Origin: a virus
Taxonomy: Duplodnaviria > Caudoviricetes
IMG/VR virus record: IMGVR_UViG_642973577_000001
Span: 100,603 to 164,602 of that record
Direction: 5' to 3' (one strand)
Length of the DNA stretch: 64,000 nt
Shown here: positions 1 through 64,000 of the stretch, piece after piece
Numbering within the stretch: position 1 is the stretch's first letter
Layout: each line of letters begins with the position of its first letter
Position numbers and translations under genes: made by a program
The notes under the pieces: model-generated
Seen by the model: the letters and a program-made list of their open reading frames with translations, nothing else
What the model was told of the DNA's origin: nothing
The model's database searches: none

Positions 1-124
1 CAACGTCGACATCGAGGCCCTCATGGCGGCGGCGCAGAAGGACCCGGAGATCCTGGAGAAGCTGCGCGCCAGCCTCAAGGTCGGCGAGTGGAAGTCGCCG
101 AGCTTCGCGGTCCACAACATCTAG
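1..124 (+). CDS. 3' end of a hypothetical protein (partial)
   Basis: Open frame from base 2 (NVDIEALMAAAQKDPEILEKLRASL...) to TAG at 122-124; high GC3. Confidence 0.75.
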   Translation, partial: NVDIEALMAAAQKDPEILEKLRASLKVGEWKSPSFAVHNI

Positions 125-140
125 GACAAGGACAACGGCT

Positions 141-1091
141 ATGCAGCCAGACCAGGAGACGGTCGAGAGAGAGGACTCGCAGAGTCCACCCGGATACCGG
201 TCCGACGGTGTAGCCAGTCCCGTTCAGCCGATTCCCCGCCACCACGACGGTGGCGGGGTTTCCGCTGTAACGGAGACCGACGTACCCCAGGACGATCTGC
301 GACCCGGCGGCAGCAACTGGAACCCCGAGGCCACCCTGCAGGAGCAGGTGACGATGGCCGAGCGGGTGGCCGCTGCACGCGAGTCGCTCTACCCGTCCGG
401 GCAGCCGACCGATCAGCCCGATGCCTTCCCCGTCGGGCATGAGGATGTGGCCGACGACGCCGACCTCCAGGCCTTCCTGGACCAGGTGGCCAAGGCCGAC
501 GCCAAGCACGAGTCGCCGCCGGTAGCGACCGCGCAGCGCCGTGGCCGCAACCCGCACAGCGTCAAGCGTGGCCAACGCCGCACCGAGGTCAAGGCACCGC
601 CGCCAGCGCCCAAGCTGGACAAGCGCGACCGCCAGATCGAGGACATCAGCGACGAGCAGCTGCTGGCCGACGCGGGCATCGTGCCGTTCTACAGCACCAC
701 CGAGGCCGCGCAGTTCTTCGACAAGACGAACCAGTGGCTGTACTGGGGTCTGCGCAAGGAGGTCAACGGGGAGCCGGTCGAGCCGGTGTTCATCTACCCC
801 GACGGCACCCCGATCGAGCCGGAGCGTGTGGGTGACCCCCGCGAAGGACGTCGGCGCTTCACGCTGCCGATCATCAAGGCCATCCTGCTGAGCAACTACC
901 GACGCGGCAACGTCGAACCGGACGAACTCAAGAAGATCCTCCGGCGCATCCGCATCAACGAGCTGGGCGGCGAGTGGCGCGAGCGCGAGGGCTGGAAGAA
1001 GGTGCGCGGCAAGTGGGTGCACCCGAGTCTGCTGGAAGAGGTCAACGGCAAGTGGGTCAAGAAGAAGGGTGCAGAGGTTGACGCTGGTTAA
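141..1091 (+). CDS. MerR-like HTH DNA-binding protein with disordered N-terminus
   Basis: FYSTTEAAQFF...WLYW...GRRRFTL pattern typical of MerR-type HTH; AAGGA SD. Confidence 0.6.
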   Translation: MQPDQETVEREDSQSPPGYRSDGVASPVQPIPRHHDGGGVSAVTETDVPQDDLRPGGSNWNPEATLQEQVTMAERVAAARESLYPSGQPTDQPDAFPVGHEDVADDADLQAFLDQVAKADAKHESPPVATAQRRGRNPHSVKRGQRRTEVKAPPPAPKLDKRDRQIEDISDEQLLADAGIVPFYSTTEAAQFFDKTNQWLYWGLRKEVNGEPVEPVFIYPDGTPIEPERVGDPREGRRRFTLPIIKAILLSNYRRGNVEPDELKKILRRIRINELGGEWREREGWKKVRGKWVHPSLLEEVNGKWVKKKGAEVDAG

Positions 1092-1722
1092 GGTGGCCCT
1101 GACGGGCACACACGGGGTCGGCAAGACCTTCATCGTCGACAACGTGGCGGCGCTGGCGCTCAACGAGGGCTGGCAGGTCAACATCGTCTACAGCCCCACC
1201 CGGCGGGTGAAGAAGCTGGGTGCGGCCTACGGCATGAAGAACAACATGGACGGCGACTGGCACTTCCAGTGGCACGTCATGAGCCAGACCCAGCTGCGCG
1301 CCTGGGAGGCCGAGGAGTACCTGACCGAGTTCAGCTCCGCCCCCGACGCGCCCAAGCTGATCATCGGCGACCGGTGCCTGTGGGACCCGTGCGCCTACAC
1401 CGCCGACCTGCTGCACCGGATCGCCGCCACGTCGATCGCCAGCGCCGACGCCCACCGCCGGAAGAACCTGCTGGAGGACGTCTACCGGTTGGGTCACCTC
1501 ACCGCCAGCACCGACACCTTCTGGGACCGGGTGTTCTTCAAGCCCCACCACCCCGACCACCTGACCCCCGATCCCGACCGGCTCGACGACCGCGACTACC
1601 AGCTGGCCGTCGAGAAGCGGTTCGAGGAGATCCTGGAGGGCCGCGACGTCGGACGTCTCGACATCGACCGCAACGTCGCTGTCGACGAGCTGTGGAAGTG
1701 GATCAGTGACCAAGCCAGCTGA
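1069..1722 (+). CDS. P-loop nucleotide kinase (thymidylate kinase/AAA_28-like)
   Basis: Walker A GTHGVGKT, IIGDRC..D..AY motif; exact start uncertain. Confidence 0.75.
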   Translation: MQRLTLVKVALTGTHGVGKTFIVDNVAALALNEGWQVNIVYSPTRRVKKLGAAYGMKNNMDGDWHFQWHVMSQTQLRAWEAEEYLTEFSSAPDAPKLIIGDRCLWDPCAYTADLLHRIAATSIASADAHRRKNLLEDVYRLGHLTASTDTFWDRVFFKPHHPDHLTPDPDRLDDRDYQLAVEKRFEEILEGRDVGRLDIDRNVAVDELWKWISDQAS

Positions 1723-2833
1723 TCAGCGCCTCAAGCAGGCCATCGACGAGGTGGTGGACCCGCAGATCGAGGCCCAGCAGACCTACATGCCCTACGTGGC
1801 CGACAAGCCGTTTCCGGTCAGCCGCGCCGACCTGATCTACGTGTGGGACCAGTACGGCACCCAGTACCTGGACTTCACCGCCAGCGCCCTGCCGCTGGGC
1901 CACCGCGATCCCGCGATCCAGTCCGGGTTCAACGAGCAGTGGCAGCAGTACAGCCGCGTCGGCGCGTCCGGGGACCATGTGCTGCGGATGCCGGTCGAGT
2001 ACGCCAAGGCCCTCTCCGACAGCCTCACCTGGCTCGGAGACGACCCGCTGCAGGTCTACTTCACCCCCGACGAGGACAGCGCGTTCAGCGTGGCCATGAG
2101 CCTGGCCCAGCGGGTCACCAACCGGGTGTTCCTGGAGACCAAGACCGACGAGCCGCGCATGTGGGGCGACGTCGCCGCCCTGGTGGTCCACCTGATCGAC
2201 AAGACCGGCAAGCCGGTCTACCCGCCCGCCGTGCAGGCTCAGGCCGACGACGCCCGCCGTTCCGGCGCGTTGGTGATCGTGGACGAGTCCGAGACCGGGT
2301 TCGGTCGCTGCGGCGCGGTGTGGAGCCAGCACCAGTGGGGCATCAAGCCCGACATCACGGTCGTGGGTGGACCGGCGGGTGGAGGCTTCCCGTTCGGTGC
2401 CGTGGTGGCTCCCCGGCGGCTCTGGGAGGTCGCTGAGGGCGAGTTCCGGCGTCAGCACTACGCGGGGCACCCGGTGATCGCCACGGCGGGCCTGAGCGTG
2501 CTCAACCGGCTGACCGAGACGCTGATGGAGAACGTCACCGAGACGGGCAAGACCCTGCACGAGAGCCTCGGCGAGCTGGAGTCCCAGTTCCCCGAGATCC
2601 TGTCCGGGCACCGGGGCGCTGGCCTGTATCAGACCATCGAGACCCACGAGCCGTACCAGGCCGAGCGCCTGGTCGCCGACGCTCGCAGCTACGGACTGTT
2701 GCTCCCCAAGGCAAACGGATGCAGGATCAAGCTGATGCCCCCTCTGGTCATCAGCGAGCTGGAGCTGCGTCGAGCCGTCGACATCATCGCCGGAGCGTGC
2801 CTGGACCAGGCGGAGGATGACGAGACCACGTGA
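1706..2833 (+). CDS. class III aminotransferase-like protein, apparently lacking the PLP lysine
   Basis: YLDF...LGH, IVDESETGFGRCG, PDITVVG..GGGFPFG, GHRGAGL, IKLMPPL motifs. Confidence 0.85.
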   Translation: MTKPADQRLKQAIDEVVDPQIEAQQTYMPYVADKPFPVSRADLIYVWDQYGTQYLDFTASALPLGHRDPAIQSGFNEQWQQYSRVGASGDHVLRMPVEYAKALSDSLTWLGDDPLQVYFTPDEDSAFSVAMSLAQRVTNRVFLETKTDEPRMWGDVAALVVHLIDKTGKPVYPPAVQAQADDARRSGALVIVDESETGFGRCGAVWSQHQWGIKPDITVVGGPAGGGFPFGAVVAPRRLWEVAEGEFRRQHYAGHPVIATAGLSVLNRLTETLMENVTETGKTLHESLGELESQFPEILSGHRGAGLYQTIETHEPYQAERLVADARSYGLLLPKANGCRIKLMPPLVISELELRRAVDIIAGACLDQAEDDETT

Positions 2834-3314
2834 TATGACCTGGGAGAGCCTGGAAGGGGTGAGTGTAATTCCCCCAGCCCCAGAGGAAAGTCCCGTGGCC
2901 CAGTCAGACGTCAATATCGGTCTTCGCAACGATCAGATCTTCCAGCGGTACCTCGTGCGCCGGATCTTCCGGGAGGTCGAGTTCCGCATCGTCGAGACCG
3001 ACGGCACCGAGCACGTCGGCTACATCACCGGGTTCGACGACCGCTGCATCCAGATGTCGATCACGCCCTTGACCGACATCGACGCGCCACGCGCCGTGCT
3101 CGTATTCTGGCCTTTGCGTCGGATCGAGGAGACCGGTGGTAAGGTCGATGACCTGCCGTCGGATCAGCGGCAGGCAATCCGAAGCTATAGCCATGCGCTT
3201 CGGGCGCAGTGCGAGAAGACCCTTGCTCAGCAGGGTAACACCGCAGGTCAGAACGGGAATCGTCGGGCCGAGCAGCGTAACGGGACTTCCCCCGCGTTCA
3301 GCGATGGGCTATAG
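2817..3314 (+). CDS. hypothetical protein
   Basis: ORF overlaps upstream stop; high GC3. Confidence 0.7.
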   Translation: MTRPRDMTWESLEGVSVIPPAPEESPVAQSDVNIGLRNDQIFQRYLVRRIFREVEFRIVETDGTEHVGYITGFDDRCIQMSITPLTDIDAPRAVLVFWPLRRIEETGGKVDDLPSDQRQAIRSYSHALRAQCEKTLAQQGNTAGQNGNRRAEQRNGTSPAFSDGL

Positions 3315-3346
3315 TGTTCCTATAGTCAAATAGAAGGAGCTACTAG

Positions 3347-3736
3347 GTGGCATTCACGGACATCGACCCTCTGGAAGAGGACATGAAGGTCCGGGTCGAG
3401 GACATGTCTCCCGACCAACTCGTGGTCTATCTCAAGGACTGGCAGGAGGCCGTCAACGGCGTCACGATGGCGCTCGACGGCAAGGAGCTGTACATGATGC
3501 GGTGGCTCCAGAAGGTTTACGGCGACGACGCCGGGTTGATCATCAAGTGGGTCTGCTGGAAGCACCGTGGCAAGGACGACCGCAACCAGCTCATCGTGCA
3601 CCGGATGTTCTGCACGAAGATGAAGTGGTGGGTCGACAAGATGCACCAGGAGATGCAGACCGCCAAGCGCCGCGAGGAGGGTCGCCAGACCCAGCGCGAG
3701 CAGATGGCTGACTCCGGCTTCGCGACGAGCCTGTGA
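3347..3736 (+). CDS. hypothetical protein upstream of the helicase loader
   Basis: Strong SD AAGGAG before GTG; coupled to next gene. Confidence 0.8.
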   Translation: MAFTDIDPLEEDMKVRVEDMSPDQLVVYLKDWQEAVNGVTMALDGKELYMMRWLQKVYGDDAGLIIKWVCWKHRGKDDRNQLIVHRMFCTKMKWWVDKMHQEMQTAKRREEGRQTQREQMADSGFATSL

Positions 3737-4560
3737 GCGGACCCGAGACCTACCTGGGCAAGTTCTTCTCCGACGAGGTGCAGGATCGCATCGTCTCGGA
3801 GAACCCGCAGCTCAAGGGTGGGGACCCCACGAAGTACTGTCCGACCTGCGGCACCACCGGCACCTACGTCTGGCAGGGCGAGGAGCACGTGTGCGACTGC
3901 GTGCAGCAGATGCACCTGCACATGCACTACCTGCACTCGGGCATCGGCACCACCTACCAGCGGCTGAACTGGAACGACTACACCGGCCCGACCAACATCG
4001 ACGACCTGGTGGACACCTACGTCGGCAACCACCAGGCCTACGTCAGCCGGGGCGTCGGTCTGTTCTTCACGGGCGACTACGGCACCGGCAAGACGATGGT
4101 GGCCAACCTGATGCTCAAGGAGTTCGTCAAGCGCGGCTACACCTGCTACGCGACGACGTTCGCCCAGATGATCGAGATGTACACCGCCGGGTGGAAGAAG
4201 GCCTCCGAGCAGCGCGTGTTCGAGCGCCGGTTCAAGGAGTCGCAGATCCTGCTGCTCGACGACGTGGGTCGCGACTGGATGATGAGCCAGGAGCTGAACA
4301 AGGCCGGTGGCCGTCGGTCGACGCTGGAGGAGTCCACGTTCGACACCATCCTGCGCACCCGCGTCCAGTACGGGCGACCGACGTTCATCACCACCAACCT
4401 GACCACCGACGACCTCCAGACCAGCTATGGCGGCGCGGTGCTGAGCCTGCTCAAGGAGAAGTCGATCCTGGTCAAGTTCATCGGCGAGGACCATCGGCCC
4501 AAGGCCAACACCCGCGAGCTGGAGGAGATCCGCAAGGGGGAGGTGCGTCCCATTGTCTGA
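3733..4560 (+). CDS. dnaC: DnaC/IstB-like helicase loader ATPase
   Basis: CPTC..CDC zinc motif, Walker A GDYGTGKT, Walker B LLLDDVG, TFITTNL. Confidence 0.9.
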   Translation: MSGPETYLGKFFSDEVQDRIVSENPQLKGGDPTKYCPTCGTTGTYVWQGEEHVCDCVQQMHLHMHYLHSGIGTTYQRLNWNDYTGPTNIDDLVDTYVGNHQAYVSRGVGLFFTGDYGTGKTMVANLMLKEFVKRGYTCYATTFAQMIEMYTAGWKKASEQRVFERRFKESQILLLDDVGRDWMMSQELNKAGGRRSTLEESTFDTILRTRVQYGRPTFITTNLTTDDLQTSYGGAVLSLLKEKSILVKFIGEDHRPKANTRELEEIRKGEVRPIV

Positions 4561-5812
4561 TCTTGAGTCCAAGATGATCGGCAAGATGATCGGCGACCAC
4601 AAGGTGATCGACCGCCTGTGGGGCATGGGTCTGCGCGAGACGGTGTTCGAGGACCCGATCAACCGGGTGATCTTCGAGTGGATCGTCGACTACTGGCAGA
4701 AGGCCTCCATGCAGCTCGCGCCGACGTGGGTGGTCATGGAGACCGAGTTCCCCGGCCAGCGGTTCGAGCACGACGTCGAGGAGTCGACCGAGTGGCTCGT
4801 GAGCGCCCTGCAGCGCCGGTACACGCTCAACCAGGCCCAGGAGATCCTGCTCAGCGCGGGCAAGACGCTGCATGAGGACCCGATCGCCACGCTGAGCAAG
4901 CTGTGGCGGGACGCCCACGACATCACCGAGCGCACGGTCGCCCGGACGTCGCGGGTGGACATGGCCGAGAACATCGAGCAGCGCCGCATGGAGCTGGAGG
5001 CCCGTCGCACGGCGGTCGCCGGAGGCGTGCCGTACGGGTTGCCGATGATCGACGAGCACACCCACGGGCTGCTCGACGGCGAGCTGTGCGCGGTCGCAGC
5101 CTTCACCAAGGTCGGCAAGAGCTGGATGCTCTGTCACAGCGCGATCCAGGCCCACCTGGCGGGCCTCAAGCCGATCGTCTTCACGCTGGAGATGAGCATC
5201 AAGGAGATGACGCACCGCATCGACGCCTTCGCCTCCGGTGTGGGCTACAACCACATCTCCAGCGGCGACATGCTGCCCCAGGACCGCACGCGCCTGCACG
5301 AGGCCCAGGACGCTCTGGCAGCACGCGGGCCGCTTCTGGTGGAGCGCCCGGAGCGCGGCGAGCGGACCGTGAAGTACATGGTGAACCGGGCGCGCCAGGT
5401 CGGCGCGAACGTCATGATGATCGACCAGCTGTCGTTCATGGACGCCGAGGGCCGCTATCAGGGCGACCAGGCGCTGCGGTTCAAGCACGGCGAGATCATG
5501 TTCGACCTCAAGGATGAGATCAGCCGCGAGAGCGCCGGGGCACTTCCATGCATGTTGGCTGTGCAGCTCAACCGCGATAGCCAGCGCGGCGATGGAGGCC
5601 GAGGTCAGCTGCACAATTTCGCCAACTCCAGCTTCATCGAGCAGACTGTAGATGTTGCGTTTGGCCTATGGCGGAATGAAAATATGCGTAACAACAATGT
5701 GATGGGCATCGACACGATGGGAACCCGTCGTGGAGACCGGCAGAACTGGCTCTTGGGCTGGCGTCTGAGCGATCGCACCGAGATCACGGTGCGCGGAGTG
5801 AACGAGGAGTGA
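4553..5812 (+). CDS. dnaB: DnaB-like replicative helicase
   Basis: AAFTKVGKS, FTLEMS, MIDQL, VQLNR, IEQTVD motifs. Confidence 0.9.
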   Translation: MSDLESKMIGKMIGDHKVIDRLWGMGLRETVFEDPINRVIFEWIVDYWQKASMQLAPTWVVMETEFPGQRFEHDVEESTEWLVSALQRRYTLNQAQEILLSAGKTLHEDPIATLSKLWRDAHDITERTVARTSRVDMAENIEQRRMELEARRTAVAGGVPYGLPMIDEHTHGLLDGELCAVAAFTKVGKSWMLCHSAIQAHLAGLKPIVFTLEMSIKEMTHRIDAFASGVGYNHISSGDMLPQDRTRLHEAQDALAARGPLLVERPERGERTVKYMVNRARQVGANVMMIDQLSFMDAEGRYQGDQALRFKHGEIMFDLKDEISRESAGALPCMLAVQLNRDSQRGDGGRGQLHNFANSSFIEQTVDVAFGLWRNENMRNNNVMGIDTMGTRRGDRQNWLLGWRLSDRTEITVRGVNEE

Positions 5813-5991
5813 CTATGAGTGACGGTTGGAAGCTGGCCGCTCTAAAGCGGCGGCGGTCGTTCCTCGGTGATCGGCTGCAGCAGGTCCGTAGTGACGGCCA
5901 GATGCACCACAGGGCCACGAAGTACGACCAGCGGGAGCACGACGCGCTGGAGTGGGCCATTCAGCGTCTGGACACCGAGCAGGCATCGTGA
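5809..5991 (+). CDS. small hypothetical protein
   Basis: Fills the gap between helicase and primase with an overlapping start. Confidence 0.6.
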   Translation: MTMSDGWKLAALKRRRSFLGDRLQQVRSDGQMHHRATKYDQREHDALEWAIQRLDTEQAS

Positions 5992-5994
5992 CCC

Positions 5995-7140
5995 GTGGCT
6001 AAGACCGGCCTGGCGGCGATGAAGGCCGCGAACGTCGACTTCGCCGACATCCATCGTCGGATCGACCCGCAGGCCGTCCTGGACCACTACGGGGCAGAGA
6101 ACCAGTTCGAGCAGACCAACCTGGACGGCACCGTGGAGGTCATCCACAGCTGCCTGGTGGACCGGGTGGACCCGCACCACGCCAACGGCGATCAGAACCC
6201 GTCGGCGGCGTGCAACCTCAACAAGAAGACGTGGGTCTGCTACAGCTACGTCGACCCGGAGACCAACAAGTCCGGGTACGACATGCTGCATCTGATCATG
6301 AAGATGGAAGGCGCGAAGGAGCCTCGCGATGTCATGGATCTGGTCCGAGGATTCCTGGAGGGCGGGACCGCCGAGCCGAACCAGTTCATGGCCAAGCTCA
6401 GCGCCCTGGTTGTGGCTCCCGAGTCGGAGAAGACCGGACCCCCTGTGGTCCGAGGTCTCTCGGAACGCAACCTCGCCCAGTGGGGCTACACCCACCCCTA
6501 CATCGTGGAGCGCGGCATCGACCTGGACACCGCCAGCCGTCTCCAGATCGGCTACGACCCCGACGAGAACCGGATCACGATCCCGCACTTCTGGAATGGG
6601 CGTCTGGTGGGATGGCAGAAGCGGGCTATTCCGAACCGACCAGGAGAGTGGCCTGGCACCGTGCCCGCAGTGCCGAAGTACCGGAGTAGTCCGGGATTCC
6701 CCAAGTCCGAGACACTCTATCGACTCGCTGAGGCGCGAGTTTCTGGGCGAGTGGTCGTCGTCGAGTCCCCCTTCTCGGTCATCAAGGCCGAGGCCCTGGG
6801 AGTACCGGGAGTCACGGCGACGTTCGGCGCGAAGATCACCGACCACCAGCTCGATCTACTGAAAGGCGTCGATGACCTCGTAGTATGGATGGATGATGAC
6901 GATGCTGGCCGCGCTGCTGAGCGGCGTCTCGTCGCTAATCTCTACCGACACTCTGGCGTTCGTGTGGTCACTCCAGATGACGGTAAAGACCTGGGGGACT
7001 ACACCAGCGCCAGCGACATCCTGACCAAGATCGACCAGGCCACACCCGGCTACGACAAGCTGGTCCAGTACGACCGAGAGAAGGCAGAATGGGCGAGAAG
7101 ATCCCGAGTGTCCGCACCCTCCCGACCGGGGAGAAGGTGA
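5995..7140 (+). CDS. dnaG: DNA primase (Zn-binding plus TOPRIM)
   Basis: C...H...D.NPS...C zinc region, YIVERGI, RITIP, VVVES, WMDDDDAG, KDLGD. Confidence 0.9.
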   Translation: MAKTGLAAMKAANVDFADIHRRIDPQAVLDHYGAENQFEQTNLDGTVEVIHSCLVDRVDPHHANGDQNPSAACNLNKKTWVCYSYVDPETNKSGYDMLHLIMKMEGAKEPRDVMDLVRGFLEGGTAEPNQFMAKLSALVVAPESEKTGPPVVRGLSERNLAQWGYTHPYIVERGIDLDTASRLQIGYDPDENRITIPHFWNGRLVGWQKRAIPNRPGEWPGTVPAVPKYRSSPGFPKSETLYRLAEARVSGRVVVVESPFSVIKAEALGVPGVTATFGAKITDHQLDLLKGVDDLVVWMDDDDAGRAAERRLVANLYRHSGVRVVTPDDGKDLGDYTSASDILTKIDQATPGYDKLVQYDREKAEWARRSRVSAPSRPGRR

Positions 7141-7328
7141 CGCACTACCCCAGCGGCGAGCAGGTCCTGCAGCCGACCAACTCGCTGGCCGACGTGCTCG
7201 GCGAGCAGGAGCAGAACCTGCAGGACGCCAGCCAGGCCCTGGTGGAGGCCAACCTGACCCGAGTGGAGGAGAAGCGTGAGCGACAGGAGAGCGGGACCCC
7301 CGTACCAGCGGACAAATCGCCCGTCTGA
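7089..7328 (+). CDS. small hypothetical protein
   Basis: ATG with AAGG upstream; good codon bias. Confidence 0.55.
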   Translation: MGEKIPSVRTLPTGEKVTHYPSGEQVLQPTNSLADVLGEQEQNLQDASQALVEANLTRVEEKRERQESGTPVPADKSPV

Positions 7329-8046
7329 GTTCTTCGACTCGCGTGATTCTCCATACTCCGCTGGCGTCGGCTTCCCGAGCTGCTGCACAGACCTCGTTCC
7401 TGCCCCTCGAAACACTCGCGATCCCCATGACTACTACCGCGAGCTGGGTGTCGACCCAGGAGCCAGCAAGGCCGAGATCAAGAGCCGTCTGCGGCAGCTC
7501 TACGTCGAGCTGCATCCTGACACGGGTGCTGAGCCAGATCCCGAGCGCCTCAATCGCGTGAAGAACATCGCCGAGGTGCTGCTGGACGACCAGGCGCGGC
7601 TCAAGTACGACAACACCCCTGAGGGCCAGCGGCTGATGGACAAGGTGTACGCCGAGGAGCTGAGCAAGCTGGACCTCCCCCGGACGGCGGCTGCCGCCCG
7701 CGAGGCCCTGCGCCCGCAGAAGGCCTCCCCGTACGGGAAGGTGGGGCGGTTCGACTACTTCTCGGCGGGCCATCGGAGCACAGACCCCCTGTGCGCCCAG
7801 CAGTGGTACCACTACCTTCTGGGCGTGATGGTCAAGGCAAACTACAAGGGCCGTCTGCGGCTGATGCTGTGGGACGGCACCAAGCCTGCGTGGAACGCCG
7901 CGCAGGAGATCCTGATGGTTCCTCGCAGGTGGGAGCCATCGGCACACGCTGCAAATGCTCTAGTCACGAGAGTTATTGGCAGCACAGGTATCTCGAACAT
8001 TTCGGAGGTGTCCCCGGAGCTTCCTACCCATTTGTCCCGAACATGA
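7276..8046 (+). CDS. J-domain (DnaJ-like) protein
   Basis: DYYRELGV...AEIK...LHPD...EVLLD..RLKYD; start uncertain. Confidence 0.85.
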   Translation: MSDRRAGPPYQRTNRPSEFFDSRDSPYSAGVGFPSCCTDLVPAPRNTRDPHDYYRELGVDPGASKAEIKSRLRQLYVELHPDTGAEPDPERLNRVKNIAEVLLDDQARLKYDNTPEGQRLMDKVYAEELSKLDLPRTAAAAREALRPQKASPYGKVGRFDYFSAGHRSTDPLCAQQWYHYLLGVMVKANYKGRLRLMLWDGTKPAWNAAQEILMVPRRWEPSAHAANALVTRVIGSTGISNISEVSPELPTHLSRT

Positions 8047-8128
8047 GGTAGTGTTCATCACGCAGCACCAACCACATGAGTAACAAGGGCTACGGCCAAC
8101 CATTTTCTAAGAGAGAGCAAACACAGCC

Positions 8129-9058
8129 ATGGCAAAGACTGGTCTCAAGGCCATCAACGACGCAATCGCCGAATCCGCCAAGGGTGGCGGCGGTTTCTCC
8201 GGTCGACTGGGGTACTTCAACCTCAAGGCCGACGAGAGCATCGCGCTCCGGTTCCTGACCGACGTGGACGACATCCTCACCGTCGACTTCTACGAGTTCA
8301 TTCAGGACAACAAGGGCAAGCCGCAGAACTTCGTGGTCCGCCCCGATCTGCTCGACGACCCCAACGCCGAGGACTACGTGCTGACCTACGGCGGTCAGCA
8401 GAAGGACTACGGCAGCTCCGACCTCACCGAGCCGACGCCCAAGACGCGCACCGTCGCGCTGGCCGTCGTCCAGAAGGAGGTCGTGACCCAGGGCGATAAC
8501 GGTCGCAAGATCGTCACCTACGAGGACGAGTGGGTCGACATCGAGACCAAGAACGGCACCTTCGAGGGTCGCCAGTTCATCATCGTCAAGCAGGCCTACA
8601 AGAACTTCTGGTCGCCGCTGGTCTCGCACTACGACGAGAACGGCACCCTCTGCGACCGGGTGTACAAGATCAAGCGCAACGGCAAGGGCACCGACACCAA
8701 CTACTCCTTCATGGAGAAGGCCGTCGACCCCGACTGGAACCACGACGGCTCCAGCTACAAGGAGCTGCAGCAGCGGTACGGCTACGGCACCGACAAGACC
8801 GACGTCCCCGACGACGAGCGGTTCGCCTACTGCCCGCAGACCCTGACCGAGTGGGCCGAGTACATGGCGTCGGAGGACCGGGTGAAGTTCTTCCTCGGTG
8901 ACGCCAGCGAGCGCGAGGAGAAGGAGCAGGCCCGCTCCAGCGACAACGGCAGCAAGACCGGTGACGGCTCGCTGCAGGCCGACGACGACGAGGCTCAGGC
9001 TGCGCCTGCGCCGAAGACCGGCGGCTCGCTGCAGGAACGGCTGGCCAAGCACCGCTAA
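8129..9058 (+). CDS. probable single-stranded DNA-binding protein (gp32-like)
   Basis: Located in the replication module; YFNLK..LRFL and YKIKRNGKGTDTNY patterns; acidic C-terminal tail; very strong codon bias. Confidence 0.6.
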   Translation: MAKTGLKAINDAIAESAKGGGGFSGRLGYFNLKADESIALRFLTDVDDILTVDFYEFIQDNKGKPQNFVVRPDLLDDPNAEDYVLTYGGQQKDYGSSDLTEPTPKTRTVALAVVQKEVVTQGDNGRKIVTYEDEWVDIETKNGTFEGRQFIIVKQAYKNFWSPLVSHYDENGTLCDRVYKIKRNGKGTDTNYSFMEKAVDPDWNHDGSSYKELQQRYGYGTDKTDVPDDERFAYCPQTLTEWAEYMASEDRVKFFLGDASEREEKEQARSSDNGSKTGDGSLQADDDEAQAAPAPKTGGSLQERLAKHR

Positions 9059-9198
9059 GACCCCAACCCCCGCCAGCGCCCTTCTGGATCGTCTCCGGCT
9101 GGGTAGACCTGGTATCCCACACGGGGGAAGCCGACTCACAATCGGTTACGGGCTGGGCCGGGGCAGGAGGGATACCTGCCCCGGTTCCGGGTCTTAGC
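9054..9198 (+). ncRNA. candidate structured RNA between ssb and dnaE
   Basis: 10-bp closing helix GCTAAGACCC/GGGTCTTAGC, internal perfect 10-bp hairpin 9158-9184, small hairpin 9130-9146. Confidence 0.5.
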
Positions 9199-9209
9199 AA
9201 AGGAGTGCC

Positions 9210-12200
9210 ATGAGCATCAGCAACGCCGATTACGTTGCTCTTCACAACCACGGCGACACCAGCTTCCTGGACGGTCGCGCCCGCCACGAGGAGATCGTGG
9301 AGCGCGCCGTCGAGCTGGGGAACGAGGCCGTCAGCCTGACCGACCACGATGAGGTCAACGGCCACATCAACATGTGGAACCTGTGCCAGAAGGCGGGCAT
9401 CAAGTTCGTCCCCGGCGCGGAGCAGCGGTGGCTGATGGACCCCGAGGAGTCGCGCCGACTCTCCACGAGCGGCTACGACTACAGCCACATCTGCCTGCTG
9501 GCCGAGAACAACGAGGGCCTCAAGAACCTCTGGACCCTCTCGTCGCTGGCCTACGAACCCGGCAACTTCTACCGGTACCCGCAGCTCAACCCGCCGCTGA
9601 TGAAGCAGTACGCCAGCGGCCTGTGGGCCTCCGACGGCTGCGGCCTGACCCGGTTCGCCGGGTACATCGAGGAGGACGACGAGGAGAGCGCCCGCCAGGA
9701 GTGGGCGGTCCTGCTGGACATCTTCGGCGACCGGTTCTACTCGGAGCTGCACACGTTCAAGTTCCTGGAGAGCGAGGATCGACCGCTCGACGCCAAGGAG
9801 CGCGAGATCAACGCCAAGATCACGAAGATGAACCACGCCAAGGTCCGGTTCGCCCAGGAGATGGGCGTGCCGCTGGTGGTCGTGAACGACGCCCACTACG
9901 CCTGGGAGCGGGACTGGAAGCAGCACCGCCTGGTGTGGAAGATGAACACCAAGAACAAGAAGGACCAGAGCGAGGGCAACGCTCACGCGGCGGACTGGAT
10001 GATGTCCGCCGACGAGCTGGTCCACTACATGGGCCTGCACGGCATCTCACGGTCGATCGTCGAGGAGGCGGTCAAGAACACCCGCATGATCGCCGACAGC
10101 TGCACGGTGGAGATCAAGCCGACCATCAACATGCCTCGGCTGCACGACACCGACGAGGAGGACCGTGCGGCCTTCCTGCGCTCGTGCGAGGAGGGGTTCA
10201 AGCGGTTCGTCACCGACAAGGGTCTCGACGAGGAGACCTACCGGGCGCGGCTGGAGCGCGAGCAGAAGCTGATCATCGACAAGGACTTCTACGGGTACTT
10301 CAACGTGGTCAGCGACTACATGCTGGCCGCACGCTCGGGCGAGTACATCAAGTGGGTCAAGCCTGGTGCCAAGCCCAAGCCGTGCATCTGCGGCCCTGGC
10401 CGTGGCTCCGGCGGCGGCTCGCTGGTGAACTACCTGCTGGGCATCACCTCGCTCGACCCGATCAAGTACGACCTGTCGTTCGAGCGGTTCATCAACCCCG
10501 ACCGCCCCGACTTCCCCGACATCGACGTCGACTTCCAGAAGAGCCACCGCAAGGACCTGCTCGGGTACATGGCTGCCCGGTACGGCGGCGACAAGGTGGT
10601 CGCGATCGGCACGAAGGCCAAGAGCGGACCGGCGCGTGCGATCCAGGACCTGTGCAAGGCCCTCGGCATCGACTTCAAGGACAGCCTGGCCATGTCCAAG
10701 CTCATCAAGAAGGTCGACTTCTCGGACACCAACGACTACGAGGTCAACCCCGACTACGTGCCGCCGACGTGGGAGGAGACGCTGGAGCTGATCGGTGGCG
10801 AGCTGCAGCCGTACATGGAGAAGTACGCCGACACCGGCCTGTTCCGCTACGCGCAGGACATGGTGGGCCTGAGTCGCCAGGCGGGCGTGCACGCGGCTGG
10901 CATCTTCATGGACACCGATCCGATCCTGGGCAAGGCACCGACCCGTCGCAAGGGCGGCTCCCCGGACGCTCCGGTGGCCACCCAGTTCGACATGGAGGAG
11001 ATGGCCTGGCTCGGCGCGGTCAAGATGGACTTCCTGTCCAACAAGGGCCTGGACGTCCTGTCGATCGCCCGCGACCTGATCTGGGAGCGCCACGGCAAGT
11101 GGATCGACTACGACGGCTTCCTCTACGGCGCGCCGCCCGAGGGTGCCGAGATCATCCACATGGACGACGACAAGTACGCCGACCCCACCATCTGGGAGCA
11201 GATCGACCTCGGCCACACGGCGGGCATCTTCCAGATCAACACCCCGTCGGGCACCAAGCAGGCGAAGCGGTTCAAGCCGCGCAACCTCAAGGACCTGGCC
11301 GACCTCGTGTCGGTCAACCGACCGGGCGTGCTGCGGGTGCCTGGCCTGCTGGACCGCTACATGCGGCGTCGGCACGGCGAGGAGGAGATCACCTACGACC
11401 ACCCGCTGCTGGAGCAGGTGACCGGCCACACGATGGGCATCCTGGTCTACCAGGAGGACCTGGTGGCCGCGTGCCGCCTGCTGGCCAACTTCACCCCCGG
11501 CGAGGGCGAGACGCTGCGTAAGGCGATCGGCAAGAAGAAGCTGGACCTGATGCAGAGCTTCAAGGGCCAGTTTCTGGAGGGCTGCATGGCCAACCGCGAG
11601 TTCACCCGCCAGGGTGGCAACCGGGCGCTCGCCGAGCGCATCTGGCAGCAGATGATCGCCTCGGCCAGCTACGCCTTCAACAAGGCCCACGCCATGGGCT
11701 ACGCGATGCAGGCCGTGCAGGAGATCTGGGTCAAGGCCCACTACTTCCAGGAGTTCGAGACCGGCTGCCTGGCCGTCTACGGCGAGGACGTCAAGGACGG
11801 CGAGAAGAAGTCGCTGGTGTTCCTCCGGGAGTGCCGCCGTCGCAAGCAGCCGGTGCTGCCGCCCGACGTCAACCAGAGCCAGGAGCGGTTCAGCCTGACC
11901 GACGATGGCATCCGGTACGGGCTGATCGACATCAACGGCATCGGCCCGTCGGTGATCCCCGACATCATCAAGAACCGCCCGTACGTCGACCTGCAGGACT
12001 ACCTGGACCGCACCAAGAAGGGTCTGGGCGGCAAGCGCGGCGTCGTCGACAACCTGGTCAAGATCGGCGCATTCGACTGGACCGGCCAGAGCCGCTCGGA
12101 CATGCTCGATCAGGTCTACTACCACTGGTGCCGGATGGAGATCGCCGAGAAGAAGCGCAACAGCATCTCGGTCGAGGAAACCGACAAGATCGTCTGGGAC

Positions 12201-12626
12201 AAGTGGCGGAAGAACCCCGACAAGTTCCCTCGGTTCAAGTTCGACAAGCCCGAGGTCGTGCAGAAGATCGAGGAGGATCTGGTCGGCACGTTCATCACCC
12301 GTGACCCGATGGGACCCTACGTCTCCATGATCGAGGGCGAGTGCATCCAGCACCCGACCGACATGGAGGACTTCCGCACCGGCCAGCGGTTCGTGATCGG
12401 CGGCGAGCTGATGCGCATCCACAAGCACCAGGCCCGCAACGGCGAGATGGCCTTCCTGACGGTCCGGTGGAATGAGGAGGACTTCGAGTTCCTCGCGTTC
12501 AACGACAGCTGGAAGGCCTGCAAGCCGATGCTGTCGGTAGGCGCGCCCGTGGCGTGCGAAGTGATCAAGCTAGACGGTGATTCAGCCAACCTGAGCACCG
12601 TCGTGAGACTAGACTGGATGGACTGA
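9210..12626 (+). CDS. dnaE: DNA polymerase III alpha subunit
   Basis: PHP LHNH..SFLDG, GPGRGSGGGSLV, FERFINP.RPDFPDIDVDF, HAAG, YAFNKAHA, C-terminal OB fold. Confidence 0.97.
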   Translation: MSISNADYVALHNHGDTSFLDGRARHEEIVERAVELGNEAVSLTDHDEVNGHINMWNLCQKAGIKFVPGAEQRWLMDPEESRRLSTSGYDYSHICLLAENNEGLKNLWTLSSLAYEPGNFYRYPQLNPPLMKQYASGLWASDGCGLTRFAGYIEEDDEESARQEWAVLLDIFGDRFYSELHTFKFLESEDRPLDAKEREINAKITKMNHAKVRFAQEMGVPLVVVNDAHYAWERDWKQHRLVWKMNTKNKKDQSEGNAHAADWMMSADELVHYMGLHGISRSIVEEAVKNTRMIADSCTVEIKPTINMPRLHDTDEEDRAAFLRSCEEGFKRFVTDKGLDEETYRARLEREQKLIIDKDFYGYFNVVSDYMLAARSGEYIKWVKPGAKPKPCICGPGRGSGGGSLVNYLLGITSLDPIKYDLSFERFINPDRPDFPDIDVDFQKSHRKDLLGYMAARYGGDKVVAIGTKAKSGPARAIQDLCKALGIDFKDSLAMSKLIKKVDFSDTNDYEVNPDYVPPTWEETLELIGGELQPYMEKYADTGLFRYAQDMVGLSRQAGVHAAGIFMDTDPILGKAPTRRKGGSPDAPVATQFDMEEMAWLGAVKMDFLSNKGLDVLSIARDLIWERHGKWIDYDGFLYGAPPEGAEIIHMDDDKYADPTIWEQIDLGHTAGIFQINTPSGTKQAKRFKPRNLKDLADLVSVNRPGVLRVPGLLDRYMRRRHGEEEITYDHPLLEQVTGHTMGILVYQEDLVAACRLLANFTPGEGETLRKAIGKKKLDLMQSFKGQFLEGCMANREFTRQGGNRALAERIWQQMIASASYAFNKAHAMGYAMQAVQEIWVKAHYFQEFETGCLAVYGEDVKDGEKKSLVFLRECRRRKQPVLPPDVNQSQERFSLTDDGIRYGLIDINGIGPSVIPDIIKNRPYVDLQDYLDRTKKGLGGKRGVVDNLVKIGAFDWTGQSRSDMLDQVYYHWCRMEIAEKKRNSISVEETDKIVWDKWRKNPDKFPRFKFDKPEVVQKIEEDLVGTFITRDPMGPYVSMIEGECIQHPTDMEDFRTGQRFVIGGELMRIHKHQARNGEMAFLTVRWNEEDFEFLAFNDSWKACKPMLSVGAPVACEVIKLDGDSANLSTVVRLDWMD

Positions 12627-13741
12627 TGGCAAACGCGCAAAAGCTGCTGGACAGCATCAACAAGAAGTACGGCGAAGGCACCATGATGCGTGCCAGCGAG
12701 GTTCCGGTGCATCCGGCGATCCACTCGGGCAGCTACGCGCTCGACTACGCGATCGGCATCGGCGGACTGCCCCAGGACCGCACCATCGAGATCGGCGGCG
12801 GCGAGGGCTGCGGCAAGACGACGCTGGCTCTGCTGGCCATGGTCCAGTTCCTCACCGACCCGGCCAACGAGGGCCGCTCGGCGCTGATCCTGGACATGGA
12901 GCACAAGCTCACGATGAGCTGGGTGCGCGAGCTGATCGGCGACGAGCTGATGGACTCCGACCGGGTGCTCTACGCCCAGCCCGACCACATCGAGCAGGCC
13001 ACCAACATCTTCGTCGACCTGGTGAGCACCGGAGAGGTCTGCTACGTCCTCTACGACTCGATCGGCGGCTCGGCGGGCATGGCCGTGGTCCAGAAGGAGG
13101 CCGAGAAGGCTCAGGTCGGCGGTGACGCCAAGGCCATCGGTCGGCTGCTCAACCTGGCCAACATCTACTGCTCCAAGTACCGGTGCCTGGGCGTGTTCAT
13201 CAACCAGGAGCGCGACGATATGGACGGCTACCGCCGGTACATGACCCCTGGTGGCCGCAAGGCCAAGTACATGTTCATCCTGCGCATCCGGCTCAAGGCC
13301 TCCACCAAGGCCGAGGACAAGATCATCCGCAAGATCAACGGCGAGGAGCGCCAGATCGGCACGCTCATCAACGCCACGATCATGAAGAACCAGCTGGCCG
13401 CGCCGTTCCGGTCGGCCAAGTGGAACATGTACAACGTCTGGACCGAGGAGTTCGGGTTCGGCATCGACACCACCGAAGAGGTGGTGCGTCTGGGCACCGC
13501 GACCGGCGTCATCCAGGGCAGCGGCTGGTACACCCACCCGGCGTTCCCCGGCGGCAAGCTGCAGGGCATGAAGGGCATCCAGGCGGCGGTCAAGGAGGAC
13601 CCGAAGCTGCGCGACACGCTCGTGAGCGAGATCCTGGCCGCGCTCAAGGGCGACGAGGACCTGGCCGCGTCCATCGCGCCGATCGACACCGAGGCGGCGG
13701 AGATGATGTCGCAGCTGGAGAGGCAGGACGCCGATGCCTGA
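12626..13741 (+). CDS. recA: RecA-like recombinase
   Basis: SGSYALDYAIGIGGLP, GGEGCGKTT, DMEH, FINQER, TPGG. Confidence 0.95.
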   Translation: MANAQKLLDSINKKYGEGTMMRASEVPVHPAIHSGSYALDYAIGIGGLPQDRTIEIGGGEGCGKTTLALLAMVQFLTDPANEGRSALILDMEHKLTMSWVRELIGDELMDSDRVLYAQPDHIEQATNIFVDLVSTGEVCYVLYDSIGGSAGMAVVQKEAEKAQVGGDAKAIGRLLNLANIYCSKYRCLGVFINQERDDMDGYRRYMTPGGRKAKYMFILRIRLKASTKAEDKIIRKINGEERQIGTLINATIMKNQLAAPFRSAKWNMYNVWTEEFGFGIDTTEEVVRLGTATGVIQGSGWYTHPAFPGGKLQGMKGIQAAVKEDPKLRDTLVSEILAALKGDEDLAASIAPIDTEAAEMMSQLERQDADA

Positions 13742-14141
13742 CACCGACCCGAGTTTCTACGTCACGCTCAAGTTCCAGAAGGGTGCTCTGGACACCACAG
13801 ATGGGCGCTCAGGCTACCGGTACAAGCCCGGTGCCCGGATGTACCCGACCAAGCAGCCTGCGAGCGCCATGAGGCGCAGGTGGCTGGGCGAGGGCTACGA
13901 CGTCCGCCTGGCCCGTGTGTGGATCGACGAGGACGGCCAGCCGCACATCGAGTACTGCGACCAGGACGACAACATCAAGCCCGTCTGCAGGGCCACCAGG
14001 ACCCGGCAGCGCAGCTACCCGCCGGGGACTACCTACGTCGACCGGCTCTGCGTTCTGGACGCCGACCACGGCGGCAGGCACTGCACCACCCGGCAGCGGA
14101 CCCGCTACAACGAGTTCGACGCCGACGGCGAGACCTCGTGA
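13734..14141 (+). CDS. hypothetical protein
   Basis: Overlaps recA stop; SD AGGA; Cys/His-rich C-terminus. Confidence 0.65.
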   Translation: MPDTDPSFYVTLKFQKGALDTTDGRSGYRYKPGARMYPTKQPASAMRRRWLGEGYDVRLARVWIDEDGQPHIEYCDQDDNIKPVCRATRTRQRSYPPGTTYVDRLCVLDADHGGRHCTTRQRTRYNEFDADGETS

Positions 14142-14491
14142 GGCAGCAGCCTGGCTGGGAGGCCTGGGAGAGCCACGTCAACGAGACCCTGGGTCTGTCC
14201 GGTACCGCCGGGTCAGGTAACCAGTGGTACGAGAAGGGCGATGGAGTAGACAAGAGCGACTCCGAGTACGCCTTCCAGGTCGAGTCGAAATACACTGAAC
14301 AGACGGGGTTCAGGGTCACCAAGGTCGTTGGTGACTACGCGAAGCAGGCCGCGATGGCGGGCAAGAAGTTCGCCCTGTGTGTGCGGATCTGGGGTCGTGG
14401 GCAGAAACAACCCAGCGACTATGCGGTGATCCCGTTCGAGGTGTTCGTGGATCTGGTCGAGAGAGCCAAGGAGGCAGAGCAGCGTGGCTAA
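14138..14491 (+). CDS. PD-(D/E)XK nuclease, Holliday junction resolvase-like
   Basis: GTGA overlap; WE..V...LG...GSG...KGD...VESK motif. Confidence 0.7.
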   Translation: MRQQPGWEAWESHVNETLGLSGTAGSGNQWYEKGDGVDKSDSEYAFQVESKYTEQTGFRVTKVVGDYAKQAAMAGKKFALCVRIWGRGQKQPSDYAVIPFEVFVDLVERAKEAEQRG

Positions 14492-15260
14492 AAGCGGGTT
14501 CGGGCTGGGCCGCGACGTCTTCCGGTCGCTGGGCGATCGGGAGATCGTTGCCCCCTACCTCAAGAACGCCATGCTGGACCCGAAGTGGCCGTCGAAGTAC
14601 ACCATCACCGTCGACAGCTCGCCCTACTACGGCCTCGGCGACGGCTACTTCCACCCCTCCACCCACGGCCTGATGGGCGAGCGCGAGCTGTACTACCGGT
14701 TCCACCCCGAGCACCGCGCCAACCTGCTGTTCGACCCGCACGACTTCAACACCGAGATGACCTTCGCCCAGGGCACCGCCCTGCACGCCGTGGTCCAGAC
14801 CCAGCTCCAGATGGTCAAGATCCTTCGCCCGGAGAACGTGGAGAAGGAGTTCATCATCACCGAGCACCACGTGCGCGGGCGGACCGACATGGTGGTCGAC
14901 CACCCCACCGAGGGCGAGCTGCCGGTGGAGTTGAAGACCCAGAACAGCCGCGCCTTCGCCTTCCAGGAGGACATCAAGGACACGTGGAACCTGCAGCTCA
15001 ACATGGCCCTGTACGGCCTGGGCTACGACAAGGGTGTGCTGCTGGTCCTGGAGGCCGCACGGCCATTCCGCACTCGCGAGTTCACCGTCTACCGCGACGA
15101 CGAGCTGCTGGCCCGGACGTTCGCCAAGTTCGACTACGTGCGCGAGTGCATCGAGAACAACACCCCGCCGCCGCATTGTTGCAGTAAGGGGTCCAAGACG
15201 ATGGAGGCCTGCCCAGCGCGGTACGAGTGCTGGCTGGCCAGTGAGGTGAGAAGTGCCTGA
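14484..15260 (+). CDS. Cas4/RecB-family exonuclease
   Basis: GTALH, GRTD, VELKT, Q motif, C-terminal Cys cluster. Confidence 0.85.
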   Translation: MAKSGFGLGRDVFRSLGDREIVAPYLKNAMLDPKWPSKYTITVDSSPYYGLGDGYFHPSTHGLMGERELYYRFHPEHRANLLFDPHDFNTEMTFAQGTALHAVVQTQLQMVKILRPENVEKEFIITEHHVRGRTDMVVDHPTEGELPVELKTQNSRAFAFQEDIKDTWNLQLNMALYGLGYDKGVLLVLEAARPFRTREFTVYRDDELLARTFAKFDYVRECIENNTPPPHCCSKGSKTMEACPARYECWLASEVRSA

Positions 15261-15393
15261 TAACGAGGAGCGTCTGCGGGACGCTATCGAAGCCGCCGAG
15301 ACCGGCGTGAAGACGAAGATCGGGAAGCCCCGCCACGAGGCTCCCGACGTCTGCAACGTGTGCAACCTGGACCACGTGGGGGAGTGCTTCTGA
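15253..15393 (+). CDS. small zinc-finger protein (46 aa)
   Basis: GAGGTG SD, GTG start, MPDNEERL...CNVCNLDHVGECF. Confidence 0.7.
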   Translation: MPDNEERLRDAIEAAETGVKTKIGKPRHEAPDVCNVCNLDHVGECF

Positions 15394-15394
15394 G

Positions 15395-15679
15395 ATGACG
15401 ACCGCGACCAAGACCGATGCCGTCGAGCTGGTGCTGGAGGAGCTGGACTTCTCTCCCACCTGCGAGATCCGCGTGTCCTGGTCGTTCAAGGTCTTCGGGT
15501 TCACCTTCCGGTTGCCGCCGGGGAAGCGGTGCGACAAGCCCGCGCCGTGGATCGGTCGTCTGCCCTGCTGTGGCCATCATGTCCTGGTCTGCGACGGCCA
15601 CCGTCGCGACCGCACCATCGGCTTCCCGCACTGCGGGCACCGTTGGCAGTACCTACACCTCACCTGGAGCAAGATCTGA
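15395..15679 (+). CDS. Cys-rich hypothetical protein
   Basis: ORF with CCGH..C..H..CGH; coupled on both sides. Confidence 0.7.
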   Translation: MTTATKTDAVELVLEELDFSPTCEIRVSWSFKVFGFTFRLPPGKRCDKPAPWIGRLPCCGHHVLVCDGHRRDRTIGFPHCGHRWQYLHLTWSKI

Positions 15680-16047
15680 TGGCCAACCCCAACGGACGCA
15701 AGGGCAGCTCGTTCGAGCGCCTGGAGGCCGACTACTTCAAGGAGAACTGGCCCGACGCCGCCGCCGAGTTCATCGACCGGCAGGTCAAGGTCGGCAGCCG
15801 CGACGTCGGTGACCTTGCCAACGTCCGCCTGGGCAAACACAAGATCGCCGTCGAGTTGAAGAACGTCCGGGGCATGAACCTGGCCGGTTGGGTCAAGGAA
15901 GCCCAGGAAGAGGCCCAGAACCTGGACGCCATCGCTGGCATTGTCGTCCACAAGAGGGTGAAGCACGGCAAACCCGGCGAGCAGTATCTCACCATGACGG
16001 TCGACGACCTGATCAACATCATCCACGCAGCAAGGAGTACACAGTGA
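15679..16047 (+). CDS. Holliday junction resolvase (Hjc-like PD-(D/E)XK)
   Basis: MANPNGRKGSSFE...DVGDL...AVELKN...W..EAQEEA. Confidence 0.85.
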   Translation: MANPNGRKGSSFERLEADYFKENWPDAAAEFIDRQVKVGSRDVGDLANVRLGKHKIAVELKNVRGMNLAGWVKEAQEEAQNLDAIAGIVVHKRVKHGKPGEQYLTMTVDDLINIIHAARSTQ

Positions 16048-16757
16048 CACGTACTGGAGACCTCGCGACCGACGTCGCACAGGATCTGCACGACAAGCAC
16101 CTCGCAGCCGTGGAGGTGATGGGCGAGGTAGAGGTGGACCAAGAGTCGCCCATGCGCGGTGACGTCAAGAAGAGCCTCTTCCACCGGCTGGAGTTCCGCT
16201 GGCGCAAGGACGACGAGAAGATCCTCACGGCCATCCGCGCCGCCGTCGACCGCAGCTTCATGGAGCTGTACGGAGAGGCCATCGAAGCCATCGACATGCT
16301 CTACGGCGAGATGCGGGTGCCTGTAGTAGACGACAACGGCGTTGTAGAACACGACAGCGCAGGTAGAGTAGTCTGGCAGAAGGACTCTAGAGGTCGTGAG
16401 ATCGAGGACTGGAGTCAGCTAACAGGACAAGACATCGAGACGGCGCTGCTGCGCATCGCATACATCAAGCTCACTCTCGCACCCCAGCTGAACGATCTGC
16501 TTCTCGAAGCGGTGTTTGCCAAGCATGTCGCCGACGATGCCTTCGCGGATGCGTACGAGGAACTCCTGGACGACACCATTCCGGCCAGGAACGCGCACGC
16601 CTCCCGCAAATCGCGTGTCGACAAGTACCACGCATTCTTCCGCTACTACCTCTACAGCCACGCTGAGGTATTCATGAAGGAGCTGAACAACTTCGCTCGG
16701 GTGCTGGAACGAATCCGGTACTGGAGGATCGACGAAGGTGGGAAGACAGCTCCCTAG
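16044..16757 (+). CDS. hypothetical protein
   Basis: AAGGAG SD, GTGA overlap. Confidence 0.8.
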   Translation: MTRTGDLATDVAQDLHDKHLAAVEVMGEVEVDQESPMRGDVKKSLFHRLEFRWRKDDEKILTAIRAAVDRSFMELYGEAIEAIDMLYGEMRVPVVDDNGVVEHDSAGRVVWQKDSRGREIEDWSQLTGQDIETALLRIAYIKLTLAPQLNDLLLEAVFAKHVADDAFADAYEELLDDTIPARNAHASRKSRVDKYHAFFRYYLYSHAEVFMKELNNFARVLERIRYWRIDEGGKTAP

Positions 16758-17631
16758 TTACGACCCCGACAAGGACGGGCCTTATGACACGTCCAAGCGG
16801 CGCAGGGAGATCTTCAAGCGCGTCTACCAGAACATGGAGCGATGGCGCGCTCAGCAGGAGGACTACGGCATGTCGCCGTTCATGGAGTCCCCCGACGGCG
16901 AGACGATCTACTACGGGGACCTGATGACCGGTCTGCCCGTGCTGGCAGCCACAGCCCCTCAGCAGCTCAAGGCGTTCGAGCGCATCTGCCTCAAGGAGTA
17001 CACCGAGAGTGCCGCGACAGCAGAGATCCTCCCTGACTCCAAGTGGTCGACCCCGGTGCAGCAGTACTCTGACGATGCCCTGCGGAAGATGATCGCAGCG
17101 TATGATGCTGTTCAGGACGGCACCTGGGACCCAGTTGAGGCCGTCAAGAAGAAGAAGCGCCGCCCACCACAGCCAAAGGAAGACCCCATCGTGACCAGTG
17201 TCGAAACAGCCCCGGAAGTGCCGGAGGACGTCCAGGACGAGACGCCGCTCAAGTCGAGCCGCATCGCCCACCTGGACTGGACAACGTGCTCCGCCGAGAA
17301 CCAGCGTCTCGCGGACTACATCAACTCGATCGCGAATGTGGGTATCACCGGGCAGCAGGTCAAGGCCTTGGCCTTCCTGCGCAAGCCCTGGTACCGGTCT
17401 GCTGAGGAGCAGGCCATCCGCAAGGAGGAGGCCGACCGCAAGGAGGCCGAGAAGGCGAAGTACGCCTACGAAACTGACGAGCAGCGTGCGAAGCGGTTCG
17501 AGGCCGCTCGCCGTCTCAAGGCGGCAGAGGCCGCTCAGGAGAAGGCTCGTCAGGCCATGGAAGAGGTACGCCAGCTGCGCATCGAGGCGGGGCTGGACCC
17601 AGACACGGGAGAACCTGCCAATGCCGCATAA
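16738..17631 (+). CDS. putative regulator with a sigma70 region-4-like HTH and a coiled-coil tail
   Basis: GGAGG SD; APQQLKAFERICLKEYTESAAT...VQQYSDDALRKM resembles the region 4 pattern. Confidence 0.5.
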   Translation: MGRQLPSYDPDKDGPYDTSKRRREIFKRVYQNMERWRAQQEDYGMSPFMESPDGETIYYGDLMTGLPVLAATAPQQLKAFERICLKEYTESAATAEILPDSKWSTPVQQYSDDALRKMIAAYDAVQDGTWDPVEAVKKKKRRPPQPKEDPIVTSVETAPEVPEDVQDETPLKSSRIAHLDWTTCSAENQRLADYINSIANVGITGQQVKALAFLRKPWYRSAEEQAIRKEEADRKEAEKAKYAYETDEQRAKRFEAARRLKAAEAAQEKARQAMEEVRQLRIEAGLDPDTGEPANAA

Positions 17632-17681
17632 GTACACGCTCGCCGAAGTCGGCACCTTGACCCGAAGGGTTCGACTTCACC

Positions 17682-17948
17682 ATGACGTCCATGCGCTTGA
17701 CGAGCGGTCCGAACTACTCCCTGGAGGCCCAGGCCAACGAGCTGCTGCGTGAGTCCCGCAAGGGGGTAACCAAGCTCTCCGAGAAGAAGGACTTCCTGAC
17801 CGAGGACCAGCTGGAGCTGCGCTGGGAGAAGGAGGTGCCCAACGGGCACGGCTTCCCGGAGGCTCACCTTGTCAGCGGGCTGTTCAAGCGGTCCTACAAC
17901 CCGCTGGCGGGCAAGCGACCGTCGCGCCAGCACCGTGACGATGGGTAG
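17682..17948 (+). CDS. hypothetical protein (may begin at 17621 through a frameshift)
   Basis: Good codon bias; see the finding at 17621-17948. Confidence 0.65.
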   Translation: MTSMRLTSGPNYSLEAQANELLRESRKGVTKLSEKKDFLTEDQLELRWEKEVPNGHGFPEAHLVSGLFKRSYNPLAGKRPSRQHRDDG

Positions 17949-18716
17949 GTGACCATGACCCTCTCCGAGGGCGAACTGAACCGGCAGGTGTCCCGCGAGG
18001 TGGCCCGAGTTCGCGACCAGGCCGGGTCTGTGCCCGGACGCACCCGTGGCCAGAAGTGCCGCATCTGCTCGGACCCCGACGCCCGCCGCCGCGTCAACAG
18101 CTTGCTCTCGATCGGCATGGGTCCCACCGAGATCGTCCGCAACCTCGAAGACATCAACCTCAAGCGCAAGAAGAACGCCCAGATCGGCTTCTGGTCGGTC
18201 CGCGACCACCGCGAGAACCACTTCAACATCCAGGAGCCTGCCAAGGCAGCCATCCTCCGCATGCTGGAGGACGAGTACCAGCGCGAGCACTCTGACCTGC
18301 TCGCCGAGGGCGTCGGCAACATCCTGACCGGGCGCGGCTACCTCAAGATCGTGGCCCAGAAGGGCTTCCAGCAGCTCATCAAGGACGACACCACCGTCGG
18401 CTTCACCACGGGCCTGGAGGCCCAGCTCAAGCTCGACGAGCTGGAGAAGGACGACCGCGACCAGGCCGAGCGCGCCATGCTCCGCCGCGACGTCGGCCTC
18501 ATCCAGCAGGCCATCCGCGAGGAGTTCACCGAGGAAGAGATGCGCCGCCTGTCGCGCCGCCTCAACATCCTGCGTGGCGTGACCACCGAGGAAGACGAGG
18601 ACGAGGACGACGATGATCAGATCATCGACGCCGAGGTCGACGAGGACGATGAAGAGGGCGGCGAGGTCGCAGACTTCGTGATGGGCCACGACGACGAAGA
18701 TCCCCTGGAGGACTAG
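17949..18716 (+). CDS. zinc-finger/HTH protein with acidic tail
   Basis: CRIC...H...H motif flanking an HTH-like segment. Confidence 0.75.
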   Translation: MTMTLSEGELNRQVSREVARVRDQAGSVPGRTRGQKCRICSDPDARRRVNSLLSIGMGPTEIVRNLEDINLKRKKNAQIGFWSVRDHRENHFNIQEPAKAAILRMLEDEYQREHSDLLAEGVGNILTGRGYLKIVAQKGFQQLIKDDTTVGFTTGLEAQLKLDELEKDDRDQAERAMLRRDVGLIQQAIREEFTEEEMRRLSRRLNILRGVTTEEDEDEDDDDQIIDAEVDEDDEEGGEVADFVMGHDDEDPLED

Positions 18717-19702
18717 TGAGCACCGAGCCGACAGTGCAGGTGCTCGACACCAGCTACGACATGAACGGGGTCAGCGTGGTCACGGCCACCAAGACCGCCG
18801 CCGCCCCGCGCCGGGGCACCATCTACGACCCGGCCACCCTGGCAGCCGCCGTGCCGGTCTGGTTCCATCCGCTGCGTGACGGGCGCTTCCTGGGGCTGTT
18901 CGCCGAACGCTGGCACACGGCCACCATCGGCTCCGGCGGGCCGCAGAGCTACAGCAGCTACGTCGAGACCACCGCCCCGAGCTGGATGGTGTTCGACCCG
19001 AAGACCGGCAGCTACTCCGGCGTCCAGGAGATCCCCAGCCGCCTGGTCGGCACCCGCGACCTCTCCGGCGCGGCCAGCCGGTTCGACTACCTGTTCACGA
19101 TCGGCACCATCGGCGACGAGGCCCTGCTGCAGCACCACCTGATCAGCCCGTCGGGCGAGGTCCTGCTGCACGCCGAGGAGATCATTCCCGAGCGCAACGG
19201 CGTGGTGTTCTCCTACGGCTGCTGGGTGGGCGACCGCTACCTGACCGTGGTCGGCACCGACGACGCCAGCCGCGTCTACCTGGCCCGCAAGCGATGGTCC
19301 CGCGTCGGCGACAACGCCGACCCGGACTGGGGCGTCTGGGAGTACAAGGGCCAGCGAGGCTGGTCACCCGACCCCGCTGACCTGGTGCCCCAGGTCGACC
19401 GGGACGGCCAGGCCCTGGTCACCTCCGGCCCGGTGAGCTACTGCAAGCTCAAGAACCGCGAGTTCATCAGCCTCATGACGGCCACCGACGCCAAGATCTA
19501 CTCCAGCCGCGACGTCGAGAAGGACTGGGCGCTGGAGTACCAGCGCGAGGCCGATTACTTCTACCTGCAGCCGCAGCTCTACTACAACCCGACCATGATC
19601 CCTGCAGGTAAGCGGGTCGGCGTGCCGTACGTGGTCACCGACTTCATCAGCTCCGCCGGGGCGCAACAGCTGCTCGTTGGATGGGATGTGTTCGCCCGCT
19701 AG
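18716..19702 (+). CDS. hypothetical beta-rich protein
   Basis: GGAGG SD; long ORF with high GC3. Confidence 0.8.
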   Translation: MSTEPTVQVLDTSYDMNGVSVVTATKTAAAPRRGTIYDPATLAAAVPVWFHPLRDGRFLGLFAERWHTATIGSGGPQSYSSYVETTAPSWMVFDPKTGSYSGVQEIPSRLVGTRDLSGAASRFDYLFTIGTIGDEALLQHHLISPSGEVLLHAEEIIPERNGVVFSYGCWVGDRYLTVVGTDDASRVYLARKRWSRVGDNADPDWGVWEYKGQRGWSPDPADLVPQVDRDGQALVTSGPVSYCKLKNREFISLMTATDAKIYSSRDVEKDWALEYQREADYFYLQPQLYYNPTMIPAGKRVGVPYVVTDFISSAGAQQLLVGWDVFAR

Positions 19703-19770
19703 AGGGTGTAGAGTGAACCAGGCAACACCCTGTAGCAACATTTTTTATCCACCCACATTCAAGGAGTACC

Positions 19771-20799
19771 GTGCTGGTATCTGAGTTGAAGCAGTCCCTC
19801 GAAGGTGTGAACGAGCAGTCGCTGGAGGTCACGTTCTCCGGCATCGCGGTCGATGACGAGGCGCGCAGCCTCAGGATCGACACCGGCTCACACGAGGGCA
19901 CCCGCGAGTTCCAGTTCGACGAGCAGCTCGAACGCTCGCTGAGCAAGTACCTCGGCGTCTCGAAGTCGTATCTGGCCAAGTGCCCGCCCGACCTCAAGGC
20001 CCACAACCTGAACTACTGGCTCGACCAGAAGCCCAACGTCGCCGTCACCGTCGAGGTGCTCGACGATCGGGTAGTGGCCTTCCACCGCCCCAACCTGGTG
20101 ATCCTGCCCATCCGCGAGGTCGCCGACGTCATCACCCAGGCCATGGAGCCGGGTGACGAGGTGGTCCAGCTGCTCCGCGACGAGACGTCGTTCCACATCG
20201 ACATCATCACGCCCAAGAGCGTCGAGGTCGATCCGGTCGAGGGCATCGAGGACCGGCAGCGCGGTGAGCGCCAGATCGGCGACATCACCCGTGGCGGCGT
20301 CCGCGTCCTGTCCAGCCCGACCGAGGTCAAGCCGCCGGTCGTGGTCCCCTACCTCCACCGCCTGTGGTGCACCAACGGCTGCTCCGCGCCGGTCGAGGAC
20401 GGCACCATCCGCCTCCGTGGCAACACGGTCGAGGAGGTTCTGGAGGAGATGAACCAGGTCATGCGCCGCGTGCGCGGCAACATCGACCAGCAGCTGGAGG
20501 ACTTCGCCGAGATGGCGAGCAAGCGCGTCCCCGGCAGCCCGTCGCGGTTCGCCCGCCAGATCGGCAACGAGTACGGCATCCCGGCGCGGGTGATGACCCG
20601 CGTGCTCGATCGCGTCGAGCTGCTCCCGGAGGACACCGCCACCCTGTACGACGTGCAGCAGGTGTTCACCCAGGCCGCGAACGGCACGGTGCCCTACCGG
20701 ACGATGATGCGTCTCCAGACGCTGGCCGGTGACATGGCGATGGACACCGACACGGTGGTCCACCGCTGCCAGACCTGCGAGCGGCTGCTCCCCGAGTGA
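19771..20799 (+). CDS. DUF932/DUF945-like protein
   Basis: YLHRLWCTNG matches the family RxxCxNG motif; AAGGAG SD. Confidence 0.6.
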   Translation: MLVSELKQSLEGVNEQSLEVTFSGIAVDDEARSLRIDTGSHEGTREFQFDEQLERSLSKYLGVSKSYLAKCPPDLKAHNLNYWLDQKPNVAVTVEVLDDRVVAFHRPNLVILPIREVADVITQAMEPGDEVVQLLRDETSFHIDIITPKSVEVDPVEGIEDRQRGERQIGDITRGGVRVLSSPTEVKPPVVVPYLHRLWCTNGCSAPVEDGTIRLRGNTVEEVLEEMNQVMRRVRGNIDQQLEDFAEMASKRVPGSPSRFARQIGNEYGIPARVMTRVLDRVELLPEDTATLYDVQQVFTQAANGTVPYRTMMRLQTLAGDMAMDTDTVVHRCQTCERLLPE

Positions 20800-21095
20800 C
20801 CGATCGCAAGGCCAGCATCATCGCTGGCGTGATGATGGTCGCTCTGATCATCGCAAGCGCGCTCACGGTCGGCCTCTTCGGGGCTGGCGCGTGGGAGTTC
20901 GTCACCGCCGACGTGCTCCCCGCCAAGACGCTCGACGCCGGAGACCGCTGGGCGGGTGTGGCCGTGTGCCTCATCCCGATCCTGATGGTGGCCGTCATCT
21001 GGGCACAGCTGATCGCCTTCTCGCGGTACGTGAAGGCGAAGGACGCCGAGAAGGCATCGGCGGAATCGACAGAAGGAGTAACCCCACGTGACTGA
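20796..21095 (+). CDS. two-TM membrane protein
   Basis: Two hydrophobic segments. Confidence 0.75.
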   Translation: MTDRKASIIAGVMMVALIIASALTVGLFGAGAWEFVTADVLPAKTLDAGDRWAGVAVCLIPILMVAVIWAQLIAFSRYVKAKDAEKASAESTEGVTPRD

Positions 21096-21840
21096 CAAGA
21101 ACAAGACCCTGATCGCCGCCCTGCTGGACCGCAGCGGCTCCATGCGCTCCCGCGCTCGCTCGACCGAGGAGGGCTTCAACGAGCTGATCCACGGCCAGAA
21201 GAACGAGCCGGGGCAGGCCTACGTGACGCTGGCGCAGTTCGACGACCAGTACGAGGTCGTCTACGCCAACAAGCCGATCGCCGAGGTGCCGCCGCTGTCG
21301 CTGGTGGCCCGCTCGATGACGGCCCTCAACGACGGCATCGGCAAGCTGGTGACCGACGTCGGCGCGGAGCTGGCCGCACTCAAGGAGGACGAGCGCCCCG
21401 GCCTGGTCATCTGCGTGATCATGACCGACGGCATGGAGAACGCCTCCCGCGAGTGGACCGCGCAGGCCGTCAAGGACCTGATCAAGGAGCAGGAGACCAA
21501 GTACGGCTGGAAGTTCATCTTCCTCGGCTCGGGCATCGACGTGCAGCAGGAGGGCGTGGCCCTGCGCGGCTTCGGCGCGCAGCGGTCGATGGCGTTCGAC
21601 GCCGATGCTCCGGTGGCCGTGGCTGCGGCCTACAGCGCCACCAGCAACCTCATCGGGTCCTACCGGGGCATGGCGGCGGCTGGCGCAGCGCCGGAGGCCA
21701 TGGACGCCGTGGGCTACACCGACGAGGACCGCGCCGCCGCGATGGCCAAGCAGCCTCCGGGCCGTAAGGAGGGCGAGAGCCAGGCCGACTGGAAGTCGCG
21801 CCTGCAGTCGCGGGGGATGGTCGACAGCTCGTCGCGGTAA
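21088..21840 (+). CDS. von Willebrand factor A domain protein
   Basis: MIDAS DRSGSM, TALNDG, MTDGMENAS, WKFIFLG. Confidence 0.9.
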   Translation: MTDKNKTLIAALLDRSGSMRSRARSTEEGFNELIHGQKNEPGQAYVTLAQFDDQYEVVYANKPIAEVPPLSLVARSMTALNDGIGKLVTDVGAELAALKEDERPGLVICVIMTDGMENASREWTAQAVKDLIKEQETKYGWKFIFLGSGIDVQQEGVALRGFGAQRSMAFDADAPVAVAAAYSATSNLIGSYRGMAAAGAAPEAMDAVGYTDEDRAAAMAKQPPGRKEGESQADWKSRLQSRGMVDSSSR

Positions 21841-21844
21841 CCCC

Positions 21845-21875
21845 TTGACCGGGAGACCCCGGAGTGTGCTACAGT
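21845..21875 (+). promoter_or_regulatory. SigA-type promoter for the leader/tRNA transcript
   Basis: TTGACC, 19-nt spacer, TGn-TACAGT extended -10; ATG follows after a 7-nt spacer. Confidence 0.7.
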
Positions 21876-21882
21876 CGTCCTC

Positions 21883-21915
21883 ATGCGTACCAACCGCCTG
21901 AATCGACAGCAGTAG
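21883..21915 (+). CDS. putative leaderless leader peptide MRTNRLNRQQ
   Basis: ATG at the predicted +1; codons ATG CGT ACC AAC CGC CTG AAT CGA CAG CAG TAG. Confidence 0.55.
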   Translation: MRTNRLNRQQ

Positions 21916-21940
21916 CCCTCCGGGGTCTACTGCGTCTTCT
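21909..21940 (+). terminator. terminator/attenuator-like hairpin
   Basis: GCAGTAG-CCC-TCCG-GGG-T-CTACTGC with a cUNCGg tetraloop, followed by GTCTTCT. Confidence 0.55.
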
Positions 21941-21942
21941 AG

Positions 21943-22013
21943 TGCCTGTTGGTGTAATGGCAACACGCCGGTTTCTGACACCGGTATTCTTGGTTCGAGT
22001 CCAGGGCGGGCAG
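21943..22013 (+). tRNA. tRNA-Gln(CTG)
   Basis: Acceptor TGCCTGT/GCGGGCA, anticodon arm CCGGT-TTCTGAC-ACCGG, T loop TTCGAGT; CCA not encoded. Confidence 0.93.
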
Positions 22014-22033
22014 CTCTTCCCCTAGCGGGATGA

Positions 22034-22107
22034 TGGTCACTAGCTCAATTAGGCAGAGCAACGCCCTGTTAAGGCGTCAGGTGAAGGTTCGAGTCCTTCG
22101 TGGCCAG
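22034..22107 (+). tRNA. tRNA-Asn(GTT)
   Basis: Acceptor TGGTCAC/GTGGCCA, anticodon arm ACGCC-CTGTTAA-GGCGT, T arm GAAGG-TTCGAGT-CCTTC; CCA not encoded. Confidence 0.93.
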
Positions 22108-22561
22108 CTTGAAAACCTGTTCGCGCTGCAAAGTCGAGAAGCCCAGGTCTGAGTTCCACAGGTGGAGCAAGGCCAAGGACGGGCTGAATCATCACTGCAA
22201 GGACTGCGTGAGCGACAAGGCCAAGGCTCGGTATCGGCGTAGCCCGGAGTGGCGCGCCAAGCTCGTCGAGAACGCCATCGAGCGCCGCAAGAAGCTCCAG
22301 CAGTACGCTTTCACGTATCTGACCGAGCACCCGTGCGTCGATTGTGGTGAGACTGATCCGATCGTCCTGGAGTTCGATCACGTGCGTGGTGAGAAGGTTC
22401 GAGCCATCTCGTCGATGCTCGGAAACGGCGGCTCCCTGGACCGACTCAAGGAGGAGATCGCCAAGTGCGACGTCCGGTGCGCTAACTGCCACGCTCGCGT
22501 GACGGCCCGCAGAAACGGGCGGTATTGGAAGCTGGCGTTTATCCCTGTAGTATCTGTATAG
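22100..22561 (+). CDS. HNH endonuclease with N-terminal zinc ribbon
   Basis: KTCSRC...CKDC; CVDCG...LEFDH...CANCH. Confidence 0.88.
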   Translation: MASLKTCSRCKVEKPRSEFHRWSKAKDGLNHHCKDCVSDKAKARYRRSPEWRAKLVENAIERRKKLQQYAFTYLTEHPCVDCGETDPIVLEFDHVRGEKVRAISSMLGNGGSLDRLKEEIAKCDVRCANCHARVTARRNGRYWKLAFIPVVSV

Positions 22562-22599
22562 TCTGTTTGTTCCACCCACCCACATTCAGGAGGCATCCC

Positions 22600-23064
22600 G
22601 TGCCATATACCGATCAGTACGTGGACCACGTGTTCTCGTACCACGCACCTCGCGAGGGGCAGCCGGAGGTCTACGAGACCATCCGTACCCACGCCAAGGC
22701 GTTCTTCCAGGTCATCAACCGGCTCGTGCCCGACGGCGCGGACAAGGCCGACGCGCTGCGCTCGCTGCGCAACTGCGTCATGACCGCCAACGCCGGAGTC
22801 GCCCTCGCGGGCGGACCCGAGGCGTTCATGGTCAAGACCGCCGACGTCGCCGCCGTCGCACGGCGCGCCAAGGACGTCGAGGCAGCGGCCACCCGGTCGC
22901 CGTACCAGACCACGCTGGGCTTCAAGGCCCAGGGCGGCGAGTACGAGGTCTCGATCGACCCGACCGCCAAGCGCGACGACGGCTACACCGAGGTCAAGAA
23001 GGTCGACACCGGCAAGCCGATCGCTTCCCTGGCCGACGACTACCTCCGGGCCAAGGGCCTGTGA
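22600..23064 (+). CDS. Acb2/Tad1-hairpin-like protein with C-terminal extension
   Basis: FSYHAP..GQ...YE.IR..AK......P....K..AL..L...VM.ANA; AGGAGG SD. Confidence 0.65.
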   Translation: MPYTDQYVDHVFSYHAPREGQPEVYETIRTHAKAFFQVINRLVPDGADKADALRSLRNCVMTANAGVALAGGPEAFMVKTADVAAVARRAKDVEAAATRSPYQTTLGFKAQGGEYEVSIDPTAKRDDGYTEVKKVDTGKPIASLADDYLRAKGL

Positions 23065-23342
23065 AGCGCGTAGGTCTCGCCCTCAGTGCGGTGAGCATCA
23101 GCCTGGCTCTGGTGCTCACCGGCTGCGGGTCGACGGGCGTGAAGAACCGTCCCGGCGGAGGCACCCAGCAGACCGAGGACTGCGACTTCGACGACATGAT
23201 CGAGGGCGACAGCGACTGCTACGGGTCCAAGAAGAAGACCACCACCAGCAAGAAGCCGACCACGACGGCCAAGCCCACCACCAAGGTGGCCACGCCGACC
23301 AAGAAGGCTTCCAGCGGCTCGTCGGGGAGCAAGAAGAAGTGA
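23061..23342 (+). CDS. lipoprotein
   Basis: Signal peptide with LTGC lipobox; K/T-rich tail. Confidence 0.8.
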   Translation: MKRVGLALSAVSISLALVLTGCGSTGVKNRPGGGTQQTEDCDFDDMIEGDSDCYGSKKKTTTSKKPTTTAKPTTKVATPTKKASSGSSGSKKK

Positions 23343-23584
23343 TGGACGGCGCGCTGGCGTGGGACATCCAGAAGTGGAACTCAGAGCAGGATCGGCCCAC
23401 CCTCAGTACCGCTCAGGTGGAGGGTTTGGCCACCTACCTCTCCGACAAGGGGTGGGGCGCAGCCAAGCGGGATGTTAGCCTGGGAGACGTGCGTGGCCTG
23501 GTCGAGAAGGGCCGCAAGCTCGTAGACGACCTTCTAGGAGAACCCCGCCGTGCCGATGCCCCTGGTCAATCCACTCACCGGTAA
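23339..23584 (+). CDS. hypothetical protein
   Basis: Coupled ORF. Confidence 0.6.
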   Translation: MMDGALAWDIQKWNSEQDRPTLSTAQVEGLATYLSDKGWGAAKRDVSLGDVRGLVEKGRKLVDDLLGEPRRADAPGQSTHR

Positions 23585-23993
23585 GCCGTTCGAGCGGCCT
23601 GCACCTCCGGCACCGGAGGCGGTAGAGATCTACCCGTCTGAGCTGCCCAAGGTGCAGGCCGCGTTCAAGACGCTCCAGGACCGGTTTGCCCAGAAGGTCG
23701 TAGAGGACCCGCTGGAGGCGGCGAACGCCTTCAACCAGCTCGCGGTCAACGAGTTCGGCGACATCGGGTTCGAGATCGAGGTCGAGTGGCACGAGGCCAG
23801 CGAGAACCCGTTCGGCGAGGCCAAGATGTACGTGCCCCGGATCAACATCGTCGGTCGCACCCGCAAGGAGACCGAGATCGACCACGACCGCATGCAGCAC
23901 GACATCGTGACCGGCAAGGCCGACGGCGTGGCGGGCTACATCCGCGAGGACGGCTCCGAGCGCGAGGACCCCATCAAGAAGATCATCGTCTGA
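23550..23993 (+). CDS. hypothetical protein
   Basis: AGGAG SD; strong codon bias. Confidence 0.8.
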   Translation: MPMPLVNPLTGKPFERPAPPAPEAVEIYPSELPKVQAAFKTLQDRFAQKVVEDPLEAANAFNQLAVNEFGDIGFEIEVEWHEASENPFGEAKMYVPRINIVGRTRKETEIDHDRMQHDIVTGKADGVAGYIREDGSEREDPIKKIIV

Positions 23994-24190
23994 TGGCAGC
24001 CGGGGATATGTCTCCGTGGCCGGAGGACTACTGGTGGGAGCAGCGGGTGGCCGACGCTGAGTTCGCCCGTCGCGAGGCCGAGCGGGAGGCTCAGCAGCGG
24101 CGGAGTATCGGGGAGGAGTTCGGGATACCCAACCCGGACAAGATCCAGGCGCACGTGGACACCATCTGCGCCGCCCGATTCAAGGAGTAG
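23993..24190 (+). CDS. small hypothetical protein
   Basis: TGATG coupling. Confidence 0.6.
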   Translation: MAAGDMSPWPEDYWWEQRVADAEFARREAEREAQQRRSIGEEFGIPNPDKIQAHVDTICAARFKE

Positions 24191-24193
24191 CCC

Positions 24194-24643
24194 ATGGTCA
24201 CACTGGAGGCCCGTTCTCGTCGGCTCACGACGCTCAAGAACTTCGGGCGCATCACTGACGCCTTTCAGATCATCGTGCTGGGCACCTTCGGCCAGTACCT
24301 CTATAGCGGCGGAGCCGAGCAGCTCAAGGCCAAGCACTGGAACGCCGCTCGCGACTTTTTCGGCGGCTACCAGGGCGTCGGCATGGCCATCATGGTCATC
24401 GCGGGCATCGGCTTGCTCGGGCTGTTCTCGCTGGCTCTAACCAAGCGCGACTGGGTGTACACGATCCTCATGTGGATCTACTCGCTGGCCGCGTTCTTGT
24501 TCTTCGTGATCGTCGGCATCACCCACCACCTGGCGCAGTCGGGCAGCACCGGCCTGTGGTCGCTGGGCCTGGCGGGCTGCTTCTTCCTGTTCACCCGGAT
24601 CGCCATCACGATCGCCACACCCCTGCAGCCGGAGGCCTCATGA
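24194..24643 (+). CDS. multi-TM membrane protein
   Basis: AAGGAG SD; about four hydrophobic helices. Confidence 0.8.
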   Translation: MVTLEARSRRLTTLKNFGRITDAFQIIVLGTFGQYLYSGGAEQLKAKHWNAARDFFGGYQGVGMAIMVIAGIGLLGLFSLALTKRDWVYTILMWIYSLAAFLFFVIVGITHHLAQSGSTGLWSLGLAGCFFLFTRIAITIATPLQPEAS

Positions 24644-25119
24644 CCCGACCAACAGCTCAAAGCTCCGCCGCTGGCGTCAAGCGCCCGACGAGCGCGGTAG
24701 GCCTGTCTCCCCTGGAGTGGGGCGACAAGTGCTTCCTGTGCGGTAACTCGATCGCCGAGGGAGCTGGTGAGGGCTTCTACCAGTCCAAGAAGGGCGGCTT
24801 CCTGCGTTGCCACCGTGGTTGCCTCAGCACCATGGAGATGGCCGGAGGCCACCCCAAGGACTTCCACCGGGTGATGGCCGAGCGCAAGCAGTCGCCCGTG
24901 CACGACAAGCCGGTGCACCAGGACGTCGAGGCCGAGAAGCTCCAGGTTGAGTACGACGACGAGATGCCACCTCCGGCGCAGGCCTACAACGGCCCTCGCT
25001 CGATCAAGTTCGACGACCTCCAGCACCTGCAGGGATTCATCACCCAGCGCGGCGCGATCCCGGATCACGTCCGGGTGTTCATCGGCGACTACGTGATCCA
25101 GGCCGGTGGCGGTGGCTAG
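24640..25119 (+). CDS. zinc-finger hypothetical protein
   Basis: ATGA overlap, GGAGG SD; CFLC...CH..C. Confidence 0.75.
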   Translation: MTRPTAQSSAAGVKRPTSAVGLSPLEWGDKCFLCGNSIAEGAGEGFYQSKKGGFLRCHRGCLSTMEMAGGHPKDFHRVMAERKQSPVHDKPVHQDVEAEKLQVEYDDEMPPPAQAYNGPRSIKFDDLQHLQGFITQRGAIPDHVRVFIGDYVIQAGGGG

Positions 25120-25354
25120 TATCGACGTCCTCGGCGTAAAGGTGACCTTCCGGCATCGAGACGCCGCGTTGATCAGCGACAACGAGCTGGCCGACATCGA
25201 GGAGATCGTCGAGGCCGAGCAGGAGTCGCTGCACTACCGCACCGAGGACACCGGCACCGAGGTGCTGCGCGAGATCGAGTTCCTGACCGACTACGTGAAT
25301 CCGCGCCAGGCGCGCTACAACACTGTGTCGGACGTGACGGGGACCCCCGAATAG
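25106..25354 (+). CDS. hypothetical protein
   Basis: ORF with good codon bias. Confidence 0.7.
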   Translation: MAVASIDVLGVKVTFRHRDAALISDNELADIEEIVEAEQESLHYRTEDTGTEVLREIEFLTDYVNPRQARYNTVSDVTGTPE

Positions 25355-25401
25355 GTAGGGAGGCCGGAAAGTACCGGCCTCACGACGAAGGGATAGTTCC
25401 C

Positions 25402-26067
25402 GTGCCCGTGAAGAACGAAGAGTGGGAAGTGCCCGTACTCCCCGGCCTGCCTGCCGCTGGTGCCGGAAAGCGGTACAACTACCTCACCTCCAACCCCAGC
25501 CCCGCAGAGGCCTGCGAGCGCATCGCTGCAGCCCTGGGAGGCACTCTCCTGGTCCGCACCGCCGACCTGGACCTCAAGGCCCTGCGCGAGACCGGCAAGC
25601 TGCCAGAGAAGATCGCCTACTCGGTCGACGTCACTCGGTTCTACGACGAGATCAGCACCATCGACGACGGCAACGGCGGACGCCGCCCCAAGCTGCCTGG
25701 CTCCGGCATGGGCATGCCCACCTGGGCCGAGCTGGACGAGTGGTACGAGGAGAAGGGCTACCAGTACAACCGCCGCCACAAGATCGACCACGACGAGTGG
25801 AAGCGCGGCGAAGAGCGCGAGCAGCTGCTGGCCAAGTTCCGCAGCGTCCTGCCGTCCGAGGAGAGCGACGAGGCCCGTCTGCGCAAGATCGCCGACACCC
25901 TGGACCTGGACGTCCGCCCCAAGGCCGAGGCTCCGCAGACCGGTGTGGAGGCCGTCAAGGGCCTGTGGGGACTGACCCTCAAGAGCACCGCCATCGTCGC
26001 GAGCAAGCTCGCTGCCGAGGGCAAGGAAGCCGCAAAGGCGAAGTGGGCCAAGGCCCGCCGAACCTAG
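25402..26067 (+). CDS. hypothetical protein
   Basis: ORF with good codon bias. Confidence 0.8.
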   Translation: MPVKNEEWEVPVLPGLPAAGAGKRYNYLTSNPSPAEACERIAAALGGTLLVRTADLDLKALRETGKLPEKIAYSVDVTRFYDEISTIDDGNGGRRPKLPGSGMGMPTWAELDEWYEEKGYQYNRRHKIDHDEWKRGEEREQLLAKFRSVLPSEESDEARLRKIADTLDLDVRPKAEAPQTGVEAVKGLWGLTLKSTAIVASKLAAEGKEAAKAKWAKARRT

Positions 26068-26133
26068 TTGCTTCCAGCTCCTAGACCCTGTAGTCTGCCT
26101 ATAGCGATTAAAACCACCCACAGGAAGGTCGCT

Positions 26134-26388
26134 ATGGCAGAACTAGACGTGGATGCCCCCATCCCGTTCATGCCCACCGAGGGCGTGGCACACGGGGAGG
26201 GGGGCGTCTTCGACATCGTGGTGAGCTATGAGTTCACCATGCGCGTCGAGGTCGCACCCGGCGAGAACGACGACGATGGCCTCACCGACGGCGAGTACGC
26301 CTCCGAGAAGGCCATGGACTCCTCCCCCGACATGAACGGGGAGAAGACCTCCGGTCCGGTCCTGATGGACATCCGGCGGGTCTCCTGA
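26134..26388 (+). CDS. acidic hypothetical protein
   Basis: AGGAAGG SD before ATG 26134. Confidence 0.7.
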   Translation: MAELDVDAPIPFMPTEGVAHGEGGVFDIVVSYEFTMRVEVAPGENDDDGLTDGEYASEKAMDSSPDMNGEKTSGPVLMDIRRVS

Positions 26389-26702
26389 TGGCCAAGCGCA
26401 GGAAGATCAAGGTCGACGTCGGCACGATCACGGTCACGATCCCGGAGCACATCATCCAGGCCGCGATCGAGCTGCAGATCGTCAAGTACCTGGAGGAGAA
26501 CGTCGACTTCCAGGCCATGCTCAAGGAGGCCGTGGACGCCGAGGTCGCACTCATCGCGCCGATGCATCCGAACATGCAGGCCGTCATCGACAGCGTGCGC
26601 GATCACCTGGACCGCTACCCGCTGATCGGCAACGACCAGGCCTTCCAGGACTACGTGGGCCAGAAGATCTTCGAGTGGCTCCAGCAGAAGCCGGTCCGAT
26701 GA
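26388..26702 (+). CDS. hypothetical protein
   Basis: TGATG coupling. Confidence 0.75.
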   Translation: MAKRRKIKVDVGTITVTIPEHIIQAAIELQIVKYLEENVDFQAMLKEAVDAEVALIAPMHPNMQAVIDSVRDHLDRYPLIGNDQAFQDYVGQKIFEWLQQKPVR

Positions 26703-27403
26703 ACCCACTCAAGGCGCTGCGTCTCGTGGCGATTCTCCTCGGCGTGTTCGTGCTGGCCTTCGCCTGCTCGGACGGCTACTACCGTGCCCAGGCCGACCCC
26801 GACACCGACCGCCGCGTGGTGGTCGAGCCGTCGGTCGACGACGCACGTTCGATCGAGAACCGCATCGAGAGCCGCCTGCGTCCCGACGACGAGATCTACG
26901 TGACCATCTGGCCAGCTGGCGAGTTCCAGCGCCCGGAGTCCAACGGCGTGGTGTTCCTCTACGCCGAGGGCAAGCAGGTCACCGTGGTCGGCAACGACTG
27001 GGTGCCCCAGGTCTGGCTCGACGAGCGCCTGGACCGCATCGACAACGTGACCCGCCGTCCGGTCGACCAGATCGTGCGCCTCATCGACGAGATCCACGAG
27101 TACCAGGAGGACAATCCTCGCGAGTCGCCCGCGCCGGAGATCACCATCCAGATCACCACCGCCGAGGCACCTCCGCCTCCGCCTGCCGCCCCGGAGCCTC
27201 CCAAGGAGCCGTTCCGCTGGACCACGGCCTGGAAGTTCGGCGCTGGTGCTGGCGGAGGAGTCGCGCTGCTGTTCATCATCTGGCTGCCGCTGCACATCCG
27301 GCTCATGCGTCGGCGCAAGCGGTTGGCCGTCATCGCCAAGCGGGCCGAGGAACAGGCCGACTGGACCTACGACAAGTACGGCATCAAGTCCACCATCGAC
27401 TGA
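26699..27403 (+). CDS. secreted/membrane protein
   Basis: N-terminal signal, Pro-rich linker, C-terminal TM followed by RRRKR. Confidence 0.75.
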   Translation: MNPLKALRLVAILLGVFVLAFACSDGYYRAQADPDTDRRVVVEPSVDDARSIENRIESRLRPDDEIYVTIWPAGEFQRPESNGVVFLYAEGKQVTVVGNDWVPQVWLDERLDRIDNVTRRPVDQIVRLIDEIHEYQEDNPRESPAPEITIQITTAEAPPPPPAAPEPPKEPFRWTTAWKFGAGAGGGVALLFIIWLPLHIRLMRRRKRLAVIAKRAEEQADWTYDKYGIKSTID

Positions 27404-27442
27404 CCGTCGATGGCCCACCCAAGAGAAGGAGAATCACCACCC

Positions 27443-28432
27443 ATGAAGAGAATCACCCGCGTGCTGGTCGGCCTCGGTGCCGCCCTCGCGCTCACCTTCG
27501 GCCTCACGGCCTGTGACGAGGACGCCGCGCTGGCCGTCCCGCAGAGCTTCTGCGGGTTCATCCAGGGCAAGGGCGGTCTCGACAACAACGACAACCCGAA
27601 CAGCGCCGAACTCAAGCAGGTCCTGTACCCCGGTCAGACCGCCGAGTTCAAGACCGATCAGTCCATCGGCAAGGTCTTCCCGTGTGTGACCCGCAACTAC
27701 GTGATCGCCCCGCAGGGCCAGTCGGCGGACACCAACAACCCGCTGCGGGCCATGACCGAGGGTGTCGACGGCAAGCCGGGGACGCCGGTCTACGTGTGGG
27801 TGTCGGTGTACTGGCAGCCCAATCAGCAGCCTGAGCCGATCCGCGACTTCATCGGCTTCGCCGAGGGCAAGTACGGCGCGGCGGCGGGAGACCCGCGTGC
27901 GTTCACCGGAGACGGTGCGCAGAACGCCTCGACTCCGGGCTGGAACAAGATGCTGGCCGAGAACATGTACCCGACTCTGCAGCGCATCGTGGAGCAGCCG
28001 CTGCGGTCGGTCGGTGACGCGGTGTGGCAGGTCAACGACCCGGCGCTGCGAGAGACCATCTCCGCCGAGATGAGCGACCGGTTCGCCGAGACCTTCCAGC
28101 AGACCACCGGGTCGGTCAACGACCTGATCTGCGGCTCCGGCTCGACCGGGACCGGCGACCAGTTCAACTGCGAGCCGGTGCGCATCGTGGTGGACCTGGT
28201 GACCGCCCAGAACCAGCAGACGCAGGAGGCCGCAGCGCAGAACGCCGCCCAGGCCAACCAGAACAAGCTGCGGGAGGACACCAAGCAGGCCGACATCGAC
28301 CTGACCAACCAGCTCTACGGTCCGGTCCTCGGTGCTCAGTTCCGGGCGTGCCGCGACATGAACGCCGCATCGGCGGGCAGCTGCAAGCTGTTCCCCGGCG
28401 CTGACGTCCAGGTGCAGGCACCTGGCCAGTAG
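27443..28432 (+). CDS. lipoprotein, possibly SPFH/band-7-like
   Basis: LTAC lipobox, AAGGAG SD, C-terminal coiled coil; family call tentative. Confidence 0.7.
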   Translation: MKRITRVLVGLGAALALTFGLTACDEDAALAVPQSFCGFIQGKGGLDNNDNPNSAELKQVLYPGQTAEFKTDQSIGKVFPCVTRNYVIAPQGQSADTNNPLRAMTEGVDGKPGTPVYVWVSVYWQPNQQPEPIRDFIGFAEGKYGAAAGDPRAFTGDGAQNASTPGWNKMLAENMYPTLQRIVEQPLRSVGDAVWQVNDPALRETISAEMSDRFAETFQQTTGSVNDLICGSGSTGTGDQFNCEPVRIVVDLVTAQNQQTQEAAAQNAAQANQNKLREDTKQADIDLTNQLYGPVLGAQFRACRDMNAASAGSCKLFPGADVQVQAPGQ

Positions 28433-28444
28433 ACCCGCGCCAGG

Positions 28445-28477
28445 CACCGGGTGGTCCTCGTGACCACCCGGTGTTTT
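28445..28477 (+). terminator. intrinsic terminator
   Basis: CACCGGGTGGTC/GACCACCCGGTG 12-bp stem followed by TTTT. Confidence 0.85.
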
Positions 28478-28510
28478 GGGTCTCGACAGCCCTGAATGGG
28501 TAGGAGGACG

Positions 28511-28657
28511 ATGATGTTCAGCGAGCACCCGCCGCTAAGTCCCGCGTGGATCGAAGTGTTCCACATGCGGCAAGAACGCCTCGCCCGAGAGGAAGCAGCA
28601 AGGAATGACCTCAGTAGTGGACTTCCTGGTAGACAAGCGCCTGTCCAGGGCGGTTAG
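28511..28657 (+). CDS. small hypothetical protein (48 aa)
   Basis: AGGAGG SD before ATGATG; MMFSEHPPLSPAWIEVFH... Confidence 0.5.
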   Translation: MMFSEHPPLSPAWIEVFHMRQERLAREEAARNDLSSGLPGRQAPVQGG

Positions 28658-28964
28658 CTGGTTCGACGTCGGCGGCGCGCTGGGCGCGTTCGCCATCATC
28701 GCCGTCTGGGTCTCGTCCCAGTTCAGCGACGTCGTACTGTATGGCCTGCTGTTGTGGGTCGTGCTGCACGGGTTCATCACCACGCAGGTGATCAGCAAGC
28801 GCCGCAGCCGTAGGGCTTCGGCGGACGAAGTAGTAGGGGCGTACCGCGAGCTGCGGCAGTCCCATCAGTATCCAAGTGGATCGGAGAACACCCATGGCCG
28901 AAGTGCCAACCCCCAGCCCGTCGACACCGGACGGCGGCGGACGCCAGATCGCGCTACTGCCTGA
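28605..28964 (+). CDS. two-TM membrane protein
   Basis: Two hydrophobic helices. Confidence 0.65.
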   Translation: MTSVVDFLVDKRLSRAVSWFDVGGALGAFAIIAVWVSSQFSDVVLYGLLLWVVLHGFITTQVISKRRSRRASADEVVGAYRELRQSHQYPSGSENTHGRSANPQPVDTGRRRTPDRATA

Positions 28965-29871
28965 CGGCTTCATCTATGAGGTGATGCTGGCCGAGGACAT
29001 CAACGCCGAGGACACGCACTGGGAGCCTCGCTACGTGGACGCCAACGCCGCGCTGGCGCACGTGGACGGCACTGTGGCCTTCTACCGGGTCATCGACAAC
29101 ATCTGGTGGCCGGTGGCTACCTTCCCGAGCGGCTGGTACGGCCCGTACCGCCCCGTGGTGCGCGAGGACGAGGACGTCATCGACCTCGACAGCCCGATCG
29201 ACGAGAAGTCCTACGTGCCCGAGACCGCGTTCCCGGACCAGGCGTTCGACGAGGACCTCCCCCACGAGCTGGCTGGCCAGTTCACCGACGACCCCGTGGA
29301 CGACGGTGGCACTCAGGCCGAGGCCGAGGCCCTCACGGCAGCCGTGAACGCTCCGCCGGTCCTGGGCTACCTGCGCCCGCCGGAGGTCGATCCCGAGGCC
29401 GTCAAGGCGGCATTCGCCGACGCCGAGAAGACCGGCCTGCCGGAGTTCATGACGCTGGAGGAGTTCCAGGCCCAGTTCCCGACCGCCACCGCGATCCAGG
29501 AGCAGATCAAGGCCGAGGAGCCACCCCAGGACACCCACGTGACCAACCCGCCCATCAGCGGCGAGGAGGCCATGGAGCCGGGTGAGTACTTCCACAAGAA
29601 GATCAAGGACATCTGGGCTGGCCAGGGCGACGACAGCCGCGACCACTTCACCCACCTCGACGAGGACGGGATGTGGAAGACCGACGCCGAGAGCCGCGAG
29701 AAGGATCTGGCCAAGCTGCGCGAGGAGATCGACCAGGAGAGCGAGGCCCTGCGCCAGGCCGACCCCAAGCTGCAGGCCGAGCACGCCCGCCTCAAGGCCG
29801 AGGCCACCCGTCCGAGCACCCTGCGCGAGCGCATGGAGGCCATTCAGACCGAGGTGAACCGGACCGACTAA
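28894..29871 (+). CDS. acidic hypothetical protein
   Basis: GGAGA SD; strong codon bias. Confidence 0.8.
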   Translation: MAEVPTPSPSTPDGGGRQIALLPDGFIYEVMLAEDINAEDTHWEPRYVDANAALAHVDGTVAFYRVIDNIWWPVATFPSGWYGPYRPVVREDEDVIDLDSPIDEKSYVPETAFPDQAFDEDLPHELAGQFTDDPVDDGGTQAEAEALTAAVNAPPVLGYLRPPEVDPEAVKAAFADAEKTGLPEFMTLEEFQAQFPTATAIQEQIKAEEPPQDTHVTNPPISGEEAMEPGEYFHKKIKDIWAGQGDDSRDHFTHLDEDGMWKTDAESREKDLAKLREEIDQESEALRQADPKLQAEHARLKAEATRPSTLRERMEAIQTEVNRTD

Positions 29872-29901
29872 ACCCTGTAGCGATCCTGTAGAATGTGTCA
29901 A

Positions 29902-30396
29902 ATGGAATACATCAAGCAGGACCCCAAGGGACCCATCGGTGAAGAGATCTGCAGCAGCGTCTACGGCGCGACCTACTGCGAGGCCTCCGGCGACACCATC
30001 CGCACTCTCGTGGTGGCGGAGGTGGACCACGCGGTAGTCACGTGGGCCGAGCGCCCGCGTGTGTGGCAGTACTGGTACCAGGAGCACGAGGTCTGGCATC
30101 ACGGCGGCGACTTCCCCAGCGCGGCCAAGGCGAAGGCCAAGGGCGAGGAGCGCAAGGCCGAGCACGTCGTGGTGGCTGAGGCCCGCACGTTCGACCCGGA
30201 CTCGACGGTCGCCGTGGAGGCCAACTGGCAGAACCCGTACAGTGGCTCCAAGCCGATCAAGGTGCTGTGCTCCAGCCCGAAGACGGCGGAGGACATCGCG
30301 GTGATCTTCAAGCGTCTGGGCTGCTCAACGGCCACTCGCGAGGCCCGCCCGGACGAGATCGAAAACGGGGTTGCGGAAGCCCTACAGACCACGTAA
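29902..30396 (+). CDS. hypothetical protein, probably leaderless
   Basis: TAGAAT -10 separated from ATG 29902 by 7 nt. Confidence 0.75.
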   Translation: MEYIKQDPKGPIGEEICSSVYGATYCEASGDTIRTLVVAEVDHAVVTWAERPRVWQYWYQEHEVWHHGGDFPSAAKAKAKGEERKAEHVVVAEARTFDPDSTVAVEANWQNPYSGSKPIKVLCSSPKTAEDIAVIFKRLGCSTATREARPDEIENGVAEALQTT

Positions 30397-30406
30397 AGTT
30401 TTCGTC

Positions 30407-30496
30407 AGAACACCCACGGGCCGGATGCACAGTCGGTTATCCCCTGTTGCTGAAACTGGTTCAATCCCGGCATGCGACTCAATGCCCGTGGGTTCT
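30407..30496 (+). ncRNA. short Y-like RNA (RNA1)
   Basis: Terminal stem ACCCACGGG/CCCGTGGGT; shares GGGCCGRA, GTCGGTTATCC and AATCCCGGCA with RNA2; upstream of Ro60. Confidence 0.7.
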
Positions 30497-30524
30497 AACG
30501 CTTATAACTAAACATGCTTTTGAA

Positions 30525-30664
30525 GTGAGGCGGGCCGAACGCGACGTCGGTTATCCTATGCGGAAGGAGCGGACCTGGTTCGATTCCAGGCGCGGGCACC
30601 ACAAGCCCGTGGAGTGTGATGGAAGCACGCTAAATCCCGGCAAGCACCTTTATGACCGCCTCAC
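30525..30664 (+). ncRNA. yrlA: YrlA-type Y RNA with tRNA-like domain (RNA2)
   Basis: Terminal stem GTGAGGCGG/CCGCCTCAC, GCCGAA Ro motif, T arm CCTGG-TTCGATT-CCAGG, closed acceptor stem CGCGGGC-ACCACAA-GCCCGTG, D arm. Confidence 0.88.
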
Positions 30665-30703
30665 CTACCACCCACGAGTTTCCTAGTGAGAAGGAGGGCC
30701 ACC

Positions 30704-32365
30704 ATGCCCCGTAATGACGCCCTGTCGTCGATCCGCACCCGTCCCGCACCGGCACGCAAGCCCGCCGTCGCGAAGACCGATCAGCGCCGCCCTGCGGTGA
30801 AGGATCAGGTCCGCAACGCCGCAGGTGGCTACGTGTTCAGCGTCGGTGACGAGGCCCGCCTCCACCGGTTCCTGACCCTGGGCACCGAGGCTGGCACGTT
30901 CTACACGGGCAAGCGCGAGCTGACCAAGGAGAACGCCGCCGTCGTGCTGCGTGCTGCCGAGCAGGCTCCGCTGACCCTGGTCCGCGCCATCGTCGATGTC
31001 TCGACCAAGGGCCGTGCCGCCAAGCAGGACTACGCCATCTTCGCGCTGGCCGTGGCTTCGGCCTCGCCCGACGTCGAGGGACGGCGTGCCGCGCTCAAGG
31101 CGCTGCCGGAGGTCTGCCGTACGGCGACCACGCTGTTCAAGTTCCTCGGCTACGCGGAGCAGTTCCGTGGCTGGGGTCGCACCATGCGCCGCGCTGTCGG
31201 TGCCTGGTACGACGGCAAGGACGCCGAGCAGCTCGCGATCCAGCTGGTGAAGTACCGCCAGCGTGAGGGCTGGACCCACAACGACGCTCTGCGGCTGGCT
31301 CACACCAGCGGCACGAACGACGCCCACCGGGTCCTGTACAACTACCTCGCGGGTCGTACGACCAAGGACCGCAACGGCAAGCGCATCCGCGCTGCCCTGC
31401 CCGAGGTCGTGCTGGCGTTCGAGGCCCTGCAGCGGGTCGAGAACGTGCGTCAGGTGGTCGAGCTGACCAAGGTCGACGGCATCACCTGGGAGATGATCCC
31501 CGATCGGTGGATCAACCACGCTGAGGTGTGGGAGACGCTGATCAACCGGGGTCTGCCCATCGGTGCCATGATCCGCCAGCTGCCGCGTATCACCCGTCTG
31601 GGCCTGGCAACGGGCGCAACCGGTCGGACGCTCGCGGCACAGCTGCAGGACGCGGAGCGGCTCCGCAAGGGCCGTATCCACCCGCTGCAGCTGCTGGTGG
31701 CGCAGAAGACCTACGCCTCGGGCCGGTCGGAGCGCGGTGACAGCACGTGGACCCCTGCGGGCATGATCACCGACGCGCTGGACGCCGGGTTCTACGCATC
31801 GTTCGGTGCGGTGACCCCGGCCAACAAGACCACGATCGTGGGTATCGACTGCTCGGGTTCGATGGGCAGCTCGTGGAGCTACGGAGGCGGCACCAAGGTG
31901 TCGGGTATCCCGCAGCTCACCTGCATCGAGGCCTGCGCGGTGATCGCCATGGTGACCGGAGCCACCGAGCCTGACACGGGCTACATCGGCTTCGACACCC
32001 GTGCGTGGTCGCTGGACGTCTCGCCACGGCGTCGGCTGGATGACAACGTGAAGTACCTGCGGTCGCAGATCAAGGGTGGAACGGACGTCAGCCAGCCGAT
32101 CCAGATGGCCATCGCCAAGGGCATCCGGGCCGACACGTTCGTGATCCTCACCGACGGTGAGACCTGGGCTGGACGTAACCACCCGTTCCAGGCCATGGAG
32201 CTGTACCGTCGGCGGGTCAACCCGAACGCCCGCCTGGTCGTCTGCGCGATGACCGCTACCGGAACCTCGGTGGTGGCACCGTTCGACGAGCTGTCGCTCG
32301 ACGTCAGCGGCATGGATCTGGCAGTTCCGCAGATCATCAGCGACTTCTCCGCAGGTCGCATCTAG
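30704..32365 (+). CDS. rsr: Ro60/Rsr TROVE-domain RNA-binding protein
   Basis: NAAGGYVF..., RLHRFLTLGTEAGTFY, KYRQREGWTH.D.LRLAH, RIHP, vWA GIDCSGSM. Confidence 0.95.
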   Translation: MPRNDALSSIRTRPAPARKPAVAKTDQRRPAVKDQVRNAAGGYVFSVGDEARLHRFLTLGTEAGTFYTGKRELTKENAAVVLRAAEQAPLTLVRAIVDVSTKGRAAKQDYAIFALAVASASPDVEGRRAALKALPEVCRTATTLFKFLGYAEQFRGWGRTMRRAVGAWYDGKDAEQLAIQLVKYRQREGWTHNDALRLAHTSGTNDAHRVLYNYLAGRTTKDRNGKRIRAALPEVVLAFEALQRVENVRQVVELTKVDGITWEMIPDRWINHAEVWETLINRGLPIGAMIRQLPRITRLGLATGATGRTLAAQLQDAERLRKGRIHPLQLLVAQKTYASGRSERGDSTWTPAGMITDALDAGFYASFGAVTPANKTTIVGIDCSGSMGSSWSYGGGTKVSGIPQLTCIEACAVIAMVTGATEPDTGYIGFDTRAWSLDVSPRRRLDDNVKYLRSQIKGGTDVSQPIQMAIAKGIRADTFVILTDGETWAGRNHPFQAMELYRRRVNPNARLVVCAMTATGTSVVAPFDELSLDVSGMDLAVPQIISDFSAGRI

Positions 32366-32376
32366 TAGATCGGCTC

Positions 32377-32412
32377 GACCGGCGGGGTGATTCGTCCCCC
32401 GCCGGTCTTGTC
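32377..32412 (+). terminator. intrinsic terminator after rsr
   Basis: GACCGGCGGGG/CCCCGCCGGTC stem followed by TTGT. Confidence 0.75.
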
Positions 32413-32493
32413 GTCTCTAGAACAAAAAGGCCCTCTGACCGGGTGTGATATACTGGTGCCGCACCAGTTCTACCCACCCACCCAGGAGGCACC

Positions 32494-32793
32494 GTGAACA
32501 AGAAGCGCAAGTACAAGTCCGACACCAAGGTCGAGTTCCTGCACGAGGTCGAGATCAAGAGCGGGTCCAAGACCTACAAGCTGGTCAAGGGCATGGCCGT
32601 CTCGGTCAACCGCAAGCCGGGTCTGCTGCCTGGCAAGTACGAGTTCCTCTACGCCGAGGAGTCCAAGGACGGCACGCTGGTGCTGACCGTGGAGGGCAAG
32701 CTGAGCCAGGCCTGGGAGGACCGCCGTCGGCGCACCATCCGGGTCGAGGACATCAAGCAGGTCCACATCAAGACTCGTCCTTCTACCGACTAG
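32494..32793 (+). CDS. basic hypothetical protein
   Basis: AGGAGG SD; upstream TGnTATACT promoter. Confidence 0.8.
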   Translation: MNKKRKYKSDTKVEFLHEVEIKSGSKTYKLVKGMAVSVNRKPGLLPGKYEFLYAEESKDGTLVLTVEGKLSQAWEDRRRRTIRVEDIKQVHIKTRPSTD

Positions 32794-32811
32794 ACACGAT
32801 CTGTTCTAGCG

Positions 32812-32826
32812 TGCTAGACTAATAGC
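32812..32826 (+). promoter_or_regulatory. extended -10 promoter, leaderless
   Basis: TGC-TAGACT-N6-ATG. Confidence 0.7.
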
Positions 32827-33441
32827 ATGAGCCGCACCGCCACCGAGAATCAGATCCGCCTCATCCGCACCATCATGGGCGAGCGCGAGATGGAAGGGCA
32901 CCAGATCGAGCGCCTGGAGAACCGCCTCAACGACGGCCTCCCGATCGACCTGGTGAACGACACCATCGCGTGGCTCAAGGCCCGTCCGCAGCGCGGCCAG
33001 CTTGTCGCCGCCCAGGAGCGCCCCCGCCCGACCGAGCCGGGGTTCTACCTGGTCGACCAGAAGGTCTTCAAGCTCGTCATGAGCCGCGAGGGCCGTCTGT
33101 ACGCCAAGCAGACCACCGCCCGTGGCCTGGAGTACGTCCCCGGCGCGATGGCCCGCATCTTCGCCGACCAGAAGCTCTCCCCGGCGCAGATCGCCGAGCA
33201 GGGCCTGGAGCAGGGCTTCTGCATCGTGTGCTCCTCGGAGTTCGAGGACCCGACCAGCAAGCACATCGGCATCGGGCCGACCTGCGGCAAGAACGAGCTG
33301 GGTGCCGAGGCCTACAAGGCTCTGCGCCTGTCGGTGGCCGACAAGCCCGACGTCATCGCCTTCGAGGCGGCGAAGAAGGCAGCGGCCAAGGAGCGCCGCG
33401 AGGCCAAGAAGCGCGAGGAGGCGCAGCTGGCCCTCGTCTAG
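32827..33441 (+). CDS. DUF6011-like zinc-finger protein
   Basis: CIVC...EDPTS..IGIGPTC. Confidence 0.75.
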   Translation: MSRTATENQIRLIRTIMGEREMEGHQIERLENRLNDGLPIDLVNDTIAWLKARPQRGQLVAAQERPRPTEPGFYLVDQKVFKLVMSREGRLYAKQTTARGLEYVPGAMARIFADQKLSPAQIAEQGLEQGFCIVCSSEFEDPTSKHIGIGPTCGKNELGAEAYKALRLSVADKPDVIAFEAAKKAAAKERREAKKREEAQLALV

Positions 33442-33449
33442 CCCGATCG

Positions 33450-33487
33450 GAAGCCCCCGGACACCAGTCCGGGGGTTTCTGCATTTC
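33450..33487 (+). terminator. intrinsic terminator
   Basis: GAAGCCCCCGGAC/GTCCGGGGGTTTC stem with T-rich tail. Confidence 0.85.
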
Positions 33488-33511
33488 AGGTTGTGCTTTC
33501 CTTCTAGTAGC

Positions 33512-33526
33512 TGCTATACTTAATGC
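33512..33526 (+). promoter_or_regulatory. extended -10 promoter, leaderless
   Basis: TGC-TATACT-N6-ATG. Confidence 0.7.
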
Positions 33527-33997
33527 ATGCCCACCACCCACATGACCCCCGCCCAGGCCCGCCGCGAGACCCAGGCCCTGCTTGACGCGCACGGCCTGAC
33601 CGGCTGGAAGATCACCTTCGGCACCGCCCGCACCCGCAACGGCTCGTGCTGCTACCGCACCCGCACGATCAACCTCTCGCGCACGCTGATGGCGTTCCGC
33701 TCGTACGACGAGACCATGGACACCATCCGCCACGAGGTCGCCCACGCGCTGACCCCCGGCCACAAGCACGACCGCGTGTGGGCCGCGAAGTGCCGCGAGC
33801 TGGGCGGCAACGGCCAGCGGTGCAACGGCATCGCCGACGAGGCCAAGCGCGAGCAGCTGACCCAGCTGGCGCTGTGGGTCGGCACCTGCGAGCACGGCAA
33901 GAACTTCCCCCGCCACCGTCAGCCCAAGCGCCTGCAGGGGTGGCGCTGCCGCTGCTCGGAGGGCAGCTCGCCCGTCACCTGGCGGAAGACCCGCTAG
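33527..33997 (+). CDS. SprT-like zinc metalloprotease
   Basis: HEVAH...H..VW plus C-terminal Cys motif. Confidence 0.9.
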   Translation: MPTTHMTPAQARRETQALLDAHGLTGWKITFGTARTRNGSCCYRTRTINLSRTLMAFRSYDETMDTIRHEVAHALTPGHKHDRVWAAKCRELGGNGQRCNGIADEAKREQLTQLALWVGTCEHGKNFPRHRQPKRLQGWRCRCSEGSSPVTWRKTR

Positions 33998-34002
33998 CAC
34001 TC

Positions 34003-34034
34003 AGAAGGCCCGGAGCACTTGCTTCGGGCCTTCT
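34003..34034 (+). terminator. intrinsic terminator
   Basis: AGAAGGCCCGGAGC/GCTTCGGGCCTTCT stem. Confidence 0.8.
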
Positions 34035-34038
34035 AGCT

Positions 34039-34053
34039 TGCTAGAATAGAAAC
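34039..34053 (+). promoter_or_regulatory. extended -10 promoter, leaderless
   Basis: TGC-TAGAAT-N6-ATG. Confidence 0.7.
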
Positions 34054-34416
34054 ATGACCGCACACAACTTCTACAACCTCGACCTCGCCGACTACCCGAA
34101 GGACTTCTCGATCGGCGATCGGGTGCGCGTGCACATCGGTTCGACCCGTGGCTCCAGCGAGTCCTGGACCACCATCCTGGCCGCTCACGGTCCCGACACC
34201 TTCGTGGTCGACGGCGAGATCCTGCGTTGGGTCAACGAGAACCTGAACGGCTCGGCCTGCATCGCCAAGCGCGAGCTGATGGCCAAGGGCTGGCTGTTCG
34301 AGGTGGACGGCAAGCTCCACCTGGTCGCCCACATCGACGACCTCAAGAGCGAGGCCATGGGCCGCATGGAGTCGCACCTCTACCACATGGAGGAGGCCGC
34401 AGCGGGACTCCTGTAG
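34054..34416 (+). CDS. hypothetical protein
   Basis: Leaderless ORF with good codon bias. Confidence 0.8.
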   Translation: MTAHNFYNLDLADYPKDFSIGDRVRVHIGSTRGSSESWTTILAAHGPDTFVVDGEILRWVNENLNGSACIAKRELMAKGWLFEVDGKLHLVAHIDDLKSEAMGRMESHLYHMEEAAAGLL

Positions 34417-34452
34417 AAAATCTCTATAGGTGTGCTGTAGGGTGTAGGCAGC

Positions 34453-34599
34453 ATGAGTAAGTATTCGGAGAGGCACCGGTCCGCGCCACAGTGCGCGGTA
34501 CCGGCTTGCACAGAGACCGCCACCAAGTTGGCACGTGTGGCCGACAAGCCGGTGTGGCTGTGCGAGGCTCATGCGACAGCTGCCGGTGAGAGCAGCTAG
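34453..34599 (+). CDS. small zinc-finger protein (48 aa)
   Basis: MSKYSERH...CAVPAC...LCEAH. Confidence 0.55.
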   Translation: MSKYSERHRSAPQCAVPACTETATKLARVADKPVWLCEAHATAAGESS

Positions 34600-34624
34600 T
34601 CCCACCCAGTGAAGGAGTGGCCCA

Positions 34625-34933
34625 GTGGCCAAGCGTAGAGACAAGACCGAAGTCCCGACCATCACCCCGTACCGCCGCGCCCGTCGCGACAAGGCCCGTA
34701 CCGCCACCAAGGCGCTGCGCGTGCTGGAGGTTCTGCCCTCGATCAACGGCGAGTACTACTGGCGCTGCATCGGCGAGAACGGCGAGACGGTCTACACGTC
34801 CGAGACGTTCGTGACCAAGACCGGTGCCAAGGAGTCCGCCGCCCGCGAGCACGAGGGACGTCAGGGCCGCTACGGCTACGTCCTCAAGTGGACCGACGAG
34901 CGCAGCGGCAAGGTCCTGCGCGAGACCCTGTGA
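34625..34933 (+). CDS. DUF1508/YegP-like protein
   Basis: GEYYWR..GENGETVYTSE.F.TK.GA. Confidence 0.7.
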   Translation: MAKRRDKTEVPTITPYRRARRDKARTATKALRVLEVLPSINGEYYWRCIGENGETVYTSETFVTKTGAKESAAREHEGRQGRYGYVLKWTDERSGKVLRETL

Positions 34934-35229
34934 CCTACCCCCGAGAGCGCGGGTGGGTTCGGCGCAAGAAGAAGCGCCGGGGCTGCGTGGACAACGCCTG
35001 GTGCGGGTTCCGGCCTCACGAGGAGCACCAGCTCTTCGGCGATCGGCACCGTGAGTCGCATCTGGGTGACATCTGGGTGTGCCCGCAGTGCAAGACGGTG
35101 TGGGTGGCCGTGCTTCGGCCCTCCCTGTTCGAGTCCTGGGTTCCGATCCCTCACCCGGCGCTCAAGTGGAAGCGCATGTGCGAGTGGCGAGCGAAGAGGT
35201 GGCGTCAGAAGTGGGAGGCCCAGCAGTGA
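34930..35229 (+). CDS. Cys/Trp-rich hypothetical protein
   Basis: GTGA overlap; WVCPQC. Confidence 0.65.
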   Translation: MTYPRERGWVRRKKKRRGCVDNAWCGFRPHEEHQLFGDRHRESHLGDIWVCPQCKTVWVAVLRPSLFESWVPIPHPALKWKRMCEWRAKRWRQKWEAQQ

Positions 35230-36650
35230 CCGGACGCATCGGCATCGGCGTCACCACCCACAACCGGCCTGAGGTCCTGGCCCGCTGCCTGCAGTACATC
35301 GAGAAGTACCGCCCGCACGGCTCCTACCTCGCGGTGGTCGACGACGCCAGCGATCCCTACAAGCCGACTCCCTTCCGGGCCGACGGCTACAGCTTCCACT
35401 TCGACGAGAACGTCGGCGTGGCGCGGGCGAAGAACAAGTGCATCGAGCTGCTCATGGACGCGGGCTGCGAGCACCTGTTCCTGTTCGACGATGATTGCTG
35501 GCCCAACGACTGGTCCTGGTTCGGTCGGTACACCGAGGCCGGTGAGCCGCACCTGATGTACCTGTTCAAGGACCTGGACCCTCGGCGCAACGGCGAGAAG
35601 CTCGACACCCCGGCCACCACCTGGAGCAACGGCAAGGTCTACGCCCAGCACTGGCCACGTGGCTGCATGATCTACCTGCACCGTTCGGTCGTCGAGCGCG
35701 TCGGCGGCATGCGGCCTGAGTTCGGGCGATGGGGTCACGAGCACGTCGAGTACTCCTGGCGCATCCACAGCGCGGGCCTGACCACGGCACCGTTCATGGA
35801 CGTCGTGCACAGCGGCGAGGTCATCTACTCCATGGACGAGCACATCTACGACCAGCACGACGTGCCGTTCGAGCGCACGGTGCCCTACGCCCAGCGCACC
35901 GCCCAGGTGGTCCAGAACCAGAAGACGCTGCAGCGGTTCGCCTACACCGACGACTTCGTGGAGTACCGGACGCGGGGTAACGTGGTGCTCTCGGCGCTGC
36001 TGACCACCAAGAACGATCCTCAGCGCGGCAAGCGGATGTACTCGGACTACTCGGTGATCCGGCGCTGGCGCGAGTCGATCCGGGGCGCGGAGCCGGTGGT
36101 GCTCGTCGACCAGCCGATCGGTTTCTACAACATCGACCGGCCCAAGGGCCTCACGATCGAGTCCACCCAGAGTGACTGGTTCCCATACGGCCAGCGGTGG
36201 ATCAGCTACCTGCAGTGGCTGCGCAAGAACCCCCGCGACTGGGTGTGGATCACCGACTGCACTGACGTCGAGATGCTCCAGGAGCCGTGGCCGCACATGC
36301 GCCCCGACACGCTCTATGTCGGCTACGAGCCGACGGTGCTGGGCAACATGTGGATGCTCAACAACCATCCTGGCTATGCGGACTGGATCATCGAGAACTC
36401 CGGCGCGCCGCTGTTCAACGCTGGCGTGGTCGGCGGCGACTACCAGACGGTGTTGCGGTTCGTCATCAGGATGGTCCGCGAGCTGCTGGAGAATGCCGCG
36501 TTCCACGGCGAGCCGAAGAGCGACATGGCCGCGTTCAACAAGGTCTGCCACGCCTGGCGCGAGAGCAACAACTTCGCCTACGGACCGCGCTGGACGACGC
36601 TGTTCAAGGGCGACGAGATCAACACCTGGTCCATCTGGAAGCACAAGTAG
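35226..36650 (+). CDS. two-domain glycosyltransferase (GT2 plus a second GT-A domain)
   Basis: TTHNRP, VVDDAS, GVARAKN, LFDDD; second domain WITDCTDV, FNAGVVGG, DMAAFN. Confidence 0.88.
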   Translation: MTGRIGIGVTTHNRPEVLARCLQYIEKYRPHGSYLAVVDDASDPYKPTPFRADGYSFHFDENVGVARAKNKCIELLMDAGCEHLFLFDDDCWPNDWSWFGRYTEAGEPHLMYLFKDLDPRRNGEKLDTPATTWSNGKVYAQHWPRGCMIYLHRSVVERVGGMRPEFGRWGHEHVEYSWRIHSAGLTTAPFMDVVHSGEVIYSMDEHIYDQHDVPFERTVPYAQRTAQVVQNQKTLQRFAYTDDFVEYRTRGNVVLSALLTTKNDPQRGKRMYSDYSVIRRWRESIRGAEPVVLVDQPIGFYNIDRPKGLTIESTQSDWFPYGQRWISYLQWLRKNPRDWVWITDCTDVEMLQEPWPHMRPDTLYVGYEPTVLGNMWMLNNHPGYADWIIENSGAPLFNAGVVGGDYQTVLRFVIRMVRELLENAAFHGEPKSDMAAFNKVCHAWRESNNFAYGPRWTTLFKGDEINTWSIWKHK

Positions 36651-36657
36651 GAGAGCC

Positions 36658-37005
36658 GTGAGCATCAACCCGAGCAAGGCCCGCAAGAAGCCCGTCGAGA
36701 TCGAGGTCATGCAGTACCGCCCCGGCCAGTACACCAAGCGCGAGTGGCTGGAGTGGATCGGCGACAAGGCCAACATCGGCACCAAGGGTGCGGACTACGA
36801 GGCGGGCCTGGACGAGACCGAGTTCGTCTGGTTCACCGTCGACACGCTGGAGGGCCACATGAACGTGGAGCCGATGGCGTGGGTGGCCAAGGGCGTCGAG
36901 GGTGAGTTCTACCCGATCAAGGACTCGATCTTCGAGAAGACCTACATCCTCACCGAGGTCGAGGGCGTCAGCGTCATCAGCTTCGACCCGAGCATCGTGC
37001 CGTGA
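36658..37005 (+). CDS. conserved phage protein (RKKPV..TLEG..GEFYP.K..IF..TY family)
   Basis: Recognisable motif set; AGGAG SD. Confidence 0.75.
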   Translation: MSINPSKARKKPVEIEVMQYRPGQYTKREWLEWIGDKANIGTKGADYEAGLDETEFVWFTVDTLEGHMNVEPMAWVAKGVEGEFYPIKDSIFEKTYILTEVEGVSVISFDPSIVP

Positions 37006-37412
37006 CCGACTTCCAGGTGGAGCTGGCCACCGTCACCGTCCTGTGCCTCATGGCGCACATGGTCGGCGACTACTTCATCCAGAACGACTGGATGGCCTTG
37101 CAGAAGACCAAGCGGTGGCTCCCGGCCATCGTCCACGGCGTGACGTACACGATCCCGTTCGTGCTGGTCACGCAGTCCTGGCTGGCGCTGCTGATCATCG
37201 GCGGCACCCACATCGTGCTCGACCACTACTACGCGGCCAAGTACGTCATCTGGGCCAAGAACCAGATCGCCCCGGCACGCCTGCGGCCTCCGCTGTCCAG
37301 CCCGACCGGCTTCAACCTGGAGCGCCCGGACTGGATCGCCGTCTGGCTGCTGATCATCATCGACAACTGCATCCACATGGGCATCAACGTCGCGGCGGTG
37401 CTCTGGCTGTGA
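37002..37412 (+). CDS. DUF3307 membrane protein
   Basis: AHMVGDYFIQ..WMA..K, H...Y, H..LDH, DN..H. Confidence 0.85.
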   Translation: MTDFQVELATVTVLCLMAHMVGDYFIQNDWMALQKTKRWLPAIVHGVTYTIPFVLVTQSWLALLIIGGTHIVLDHYYAAKYVIWAKNQIAPARLRPPLSSPTGFNLERPDWIAVWLLIIIDNCIHMGINVAAVLWL

Positions 37413-37540
37413 TGTCCAAGACGTTCAACGCCGCCGTGGCCCGCGCCTACGAGCACTACCGCATGGGTCACGTGACCGGCGTGAAGGGACCCAAGACGGC
37501 GCGGCGCGTTTGGTGTGAGACCTGCAAGGAGTACCTGTGA
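37412..37540 (+). CDS. small zinc-finger protein
   Basis: TGATG coupling; H....H...CETC. Confidence 0.55.
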   Translation: MSKTFNAAVARAYEHYRMGHVTGVKGPKTARRVWCETCKEYL

Positions 37541-38235
37541 CTTTCAAGGTCGCCGTCGTCGGCCACGTGGACCGGCGCGGCAAGCGGGACCAGTTCCTGG
37601 AGAACATCGCCGACCGCACCTTCGAGGACGACGGTCGCCTCGGCGCTGGCCGCAACCACCTCCGCGCCTGGCGCTGGCTGGCTCGTCAGGAGGAGGAGTG
37701 GGGCGTGGTGCTGGAGGACGACGCCGTGCCGGTCGACGGTCTGCCCGATCAGATCCACAGTGCCCTCTACGTGGCTCCCACGCCCGTCGTGAGCCTGTAC
37801 CTGGGCCGAGGACGCCCGCCAGGCATCCAACACGCCGTACAGCGGACCCTGGGCATGATCAGCGTGGACGGCGTAGACCCGTGCTGGCTGGTCCATCCCG
37901 GCCTGGCGCACTGTGTCGGCGTGGCCATCCGTACCGACCAGATCGAGAGCCTGATCGAGTACATGCCCTGGCACCTACGCAGCGGCATGCCCCCGGACGA
38001 GATCATCAGCCGGTGGGCGCAGCGCGGGCCGAAGTGCCTCGTGAGCTACACCTGGCCGAGCCTGGTCGATCACAACGACGAGCTGCCGACTACCATCGTC
38101 GATCGGCGGTCCATGATCCTGGACGAGATCTGGGGCGAGCAGGACCGGCGCGAGGAGGACCCGCCCAAGCTGGTGCGCAAGGCCTGGCGCGCCGAGCGCC
38201 GCGAGGAGTGGAACTCGCTCTGCTTCCCGTTCTGA
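37537..38235 (+). CDS. glycosyltransferase (GT25-like)
   Basis: G..NH..AW, VVLEDDA, VSLYLG, PSLVDH. Confidence 0.8.
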   Translation: MTFKVAVVGHVDRRGKRDQFLENIADRTFEDDGRLGAGRNHLRAWRWLARQEEEWGVVLEDDAVPVDGLPDQIHSALYVAPTPVVSLYLGRGRPPGIQHAVQRTLGMISVDGVDPCWLVHPGLAHCVGVAIRTDQIESLIEYMPWHLRSGMPPDEIISRWAQRGPKCLVSYTWPSLVDHNDELPTTIVDRRSMILDEIWGEQDRREEDPPKLVRKAWRAERREEWNSLCFPF

Positions 38236-38287
38236 CCTGTCATCCCCTGGTCCAGCCACCTGAATAGGTGAGCATGGAGGAGATACG

Positions 38288-41200
38288 GTGCAGAAGCGTG
38301 CGCTCACGATCAACTTCCAGCGGTCGGTAGGTAGCAAGCCGGTCGTGATGGAAGTCGCGATCAACCCCTTGGCCGACCCCAGCGCACCCGACCTGGACGC
38401 CACGCTGGTGGGTCGCGAGACCCGCGACGTTCTGTTGAGCGGCGAGTACGAGAACAACCCGGTCGTGTTCGAGCTGGTGCCCACCGATCACCCGGACCTG
38501 ACTGTCCGCATCCCGTACCGCATCGCCTGGCGCGAGAAGTACATGGGCAGGGTGTTCACGAAGGACTTCGTGATGCCCGACTTCGACGTCGACTTCGACG
38601 ACCTGGAAGACCTCGGCAACATCATCGGTGGCCAGACCTACCTGCAGTGGAGCGACCGTAGCGCCCCCGGTGGCGTGGCCGGTCTGGACAGCCAGGGCCG
38701 CGTCATCGACGCCGACGGCAACCCTGTCTCCGGTGCCGAGTCCGCTGCCGTGGTCCAGGGCAAGCTCGACGCCGAGGTGGTGGCCCGTCAGCAGGCCGAC
38801 AGCTTCCTGCGCACCTACTTCCTGCAGTACGCCCAGGACCAGCTCACGCAGGTCTACAGCACCATCACCAGTCAGCTGCAGGCCGCGACTCAGCAGCTCA
38901 GCAACGCCGACCTGACCGAGAAGACTCAGCGTCAGCAGGCCGTTACCCAGCTCAACACCGCACTGGCAAACCTGCAGAGCAACGTCAACACCCAGATCCA
39001 GGGCATCAACGGCCTGATCGACGACGTGGAGACGCAGCTAGGCGTCAAGGCTGACCTGGTGGGCGGCAAGATCCCGTCGAGCCAGCTGCCCGACGTCGCC
39101 CTCGGCAAGGCTGTCACGGTGGCCAACGAGGCTGCCATGCTGGCGCTCACCAGCGCCCAGATCCAGCCTGGCGACTTCGCGGTCCGCCCGGACGGCATCT
39201 TCTTCCTCAACGCCAACCCGGCCAGCCAGATCGGCAACTGGGTCCGGTTCCAGGTCTCTGCCACGGTCCTGTCGGTCAACGACCAGACGGGTGCTGTGGT
39301 CCTGTCCGCCGCAGACGTGGGCGCTCGCTCGGCCAGCCAGCCGGTGCCGTTCAACGACGTCTCGGGCCTGTCGGCAGCCTTCACGGCCAAGACCGACGTC
39401 ACGGTCACCAACGCGATCAACGCCCGCCTGGCCGCGATCGAGGGCGACACCACCATCGTCCGCACGCAGGGCGGCGTGGTCCCCCGCACGCTCATGGGTA
39501 CCTTCCTGGCTTACATCAACGGTGACGGCCAGGTCACGCGCAAGGACGGCACCGTCCTCAACCTCGGCGGCGGAGGTGGCGACCTTGACATCGGGGACGT
39601 CACCGGTCTGCAGGCCGCGCTCGATGCGAAGGTGGGTACCAGCGACCCAGCCCTGACCAACCCGAGAACCCCCACGGTTCACGCGGCGAGCCACGCTACC
39701 GGCGGCACCGATCCCGTAACGCCAGCGGCTATCGGTGCCCGCGCCGTGGGGGTCAACGTCCCGATCGCCGAGGTGGAAGGCCTCAACGCGATCCTCTCCA
39801 ACAACGCGCTGACCGCCAGCTCGAACCTGGACGGTCGCATCGCGTCGGTGGAGCAGCAGCTGGAGGATCTGGACCCAGGCGGAGGAGGTGGCACCGGCAG
39901 CTCGGCCAAGACGATCTGGTTCAACGCCGGAGGCCTGACCACCGACCTGTCCACGGTCCTGCTGCGCAGCCCGTTCGGCAATGACGGCACGAACTACTAC
40001 TACAACCCTGCCGGAGCCGATCCGGGCGAGGCTGTGTGGCCGTACCTCACGCCGAACGGCCACCTCAAGTTCATCAAGCGCGACGAGACCGCGCCCGAGG
40101 ACAAGCCGCTGGCCACGCAGGAGGCTCTGGCCGCGCTGCAGGTCGTCGTAGACGACAAGGCCGACGCCGCTGACCTGGCCATCGCCAACGCCGCGATCGA
40201 GACCAAGGCCAGCCTGGCGGCGCTGAGCACGCTGCAGGCGCTGGTCGACACCAAGGCCACCACCACCCAGGTCAACAACCTGGCAGACACCTTGGCTACC
40301 AAGGCCAGCCAGACGCAGGTAGACGGCATCTCTACCACGCTGGCCACCAAGGCGAACCAGACCGACCTCCAGGCCCTGGAGAACGAGGTCGACGGCAAGG
40401 CCACCACGCAGTCAGTGACCACGCTCAGTGGCCTCGTGAGCGCGCTGCAGACCGGCAAGGCAGATCTGACCGGCGGCAAGGTCCCAGTGGCTCAGCTGCC
40501 CGTTCAGCCCATCAGCAACATCGACGGGTTGCAGGCGGCACTGGACGCACGCGCCACGCTGGTCGGCGGCAAGGTCCCGGACTCCCAGCTGCCCAACGTC
40601 GGCATCAACAAGGTCGACGGCCTGACCGCCGCCCTCGGTGCCAAGGCCGACCTCGTGGACGGTCGCGTCCCCACCACGCAGATCCCGTCGGTGGCGCTCA
40701 ACACCGTCTATCCGGTGGCCAACCGGCCAGCCATGCTGGCGCTGACCACAGCCCAGGTCCAGCGCGGCGACATGGCCGTCATCACCGCGACCGCTGACAA
40801 GGGTTCGTACATCCTCAACGCCGACGACCCGAGCGTGTTCAGCAACTGGATCAAGCTGACCACGCCCGACGACGCGGTGCAGAGCATCAACGGCCAGACC
40901 GGTGTCGTGGTGTTGGGAGCGTCCGACGTCGGCGCTCGTGCGGCAGGCACGCAGCTGACCATCGCCGAGACCAACGGCTTGCAGACGGCTTTGGACTCCA
41001 AGGCCAGCACTACCCAGCTCACCACAGGCCTGGCTGGCAAGACCGCGCCCGCCGACGTCAACCTGCTCATCAGCGACTCGGTGGCCAACAAGCAGAAGGC
41101 CGACTACGCTTCCACCTCGGCGGTAGCCTCGCTCAGCGGCCAGCAGAGCATCGACGGCACGCTGGTGCCGATCGGTGCCGTTGTGCTGCTCACGGCCCAG

Positions 41201-41749
41201 TCCAGCTCGGTCAACAACGGCCTGTGGGTGGTCAACACCGGAGCCTGGACCCGTGTGCCCGACATGGCCGTGGGCCAGTACTTCCTCAAGGGCACGATGG
41301 CCGTGGTCACCAGCGGCGCGAACCACGCTCAGACGCTGTGGCTGCAGACCAACAGCAGCGGTGTCGTGGGCACGAACGCCAACAACTGGACCAAGGTGCT
41401 CACCGCTGGCCAGGTGCCGAACTTCACGGCCACCAACGGCGTCAAGCGCCTCGGCAACGACTTTCAGCTGGACGCGGCCACGGGTGGCGGCATCATCATC
41501 AGCAACGGCCAGGCCCGTCTGGACCCGGTGGTGGCCACCCGCAAGTACGCCGGAGACGTGCCGCCCGGATCGACGGTCACCACGATCACGCACAACCTCA
41601 ACAACCTGGACGTCATCGCCAGCTTCCGCGACAAGAGCGGTGGAGACGCCGTGCTGCTGGGCTGGAAGCCGACCGGCGTGAACACCATCTCGGCTGAGTT
41701 CGCGGTGCCTCCGACGGCAGGACAGTGGCGTGTGGTGGTGATGGGCTGA
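38288..41749 (+). CDS. long tail fibre protein
   Basis: Repeats KADL.GGK.P..QLP and SVN.QTG.VVL.A.DVGAR; coiled coils; ITHNL C-terminus. Confidence 0.85.
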   Translation: MQKRALTINFQRSVGSKPVVMEVAINPLADPSAPDLDATLVGRETRDVLLSGEYENNPVVFELVPTDHPDLTVRIPYRIAWREKYMGRVFTKDFVMPDFDVDFDDLEDLGNIIGGQTYLQWSDRSAPGGVAGLDSQGRVIDADGNPVSGAESAAVVQGKLDAEVVARQQADSFLRTYFLQYAQDQLTQVYSTITSQLQAATQQLSNADLTEKTQRQQAVTQLNTALANLQSNVNTQIQGINGLIDDVETQLGVKADLVGGKIPSSQLPDVALGKAVTVANEAAMLALTSAQIQPGDFAVRPDGIFFLNANPASQIGNWVRFQVSATVLSVNDQTGAVVLSAADVGARSASQPVPFNDVSGLSAAFTAKTDVTVTNAINARLAAIEGDTTIVRTQGGVVPRTLMGTFLAYINGDGQVTRKDGTVLNLGGGGGDLDIGDVTGLQAALDAKVGTSDPALTNPRTPTVHAASHATGGTDPVTPAAIGARAVGVNVPIAEVEGLNAILSNNALTASSNLDGRIASVEQQLEDLDPGGGGGTGSSAKTIWFNAGGLTTDLSTVLLRSPFGNDGTNYYYNPAGADPGEAVWPYLTPNGHLKFIKRDETAPEDKPLATQEALAALQVVVDDKADAADLAIANAAIETKASLAALSTLQALVDTKATTTQVNNLADTLATKASQTQVDGISTTLATKANQTDLQALENEVDGKATTQSVTTLSGLVSALQTGKADLTGGKVPVAQLPVQPISNIDGLQAALDARATLVGGKVPDSQLPNVGINKVDGLTAALGAKADLVDGRVPTTQIPSVALNTVYPVANRPAMLALTTAQVQRGDMAVITATADKGSYILNADDPSVFSNWIKLTTPDDAVQSINGQTGVVVLGASDVGARAAGTQLTIAETNGLQTALDSKASTTQLTTGLAGKTAPADVNLLISDSVANKQKADYASTSAVASLSGQQSIDGTLVPIGAVVLLTAQSSSVNNGLWVVNTGAWTRVPDMAVGQYFLKGTMAVVTSGANHAQTLWLQTNSSGVVGTNANNWTKVLTAGQVPNFTATNGVKRLGNDFQLDAATGGGIIISNGQARLDPVVATRKYAGDVPPGSTVTTITHNLNNLDVIASFRDKSGGDAVLLGWKPTGVNTISAEFAVPPTAGQWRVVVMG

Positions 41750-43098
41750 TGGCAGGACTGCGCTACGTCGGCGCACCTGTCGCCGATGACCCGGACCTCG
41801 TGTACCAGGACTACGTGCGCCTGCTCAAGGACGAGGACCTCACCACCGAGCAGATCGACGCGGTGATCGACTCTGGCCTGGGCAGCTACGCCACCCGCAG
41901 CTACGTCGAGCAGCAGGACGCACTGCTGGCCAGCAGCGAGTACATCAACGCCCAGGACAACCTGCGGGTGAAGCTGGCCAGCAAGGACGTGCCCAACGGC
42001 GTGGCCGCGCTGGACGCCACCGGCAAGGTCAGCCCGAATCGGATCAATGCGCCCAACAGCCAGCGATACCTCAAGGGTCCATGGGTGCCGTCGGCCTACA
42101 TGGGTGCCGTCGACAGCATTGCCGCAGGCACCACTCTGTTCACCCTGCCGGTGGCCGACCCCGGCTACCCGTACCGGCTGCTGGTGTTCGGCGAGATCGA
42201 CGGCCACATCAACACCGACACCGAGCACCTCGGCATCACCGTCAACGTGGGCAGCCCCAGCGGTCCGGTCGTCGCGCTCGGTCGCGGCGCGCAGGACGCC
42301 CAAGAGAACGCGCTGGCCGGTGACGACTTCAACCGGGCCAACTCCAGTAATATCGGTGCGGGCTGGGACTACGAGTACGGCAGCGGCACCGGCAGCCTGA
42401 CCATCTCCGGCAACGCCGCCGCGTGGGCCGATGGTGGAGCTGAGTGGCGTACGGTCACCGCCCGCCGGGTCGATCCCAACAGCGCCAAGACGGCCACCAA
42501 CATCCAGCGTGTCCTGGCCACGATCGACACCGCTGGCGAGACCGAGTTGAGTGGTCAGGGTAAGCCGTATCTGCGCCTGTTCACCCGAGTGAACGACGCC
42601 GGTACCCAGTACTGCGCCTGGGAGCACACCGACACCAACCTGCGGTTTGTCTACAACGCGGGTGCAGGAGAGCAGCAGCTCGGCACCACCGTGGCCTCGG
42701 GCAACATGGGAGGCGGCACGCAGGCCATCGCGTTCGCGGGCAACCCCGCAGGTGAGGCCCGCAAGTTCTACTTCTATAAGGGCACCACGCTCATCCACCA
42801 GGTGGAGGACACCGCAGCAGTGACGGCCATGGGGCCGAACAACCGAGGCTGGGGCTTCGGCATGCGCGCCACCTCGCGTAACTTCGGCCAGACCACGCCG
42901 CCGTCGTTGGACTCGATCTACGTCACCGACGCGCTTCCTAACCACGCCCAGATCAGCATCCTGCCGTACAACCTGACCGGCGGCGCGCTCACCGGAGCCA
43001 CCACGCTCTACGTCCAGGCCGGTCGGTCGGGTACTGTCGCCCTCGGTTCGGTGCGTGCCTACCGGCCACGTCTGCATGTGATGGCGGTGCCTGCCTAA
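41749..43098 (+). CDS. minor tail/receptor-binding protein
   Basis: MAGLRYVG..QQDALL..NGVAALD.TGKV module; DDFNRA lectin-like insertion. Confidence 0.75.
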   Translation: MAGLRYVGAPVADDPDLVYQDYVRLLKDEDLTTEQIDAVIDSGLGSYATRSYVEQQDALLASSEYINAQDNLRVKLASKDVPNGVAALDATGKVSPNRINAPNSQRYLKGPWVPSAYMGAVDSIAAGTTLFTLPVADPGYPYRLLVFGEIDGHINTDTEHLGITVNVGSPSGPVVALGRGAQDAQENALAGDDFNRANSSNIGAGWDYEYGSGTGSLTISGNAAAWADGGAEWRTVTARRVDPNSAKTATNIQRVLATIDTAGETELSGQGKPYLRLFTRVNDAGTQYCAWEHTDTNLRFVYNAGAGEQQLGTTVASGNMGGGTQAIAFAGNPAGEARKFYFYKGTTLIHQVEDTAAVTAMGPNNRGWGFGMRATSRNFGQTTPPSLDSIYVTDALPNHAQISILPYNLTGGALTGATTLYVQAGRSGTVALGSVRAYRPRLHVMAVPA

Positions 43099-43865
43099 TG
43101 GGTCTCGATTACGTGGGCCGAGCGCCCGACTCCGATTACTCGGTGCTGCCCCGGCGGTACGTCACCGAACGCTACGACACGATCCGGGTCGACCAGGACT
43201 TCATCACCGCCGACCTGGCCAACCAGGCTGCGGCCACCGGCCTGGTGGCTCCGAGCTACGTCGACCAGCAGGACGCGCTGCGCGCCAAGAAGGCCAACGT
43301 GGACGCCGCCGATGCCAACTACATCCCGGTCAGCCAGGTCGGCGCGCCCAACGGCGTCGTGCCGCTGGACAACAACAGCTACATCGCCAGCCAGTATCTG
43401 CCGACCATCCAGACTGAGCGCAAGATGGGCTTCGTCGCGGCGCAGACGGTCATCCTCAGCGGCGACCGCGTGTGCACCGCGATCAACCCCAAGGAGTACC
43501 TGGCCGCTACCCTGACCATCCCCGACCCCGGCTTCCCGTACGTCCCGCTGCTGTTCGCTCACATCTTGGGCGGCTCGGTCAACGGCAACGCCGCCAACCG
43601 AGGCATGGGCACCGGCAGTTACGGCCAGATCAGCATCCTGCGCGCCGACGACACCAAGTACTCGTGGTCGCTGACCACCAGCCACAAGCCGCTGGCCTAC
43701 CACACCTGCGTGCCGTTCGCCGACAACACGGTCAACCCGACCACCCGACCGCTATTGGAGGGGCAGCACGTGTTCAACCTGTTCTTGGGCCTGTGGAGCG
43801 GCAACACCTACACCTTCAATTCGACGGCGCTGCAGTTCTACGCGCTCGTGTTTCCGGGGTTCTGA
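43098..43865 (+). CDS. minor tail protein
   Basis: Paralogous N-terminal module MGLDYVG..QQDAL..NGVVPLD. Confidence 0.75.
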   Translation: MGLDYVGRAPDSDYSVLPRRYVTERYDTIRVDQDFITADLANQAAATGLVAPSYVDQQDALRAKKANVDAADANYIPVSQVGAPNGVVPLDNNSYIASQYLPTIQTERKMGFVAAQTVILSGDRVCTAINPKEYLAATLTIPDPGFPYVPLLFAHILGGSVNGNAANRGMGTGSYGQISILRADDTKYSWSLTTSHKPLAYHTCVPFADNTVNPTTRPLLEGQHVFNLFLGLWSGNTYTFNSTALQFYALVFPGF

Positions 43866-44596
43866 TGGCTGGCCTGACATACGTCGGTGTAGACGATGAA
43901 GACCCACGTTCGATCGAGACGCGCCTGTCGGCGGAGGGCACGCTCAACGAGGGCGTCAGCCGCGCCTACGTCTCTGGCCGGATCGCCGAGAAGATGGCCA
44001 CCCGCGCCCCCAAGACGTTCGTCGACACCTCCGACGAGCAGTTCGCCCCGGTGGCCTACTACAGCCAGCAGGACGCTCTCCTGGTGCCCAACACGGCCAA
44101 GGGCGCAGCGTCGGGTGTGGCCACCCTGAACGCCAGCGGTAAGGTGCCCACGGCGCAGATCCCGGTGCTGGGAGCTGGCATGCTGCGTGGCCCGTGGGGA
44201 GCCAACCAGGCCTTCGGTGGCACCACCGACATGACCCCGCTCAAGATCGCTCAGTGGAACCTCGGCGTGACCGGCGTGACTGGCGTGCCGCTGGTGTTCA
44301 TGAGCACCTCGGCCCAGAGCACCGACGGTCGATCGCTCATCGAGGTGCGCATCGGCGACAACACACAGACGACCTACGCAGCGCAGACGCTCATCGCGCA
44401 GGGGTTCGGTCGTGAGTGGTATCTGGACTATCAGATGATCACGGTCCTGCCCTGCCCTCCGGCTGGGTTCGTACTCAACCCGGCGACGAACTACATCGTC
44501 AACGCCTGGCTCATCGACACCAACGGTGGTCAGAGCACCACGCAGGTGGGCAGCATCGCGAGCGCCTCGCTGTTCATGGCGCGTACCGCACTGTAA
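43865..44596 (+). CDS. minor tail protein
   Basis: MAGLTYVG..QQDALL..GVATLNASGKVP. Confidence 0.75.
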   Translation: MAGLTYVGVDDEDPRSIETRLSAEGTLNEGVSRAYVSGRIAEKMATRAPKTFVDTSDEQFAPVAYYSQQDALLVPNTAKGAASGVATLNASGKVPTAQIPVLGAGMLRGPWGANQAFGGTTDMTPLKIAQWNLGVTGVTGVPLVFMSTSAQSTDGRSLIEVRIGDNTQTTYAAQTLIAQGFGREWYLDYQMITVLPCPPAGFVLNPATNYIVNAWLIDTNGGQSTTQVGSIASASLFMARTAL

Positions 44597-44638
44597 GACC
44601 TGCTTCCAGGAGCTGGAAGTAGTAGGAGGGAAGTCCCT

Positions 44639-46231
44639 ATGGCGTTGATTACCGAGAACGGCTGGCCGCAGGTGCCGCGCAGCCTGTGCGACAACTTGCT
44701 GGTGCCTGGCACCAACCGCGTGAAGCCTGAGCTGCGCAAGGACGACGTGACCATCATCCTGGTCGCGTGGGCCTGCTGGTTCGATCGCAACGTCCGCAAC
44801 ATCGAGCCGCCCGACGGTCATCGCAACTGGTGGGCCTGGAGCGCCACCAACGACGTCTGGAACAGCAACCACCTCTCCGGCACGGCGCTGGACCTGTGCG
44901 CCGACGAGCTGCCGTGGCAGCGCCGCACCATGCCGCAGAACCAGGTGGAGATCACCAACCGGGGTATCGCTCTGTTCGAGGGCACGGTATTCTGGGGTCG
45001 CAATTGGTCGCGTGTCGATGAGATGCACTTCCAGATTGGACTCCCACCCAGCTCTCCCAAGATCCGCGAGTTTGCGGACAGATTGCGCAATGGCTACCTC
45101 AACATCTTCGGACCACCAGACCCCAACGCCTTCCCACTACCTCTGGGCTATTACTACGGACCGCTTGACGGCCCGGTCGAGTCCATCAGCGGCGAGTACG
45201 AGAGCGACTCGCAGGCTGCTAAAGACGGCCTGGGCCGCTGGCAGGCAGCCCTCGGTCTCCCGGTAACGAAGAAGTGGAACGACGGCCTCACCCCGCGTGC
45301 GGCCTACGTCCTGCAGCGCACCAAGGGCTGGCCAGCAAACCCGCTATTCGGGTTCGGCGGCGTCTACAAGGGCGAGTGGGATGCGGTCATCCGCGAGGGC
45401 TGGCGTTTGCCAGCAGACGTCAATCTGCACAACGTCGTCATCCCGGAGTTCGAGTACCCGCTGACGAAGTGGGGCGACTACAGCCAGTATCAGGCAGCCA
45501 CCGTCGACAACACCTACCCGTACGAGGTCATCTCGTTCCGGGCGTCGATCGCCAACCAGATCGACGAGAAGTGGCTGGCCAACATGAAGGCCGCGCAGAT
45601 CCTCGTGCGGCAGGGCAAGCTCAAGAAGATCATCGCCTACCACTTCTGGGTGCCTGGCGCTGACAACTGGGGCACCTTCCGGCGTGCGATCGAGGCAGCC
45701 GGTGGCGTCACCAAGGAGCTGTGCTTCATGCTCGACGTCGAGGACGGCGGCACGAAGTGGAACATCCGGGGAGACCAGACCGCAGGCGTCAAGAGCTTCA
45801 TCGCCAGCGGCCAGACCTACTTCCAGAACCCGCAGGCCGCGTCCATCTACTGGAACCCGACGGCCAACCCGGACCTTCTGGTGGGTATCAACGACCGCGA
45901 GCTGCGAGGCGTCAAGCTGATCGTGCCCCGGTACAACGGACCAGACAAGGCTCCATGGACGCCCGACGGCGTGCAGTGGTTCGGGCACCAGTACTCGGAT
46001 CGCGAGAACACCCCGCCTTTCGGCCCGACCGACATCAACCAGGCCAAGATGCCCCTCAGCATCTTCCTAGCAGCGTGGGGCACAAATGGCGGTGTTGCTG
46101 AACCTGATGATCCAGGCACTCCTGTCCCTGCTGAGCCGGTTCCCCCGGTGGATACAGACTCCGGTGAAGCGGAGCCTGACTGGAGCAGTGAGCGCGTCCT
46201 CGTCGCGATCGGAGCGCAGTTCGGTGCCTAG
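44639..46231 (+). CDS. lysA: lysin A (M15-type peptidase, PG-binding and GH25-like domains)
   Basis: TENGWP, SNHLSGTALD, DEMHF; later AYHF, MLDVE, HQYSD, DIN. Confidence 0.9.
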   Translation: MALITENGWPQVPRSLCDNLLVPGTNRVKPELRKDDVTIILVAWACWFDRNVRNIEPPDGHRNWWAWSATNDVWNSNHLSGTALDLCADELPWQRRTMPQNQVEITNRGIALFEGTVFWGRNWSRVDEMHFQIGLPPSSPKIREFADRLRNGYLNIFGPPDPNAFPLPLGYYYGPLDGPVESISGEYESDSQAAKDGLGRWQAALGLPVTKKWNDGLTPRAAYVLQRTKGWPANPLFGFGGVYKGEWDAVIREGWRLPADVNLHNVVIPEFEYPLTKWGDYSQYQAATVDNTYPYEVISFRASIANQIDEKWLANMKAAQILVRQGKLKKIIAYHFWVPGADNWGTFRRAIEAAGGVTKELCFMLDVEDGGTKWNIRGDQTAGVKSFIASGQTYFQNPQAASIYWNPTANPDLLVGINDRELRGVKLIVPRYNGPDKAPWTPDGVQWFGHQYSDRENTPPFGPTDINQAKMPLSIFLAAWGTNGGVAEPDDPGTPVPAEPVPPVDTDSGEAEPDWSSERVLVAIGAQFGA

Positions 46232-47513
46232 AATCAAGAACATCACCGGGCCTGGTGTCACGACCAAGGTCCGCATGGAGAGCGCCGACCTCGGCATCGT
46301 GCGCTGGGATGAGACGCGCAAGGCCTACGCGGTCATGTTCGGCGACAACTTCTCGGAGTGGCGTCTGCGTGGTGACTGGCAGTCGCCGTCGATCCTGATG
46401 TACGACGAGCAGGCCAACCTGCTGGGCATCCCGTGGGATGACGGCACGATCCTGCCGGAGGGCAACCGCAAGCAGCTGTGGACCTACCCGCACGCCAACC
46501 CGGACTACTCCACGATCCTGCCGTGTGACTTCATCAAGATCCGCGACGAGTGGGTGGTCGCGGCCATGGTGACCCAGGGCCTGGGTAACGAGAAGCGCAC
46601 CGTGTTCTGGCGCGCCGACGACATCGGCGACGAGTGGCAGAAGACCGACCCGTACCTGGTGTTCAACCACCCAGGCCACCCCGGCAACGTCATGCTGACC
46701 TTCGAGCAGCTCGACGACTACGTGTACATCATGGGCACCGGAGGCCTGCGCCGCGATCGTGGCATCTGGCTGTGGCGCTGCCCTGCCAGCACCTTCCCGC
46801 ACGGCGAGTGGCAGCCGTGGGGCTTCAACAGCGTCGGCGGCGGCTGGAACTGGGGCGTGCCCAACGAGCGCACCCCGATCCTGCAGGGCGCGTACGGCGA
46901 GCTGTGTCTGCGCCGCATCCAGGGCAACTGGGTGCTGTCGTTCTTCGACGCTGGCGGCTACCGCCAGACCGCGCTGACGGTCAAGAACATCACCGACAAC
47001 TGGACCACGGCCAACCGCGTCGACTACGCGCACGGCAACAGCTTCCCGCAGCTCTACGGCGGCTACATCTGGCCGAGCAGCAAGCTCAACGAGCGCGACG
47101 GCATGCGCTTCCTGGTCAGCCAGTGGAACACCGGCAACAACGACCCGTACTGGGTGGTCGAGTTCCGCGACACCCTGCAGGCGCAAGGCCCTCTGTCCGA
47201 GGACCCCAAGCCAGCACCCCCGGCACCGAAGCCGGAGCCAGTCCCAGTGGTAACACCACCACCGGCACCACAACCCGAGGAGCCAGAACCCGTGGCAACC
47301 ACCACCGATGAACTGTTCAAGCAGCTCGTGCAGGAGCTGAGCGCATCCGGCGCGGTCGAGATCAAGGACCAGGCCGGGAACAAGCTCACGCTGCGCGAGG
47401 CTGTCGCAGACACCTACGTCACCGCACAGGTGACCCGTCGCATCGTCGCCGAGCTGGCCGAGCGTTTCGGCATCGACGTCGAGGCCATCTACAAGGAGGT
47501 CCGAGGAGCATGA
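46224..47513 (+). CDS. DUF4185 (GH183-like endo-D-arabinanase)
   Basis: DLGI..., MFGDNF, WQSP, GELCLR, QLYGGYI, VSQWN; position in the lysis cassette. Confidence 0.8.
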   Translation: MPRIKNITGPGVTTKVRMESADLGIVRWDETRKAYAVMFGDNFSEWRLRGDWQSPSILMYDEQANLLGIPWDDGTILPEGNRKQLWTYPHANPDYSTILPCDFIKIRDEWVVAAMVTQGLGNEKRTVFWRADDIGDEWQKTDPYLVFNHPGHPGNVMLTFEQLDDYVYIMGTGGLRRDRGIWLWRCPASTFPHGEWQPWGFNSVGGGWNWGVPNERTPILQGAYGELCLRRIQGNWVLSFFDAGGYRQTALTVKNITDNWTTANRVDYAHGNSFPQLYGGYIWPSSKLNERDGMRFLVSQWNTGNNDPYWVVEFRDTLQAQGPLSEDPKPAPPAPKPEPVPVVTPPPAPQPEEPEPVATTTDELFKQLVQELSASGAVEIKDQAGNKLTLREAVADTYVTAQVTRRIVAELAERFGIDVEAIYKEVRGA

Positions 47514-48166
47514 GTCTTCCATGGGAGCGTGGCCTGCGTCCGCCGCCAGCGCCTGAGACAGATCCCGAGCCAGCGGTGCAGTATCAGGATGAGAGCGTGA
47601 GTGCTCGCCTGGACGTCGAGGTGCCGAGCCAGGCACCGGCTGACGCCACCTACCTGCCCAGCGGCGTGTGGATCAGCAAGGAGGACCTCGGTGCTCTGCG
47701 CGACCACCTGTTGGCCGAGGGCAAGGAGTACGGCGTGGACGTGCTCAAGGGCACGCTGAGCGGCCAGGAGATCGACCACGCTCGTCCGACGGTCACCGTC
47801 ACCACGAACCAGGGCAAGGAGATCCGCATCGCCGACGCGAAGAACCGCAGCTTCCGCACGCTGCTGCAGGGCTTCGCGCTCGACGTCGTGTTCGCTCTGG
47901 TGACGCTGTTCGCCACCTTGAGCGGCAACGAGTTCTTCTCCAAGGCGGGCCTGGCCGCGCTGGGCATCCTCGTGGCCAAGACGGTCCTGCAGACGGCCAT
48001 CAGCTACCTGACCCGGATCAACATCGAGCCGACGATCAAGACGCCGGAGGGCAAGGCCGCACTCGTGCCGGTCAACACCGTGAAGCCGTTCGTGCTCAAC
48101 GACGGCGAGCGCGTCACCCGTGTGTCCATCGCCGCCGATCCGCTGGATACCACCAAGGTCGCCTGA
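47510..48166 (+). CDS. probable holin
   Basis: RSFRTLLQG followed by two TM helices; downstream of lysins. Confidence 0.7.
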   Translation: MSLPWERGLRPPPAPETDPEPAVQYQDESVSARLDVEVPSQAPADATYLPSGVWISKEDLGALRDHLLAEGKEYGVDVLKGTLSGQEIDHARPTVTVTTNQGKEIRIADAKNRSFRTLLQGFALDVVFALVTLFATLSGNEFFSKAGLAALGILVAKTVLQTAISYLTRINIEPTIKTPEGKAALVPVNTVKPFVLNDGERVTRVSIAADPLDTTKVA

Positions 48167-50457
48167 TGGCGCGCAACGTCACCCCGTCAGGAGACGGGGA
48201 GTACTTTGACCCCATCGCGCAGTTCCAGAACGCGATGCGGGCCGGTCCTCCCTGGGAGTCGATCGTCGACTTTGCTACACACCGCAGCTTCTGCGGTATG
48301 CAGCTGTATCCGCGCCAGCTGACGTTGCTCAAGCTCATCTACCTGGAAACGGAGATGTTCACCCAGTACGACTGGGACACCATCGGCTCATGGGCCGACG
48401 GCTTCAAGGACCGCACACGCCCGATGGGTGTGCAGCCCGACATCTTCGACCGCATCCAGTACCTCAAGAACAACGGCTACCACCACTTCCCGCACGTCCA
48501 GACGGTCATGGGCCGTCGTGCGTCCAAGGGCATCATCGGCGGCGTCACGGGTGCTGAGCGGCTGGCCTACTTCTACTCTCTCGACGACTGGCAGCGGCAC
48601 TTCGGCATCGTGCCCAACGCCGTGGGTGAGTTGACGGTCATCGCGACCACCCAGGCCCAGGCCGCTGATCGTCAGTTCGGCGACATCCGGCGCACGGTGG
48701 AGGGCTGTGCCTACCTGGCACCGCACATCGTGGCCAACCGCGTCACCGACTTCTACATCCGCACGCCGTCCGACGAGCGGCACATCGACGAGATGCGGCT
48801 CAAGGGCATCAGCCTGGACCGCGAGTTCGCCTCGCTGCACGCCAGCGCCGCAGCAACCTCGTCGACCAGCAAGCGTGGTGGTAACGGCTTCGCCAACTAC
48901 TACGACGAGTTCGCCCACCAGATCATGGGCACCGGCTCCACCAAGTCGGGCGACGAGGTGTACGCCGCCCAGCAACCGTCGCTCGACCAGTTCGGCATCC
49001 AGAAGTTCACCTACATCCCGTCGTCGCCGTTCACCAAGGTCGGTCGGTTCTACCAGCTCTACCAAGAGGGCTGCGTGACCATGGAGGAGTACAACCAGCG
49101 CGAGGGCAAGTTCGAGCGCCGCACGTACACCGAGAAGCACATGGGCATGGACATGGACGAGGTGGAGGAGGAGCTGGAGGTCGCCGTCGCCGACCCCGAA
49201 ATGCTCGTCGTTCAGCTGCCGTCGTGGGAGACCTACCGCGACTGGGATTCGGCCCACACCATCCCGATGCGCCCCGGCAAGAAGCGCACCTTCCCGCGCT
49301 GGAAGCGCCCTGTGCAGTGGGACCCTGAGGGCGATGGTCCCGAGGCCAAGTCCATGCAGCGCATGCGACACAAGAACCCCGAGAAGTTCAAGGTCGAGCG
49401 CGGCGCGCAGTTCGCCAGCGTCGAGGACGCCTACCTCAACGAGGTCATGGTCGACAAGATGTTCGACAAGCCGTGGTGGCGCGACGAGGTGGTGCCGATC
49501 GAGAAGGGCAAGTTCTCGATCGTCTATCGCGCTCACGGTGACCCCTCGCGCACCAACGCCAACTTCGGCTGGGCCATCGGCCACATGGAGGACGCGCCGT
49601 GCGACGGCTGCGGCTGGGACCCCAACAACATGCCTCCGGGCACGCCGCCGCAGATGAAGTACTCGCACAACTGCAAGATGGGTGGCCGGGTGCTGCCCCA
49701 CGTCATCTTCGACAAGCTGCACGTGTGGAAGGCCGAGAACTTCCCCGAGCACACGATCAACTACGTGACCGTGGGCCGCGACATCGACCAGTTCCTGCGC
49801 AAGTTCCCGTCGATCGACAAGCTGACCTACGACCAGTACGCCGCCTTCGGCCTGGTCGACCAGCAGCGGCTGGACCACCCGCAGATGCACATCTTCGAGA
49901 AGACGTTCACCGTCCAGGAGAACCAGCGCCGGTTCGAGCGGTTCAAGGCCGCGATCAACCTGGGCCTGGTGCACGCCTACCGCGACGACTTCTTCGACGA
50001 CGGCATGAGCCTGCTGGAGCAGGAACTCAAGTTCCTCCAGGAGAAGAACGGCAAGGTCGACAAGCAGGAGATCGGACCCGTCACCACCAAGGACCTCGCC
50101 GACTGCGTGATGGTGGTCGCCGTGGACCTGCTGGAGGACCACCTGGAGCGTTGGTACAAGGGCCGCACGCGGGCCGCGTTCGGCTCCACGCACGCCGCTG
50201 GCCTCAAGAGTGGCCGCGAGCAGGAGCGCATGGCCCTGGCCGGTGTGGGTGGCCGCGATGCCCCCAAGGACGCCCGTGCGGTGCGCGCCCGGTCGAACCG
50301 CCACAACCTGGAGCGGTTCAACGCCGATCGCCAGGACCGGCGCGAGCGTGGGTTCGGCTCCATGATCCGAGATCCGTTCGCTCCGACGTCTGCTCGACGC
50401 TCCGAACGCAACAGGCGCGGGGACTACACCCCCTCTAGAGCCAGGGGAAGGTTCTAG
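48166..50457 (+). CDS. terminase large subunit
   Basis: LYPRQ, MGRRASKG, YYDEFAH, HGDPS nuclease motif, KDLADC. Confidence 0.88.
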   Translation: MARNVTPSGDGEYFDPIAQFQNAMRAGPPWESIVDFATHRSFCGMQLYPRQLTLLKLIYLETEMFTQYDWDTIGSWADGFKDRTRPMGVQPDIFDRIQYLKNNGYHHFPHVQTVMGRRASKGIIGGVTGAERLAYFYSLDDWQRHFGIVPNAVGELTVIATTQAQAADRQFGDIRRTVEGCAYLAPHIVANRVTDFYIRTPSDERHIDEMRLKGISLDREFASLHASAAATSSTSKRGGNGFANYYDEFAHQIMGTGSTKSGDEVYAAQQPSLDQFGIQKFTYIPSSPFTKVGRFYQLYQEGCVTMEEYNQREGKFERRTYTEKHMGMDMDEVEEELEVAVADPEMLVVQLPSWETYRDWDSAHTIPMRPGKKRTFPRWKRPVQWDPEGDGPEAKSMQRMRHKNPEKFKVERGAQFASVEDAYLNEVMVDKMFDKPWWRDEVVPIEKGKFSIVYRAHGDPSRTNANFGWAIGHMEDAPCDGCGWDPNNMPPGTPPQMKYSHNCKMGGRVLPHVIFDKLHVWKAENFPEHTINYVTVGRDIDQFLRKFPSIDKLTYDQYAAFGLVDQQRLDHPQMHIFEKTFTVQENQRRFERFKAAINLGLVHAYRDDFFDDGMSLLEQELKFLQEKNGKVDKQEIGPVTTKDLADCVMVVAVDLLEDHLERWYKGRTRAAFGSTHAAGLKSGREQERMALAGVGGRDAPKDARAVRARSNRHNLERFNADRQDRRERGFGSMIRDPFAPTSARRSERNRRGDYTPSRARGRF

Positions 50458-50535
50458 CTCGCTGAGACTGGGTGTGCTATAGTCGTTATAATCATGTCAA
50501 GTGACATGGGGTCCGCCCAAGTAGAAAGCGACTAG

Positions 50536-50772
50536 ATGCCCGGTAAGCATGCGTCTGCCCTCGATGCCGAGTCCATGACCGTGACGATGGACGGCGATCC
50601 CCTCGAACCCACCCAGATCGAGAAGGCTCGTCGCACCGTCGCCGCCAACGTGGACAACGCCGAGGAGGCGATCGAGCTGATGATGATGCTCGGTATCCAT
50701 CCGAGCCAGGAAACGAGTGTGCACCCGCTCCTGGCACCGAACAACCTGCCGAATCCGCAGAACCGCAGCTGA
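50536..50772 (+). CDS. hypothetical protein
   Basis: ORF downstream of a TATAGT/TATAAT promoter region. Confidence 0.65.
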   Translation: MPGKHASALDAESMTVTMDGDPLEPTQIEKARRTVAANVDNAEEAIELMMMLGIHPSQETSVHPLLAPNNLPNPQNRS

Positions 50773-50802
50773 CGGCAACCCACCCACGAAAGGAAGTCGC
50801 CC

Positions 50803-51492
50803 ATGGCGATCGTAGAGTTCGACGACGGTAGCAAGCTGGACCTGACCGAGGAGGAGTTCCTGCTCTACCTCAAGGCCACCGGCAAGTACGTCGAGCCGAA
50901 GTCTCAGGCCGAGAAGGTGGCCGAGGCAATGGCGAAGCTCCGCAACGGCGAGGGGGTGCAGCCTGGCGACAACAGCATCGTCCAGGCCAAGCAGCCCGAG
51001 CCGGTGCAAGAGACCCCTGCCCCCAAGCGTCTCGACGCTGAACGGGCAGCGCAGGCTGCGGCACTGGCGCAGGCCGAGCAGAAGAAGGCCACCCCGGCGG
51101 CACCCAAGCCGTCGGGCGTCCCGACTCCCGCTCAGATGCCTCGTCGGATCGGCAGCTCGCCTGCCACCGACCTGGACCGCCCCAAGACGGTTCTGCGCAT
51201 CCCGGTGACCGAGAAGGAGTACAACATCGTCCGCGTGCTCAAGGAGTACCACCGGATGGGCAAGGTCGTCGGCGGCAAGGGCATCACCACCAAGCAGGTC
51301 GCCCAGGTGCTCGACATCTCCGAGATGTCGGTGTCCGGGTTCCTGTCGGGCCTGTTCCAGAATCAGCGTGGTGTCATCAAGAGCATCCGCAACACGTGGG
51401 TGCTCGCCCCCTGGGCACTGCGCGCCGACTGGGACGTCATGGCCTACCCCAACAACCACTGGCCACCCAAGGAAGGCATCCCCACATCATGA
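50803..51492 (+). CDS. winged-HTH DNA-binding protein
   Basis: ITTKQVAQVLDISEMSVSGFLSGL; AAGGA SD. Confidence 0.75.
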   Translation: MAIVEFDDGSKLDLTEEEFLLYLKATGKYVEPKSQAEKVAEAMAKLRNGEGVQPGDNSIVQAKQPEPVQETPAPKRLDAERAAQAAALAQAEQKKATPAAPKPSGVPTPAQMPRRIGSSPATDLDRPKTVLRIPVTEKEYNIVRVLKEYHRMGKVVGGKGITTKQVAQVLDISEMSVSGFLSGLFQNQRGVIKSIRNTWVLAPWALRADWDVMAYPNNHWPPKEGIPTS

Positions 51493-51815
51493 CCAAGAAG
51501 ATTGGCCCAGAGCAGCACGAACACCTCAAGGCCCTGGGCACAGCGAAGAACAAGCTCCAGCGCGTGCGCGAGCGCGAAGAGGAGGCCATGCGCGACGTCC
51601 ACAACATGATCCGCGAGGGCTTCCGCATGGACATCAGCGGCATCAAGCTGGCCAAGGCCTCCGGCCTCAGCCTGCCGCGTGTCTACCAGGTGCGTGACGA
51701 GATGAACCGCGAGGACCGCGAGGCAGCCGAGCGTCTCGATCGCAACCCGGAGACCAAGGAGGCGCTGGTCGCCGCCGAGGCCAACATCGACAATGCCGTG
51801 GAGGTCCAGGTCTGA
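51489..51815 (+). CDS. HTH DNA-binding protein
   Basis: ISGIKLAKASGLSLPRVYQVR. Confidence 0.75.
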   Translation: MTKKIGPEQHEHLKALGTAKNKLQRVREREEEAMRDVHNMIREGFRMDISGIKLAKASGLSLPRVYQVRDEMNREDREAAERLDRNPETKEALVAAEANIDNAVEVQV

Positions 51816-52279
51816 TGTTGGCTCGCCCTCTGCCCGCCCACACCGAGAAGGACATGTTGCGGTTCTGGTTGAAGGTTGACTTCGCCGGTCCCACCGCTGA
51901 CCACATGGATTCTCGGTGCTGGGTGTGGAAGGAGGGTTGCAACAGCAAGGGGTATGGCCTGTTCTGGCTATCTCCCCGCAAGGTTCTCGCGCATCGTCTC
52001 GCCTATTCGGTGGCGAATGGCGAGCCGTCGCCTGAGCAGCAGGTGGATCACCGATGCTTCAATCCTCAGTGCGTCAGGCCCGCGCACATGAGGGTGGCGA
52101 CAAACCAGCAGAACAGTCAGAATCGCAAGGCACCGGGCAAAGGTGTGTCTTGGGACAAGAAGACCGGCAAGTGGCGCGCTCAGAATCACGTGCATGGTCG
52201 CACGATCTACCTCGGCGAATATGTCGACCGAGCCGAAGCTGAACGGGTGGCTAGTGCTGCCCGCAACGAAAGGGGATGA
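51815..52279 (+). CDS. HNH endonuclease with AP2-like C-terminus
   Basis: CWVW..GYG..AHR..VDHRCFNPQCVRPAH..N; GVSWDK..KWRA..YLG. Confidence 0.92.
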   Translation: MLARPLPAHTEKDMLRFWLKVDFAGPTADHMDSRCWVWKEGCNSKGYGLFWLSPRKVLAHRLAYSVANGEPSPEQQVDHRCFNPQCVRPAHMRVATNQQNSQNRKAPGKGVSWDKKTGKWRAQNHVHGRTIYLGEYVDRAEAERVASAARNERG

Positions 52280-52283
52280 AGTC

Positions 52284-52961
52284 ATCTTCGAGAGATTCAC
52301 CGACCGCGCCCGTCGCGTCTGCGTCCTCGCCCAAGAGGAAGCGCGCATGCTCAACCATGCGTACATCGGCACCGAGCATCTGCTGCTCGGGCTGGTCCAC
52401 GAGGGCGAGGGCGTAGCCGCCAAGGCGCTGCAGGCGCTCGACATCAACCTGGAGGAGGTGCGTGCCGAGGTCGAGGAGATCATCGGCCACGGCCAGCAGG
52501 CACCCACCGGGCACATCCCGTTCACCGACCGCTCCAAGCGCGTCCTGGAGCTGTCGCTGCGCGAGGCGCTGCAGCTCGGCCACAACTACATCGGCACCGA
52601 GCATCTCCTGCTGGCCCTGATCCGCGAGGGTGAGGGCGTGGGCTGCCAGGTGCTGGTGAAGCGCGGCGCGGAGCTGACCAAGGTCCGCCAGGTGGTCATC
52701 CAGCTGCTGTCCGGGTATGACCCCGAGCTGGCGAAGAAGCGCAACCGGGAGGAGGAGCAGACCACCATCCAGGGTCAGCTCAACGACACCGAGCGTGTCG
52801 TCGAGAAGGTCACCGGCAAGATCGAGAAGCTCTCGACCACCAACACCGAGGCGATCATCGGCAACGTGTACGTGGTGACCAAGATCCTCAACGACCACGG
52901 CATCGAGCCGCCGGTCGACCTCGTAGCAGCACTCATCGAATGGAAGGGAATCGCAGTATGA
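52284..52961 (+). CDS. stand-alone ClpC1 N-terminal domain protein
   Basis: FERFTDRARR..LAQEEARMLNH.YIGTEH..LSLREALQLGHNYIGTEH; no AAA domain; start codon uncertain (ATC at 52284 or an upstream GTG). Confidence 0.88.
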   Translation: MFERFTDRARRVCVLAQEEARMLNHAYIGTEHLLLGLVHEGEGVAAKALQALDINLEEVRAEVEEIIGHGQQAPTGHIPFTDRSKRVLELSLREALQLGHNYIGTEHLLLALIREGEGVGCQVLVKRGAELTKVRQVVIQLLSGYDPELAKKRNREEEQTTIQGQLNDTERVVEKVTGKIEKLSTTNTEAIIGNVYVVTKILNDHGIEPPVDLVAALIEWKGIAV

Positions 52962-53206
52962 CGGCCAAGAGCGCGAGTCAGATCATCCCCGGCAAGCTGG
53001 TGGACTTCATCCAGCGCGAGGGAGGTGCCCTGGCGGTCAGCTACAACCCCGACCTGACCACCGACGACAAGTGGACGGCGGCGCTGCACTTCGGCAAGGA
53101 GGCCGAGGACAGCGACATGGTGGGCGGTGCCGCGTACGGCATCGGTCCCACGTTCTACGACGCCTTCGGCGGCATGATGCGGGAACTCGGCGAGCTGCCC
53201 TCGTGA
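52958..53206 (+). CDS. hypothetical protein
   Basis: ATGA overlap. Confidence 0.7.
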   Translation: MTAKSASQIIPGKLVDFIQREGGALAVSYNPDLTTDDKWTAALHFGKEAEDSDMVGGAAYGIGPTFYDAFGGMMRELGELPS

Positions 53207-53207
53207 G

Positions 53208-53711
53208 ATGCTGCCCAAGAACCAGCGGGGGGTCAAGAAGCCACTGACGACGCCCAAGCGTCAGTCGACCAAGCTGCACCCGCAGAAGACGAACGCCCGG
53301 TGTCGTCGCACCGGCAAGGTGAAGTGGTACACCGAGCTGGACGCTCTGATGGCCATCTGCAACACGAGCAATAAGCAGGGGTCCAACACCGTCCGCGACA
53401 GCACCACCAAGAAGGAAGTCCGCGCCTACCAGTGCCCGCACTGCGAGTACTGGCACACCACCCACATGAAGGAGTACGTGCCCCGTGACGAACCCAAGCC
53501 CGAACCCCCAAAGCGGGACCTCTCCGCCCTCCAGCGAGTCGTCGCCGCCACCCGAGGAGAACCCGTCCCCGAAGAGCCAGAACCCGTCCCCGAAGAGCCA
53601 GAACCCGTTCCTGCAGAGACGCCTAGCCCCTACGGTGCCCTCAGCACCAACGAAATCCGACGGCGCATCGAGGCCCTTTCGAGTGGTGACCCACAAGAAC
53701 TGGATAGCTGA
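53208..53711 (+). CDS. zinc-finger protein
   Basis: C..TGK..RAYQCPHCEYWHTT. Confidence 0.75.
   Translation: MLPKNQRGVKKPLTTPKRQSTKLHPQKTNARCRRTGKVKWYTELDALMAICNTSNKQGSNTVRDSTTKKEVRAYQCPHCEYWHTTHMKEYVPRDEPKPEPPKRDLSALQRVVAATRGEPVPEEPEPVPEEPEPVPAETPSPYGALSTNEIRRRIEALSSGDPQELDS
53559..53608 (+). repeat. 21-bp in-frame tandem repeat (about 2.4 copies)
   Basis: GAACCCGTCCCCGAAGAGCCA twice plus a partial copy, encoding EPVPEEP. Confidence 0.9.
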
Positions 53712-54523
53712 GCAGTTCAAGCCCATGGGCGCGGTGCAGGACTTCGGCTTCGACATCAACCCCGACACCGCCTGGGACACCATCTGGTGGGCACCGGGCG
53801 CGTGGGTGGCCAGCGCGTTCAAGGCTGGCGTGCGGCTGCCGCTGACGTCGTGTGGGCCGCGCTGGCTCGATCACCTGCCTCGGTACTACACCGGACGCAC
53901 GGTGTCGACGATGACAGTGCGCGAGTCGATCGAGTGGTTCGAGAAGCTGTTCGGCGGCACCAGCGAGTCGATCGACTTCTTCGTGAAGCTGCCCGAGGCC
54001 AAGCTGGACAACTTCCCGGCGCGCAAGCACACCATCAACCGGCACTGGGCCACCACCATCGGCCAGTACCACCTTCCCGACGACGCGCTGATTCAGCTGC
54101 AGGGCCTGATGGACTTCACCACCGAGTGGCGGTTCTGGATCGCTGAGGGGCGCATCAAGGCCCACAGCCTGTACCGGGCGCACAAGCTGGGCATGGAGAT
54201 GGTCTGGGGGTCTGAGGGCTTCCCTGGAGGCCTGGACGGCGACCTGGCGTTCAACGACGAGCTGAACATGTGCGCCGACCTGGTGGAGCAGATGCTCGAC
54301 GACCCCGACGTCACCTACCCGCAGGGCTTCGTGCTCGACGTCGGCACCATCGGCGACGGCGCAGGTGCGTTCGTGGTCGAGGCCAACGCCGCCTGGTCAT
54401 CTGGCCCGTACGACGCCGAGGTGCGTGGCGTCTATGAGACCATCGTCGCCAGCCACGACTGGGCCAACGAGTCCCTCTTCCACTGGTATCCCCACGCCAC
54501 ACTCCACAAGGCAGGAGCACTAC

Positions 54524-54540
<17 letters not shown>
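53683..54540 (+). CDS. ATP-grasp protein (DUF4343/R2K-like)
   Basis: FVKL...K, EWRFWI, FVLDVG, VVEANAAWSSG.Y. Confidence 0.8.
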
Positions 54541-56270
<1,730 letters not shown>

Positions 56271-56271
<1 letters not shown>

Positions 56272-56561
56272 TGGCTCGCCGTGACGCAGTGCCTGACGAG
56301 ATCTTCCAGGTGGTCGAGCTGGTCAATGGCAAGCCTCAGGGCGAGGTCGTGGCGGCTCCTGACTTCGATCGTGGCCTGCGCAAGCCGATCGACTACAACA
56401 CCAAGGTGCGGCTGTACGTCCACGGGCCGACCGCCCTGGCGTACAAGAACCGGCTGGAGAAGGAGGGTCGCAAGGTCCGCATCCGCCGGTTCGTCTTCGC
56501 CGAGGACTTCTACGAGACTGATGTGGTTCGGCTTGACCAGAAACCTGTAGAGGAGTTATAG
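56271..56561 (+). CDS. hypothetical protein
   Basis: TGATG coupling. Confidence 0.75.
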
Positions 56562-56569
56562 TAACTTTT

Positions 56570-57109
56570 ATGAAAATGAGTGCCCGCCGCCAAGCAGTCT
56601 TGGTCGACATGGACGGCACATTGGCCAATGTCAGCACCATCCGACACTTCGTCGATGCGCTGCGCGTGGACAAGGACGGCAAGAAGGTCAAGAAGGACTT
56701 CCACGCCTTCCACGAGGCGAGCGAGTTCGTGCCCGCCAACCGTCAAGCCATCGACTTCTGTCGTCGTCACCACAAGGCTGGGCACGCGATCGTCATCGTG
56801 ACCGCCCGCATGGAGGAGTGGAGGCCGCACACCCGCCGCTTCATCGACCGCGAGTTGGTCGACGCCTACGGCGTGCCGGTGGCAGACCAGTACCATCGCG
56901 CCGACGGCGACTACCGCAAGGACTACGAGGTCAAGAAGGAGATCTTGGCCAAGGTCCGCGAGAAGTACGACGTCATCGGCGCGATCGACGACAACCCCAA
57001 CATCATCAAGTTGTGGGAAGAAGAGGCCATCCCCGAGATCGAGGTCGTTCCGGGGTGGGACCACGACGCTGCTGCAAAGTACGCGGCTGTGGCCAATCGA
57101 GTGCAGTAA
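56570..57109 (+). CDS. HAD phosphatase (polynucleotide kinase 3'-phosphatase-like)
   Basis: DMDGTL, VTAR, R..GDYRKD..VK, IDDNP. Confidence 0.88.
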   Translation: MKMSARRQAVLVDMDGTLANVSTIRHFVDALRVDKDGKKVKKDFHAFHEASEFVPANRQAIDFCRRHHKAGHAIVIVTARMEEWRPHTRRFIDRELVDAYGVPVADQYHRADGDYRKDYEVKKEILAKVREKYDVIGAIDDNPNIIKLWEEEAIPEIEVVPGWDHDAAAKYAAVANRVQ

Positions 57110-57133
57110 CCCATCCACACACCAGGAGGAAGC

Positions 57134-57247
57134 GTGAACAAGAAGATCGCCATGGTGGTGCTGGCCCTCGGGCTGGGCATCACCGGGGTCGCGGGCGTGG
57201 CGTGCGCCGCCCCGCAGCCCAACGGCTGCTACGAGGACGACGACTAG
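57134..57247 (+). CDS. small secreted/membrane peptide (37 aa)
   Basis: AGGAGG SD; MNKKIAMVVLALGLGITGVAGVACAAPQPNGCYEDDD. Confidence 0.7.
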   Translation: MNKKIAMVVLALGLGITGVAGVACAAPQPNGCYEDDD

Positions 57248-57711
57248 TGGGCTGGTGGGCCGACCGTAAGCGTCGGCGCGCAGCCTCCACGCTGCCCCCA
57301 CGGGCATCGTCGAGCTATGCCCCCGCGTCGGCTCCGGTGCCCACCGTGGTCCCGGACCCGGTGACCGCCGGTCTGATCTACGGGTCGGGCGTCTACGGCG
57401 GGTCGCACTCGCACAGCGACAGCGGGCTGGCCGATCGTGACAACGACGGCAAGGTCGATCTGCCAGCGGCCACGGGCGGCGACGAGTACTCGTCGCGTGG
57501 TTCGGACTCGTCGGACTACTCCACCAAGGGGTACGACGGCGGCTCCTACTCCACGCAGGGGTCCTCGGAGTCCTCGGACTACGGTTCGAGCGGCTACTCC
57601 AGCAGCTACGACTCCGGCAGCTCGTCGAGCAGCAGCTACGACAGTGGCTCGTCGTCGTCGTACGACAGCGGTTCGTCGTCGTTCTCCGACGGCGGCAGCA
57701 GCTCGTTCTGA
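57247..57711 (+). CDS. Ser/Gly/Asp-rich low-complexity protein
   Basis: TAGTG coupling; SSYDSG repeats. Confidence 0.7.
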   Translation: MGWWADRKRRRAASTLPPRASSSYAPASAPVPTVVPDPVTAGLIYGSGVYGGSHSHSDSGLADRDNDGKVDLPAATGGDEYSSRGSDSSDYSTKGYDGGSYSTQGSSESSDYGSSGYSSSYDSGSSSSSSYDSGSSSSYDSGSSSFSDGGSSSF

Positions 57712-57718
57712 CCTGATG

Positions 57719-57773
57719 CGCGGGGCGGGTCCCAGGGGTTCGGACCTGTAACCACCTCCTGCCCCGCCCCGCG
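57719..57773 (+). other. GC-rich hairpin upstream of the K+ channel gene
   Basis: CGCGGGGCGGG/CCCGCCCCGCG 11-bp stem with further internal pairing; no U-tract. Confidence 0.55.
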
Positions 57774-57801
57774 TGTCACCACCCACCCACAGGAAGATTC
57801 C

Positions 57802-58161
57802 ATGAGTCTCATTCACCGTGCCACCGGCAGCATCAAGGTGGTCGTCGGCTGGGCCATTGGCTGCACCATCGCTGGTGCGGTGGCCTTCTGCCTGTTCGAG
57901 GGCAGCACCGACGGCCTGGCCGCGCTGTACTGGGCAGTCGTGAGCGGCAGCTCGACCGGATACGGCGACATCGCGCCGAAGACCGCAGCTGGCCGCATCA
58001 CCACCATCGTCTATCTGATCGTCATGCTCTGGGTCATCACGCCCGTGCTGACGGCTCGCATTGCTGCGTACATGATCGTCAACAACGACGCCTGGACAGA
58101 CAGCGAGCAGGAGTCCCTCAAGGGTGACATCGCCGCCATCAAGAGAAAGCTGGGAGCATGA
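57802..58161 (+). CDS. minimal 2TM potassium channel (KcsA-like)
   Basis: TM1, ALYWAVV, filter SSTGYGD, P.T..GR, TM2. Confidence 0.9.
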   Translation: MSLIHRATGSIKVVVGWAIGCTIAGAVAFCLFEGSTDGLAALYWAVVSGSSTGYGDIAPKTAAGRITTIVYLIVMLWVITPVLTARIAAYMIVNNDAWTDSEQESLKGDIAAIKRKLGA

Positions 58162-59051
58162 CCGTCCACCTACGCATCCACACCGAGGCCCAGGGCATGC
58201 TGGCTGGCCAGTACCCGGAGAGCTTCCAGTATCCAGGCGGCGAGTGGAACCTGCGCAACATCCCCGAGATCCCGTCTGATCAGGGCGCTGTGACCCTGAT
58301 CGCCGACGTCCGGGGCGCTGACCCCAACGACCTCGTGAAGGCAGCTCTGTGGGCTGATGTGGCCGACAGCGCGAACTTCTGGCATGCGGGGCGCGTCGAC
58401 TTCTCGTTCGTGCTGATGATGCCCTACCTGCCCGCAGCACGGGCCGACAAGCGCGACACCGACAACAGCCCCGTGGGTGCCAACATCTACGCCCGGTTCA
58501 TTCGGGGCATCGCCGCCGATCGCGTCATCACCATCGACCCGCACAGCAGCTACATGCCGCGCCTGTTCCGCAACCTGCGTGTGGCCAGTCCCGTCGGCCT
58601 GGTGCGCAATGCGCTGGAGGGCTTCGCGCCTGCGTTCGATGCGGTCATCTGCCCGGACAAGGGTGCAGTAGACCGTGCCGATGCCGTGGCGATCATGATG
58701 GGCGTGCCTGTGTACACCTGCGACAAGCAGCGTGATCTGGAGACGGGCAAGATCCTCGGCCTCAAGGTGCCACCTCTGGACCCCAAGCGCCGCTATCTCG
58801 TCGTCGATGACATCTGCGATGGAGGTGGTACATTCGCTCTACTAGCTGATAAGATCGGGCTACCCCGAGAGCAGCTAGGGCTGTGGGTTACTCACGGCAT
58901 CTTCTCGGGACGAGCAGACGAGCTGAGGAAGTCCTACGGCTGGATCGGTACCACAGACAGCCACCCCGGACACAATCGCGTCGGGGTCGCCACCACGATC
59001 GTCCCGTGCTTCATGACCATGTACAACCAGATGAGCGGAGTGAAGAAGTAG
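58158..59051 (+). CDS. PRPP-synthetase-like enzyme (candidate NARP1 Adps)
   Basis: YPGGE, MPYLPAARAD, DPHS, PDKGA, VVDDICDGGGTF, VTHGIFS. Confidence 0.9.
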   Translation: MTVHLRIHTEAQGMLAGQYPESFQYPGGEWNLRNIPEIPSDQGAVTLIADVRGADPNDLVKAALWADVADSANFWHAGRVDFSFVLMMPYLPAARADKRDTDNSPVGANIYARFIRGIAADRVITIDPHSSYMPRLFRNLRVASPVGLVRNALEGFAPAFDAVICPDKGAVDRADAVAIMMGVPVYTCDKQRDLETGKILGLKVPPLDPKRRYLVVDDICDGGGTFALLADKIGLPREQLGLWVTHGIFSGRADELRKSYGWIGTTDSHPGHNRVGVATTIVPCFMTMYNQMSGVKK

Positions 59052-60271
59052 TGACCCGAGCCGAGAAGCAGGTTGGCGGCATCTCTCAGAACATCTCTCC
59101 TGACTATGGAGCGCAGCGGTGCACAGCACCCCTCTACTCCGAGTTCCAGCAGAAGATCCTGAGCGGGGAGATGCCCTACACGGCGCGGTCCTACCAGAGG
59201 TCCAACTCCCGCCTCAAGAAGGCCGAGAAGCTGCTGCCCGAGGGCCACGACTGGACCGTGGTGCGCAGTCACACCATGGGAGTCAAGGACCCGACCGAGA
59301 CCATCCTCGCGGTCGACGGGCGCGTGGCGGTGCTGATGGATCGCACCAGCCAGAACCACGTCGAGGTCTCGGTGGCCGCGCCCAACGCCGAAGAGGCCGA
59401 GGAGATCCTCAACAAGATCGCCGCGCACATCCCGCAGACCAAGGTGGCCGACCACATCGTCGACACGTGGGTGTGGGCGCTGACCGGCGAGGGACCGCGC
59501 AGCACGCTCAAGAAGATCACCGCCCAGAGCTGGGACGAGATCGACGAGAACTACGCCCAGGGCGTGCGTGAGCACCTGGCCAGCATGATGACCTACAGCC
59601 GCCCCGAGAAGCGCGGCAAGATCGTGCTCTGGCACGGTCCTCCCGGCACCGGCAAGACCACGGTGCTGCGCACCCTGGCCCGCGAGTGGAAGGACTGGTG
59701 CTCGTTCCACTACATCTCCGACCCGGAGAAGTTCTTCGCCGAGCCGAGCTACCTCATGGAGGTCGGCACCACCCAGGGCGAGGAGCTGATCGACGACGAC
59801 GATGACGACCTGGACCCCGACGAGGCCGACTTCGACGTGGACGAGGCCCACGAACACGAGGAGGAGGACGAGACCCAGAATCGCTCCACCCCGTGGCGTC
59901 TGGTGGTCTGTGAGGACTCGGGCGAGTTCCTCAAGGCCCGTCACCAGGGCGATGCCAGCGCGGCCATGAGCCGCCTGCTCAACTTCTCCGACGGCATCCT
60001 CGGCCAGGGCAGCAACACGATCTTCCTCATCACCACCAACGAGGAGGTCAACAAGCTCGACAAGGCCGTGACCCGTCCGGGCCGCTGCCTGGCCCAGATC
60101 GAGTTCAAGGAGTTCGAGGCGCAGGAGGCCCGCAAGTGGCTGGCCAAGCAGGGCGTCTTCAAGCAGTACCACGGTCCCACCAGCCTGGCCCAGATGGTCA
60201 ACGACCTGGAGGACACCGATCGCGTGGCTACGGGTATCGCTGAACCCGAAGCCGTGGGACAATACCTGTAG
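59051..60271 (+). CDS. AAA ATPase
   Basis: HGPPGTGKTT, VVCED, LLNFSDGILG, TTN, RPGRC. Confidence 0.88.
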   Translation: MTRAEKQVGGISQNISPDYGAQRCTAPLYSEFQQKILSGEMPYTARSYQRSNSRLKKAEKLLPEGHDWTVVRSHTMGVKDPTETILAVDGRVAVLMDRTSQNHVEVSVAAPNAEEAEEILNKIAAHIPQTKVADHIVDTWVWALTGEGPRSTLKKITAQSWDEIDENYAQGVREHLASMMTYSRPEKRGKIVLWHGPPGTGKTTVLRTLAREWKDWCSFHYISDPEKFFAEPSYLMEVGTTQGEELIDDDDDDLDPDEADFDVDEAHEHEEEDETQNRSTPWRLVVCEDSGEFLKARHQGDASAAMSRLLNFSDGILGQGSNTIFLITTNEEVNKLDKAVTRPGRCLAQIEFKEFEAQEARKWLAKQGVFKQYHGPTSLAQMVNDLEDTDRVATGIAEPEAVGQYL

Positions 60272-60312
60272 TAGCCGTAAGCAGTAGCCAAAACACCCAC
60301 AGGAGGAGTCAA

Positions 60313-61839
60313 GTGACAAACTTTCACGGCAGGCACGGCAGCCCGGTAGCGGGTCTCTTCGAGACCGACGCCTACAAGCTGGACCACCGCCGTCAGTACG
60401 GCCTCGCGGGGGACGTGACCCGCGTGTACTCGAACTACACCAACCGCAAGAGCCGCATCCCCGGCATGGATCACGTGGTGCACTTCGGGCTGCAGGCCTA
60501 CCTGCACAAGCTGGCGCGCAGCTTCGAGCCGTTCTTCAACGACACCCGCGCCAACGTCGAGCGGCTCTATGGCGAGCGCGTGGCAGCCATCCTCGGCCCG
60601 GACGCGGCCAAGGCCATCGGCGTCTCGCACATCGGCGCGCTGCACGAGCTGGGCTACCTGCCCGTGGAGTTCCGGGCCTTCCCCGAGGGCACGCTGGTGC
60701 CCATCCGCGTGCCGAGCTTCACCGTGGAGAACACTCACGATGAGTTCTTCTGGCTGACCAACTACCTGGAGACCGGCATCAGCGCCGCCGTGTGGGGTCC
60801 GAGCACCTCGGCCACGATCGCGCACGCCTTCCGGGTCAAGCTGGAGGAGTTCGCCCGCAAGCAGGGCCTGGACCAGGGCTACATCGACTTCCAGCTGCAC
60901 GACTTCTCGTTCCGGGGCATGAACAGCTGGGAGAGCGCCGCCAGCTCGGGTGCCGCCCACCTGCTGAGCTTCCTGGGTAGCGACAGCCTGAGCGCCTGGG
61001 ACTTCATCGAGGCCTACTACGGCGGCGACTTCTCGCTGCTGAGCGTGGCCGCGACCGAGCACAGCGTCATGAGCACCGGCATCATGAGCCAGGGACCGGC
61101 GGAGCGCGAGAGCAACGAGGCGTTCCTGTTCGCCAAGCTGCTGGACCTCTACCCCACCGGCATCCTCAGCGTCGTGAGCGACACCTTCGACCTGTGGAAC
61201 GTGCTGGAGAGCATCCTGCCCGGTCTGCGCGACAAGGTGATGGCTCGCGAGGGCAAGCTGGTCATCCGGCCCGACTCGGGTGACCCGGAGAAGATCCTGT
61301 GCGGCAACCCGGCGGGTCGCTCGGTGGCCGAGCAGCGCGGCGTCATCAGCCTGCTGTGGGAGACCTTCGGCGGCACCACCAACGCCGAGGGCTACCGCGA
61401 GCTGGACCCGCACATCGGTGCCATCTACGGCGACAGCATCACGCTCGATCGCGCACAGGCGATCCTGGCCAACCTGCAGCGTCAGGGCTTCGCTGCCAGT
61501 AACGTCGTGTTCGGCGTGGGCAGCTACACGTACCAGTACAACACCCGCGACACGTTCGGTTCAGCAATGAAGGCGACGTGGGCGCAGGTCAACGGCAAGG
61601 GCGTGAACCTGTTCAAGGACCCGATCACCGACGACGGGACCAAGAAGAGCGCCACGGGTCGCTTGGCCGTACTGGGCGGCGACGGTGAGGACTTCTACCT
61701 GGTGGAGAAGGCCGACGCCGAGACCGAGCAGCGCAGCGCGCTGCAGCCCGTCTGGAGGAACGGGCACTTCACCCAGCACCAGAGCTTCGCCGAGGTTCGC
61801 GAGGTGCTGGCCAAGCACAGGGAGGCACTCCATGAGTGA
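60313..61839 (+). CDS. nadV: nicotinamide phosphoribosyltransferase-like enzyme (candidate NARP1 Namat)
   Basis: TDAYK, HDFSFRG, ATEHSVM, SDTFD, IRPDSGDP, IYGDSIT, KDPITD. Confidence 0.93.
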   Translation: MTNFHGRHGSPVAGLFETDAYKLDHRRQYGLAGDVTRVYSNYTNRKSRIPGMDHVVHFGLQAYLHKLARSFEPFFNDTRANVERLYGERVAAILGPDAAKAIGVSHIGALHELGYLPVEFRAFPEGTLVPIRVPSFTVENTHDEFFWLTNYLETGISAAVWGPSTSATIAHAFRVKLEEFARKQGLDQGYIDFQLHDFSFRGMNSWESAASSGAAHLLSFLGSDSLSAWDFIEAYYGGDFSLLSVAATEHSVMSTGIMSQGPAERESNEAFLFAKLLDLYPTGILSVVSDTFDLWNVLESILPGLRDKVMAREGKLVIRPDSGDPEKILCGNPAGRSVAEQRGVISLLWETFGGTTNAEGYRELDPHIGAIYGDSITLDRAQAILANLQRQGFAASNVVFGVGSYTYQYNTRDTFGSAMKATWAQVNGKGVNLFKDPITDDGTKKSATGRLAVLGGDGEDFYLVEKADAETEQRSALQPVWRNGHFTQHQSFAEVREVLAKHREALHE

Positions 61840-62218
61840 AAGCAAGAACGGCGTGTGGGGCGAGCGGATCATCCGCTCGCTGCCATACGTGATCCTGCTC
61901 CTGGCCATCTGGCGGATGGCTTCGATCCACAACAACAACGAGGTAGACCTGGGCGCTGGTCTGCAGGCGCTGTTCCTGGCGCTCGCGGCCATCTTCCTCA
62001 AGCTCGACCTGAGGGACCGCTCTGCTGTCCAGGACCGCGCTGCGGACCTGCTGCAGGCCCAGGAAGACCGCAAGAGCACGTGCCACTACCAGATCCCCAA
62101 GGAGTCCGATGGAGCCGCAGAGCCAGCCGCAGACGAGCCTCTCCCCTACAAGCCTCCCGTCACGCCGGGTGCCACGGGTGGAGCCGCCGCCGATGCGACC
62201 GGCGGCAAGGATGAATAG
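61832..62218 (+). CDS. membrane protein
   Basis: GGAGG SD; two TM segments. Confidence 0.7.
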   Translation: MSESKNGVWGERIIRSLPYVILLLAIWRMASIHNNNEVDLGAGLQALFLALAAIFLKLDLRDRSAVQDRAADLLQAQEDRKSTCHYQIPKESDGAAEPAADEPLPYKPPVTPGATGGAAADATGGKDE

Positions 62219-62456
62219 TCGCTCGTCGGGCAGCAGCTCCAGCAGCAGCTCGGGCATCGGCGTGCTGGGCCTGGTGCAGGCCGCGTTCATCATCCTGCAC
62301 TTCGTACCCCAGGGGCAGAGCTGGAACCCGATTCCGCACTGGAGCTGGTGGCAGATCCTAATCCCGACGTTCATCGGTGTCGGCATCGTCGCGGTCATCC
62401 TGGTGATCTTCATCATCGGCGCGGTGATCGCGGCGCTATGGGGCAGTCGCAAGTGA
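62211..62456 (+). CDS. small membrane protein
   Basis: SSSGIG..FIIL..WSWW..P pattern common in phages. Confidence 0.75.
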   Translation: MNSRSSGSSSSSSSGIGVLGLVQAAFIILHFVPQGQSWNPIPHWSWWQILIPTFIGVGIVAVILVIFIIGAVIAALWGSRK

Positions 62457-62926
62457 GCGGTCGGCTGATCTTCGAGGCGGACCGGGAGAAGGTCAAGCGC
62501 ACCCTCTCCCGGTACGCCAAGTCGGATCTACACAACGGCCAGTACACGGTGCCTGAGCTGATGTGGGACGACCTGATCGACGAGCTGGCCTACGCGCTGG
62601 GCGAGAGCAGGCCCAAGCCCAAGCCGCAGTGGCGTCAGCCCAAGGGCATCCCCGTGCTCTTCGGCGATGACGTCTTCCAGATCACCGGGCGTGGTCTGGT
62701 GGTGGCGCTGCGTATGGACAGCCGTCAGCCGGTGCGCGACGTGGCCCTGCACGACCTGGTGCGCTTCCACGAGAGCACCAAGACGTCAGGCATGAACGAG
62801 CTGGCACGCATCGTGCCTGAGGTGGACCCGAAGAAGGTCTACGAGATCACCGGCATCGAGACCCAGGGCAATGGCAGCAACGGCCTGCGTGGGCTTCTGG
62901 TCAAGCCGGTGGCACGGGAGCTGTAG
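62453..62926 (+). CDS. hypothetical protein
   Basis: GTGA overlap; DVFQITGRGLVV segment resembles EF-Tu domain II. Confidence 0.7.
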   Translation: MSGRLIFEADREKVKRTLSRYAKSDLHNGQYTVPELMWDDLIDELAYALGESRPKPKPQWRQPKGIPVLFGDDVFQITGRGLVVALRMDSRQPVRDVALHDLVRFHESTKTSGMNELARIVPEVDPKKVYEITGIETQGNGSNGLRGLLVKPVAREL

Positions 62927-63147
62927 TGGCCCACACCATCGTCGACCAGCTCGCCAACACCTACAGCCCCATCAGCTCGCTGCTCACGATCAACGAGAAG
63001 ACGATCCTCATCAACGTGCTGGATGCGGTGAATGAGTCGCGAGAACGAGCTGGTGAAAGCGGGTATTTGTTCTTGTTTCGTGGTAGCATCGAGGACGTGA
63101 AAATGTCTAGGGTGCTACGACCGCTGAATGACAGGTGGTGGAAGTGA
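62926..63147 (+). CDS. hypothetical protein
   Basis: Coupled ORF. Confidence 0.6.
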   Translation: MAHTIVDQLANTYSPISSLLTINEKTILINVLDAVNESRERAGESGYLFLFRGSIEDVKMSRVLRPLNDRWWK

Positions 63148-63518
63148 GCGAGCCGATCTTCAAGGGTCTGCCAGGCACCATCGAGCAGATCCGCCAGGCA
63201 GTTCTCACCTACCAGGACGACGTGATCAGCTCGACCGCGTTCGATGACCTGATGGAGACCATCACCGAGATCGTGCGCCGCTACGGCAACGAGCAGACCA
63301 CCGTCGCCCTGTCGCTCCACACCGCCGCCCAGGAGAGCAGCTTCTCCAGCAACATGGGCGTCTTCCAGCAGCGGCAGGGCAGCTACGAGCGCCACCTCGC
63401 TCGCGAGTACGAGAAGCAGGCCCAGGCCAAGCGCGACATCGAGACCATCTTCCAACCCGGTCACACCGTCACCGTGACCGACATCCCACCCACCAACAAT
63501 CGAGGAAGCAGAGCATGA
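63144..63518 (+). CDS. hypothetical protein
   Basis: GTGA overlap. Confidence 0.7.
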   Translation: MSEPIFKGLPGTIEQIRQAVLTYQDDVISSTAFDDLMETITEIVRRYGNEQTTVALSLHTAAQESSFSSNMGVFQQRQGSYERHLAREYEKQAQAKRDIETIFQPGHTVTVTDIPPTNNRGSRA

Positions 63519-63766
63519 GCGTCATCAGCTGGCTGAACACGCCGGTCAAGGTCAAGCCCAAGAAGCGGTATGTCGTGATCATCATCGCGGCGCTGCAGGC
63601 ACTCGCCGCCTACGGGCGCACCCAGCGTCAGATCGACGTCGAGAAGCGGCTCAAGGCGCTGGAGGGTCGGCGCATCGCCAAGGTCAAGCTCACCGACAAG
63701 CAGAGCGCCGACCTGCGCGCTGTGCTCAAGGGCGTGGTCGACGACGCGAAGGTGGCCGGTAACTGA
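63515..63766 (+). CDS. small membrane-anchored protein
   Basis: ATGA overlap; one TM segment. Confidence 0.7.
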   Translation: MSVISWLNTPVKVKPKKRYVVIIIAALQALAAYGRTQRQIDVEKRLKALEGRRIAKVKLTDKQSADLRAVLKGVVDDAKVAGN

Positions 63767-63897
63767 TGGCGTTCGGACTGCCTGATGTCTCCAAGGAGCT
63801 GAACAGCTTCATGACCACGCTGGAGCGCATCGCCAACTCGCTCGACCGCATCGAGACCAAGCTCGACGCCAACCTCAAGGCCCTCCAGGAGAAGTAA
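63766..63897 (+). CDS. small coiled-coil protein (43 aa)
   Basis: TGATG coupling; MAFGLPDVSKELNSFMTTLERIANSL. Confidence 0.65.
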   Translation: MAFGLPDVSKELNSFMTTLERIANSLDRIETKLDANLKALQEK

Positions 63898-64000
63898 TGC
63901 TGACCCACGTGTGTGATGACGGTGGCCCGTGTGCCGCCTGCTTCCAGGAGGAGCGCGAGGTCGAGAAGACGATCGAGGACGTCAGGGAGGCGATGAGCTG
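63897..64000 (+). CDS. hypothetical protein (partial, runs off the window)
   Basis: TAATG coupling; AGGAG SD. Confidence 0.55.
   Translation, partial: MLTHVCDDGGPCAACFQEEREVEKTIEDVREAMS

Follow-up and report, generated by a model that had tools for sequence, protein, structure and literature searches.

Organization of the Asn/Gln leader

The analysis covered a 64,000-nt window of a 164,602-bp phage genome; positions refer to this window unless a genome position is given. Ahead of the genes for tRNA-Gln and tRNA-Asn lies a short element with an Asn/Gln mini-ORF, designated leader 3. The initial annotation had described a promoter, an ATG past the -10 element, a 10-codon ORF, a hairpin with a UCCG loop and two tRNA genes at this place. 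This anatomy was confirmed in the sequence (Table 1), as was the 10-bp hairpin with a pyrimidine tail ending just before tRNA-Gln (21909-21942).

Table 1. Features of leader 3 (window positions) and of the other leaders (genome positions)
Feature	Position	Strand	Remarks
-35-like hexamer TTGACC	21845-21850	+	read from sequence
Extended -10, TGC-TACAGT	21867-21875	+	read from sequence
Candidate leaderless ORF, MRTNRLNRQQ plus TAG	21883-21915	+	10 codons; predicted +1 at ATG
Candidate sensor codons AAT CGA CAG CAG (Asn-Arg-Gln-Gln)	21901-21912	+	invariant in every aligned relative
Hairpin, 10 bp plus one bulged U, UCCG loop	21909-21933	+	fold prediction
Pyrimidine-rich tail GTCTTCTAG	21934-21942	+	9 nt, not a U-tract; between hairpin and tRNA-Gln
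tRNA-Gln(CUG)	21943-22014	+	ARAGORN; Rfam RF00005, 49.8 bits
tRNA-Asn(GUU)	22034-22108	+	ARAGORN; Rfam RF00005, 62.2 bits
Leader 1, MFALLSLSSSLRLS followed by a stop	genome 32398		ahead of tRNA-Ser(gct), Ser(cga), Leu(cag), Leu(gag), Leu(caa)
Leader 2, 25 codons, mixed	genome 91663		ahead of the 30-tRNA array
Fourth leader, GTG-TAG			in frame into Pth2 gene; ahead of tRNA with anticodon CUA

The upstream gene ends with a stop codon at 21838-21840, and the -35 hexamer begins 4 nt after it. A generic sigma-70 scan did not call the promoter because the spacer between -35 and -10 is 19 nt, longer than consensus. The ATG is located 7 nt past the -10 element and for this reason is predicted to be the +1 position; no Shine-Dalgarno sequence could be read ahead of it. 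The ORF consists of ATG CGT ACC AAC CGC CTG AAT CGA CAG CAG TAG.

Fold prediction places the 5′ arm of the hairpin at 21909-21918, the loop at 21919-21922 and the 3′ arm at 21923-21933. The 5′ arm runs from the last base of Gln codon 9 through Gln codon 10 and the stop to three bases beyond it. In the minimum free energy structure additional GAC:GUC and GAA:UUC pairs extend the stem to codons 7-8 and into the tail. The predicted energy is -24.2 kcal/mol (z = -3.37), a value equalled by none of 200 shuffles. The hairpin ends 9 nt ahead of tRNA-Gln; the tail, GUCUUCUAG, has four U in its 9 nt and a different sequence in each lineage.

Both tRNAs carry the U1-A72 determinant noted initially. The link of leader 3 to host anticodon nucleases or GatCAB drawn in the initial annotation would be pure inference, and nothing in this analysis ties leader 3 to defence. 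No Pfam match was obtained for the ORF at 22100-22561; its Cys/His pattern alone gives the impression of a possible HNH endonuclease.

Codon content of leader 3

It had been claimed that the ORF contains precisely those codons which the two tRNAs behind it decode. This is correct for the Asn and Gln codons, which are four of the nine non-start codons; the tRNAs for the remaining five (three Arg, Thr and Leu) are encoded in other clusters of the phage. Stop-free shuffles reached at least four Asn/Gln codons in nine in 553 of 156,286 cases when mononucleotide and in 140 of 36,278 when dinucleotide composition was kept (p ~ 3.5e-3). The Bixzunavirus allele of leader 3 has five Asn/Gln codons out of ten. 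At least two consecutive candidate sensor codons are present, CAG CAG, beside or within the 5′ arm of the hairpin. The Asn codon AAT makes up 0.20% of codons in the 143 long ORFs of the genome, and other codons rare in phage genes also occur in the leaders (AGT 0.21%, TTG 0.74%, CTA 0.15%, CTT 0.24% and TCA 0.20%).

Conservation of leader 3 in related phages

A pattern scan for leader 3 returned 12 loci, of which four were the leader with tRNA-Gln/Asn and eight were chance matches. A further scan of viral contigs with a 15-nt pattern gave 92 stretches, nearly all apparently due to chance; one of them, L069, was read. The leader proved to be conserved, with an open frame in all 11 related cluster-C-type mycobacteriophage genomes read (the window, Phabba, ScoobyDoobyDoo, L026, Cali, Norm, Catera, McWolfish, Sebata, Tonenili and Lukilu). 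Common to all of them are an ATG 6-7 nt past the -10 element, the NRQQ-stop ending and the hairpin. Changes in length are all in frame, giving 9, 10 or 11 codons. The homologues read MRTNRLNRQQ in Phabba, MRTNVNRQQ in ScoobyDoobyDoo, MFTTAMNRQQ in L026 and MRTSSQQNRQQ in seven Bixzunavirus genomes. A CGT/CGC difference among them is synonymous, and the N-terminal half is not conserved (RTNRL, RTNV, RTSSQQ, FTTAM).

In the alignment of nine sequences (A4) the -35 element reads T[T/G/A]GAC and the extended -10 is invariant throughout. Between the upstream stop codon and the 3′ hairpin arm (21838-21933) the window and Phabba differ at two of 96 nt, against a mean identity of ~82% over the whole alignment; tRNA-Asn itself is diverged and the anticodon stem of tRNA-Gln shows compensatory changes. 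Identity over 91 nt is 95% or higher in 202 of the 204 records that contain the Bixzunavirus version. On these comparisons leader 3 appears to be under strong purifying selection.

Across eight distinct sequences the hairpin positions are paired in 80 of 80 cells. Nine of the ten base pairs are invariant and no compensatory change occurs in any of the ten, which is uninformative for or against the hairpin; the loop varies between UCCG, UACG and UCUG. Since there are no compensatory pairs, the invariant AAT CGA CAG CAG TAG could be kept for RNA structure. This block could thus reflect RNA structure or a recognising protein just as it could reflect codon meaning, and leader 3 taken alone fits both.

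Leaders of the other tRNA blocks

The comparison suggested in the initial annotation, namely of leader codons with the tRNA set that follows, gave a positive result. There are four promoter-led tRNA blocks in the genome, and each has its own candidate leaderless short ORF matching its tRNAs. The promoter type of leader 3, with a start codon 6-7 nt past the -10, is found at every other tRNA block. Exact copies of TGCTACAGT are present only three times in the genome, all ahead of tRNA blocks, and a copy with one mismatch, TGCTACGGT, lies ahead of the main tRNA array. A -10 element followed by 7 nt and ATG or GTG is found at eight sites on the + strand, and four of these head tRNA blocks. In relatives the sister frames have undergone in-frame indels and synonymous changes without being interrupted.

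In leader 1, Ser and Leu account for 10 of 13 codons, and counts this high arose in 67 of 151,321 shuffles that kept mononucleotide composition and in 16 of 34,404 that kept dinucleotide composition (p ~ 4.5e-4). A cognate codon is present for all five tRNAs of the block (P ~ 4e-4 with genome codon usage); four of the ten Ser/Leu codons (TCA, TCC, TCC and CTA) have no phage tRNA. A scan for leader 1 identified nine loci, four being leader 1 and five chance matches. Compared with this genome, Lukilu and Tonenili have two in-frame indels and the changes GCA to GCT, TCA to TCC, TCC to TCA, TCC to TCG and TCG to AGC, all of them synonymous. Lukilu retains a cognate codon for all five tRNAs; Tonenili has GTT in place of the Lukilu CTT. 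Leader 1 is partly conserved at the amino-acid level, and retention of its Ser codons through synonymous changes argues for selection at the codon level.

In leader 2, 23 of 24 non-start codons specify amino acids of the main-array tRNAs; this match is weak evidence because the array covers ~80% of codon usage. A tRNA unit of Pro-Trp-Tyr only is found in Cali, where leader 2 is MFEIRPPEPRWRYQPSLGR followed by a stop and 6 of 18 codons are Pro, Trp or Tyr (binomial 0.010). The composition of leader 2 thus appears to co-vary with its transcription unit. Changes in leader 2 among relatives are mostly non-synonymous.

The fourth leader is a start-stop mini-ORF, GTG-TAG here and ATG-TAG in Cali. 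The gene behind it, in the tRNA region, encodes a Pth2 peptidyl-tRNA hydrolase (PF01981, E = 9.7e-9).

DNA palindromes flanking the -10 elements of leaders 1 and 2 were seen by eye; Phabba and Cali lack them.

Outside this group, no convincing codon-matched leaderless ORF was found in five other actinophage tRNA regions, those of Rhodococcus phage CosmicSans, Arthrobacter phage Yeezus and Gordonia phage Nebulosus, inspected by eye, and of Mycobacterium phages Estes and WXIN, analyzed by pattern scan. Estes gave two pattern matches, neither of them fitting the next tRNAs.

Search for terminators, antiterminators and known RNA families

Mycobacterial RNA polymerase reportedly requires a U-tract for intrinsic termination. 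A generic scan called no canonical intrinsic terminator at the leader 3 hairpin, and no U-tract is present; on these two grounds an intrinsic-terminator attenuator was rejected. Folding with the first 21-42 nt masked produced no alternative helix that could serve as an antiterminator. Masking of the 5′ end resulted in loss of the hairpin, and the tRNA cloverleaf was unaffected. The attenuator reading of the initial annotation is therefore retained in part: the codon-matched, conserved leaders speak for it, and the missing U-tract terminator, antiterminator and compensatory changes speak against it.

In this genome leader 2 can form a terminator-like hairpin as well as pairings that exclude one another. 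This switch was dropped as general evidence because its U-tract is not conserved in Phabba and ScoobyDoobyDoo and because, in the relative L069, a single hairpin takes the place of the whole leader 2 structure. In the unmasked fold of leader 1, 9 bp form between the Ser-codon tract and the 5′ acceptor strand of tRNA-Ser; the tRNA-Ser cloverleaf reappeared when the first 30 nt were masked. This pairing is absent in Lukilu and Tonenili and was rejected as a general mechanism.

All 31 Rfam matches at gathering score in L002-L004 were tRNAs, with no leader family among them. At 21780-22160, searched with E up to 1, there was no T-box or other leader family. The matches in this interval were the two tRNAs and a sub-threshold YrlA match at 21987-22059, which is downstream of the leader and covers the tRNA-Gln/Asn junction. 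When sequencing runs were searched for the sequence, no RNA run was listed as containing it, and the best-matching DNA run contained a fraction of 0.25 of its words.

Proposed model

We propose that leader 3 may be a cis-acting, codon-matched sensor of decoding capacity, read by the ribosome and tuning tRNA output. In our judgement this reading of the sequence data is about as likely to prove right as wrong. A host-type promoter would start the transcript at or beside the ATG, as the constant spacing of 6-7 nt from the -10 element would indicate. A 70S ribosome would then translate the leaderless ORF of 9-11 codons, translation being suggested by conservation of the frame. The ORF ends in the sense codons Asn-Arg-Gln-Gln, of which those for Asn and Gln would be decoded by the tRNAs encoded just downstream. 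Slow decoding at AAU, CAG or CAG would leave the ribosome on the 5′ arm and keep the hairpin open; a ribosome finishing fast would allow the hairpin to form. The folded hairpin may reduce the yield of mature tRNA through RNA polymerase pausing or weak termination, exposure of the C-rich leader to Rho, or hindered 5′ processing of the pre-tRNA. With this sign of response, slow Gln/Asn decoding would raise tRNA output.

A pause would be needed, because the 3′ arm is made by +51, approximately when a 70S ribosome could first load. Upstream read-through transcripts would escape control, since the upstream stop codon is so close to the -35 and no terminator is located between them.

The same design on the other blocks would give four independent supply-and-demand controls. 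Cluster-C-type mycobacteriophages (Ceeclamvirinae) might accordingly have a four-member "tRNA-supply ribulon", in which each tRNA block with a promoter of its own controls itself through a leaderless mini-ORF of its own codons (Ser/Leu; Pro/Trp/Tyr or the whole array; Asn/Gln), a start-UAG mini-ORF ties Pth2 synthesis to the phage's own CUA tRNA, and ribosome dwell time sets tRNA output with no protein regulator or classical terminator/antiterminator. This wider proposal is tentative, and we hold it to be possible without regarding it as probable.

Alternative explanations

The blocks could simply have a plain promoter and a structured 5′ leader, the hairpin being an element for pre-tRNA processing, stability or insulation (an RNase P substrate, or a block to 5′ exonuclease) and the frame being incidental. 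Mycobacterial transcripts often start with RUG, which would supply the beginning of a short frame, and a frame of 10 codons is fairly often open by chance. The distance between hairpin and first tRNA is 3-14 nt in every leader, and the loops are of the stable UNCG type (UCCG, UACG, UUCG), both in favour of this explanation, which also agrees with the lack of a terminator or antiterminator and with the stem being the invariant part of leader 3. However, it leaves unexplained why the amino acids of four independent leaders match their own tRNAs and why leader 1 keeps Ser at its Ser codons, with synonymous changes only, while the possible RNA pairing is lost. Neither the in-frame nature of all length changes nor the start codon 6-7 nt past the -10 in every case would follow from it. 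We consider this explanation unlikely.

Alternatively, the ORFs may be translated and selected for reasons other than sensing of supply. Translation could shield the C-rich 5′ end from Rho or aid tRNA folding, or the ORFs could act like the bar minigenes of phage lambda, which cause release of peptidyl-tRNA, with the phage's own Pth2 and tRNAs offsetting the cost. The position of the Pth2 gene behind a start-stop mini-ORF agrees with the latter. As read from the sequence, the leaders are C-rich and G-poor, in line with shielding, and the freeing of the tRNA-Ser cloverleaf from Ser-tract pairing on masking of leader 1 would suit a folding aid. On the other hand, neither shielding nor a folding aid would demand codons that match the downstream tRNAs, the pairing between leader 1 and its tRNA is not kept in Lukilu and Tonenili, and leader 3 has no alternative pairing. 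This possibility seems to us decidedly improbable. That the short ORFs encode functional micropeptides unrelated to tRNAs is very improbable: the frames are conserved, and leader 1 partly so in amino acids, but the four peptides have no common features, leader 3 varies freely in its N-terminal half, changes in leader 2 are mostly non-synonymous, and composition follows the tRNAs and not a peptide motif.

Implications of the sensor model

The sensor model bears on why phages carry tRNA genes and on how these genes are controlled. Proposed roles of phage tRNAs include compensation for codon usage, replacement of tRNAs cut by host nucleases, and translation of late genes. If the ribosome-read sensor exists, the phage would gauge how well codons are being decoded and provide tRNAs as needed, and tRNA genes would join amino-acid and synthetase operons among the targets of leader-peptide attenuation. 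The genome, with its four leaders of different codon content, provides built-in controls, and the start-UAG-Pth2 arrangement offers a simple read-out of suppressor tRNA activity.

Relatives cultured on M. smegmatis mc2 155 include Phabba, ScoobyDoobyDoo, Cali, Catera and ~200 others, which makes the system unusually testable. The biology of leaderless translation is established in this host (bioRxiv 10.1101/834739).

The initial annotation knew of no such switch on phage tRNA genes, and our search agrees: in the openly searchable full-text literature, including PMC10865867, no description of control of phage or cellular tRNA genes by a leader peptide or short ORF was found. If the sensor reading is right, the leader 3 element would be a new variation on leader-peptide attenuation.

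Comparison with known systems

Leader-peptide transcription attenuators include trpL, hisL, leuL, pheL, thrL, ilvL and the pheST leader. Those of the trpL/hisL type resemble leader 3 in two ways: a short ORF in the 5′ leader is rich in codons that relate to what the regulated genes make, and ribosome position decides whether a downstream hairpin forms, as proposed here; the multivalent ilvL and thrL leaders resemble the mixed leader 2. They control enzymes or synthetases, whereas the genes here are for tRNAs and the start is predicted to be leaderless. Unlike them, leader 3 has no U-tract terminator, no antiterminator and no Rfam leader family match, and its ORF has just 9-11 codons with the stop inside the hairpin.

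In pyrBI attenuation a closely following ribosome directly blocks the terminator hairpin. Direct occlusion of a single hairpin by the ribosome, with no antiterminator, is what we propose here as well; pyrBI, however, responds to polymerase pausing that depends on UTP, and its terminator has a true U-tract. The T-box binds tRNA directly and controls synthetase and amino-acid genes. It is similar as a cis-acting RNA control keyed to the status of one tRNA, and differs in that no T-box match was obtained here.

The stress-induced auxiliary tRNA operon of Anabaena (PMC8421152, PMC10272220) is likewise an extra tRNA array that goes up when translation is impaired, as far as the portions of these papers drawn on here describe it. 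It differs in being cellular and, according to the 2023 abstract, under the control of a transcriptional repressor; those portions mention no leader peptide.

Leaderless short ORFs acting as ribosome-stalling attenuators are described for M. smegmatis by Canestrari et al. (bioRxiv 10.1101/834739). As presented there, the polycysteine "Cys ribulon" shares with the phage leaders the host genus, a leaderless sORF at the transcription start site (predicted in our case), consecutive sensor codons, a stalled ribosome that blocks an RNA duplex (proposed in our case) and the coordination of several loci by one tRNA pool. The Cys ribulon duplex, by the same account, sequesters the Shine-Dalgarno sequence of a downstream ORF, whereas behind the leader 3 hairpin there are tRNA genes in place of a Shine-Dalgarno sequence and an ORF. 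Because these next genes have no ribosome-binding site, the output step in the phage would have to be transcription, processing or stability of the tRNA transcript.

Anatomy and conservation of the Asn/Gln leader

Every feature placed by the initial annotation before tRNA-Gln(CUG) and tRNA-Asn(GUU), namely a promoter, an ATG near +1, a short ORF and a hairpin, could be read in the sequence. Counting the ATG of this Asn/Gln leader (leader 3) as +1, the hairpin occupies +27 to +51 and the first base of tRNA-Gln is +61. Gln codon 10, the stop codon and the final base of Gln codon 9 all fall in the 5′ arm of the hairpin, and the leader is predicted to fold at -24.2 kcal/mol (z = -3.37). Generic scans called no promoter at leader 3, because the spacer is too long, and no terminator at its hairpin; in Rfam nothing but tRNA families matched.

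An inverted repeat lies inside the promoter spacer. Its pairing potential is retained despite changed bases in Phabba, ScoobyDoobyDoo and L026 (a 167-kb IMG/VR contig), and Bixzunavirus phages carry a longer repeat, GAGCCCCGG...CCGGGGCTC, across the -35. The spacer repeat could be an operator or the terminator of the upstream gene.

Features of the three leaders, their tRNA blocks and neighbouring genes
Feature	Position	Strand	Details
-35-like TTGACC	window 21845-21850	+	read from sequence; 19-nt spacer follows
Inverted repeat CCGGG-AGAC-CCCGG	window 21851-21864
Extended -10 TGC-TACAGT	window 21867-21875	+	read from sequence
Leader 3 start ATG	window 21883	+	7 nt past -10
Leader 3 ORF	from window 21883	+	ATG CGT ACC AAC CGC CTG AAT CGA CAG CAG TAG = MRTNRLNRQQ-stop
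Hairpin	window 21909-21933	+	10 bp, one bulged U, UCCG loop
Tail	between hairpin and tRNA-Gln	+	9 nt
tRNA-Gln(CUG)	window 21943-22014	+
tRNA-Asn(GUU)	window 22034-22108	+
153-aa ORF	window 22100-22561	+	begins within tRNA-Asn 3′ end; CxxC and His-rich motifs
Gene 3′ of tRNA pair	window 22600-23064	+	Pfam Acb2/Tad1 hairpin domain (PF24729, E = 2.9e-12)
CCTGTAG motif	window 22544-22562, 56544-56562; genome 21109, 32962, 130476	+
Leader 1 (Ser/Leu)	genome 32398	+	ATG TTC GCA CTC CTG AGT TTG TCA TCC TCC CTA CGA CTT TCG TAG = MFALLSLSSSLRLS-stop
tRNA-Ser(cga)	genome 32563-32646 (L003:564-647)		type II
Fourth tRNA promoter	genome 33014	+	GTG TAG, then in-frame Pth2 gene (PF01981, peptidyl-tRNA hydrolase)
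Pth2 unit	genome 33014-33600 (L003:1015-1600); Phabba L010:2133-2710; Cali L018:8852-9651
Leader 2	genome 91663	+	VFTIADTTTRGTLMRAAYRPWHIKH-stop; heads 30-tRNA array
ORF in main array	genome 92036-92380

The window comprises positions 100603-164602 of a phage genome of 164,602 bp. Among named phages of the collection its closest relative is Phabba, a Mycobacterium phage of the genus Myrnavirus (subfamily Ceeclamvirinae), with which it shares 81.5% identity across 510 nt. From the upstream stop codon through the hairpin 3′ arm the two differ at 2 of 96 nt, and both differences fall in the -35/spacer. Outside this stretch the flanking gene has diverged, as has even tRNA-Asn (mean column identity, 82%), and the tRNA-Gln anticodon stem shows compensatory changes. 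Leader 3 homologues were present in all 11 related genomes read, as four peptide alleles: MRTNRLNRQQ (window, Phabba), MRTNVNRQQ (ScoobyDoobyDoo), MFTTAMNRQQ (L026) and MRTSSQQNRQQ (Cali, Norm, Catera, McWolfish, Sebata, Tonenili and Lukilu), the last with at least 95% identity over 91 nt in 202 of 204 records. In all of them the ATG stands 6-7 nt past an invariant TGCTACAGT, the frame is open throughout and length changes are whole codons. AAT CGA CAG CAG TAG and the stem are invariant: 80/80 hairpin cells are paired in 8 distinct sequences, with no compensatory change, and variation is confined to the loop (UCCG/UACG/UCUG) and one internal position. Therefore, for leader 3 taken alone, codon meaning and RNA structure are not separable as the cause of conservation.

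Leaders of the other tRNA blocks

ARAGORN located 36 tRNAs in the genome, at 32.4-33.6 kb, at 91.8-96.5 kb and in the Gln/Asn pair. A relaxed run added tRNA-Ser(cga), which default ARAGORN and Rfam at gathering score had missed and which related records annotate as tRNA-OTHER or tRNA-Leu. A weak extra Rfam tRNA match between Pro and Tyr (29.1 bits vs a gathering score of 29) lies where the Phabba record has tRNA-Trp. All three exact copies of TGCTACAGT in the genome precede tRNAs; the main array is preceded by TGCTACGGT. On the + strand, ATG/GTG stands exactly 7 nt past a -10 at eight sites, four of which are the tRNA promoters.

Leader 1 is directly 5′ of tRNA-Ser(gct), Ser(cga), Leu(cag), Leu(gag) and Leu(caa). 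Ser and Leu make up 10 of its 13 codons, a count reached in 67/151,321 and 16/34,404 composition-preserving shuffles, and it holds a cognate codon for 5/5 downstream tRNAs (P ~4e-4). In leader 2, 23 of 24 codons specify amino acids carried by its array; since about 80% is expected, this match is weak by itself. Its frame is kept in Phabba, ScoobyDoobyDoo and L069 (a related phage locus), among which there is a single in-frame deletion and a shifted stop codon. In Cali the block behind leader 2 comprises Pro-Trp-Tyr only, and the leader is a different peptide, MFEIRPPEPRWRYQPSLGR-stop, in which 6/18 codons specify these residues (binomial 0.010). The comparison suggested by the initial annotation, a search for leader codons that co-vary with the tRNA set, came out positive. 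The leaders include AGT, TTG, CTA, CTT, TCA and AAT, each below 1% in phage genes. Most alleles of leaders 1 and 2, and L026 leader 3, have Phe (TTC/TTT) as their second codon, perhaps because leaderless initiation favours such a 5′ context.

Leader 1 alleles are MFALLSLSSSLRLS (this genome, Phabba), MFARLSLSSSLRLS (Cali, Kashi_SSH1, Catera), MFTRLSLSSSLRLS (L040, another related locus), MFAFRLSLSSSLLS (Lukilu) and MIAFRLSLSSSLVS (Tonenili). Between this genome and Lukilu the substitutions GCA>GCT, TCA>TCC, TCC>TCA, TCC>TCG and TCG>AGC are all synonymous, the last crossing between the two Ser codon families, and one codon is inserted and one deleted. Lukilu nevertheless keeps codons for all five tRNAs (CTG, AGY, TTG, TCG, CTY) at shifted positions; Tonenili has GTT at Lukilu's CTT.

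In this genome the Ser tract UCAUCCUCC can form 9 bp with the tRNA-Ser 5′ acceptor strand (32419-32427 : 32466-32474), displacing the acceptor stem in an unconstrained fold. The pairing is lost in Lukilu and Tonenili; with its destruction in Lukilu, RNA pairing does not account for the pattern of codon changes. The short frames are likely read by ribosomes and selected for codon content.

Neighbouring features

The fourth tRNA promoter opens a unit with a tRNA-type promoter, a leaderless start and an immediate TAG; the Pth2 gene begins at the next GTG in the same frame. Phabba retains GTG TAG GTG ACA; the Cali promoter has diverged and is followed by ATG TAG GTG ACA. Two tRNA-like genes lie 3′ of Pth2; in the second, the anticodon CUA sits in an enlarged loop of about 9 nt. 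If translation begins at the leaderless start, Pth2 synthesis might require this tRNA to read through the UAG.

CCTGTAG-N5-10-TA(T/G)A(G/A)T occurs five times on the + strand of the genome; its strict form has 2 window matches vs 0.01 expected. Three copies precede a 5′ UTR of the CCACCCACCCACA type and an SD, and one stands after each of the two smaller tRNA blocks. The motif is probably a second, phage-specific promoter class. The 153-aa ORF, without a Pfam match, is missing in Phabba, where the motif is directly 3′ of the tRNA; its appearance suggests an insertion coding for a homing-type nuclease. The main array, too, is interrupted by an ORF resembling it.

Proposed mechanism

The leaders share one layout: a promoter, a start codon near +1, codons read by the tRNAs downstream, a stop in or touching a stable hairpin, 3-14 nt, and the first tRNA. 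We infer that they regulate tRNA output. By established footprint geometry, a ribosome decoding Gln codon 9 or 10 in its A site occludes the entire hairpin 5′ arm; one slow at the last sense codons would hold the hairpin open. Coupling on so short a leader would need a polymerase pause. Output might be set by RNA polymerase, through a pause that depends on the hairpin or weak termination aided by NusG; by Rho, loaded onto the C-rich leader; or by how readily RNase P reaches a pre-tRNA that has a hairpin a few nucleotides before it. Read-through transcripts from the upstream gene would escape control.

The initial annotation had proposed a leader-peptide attenuator. Its observation was confirmed and its interpretation partly supported; the leader hairpins have no conserved U-tract, and folding found no antiterminator at leader 3. 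U1-A72, present in both tRNAs, is all that ties leader 3 to anticodon nucleases or GatCAB. The best reading, to which we give about an even chance, is that the phage tRNA genes are under a variant of ribosome-mediated attenuation.

Comparison with known systems

No description of tRNA gene control by a leader ORF was found in the main texts of openly accessible papers. In Anabaena, auxiliary tRNA operons are induced by translational stress under repressor control, according to the abstracts of PMC8421152 and PMC10272220. Leader-peptide attenuation follows the same logic as the phage leaders, but neither its defining U-tract terminator nor its antiterminator was recognized here. [quoted passage not shown] A Rho-based output step would be plausible for the phage leaders, because in M. 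tuberculosis premature Rho-shaped termination is reported to be associated with translated regions (abstract of 10.1101/2022.06.01.494293).
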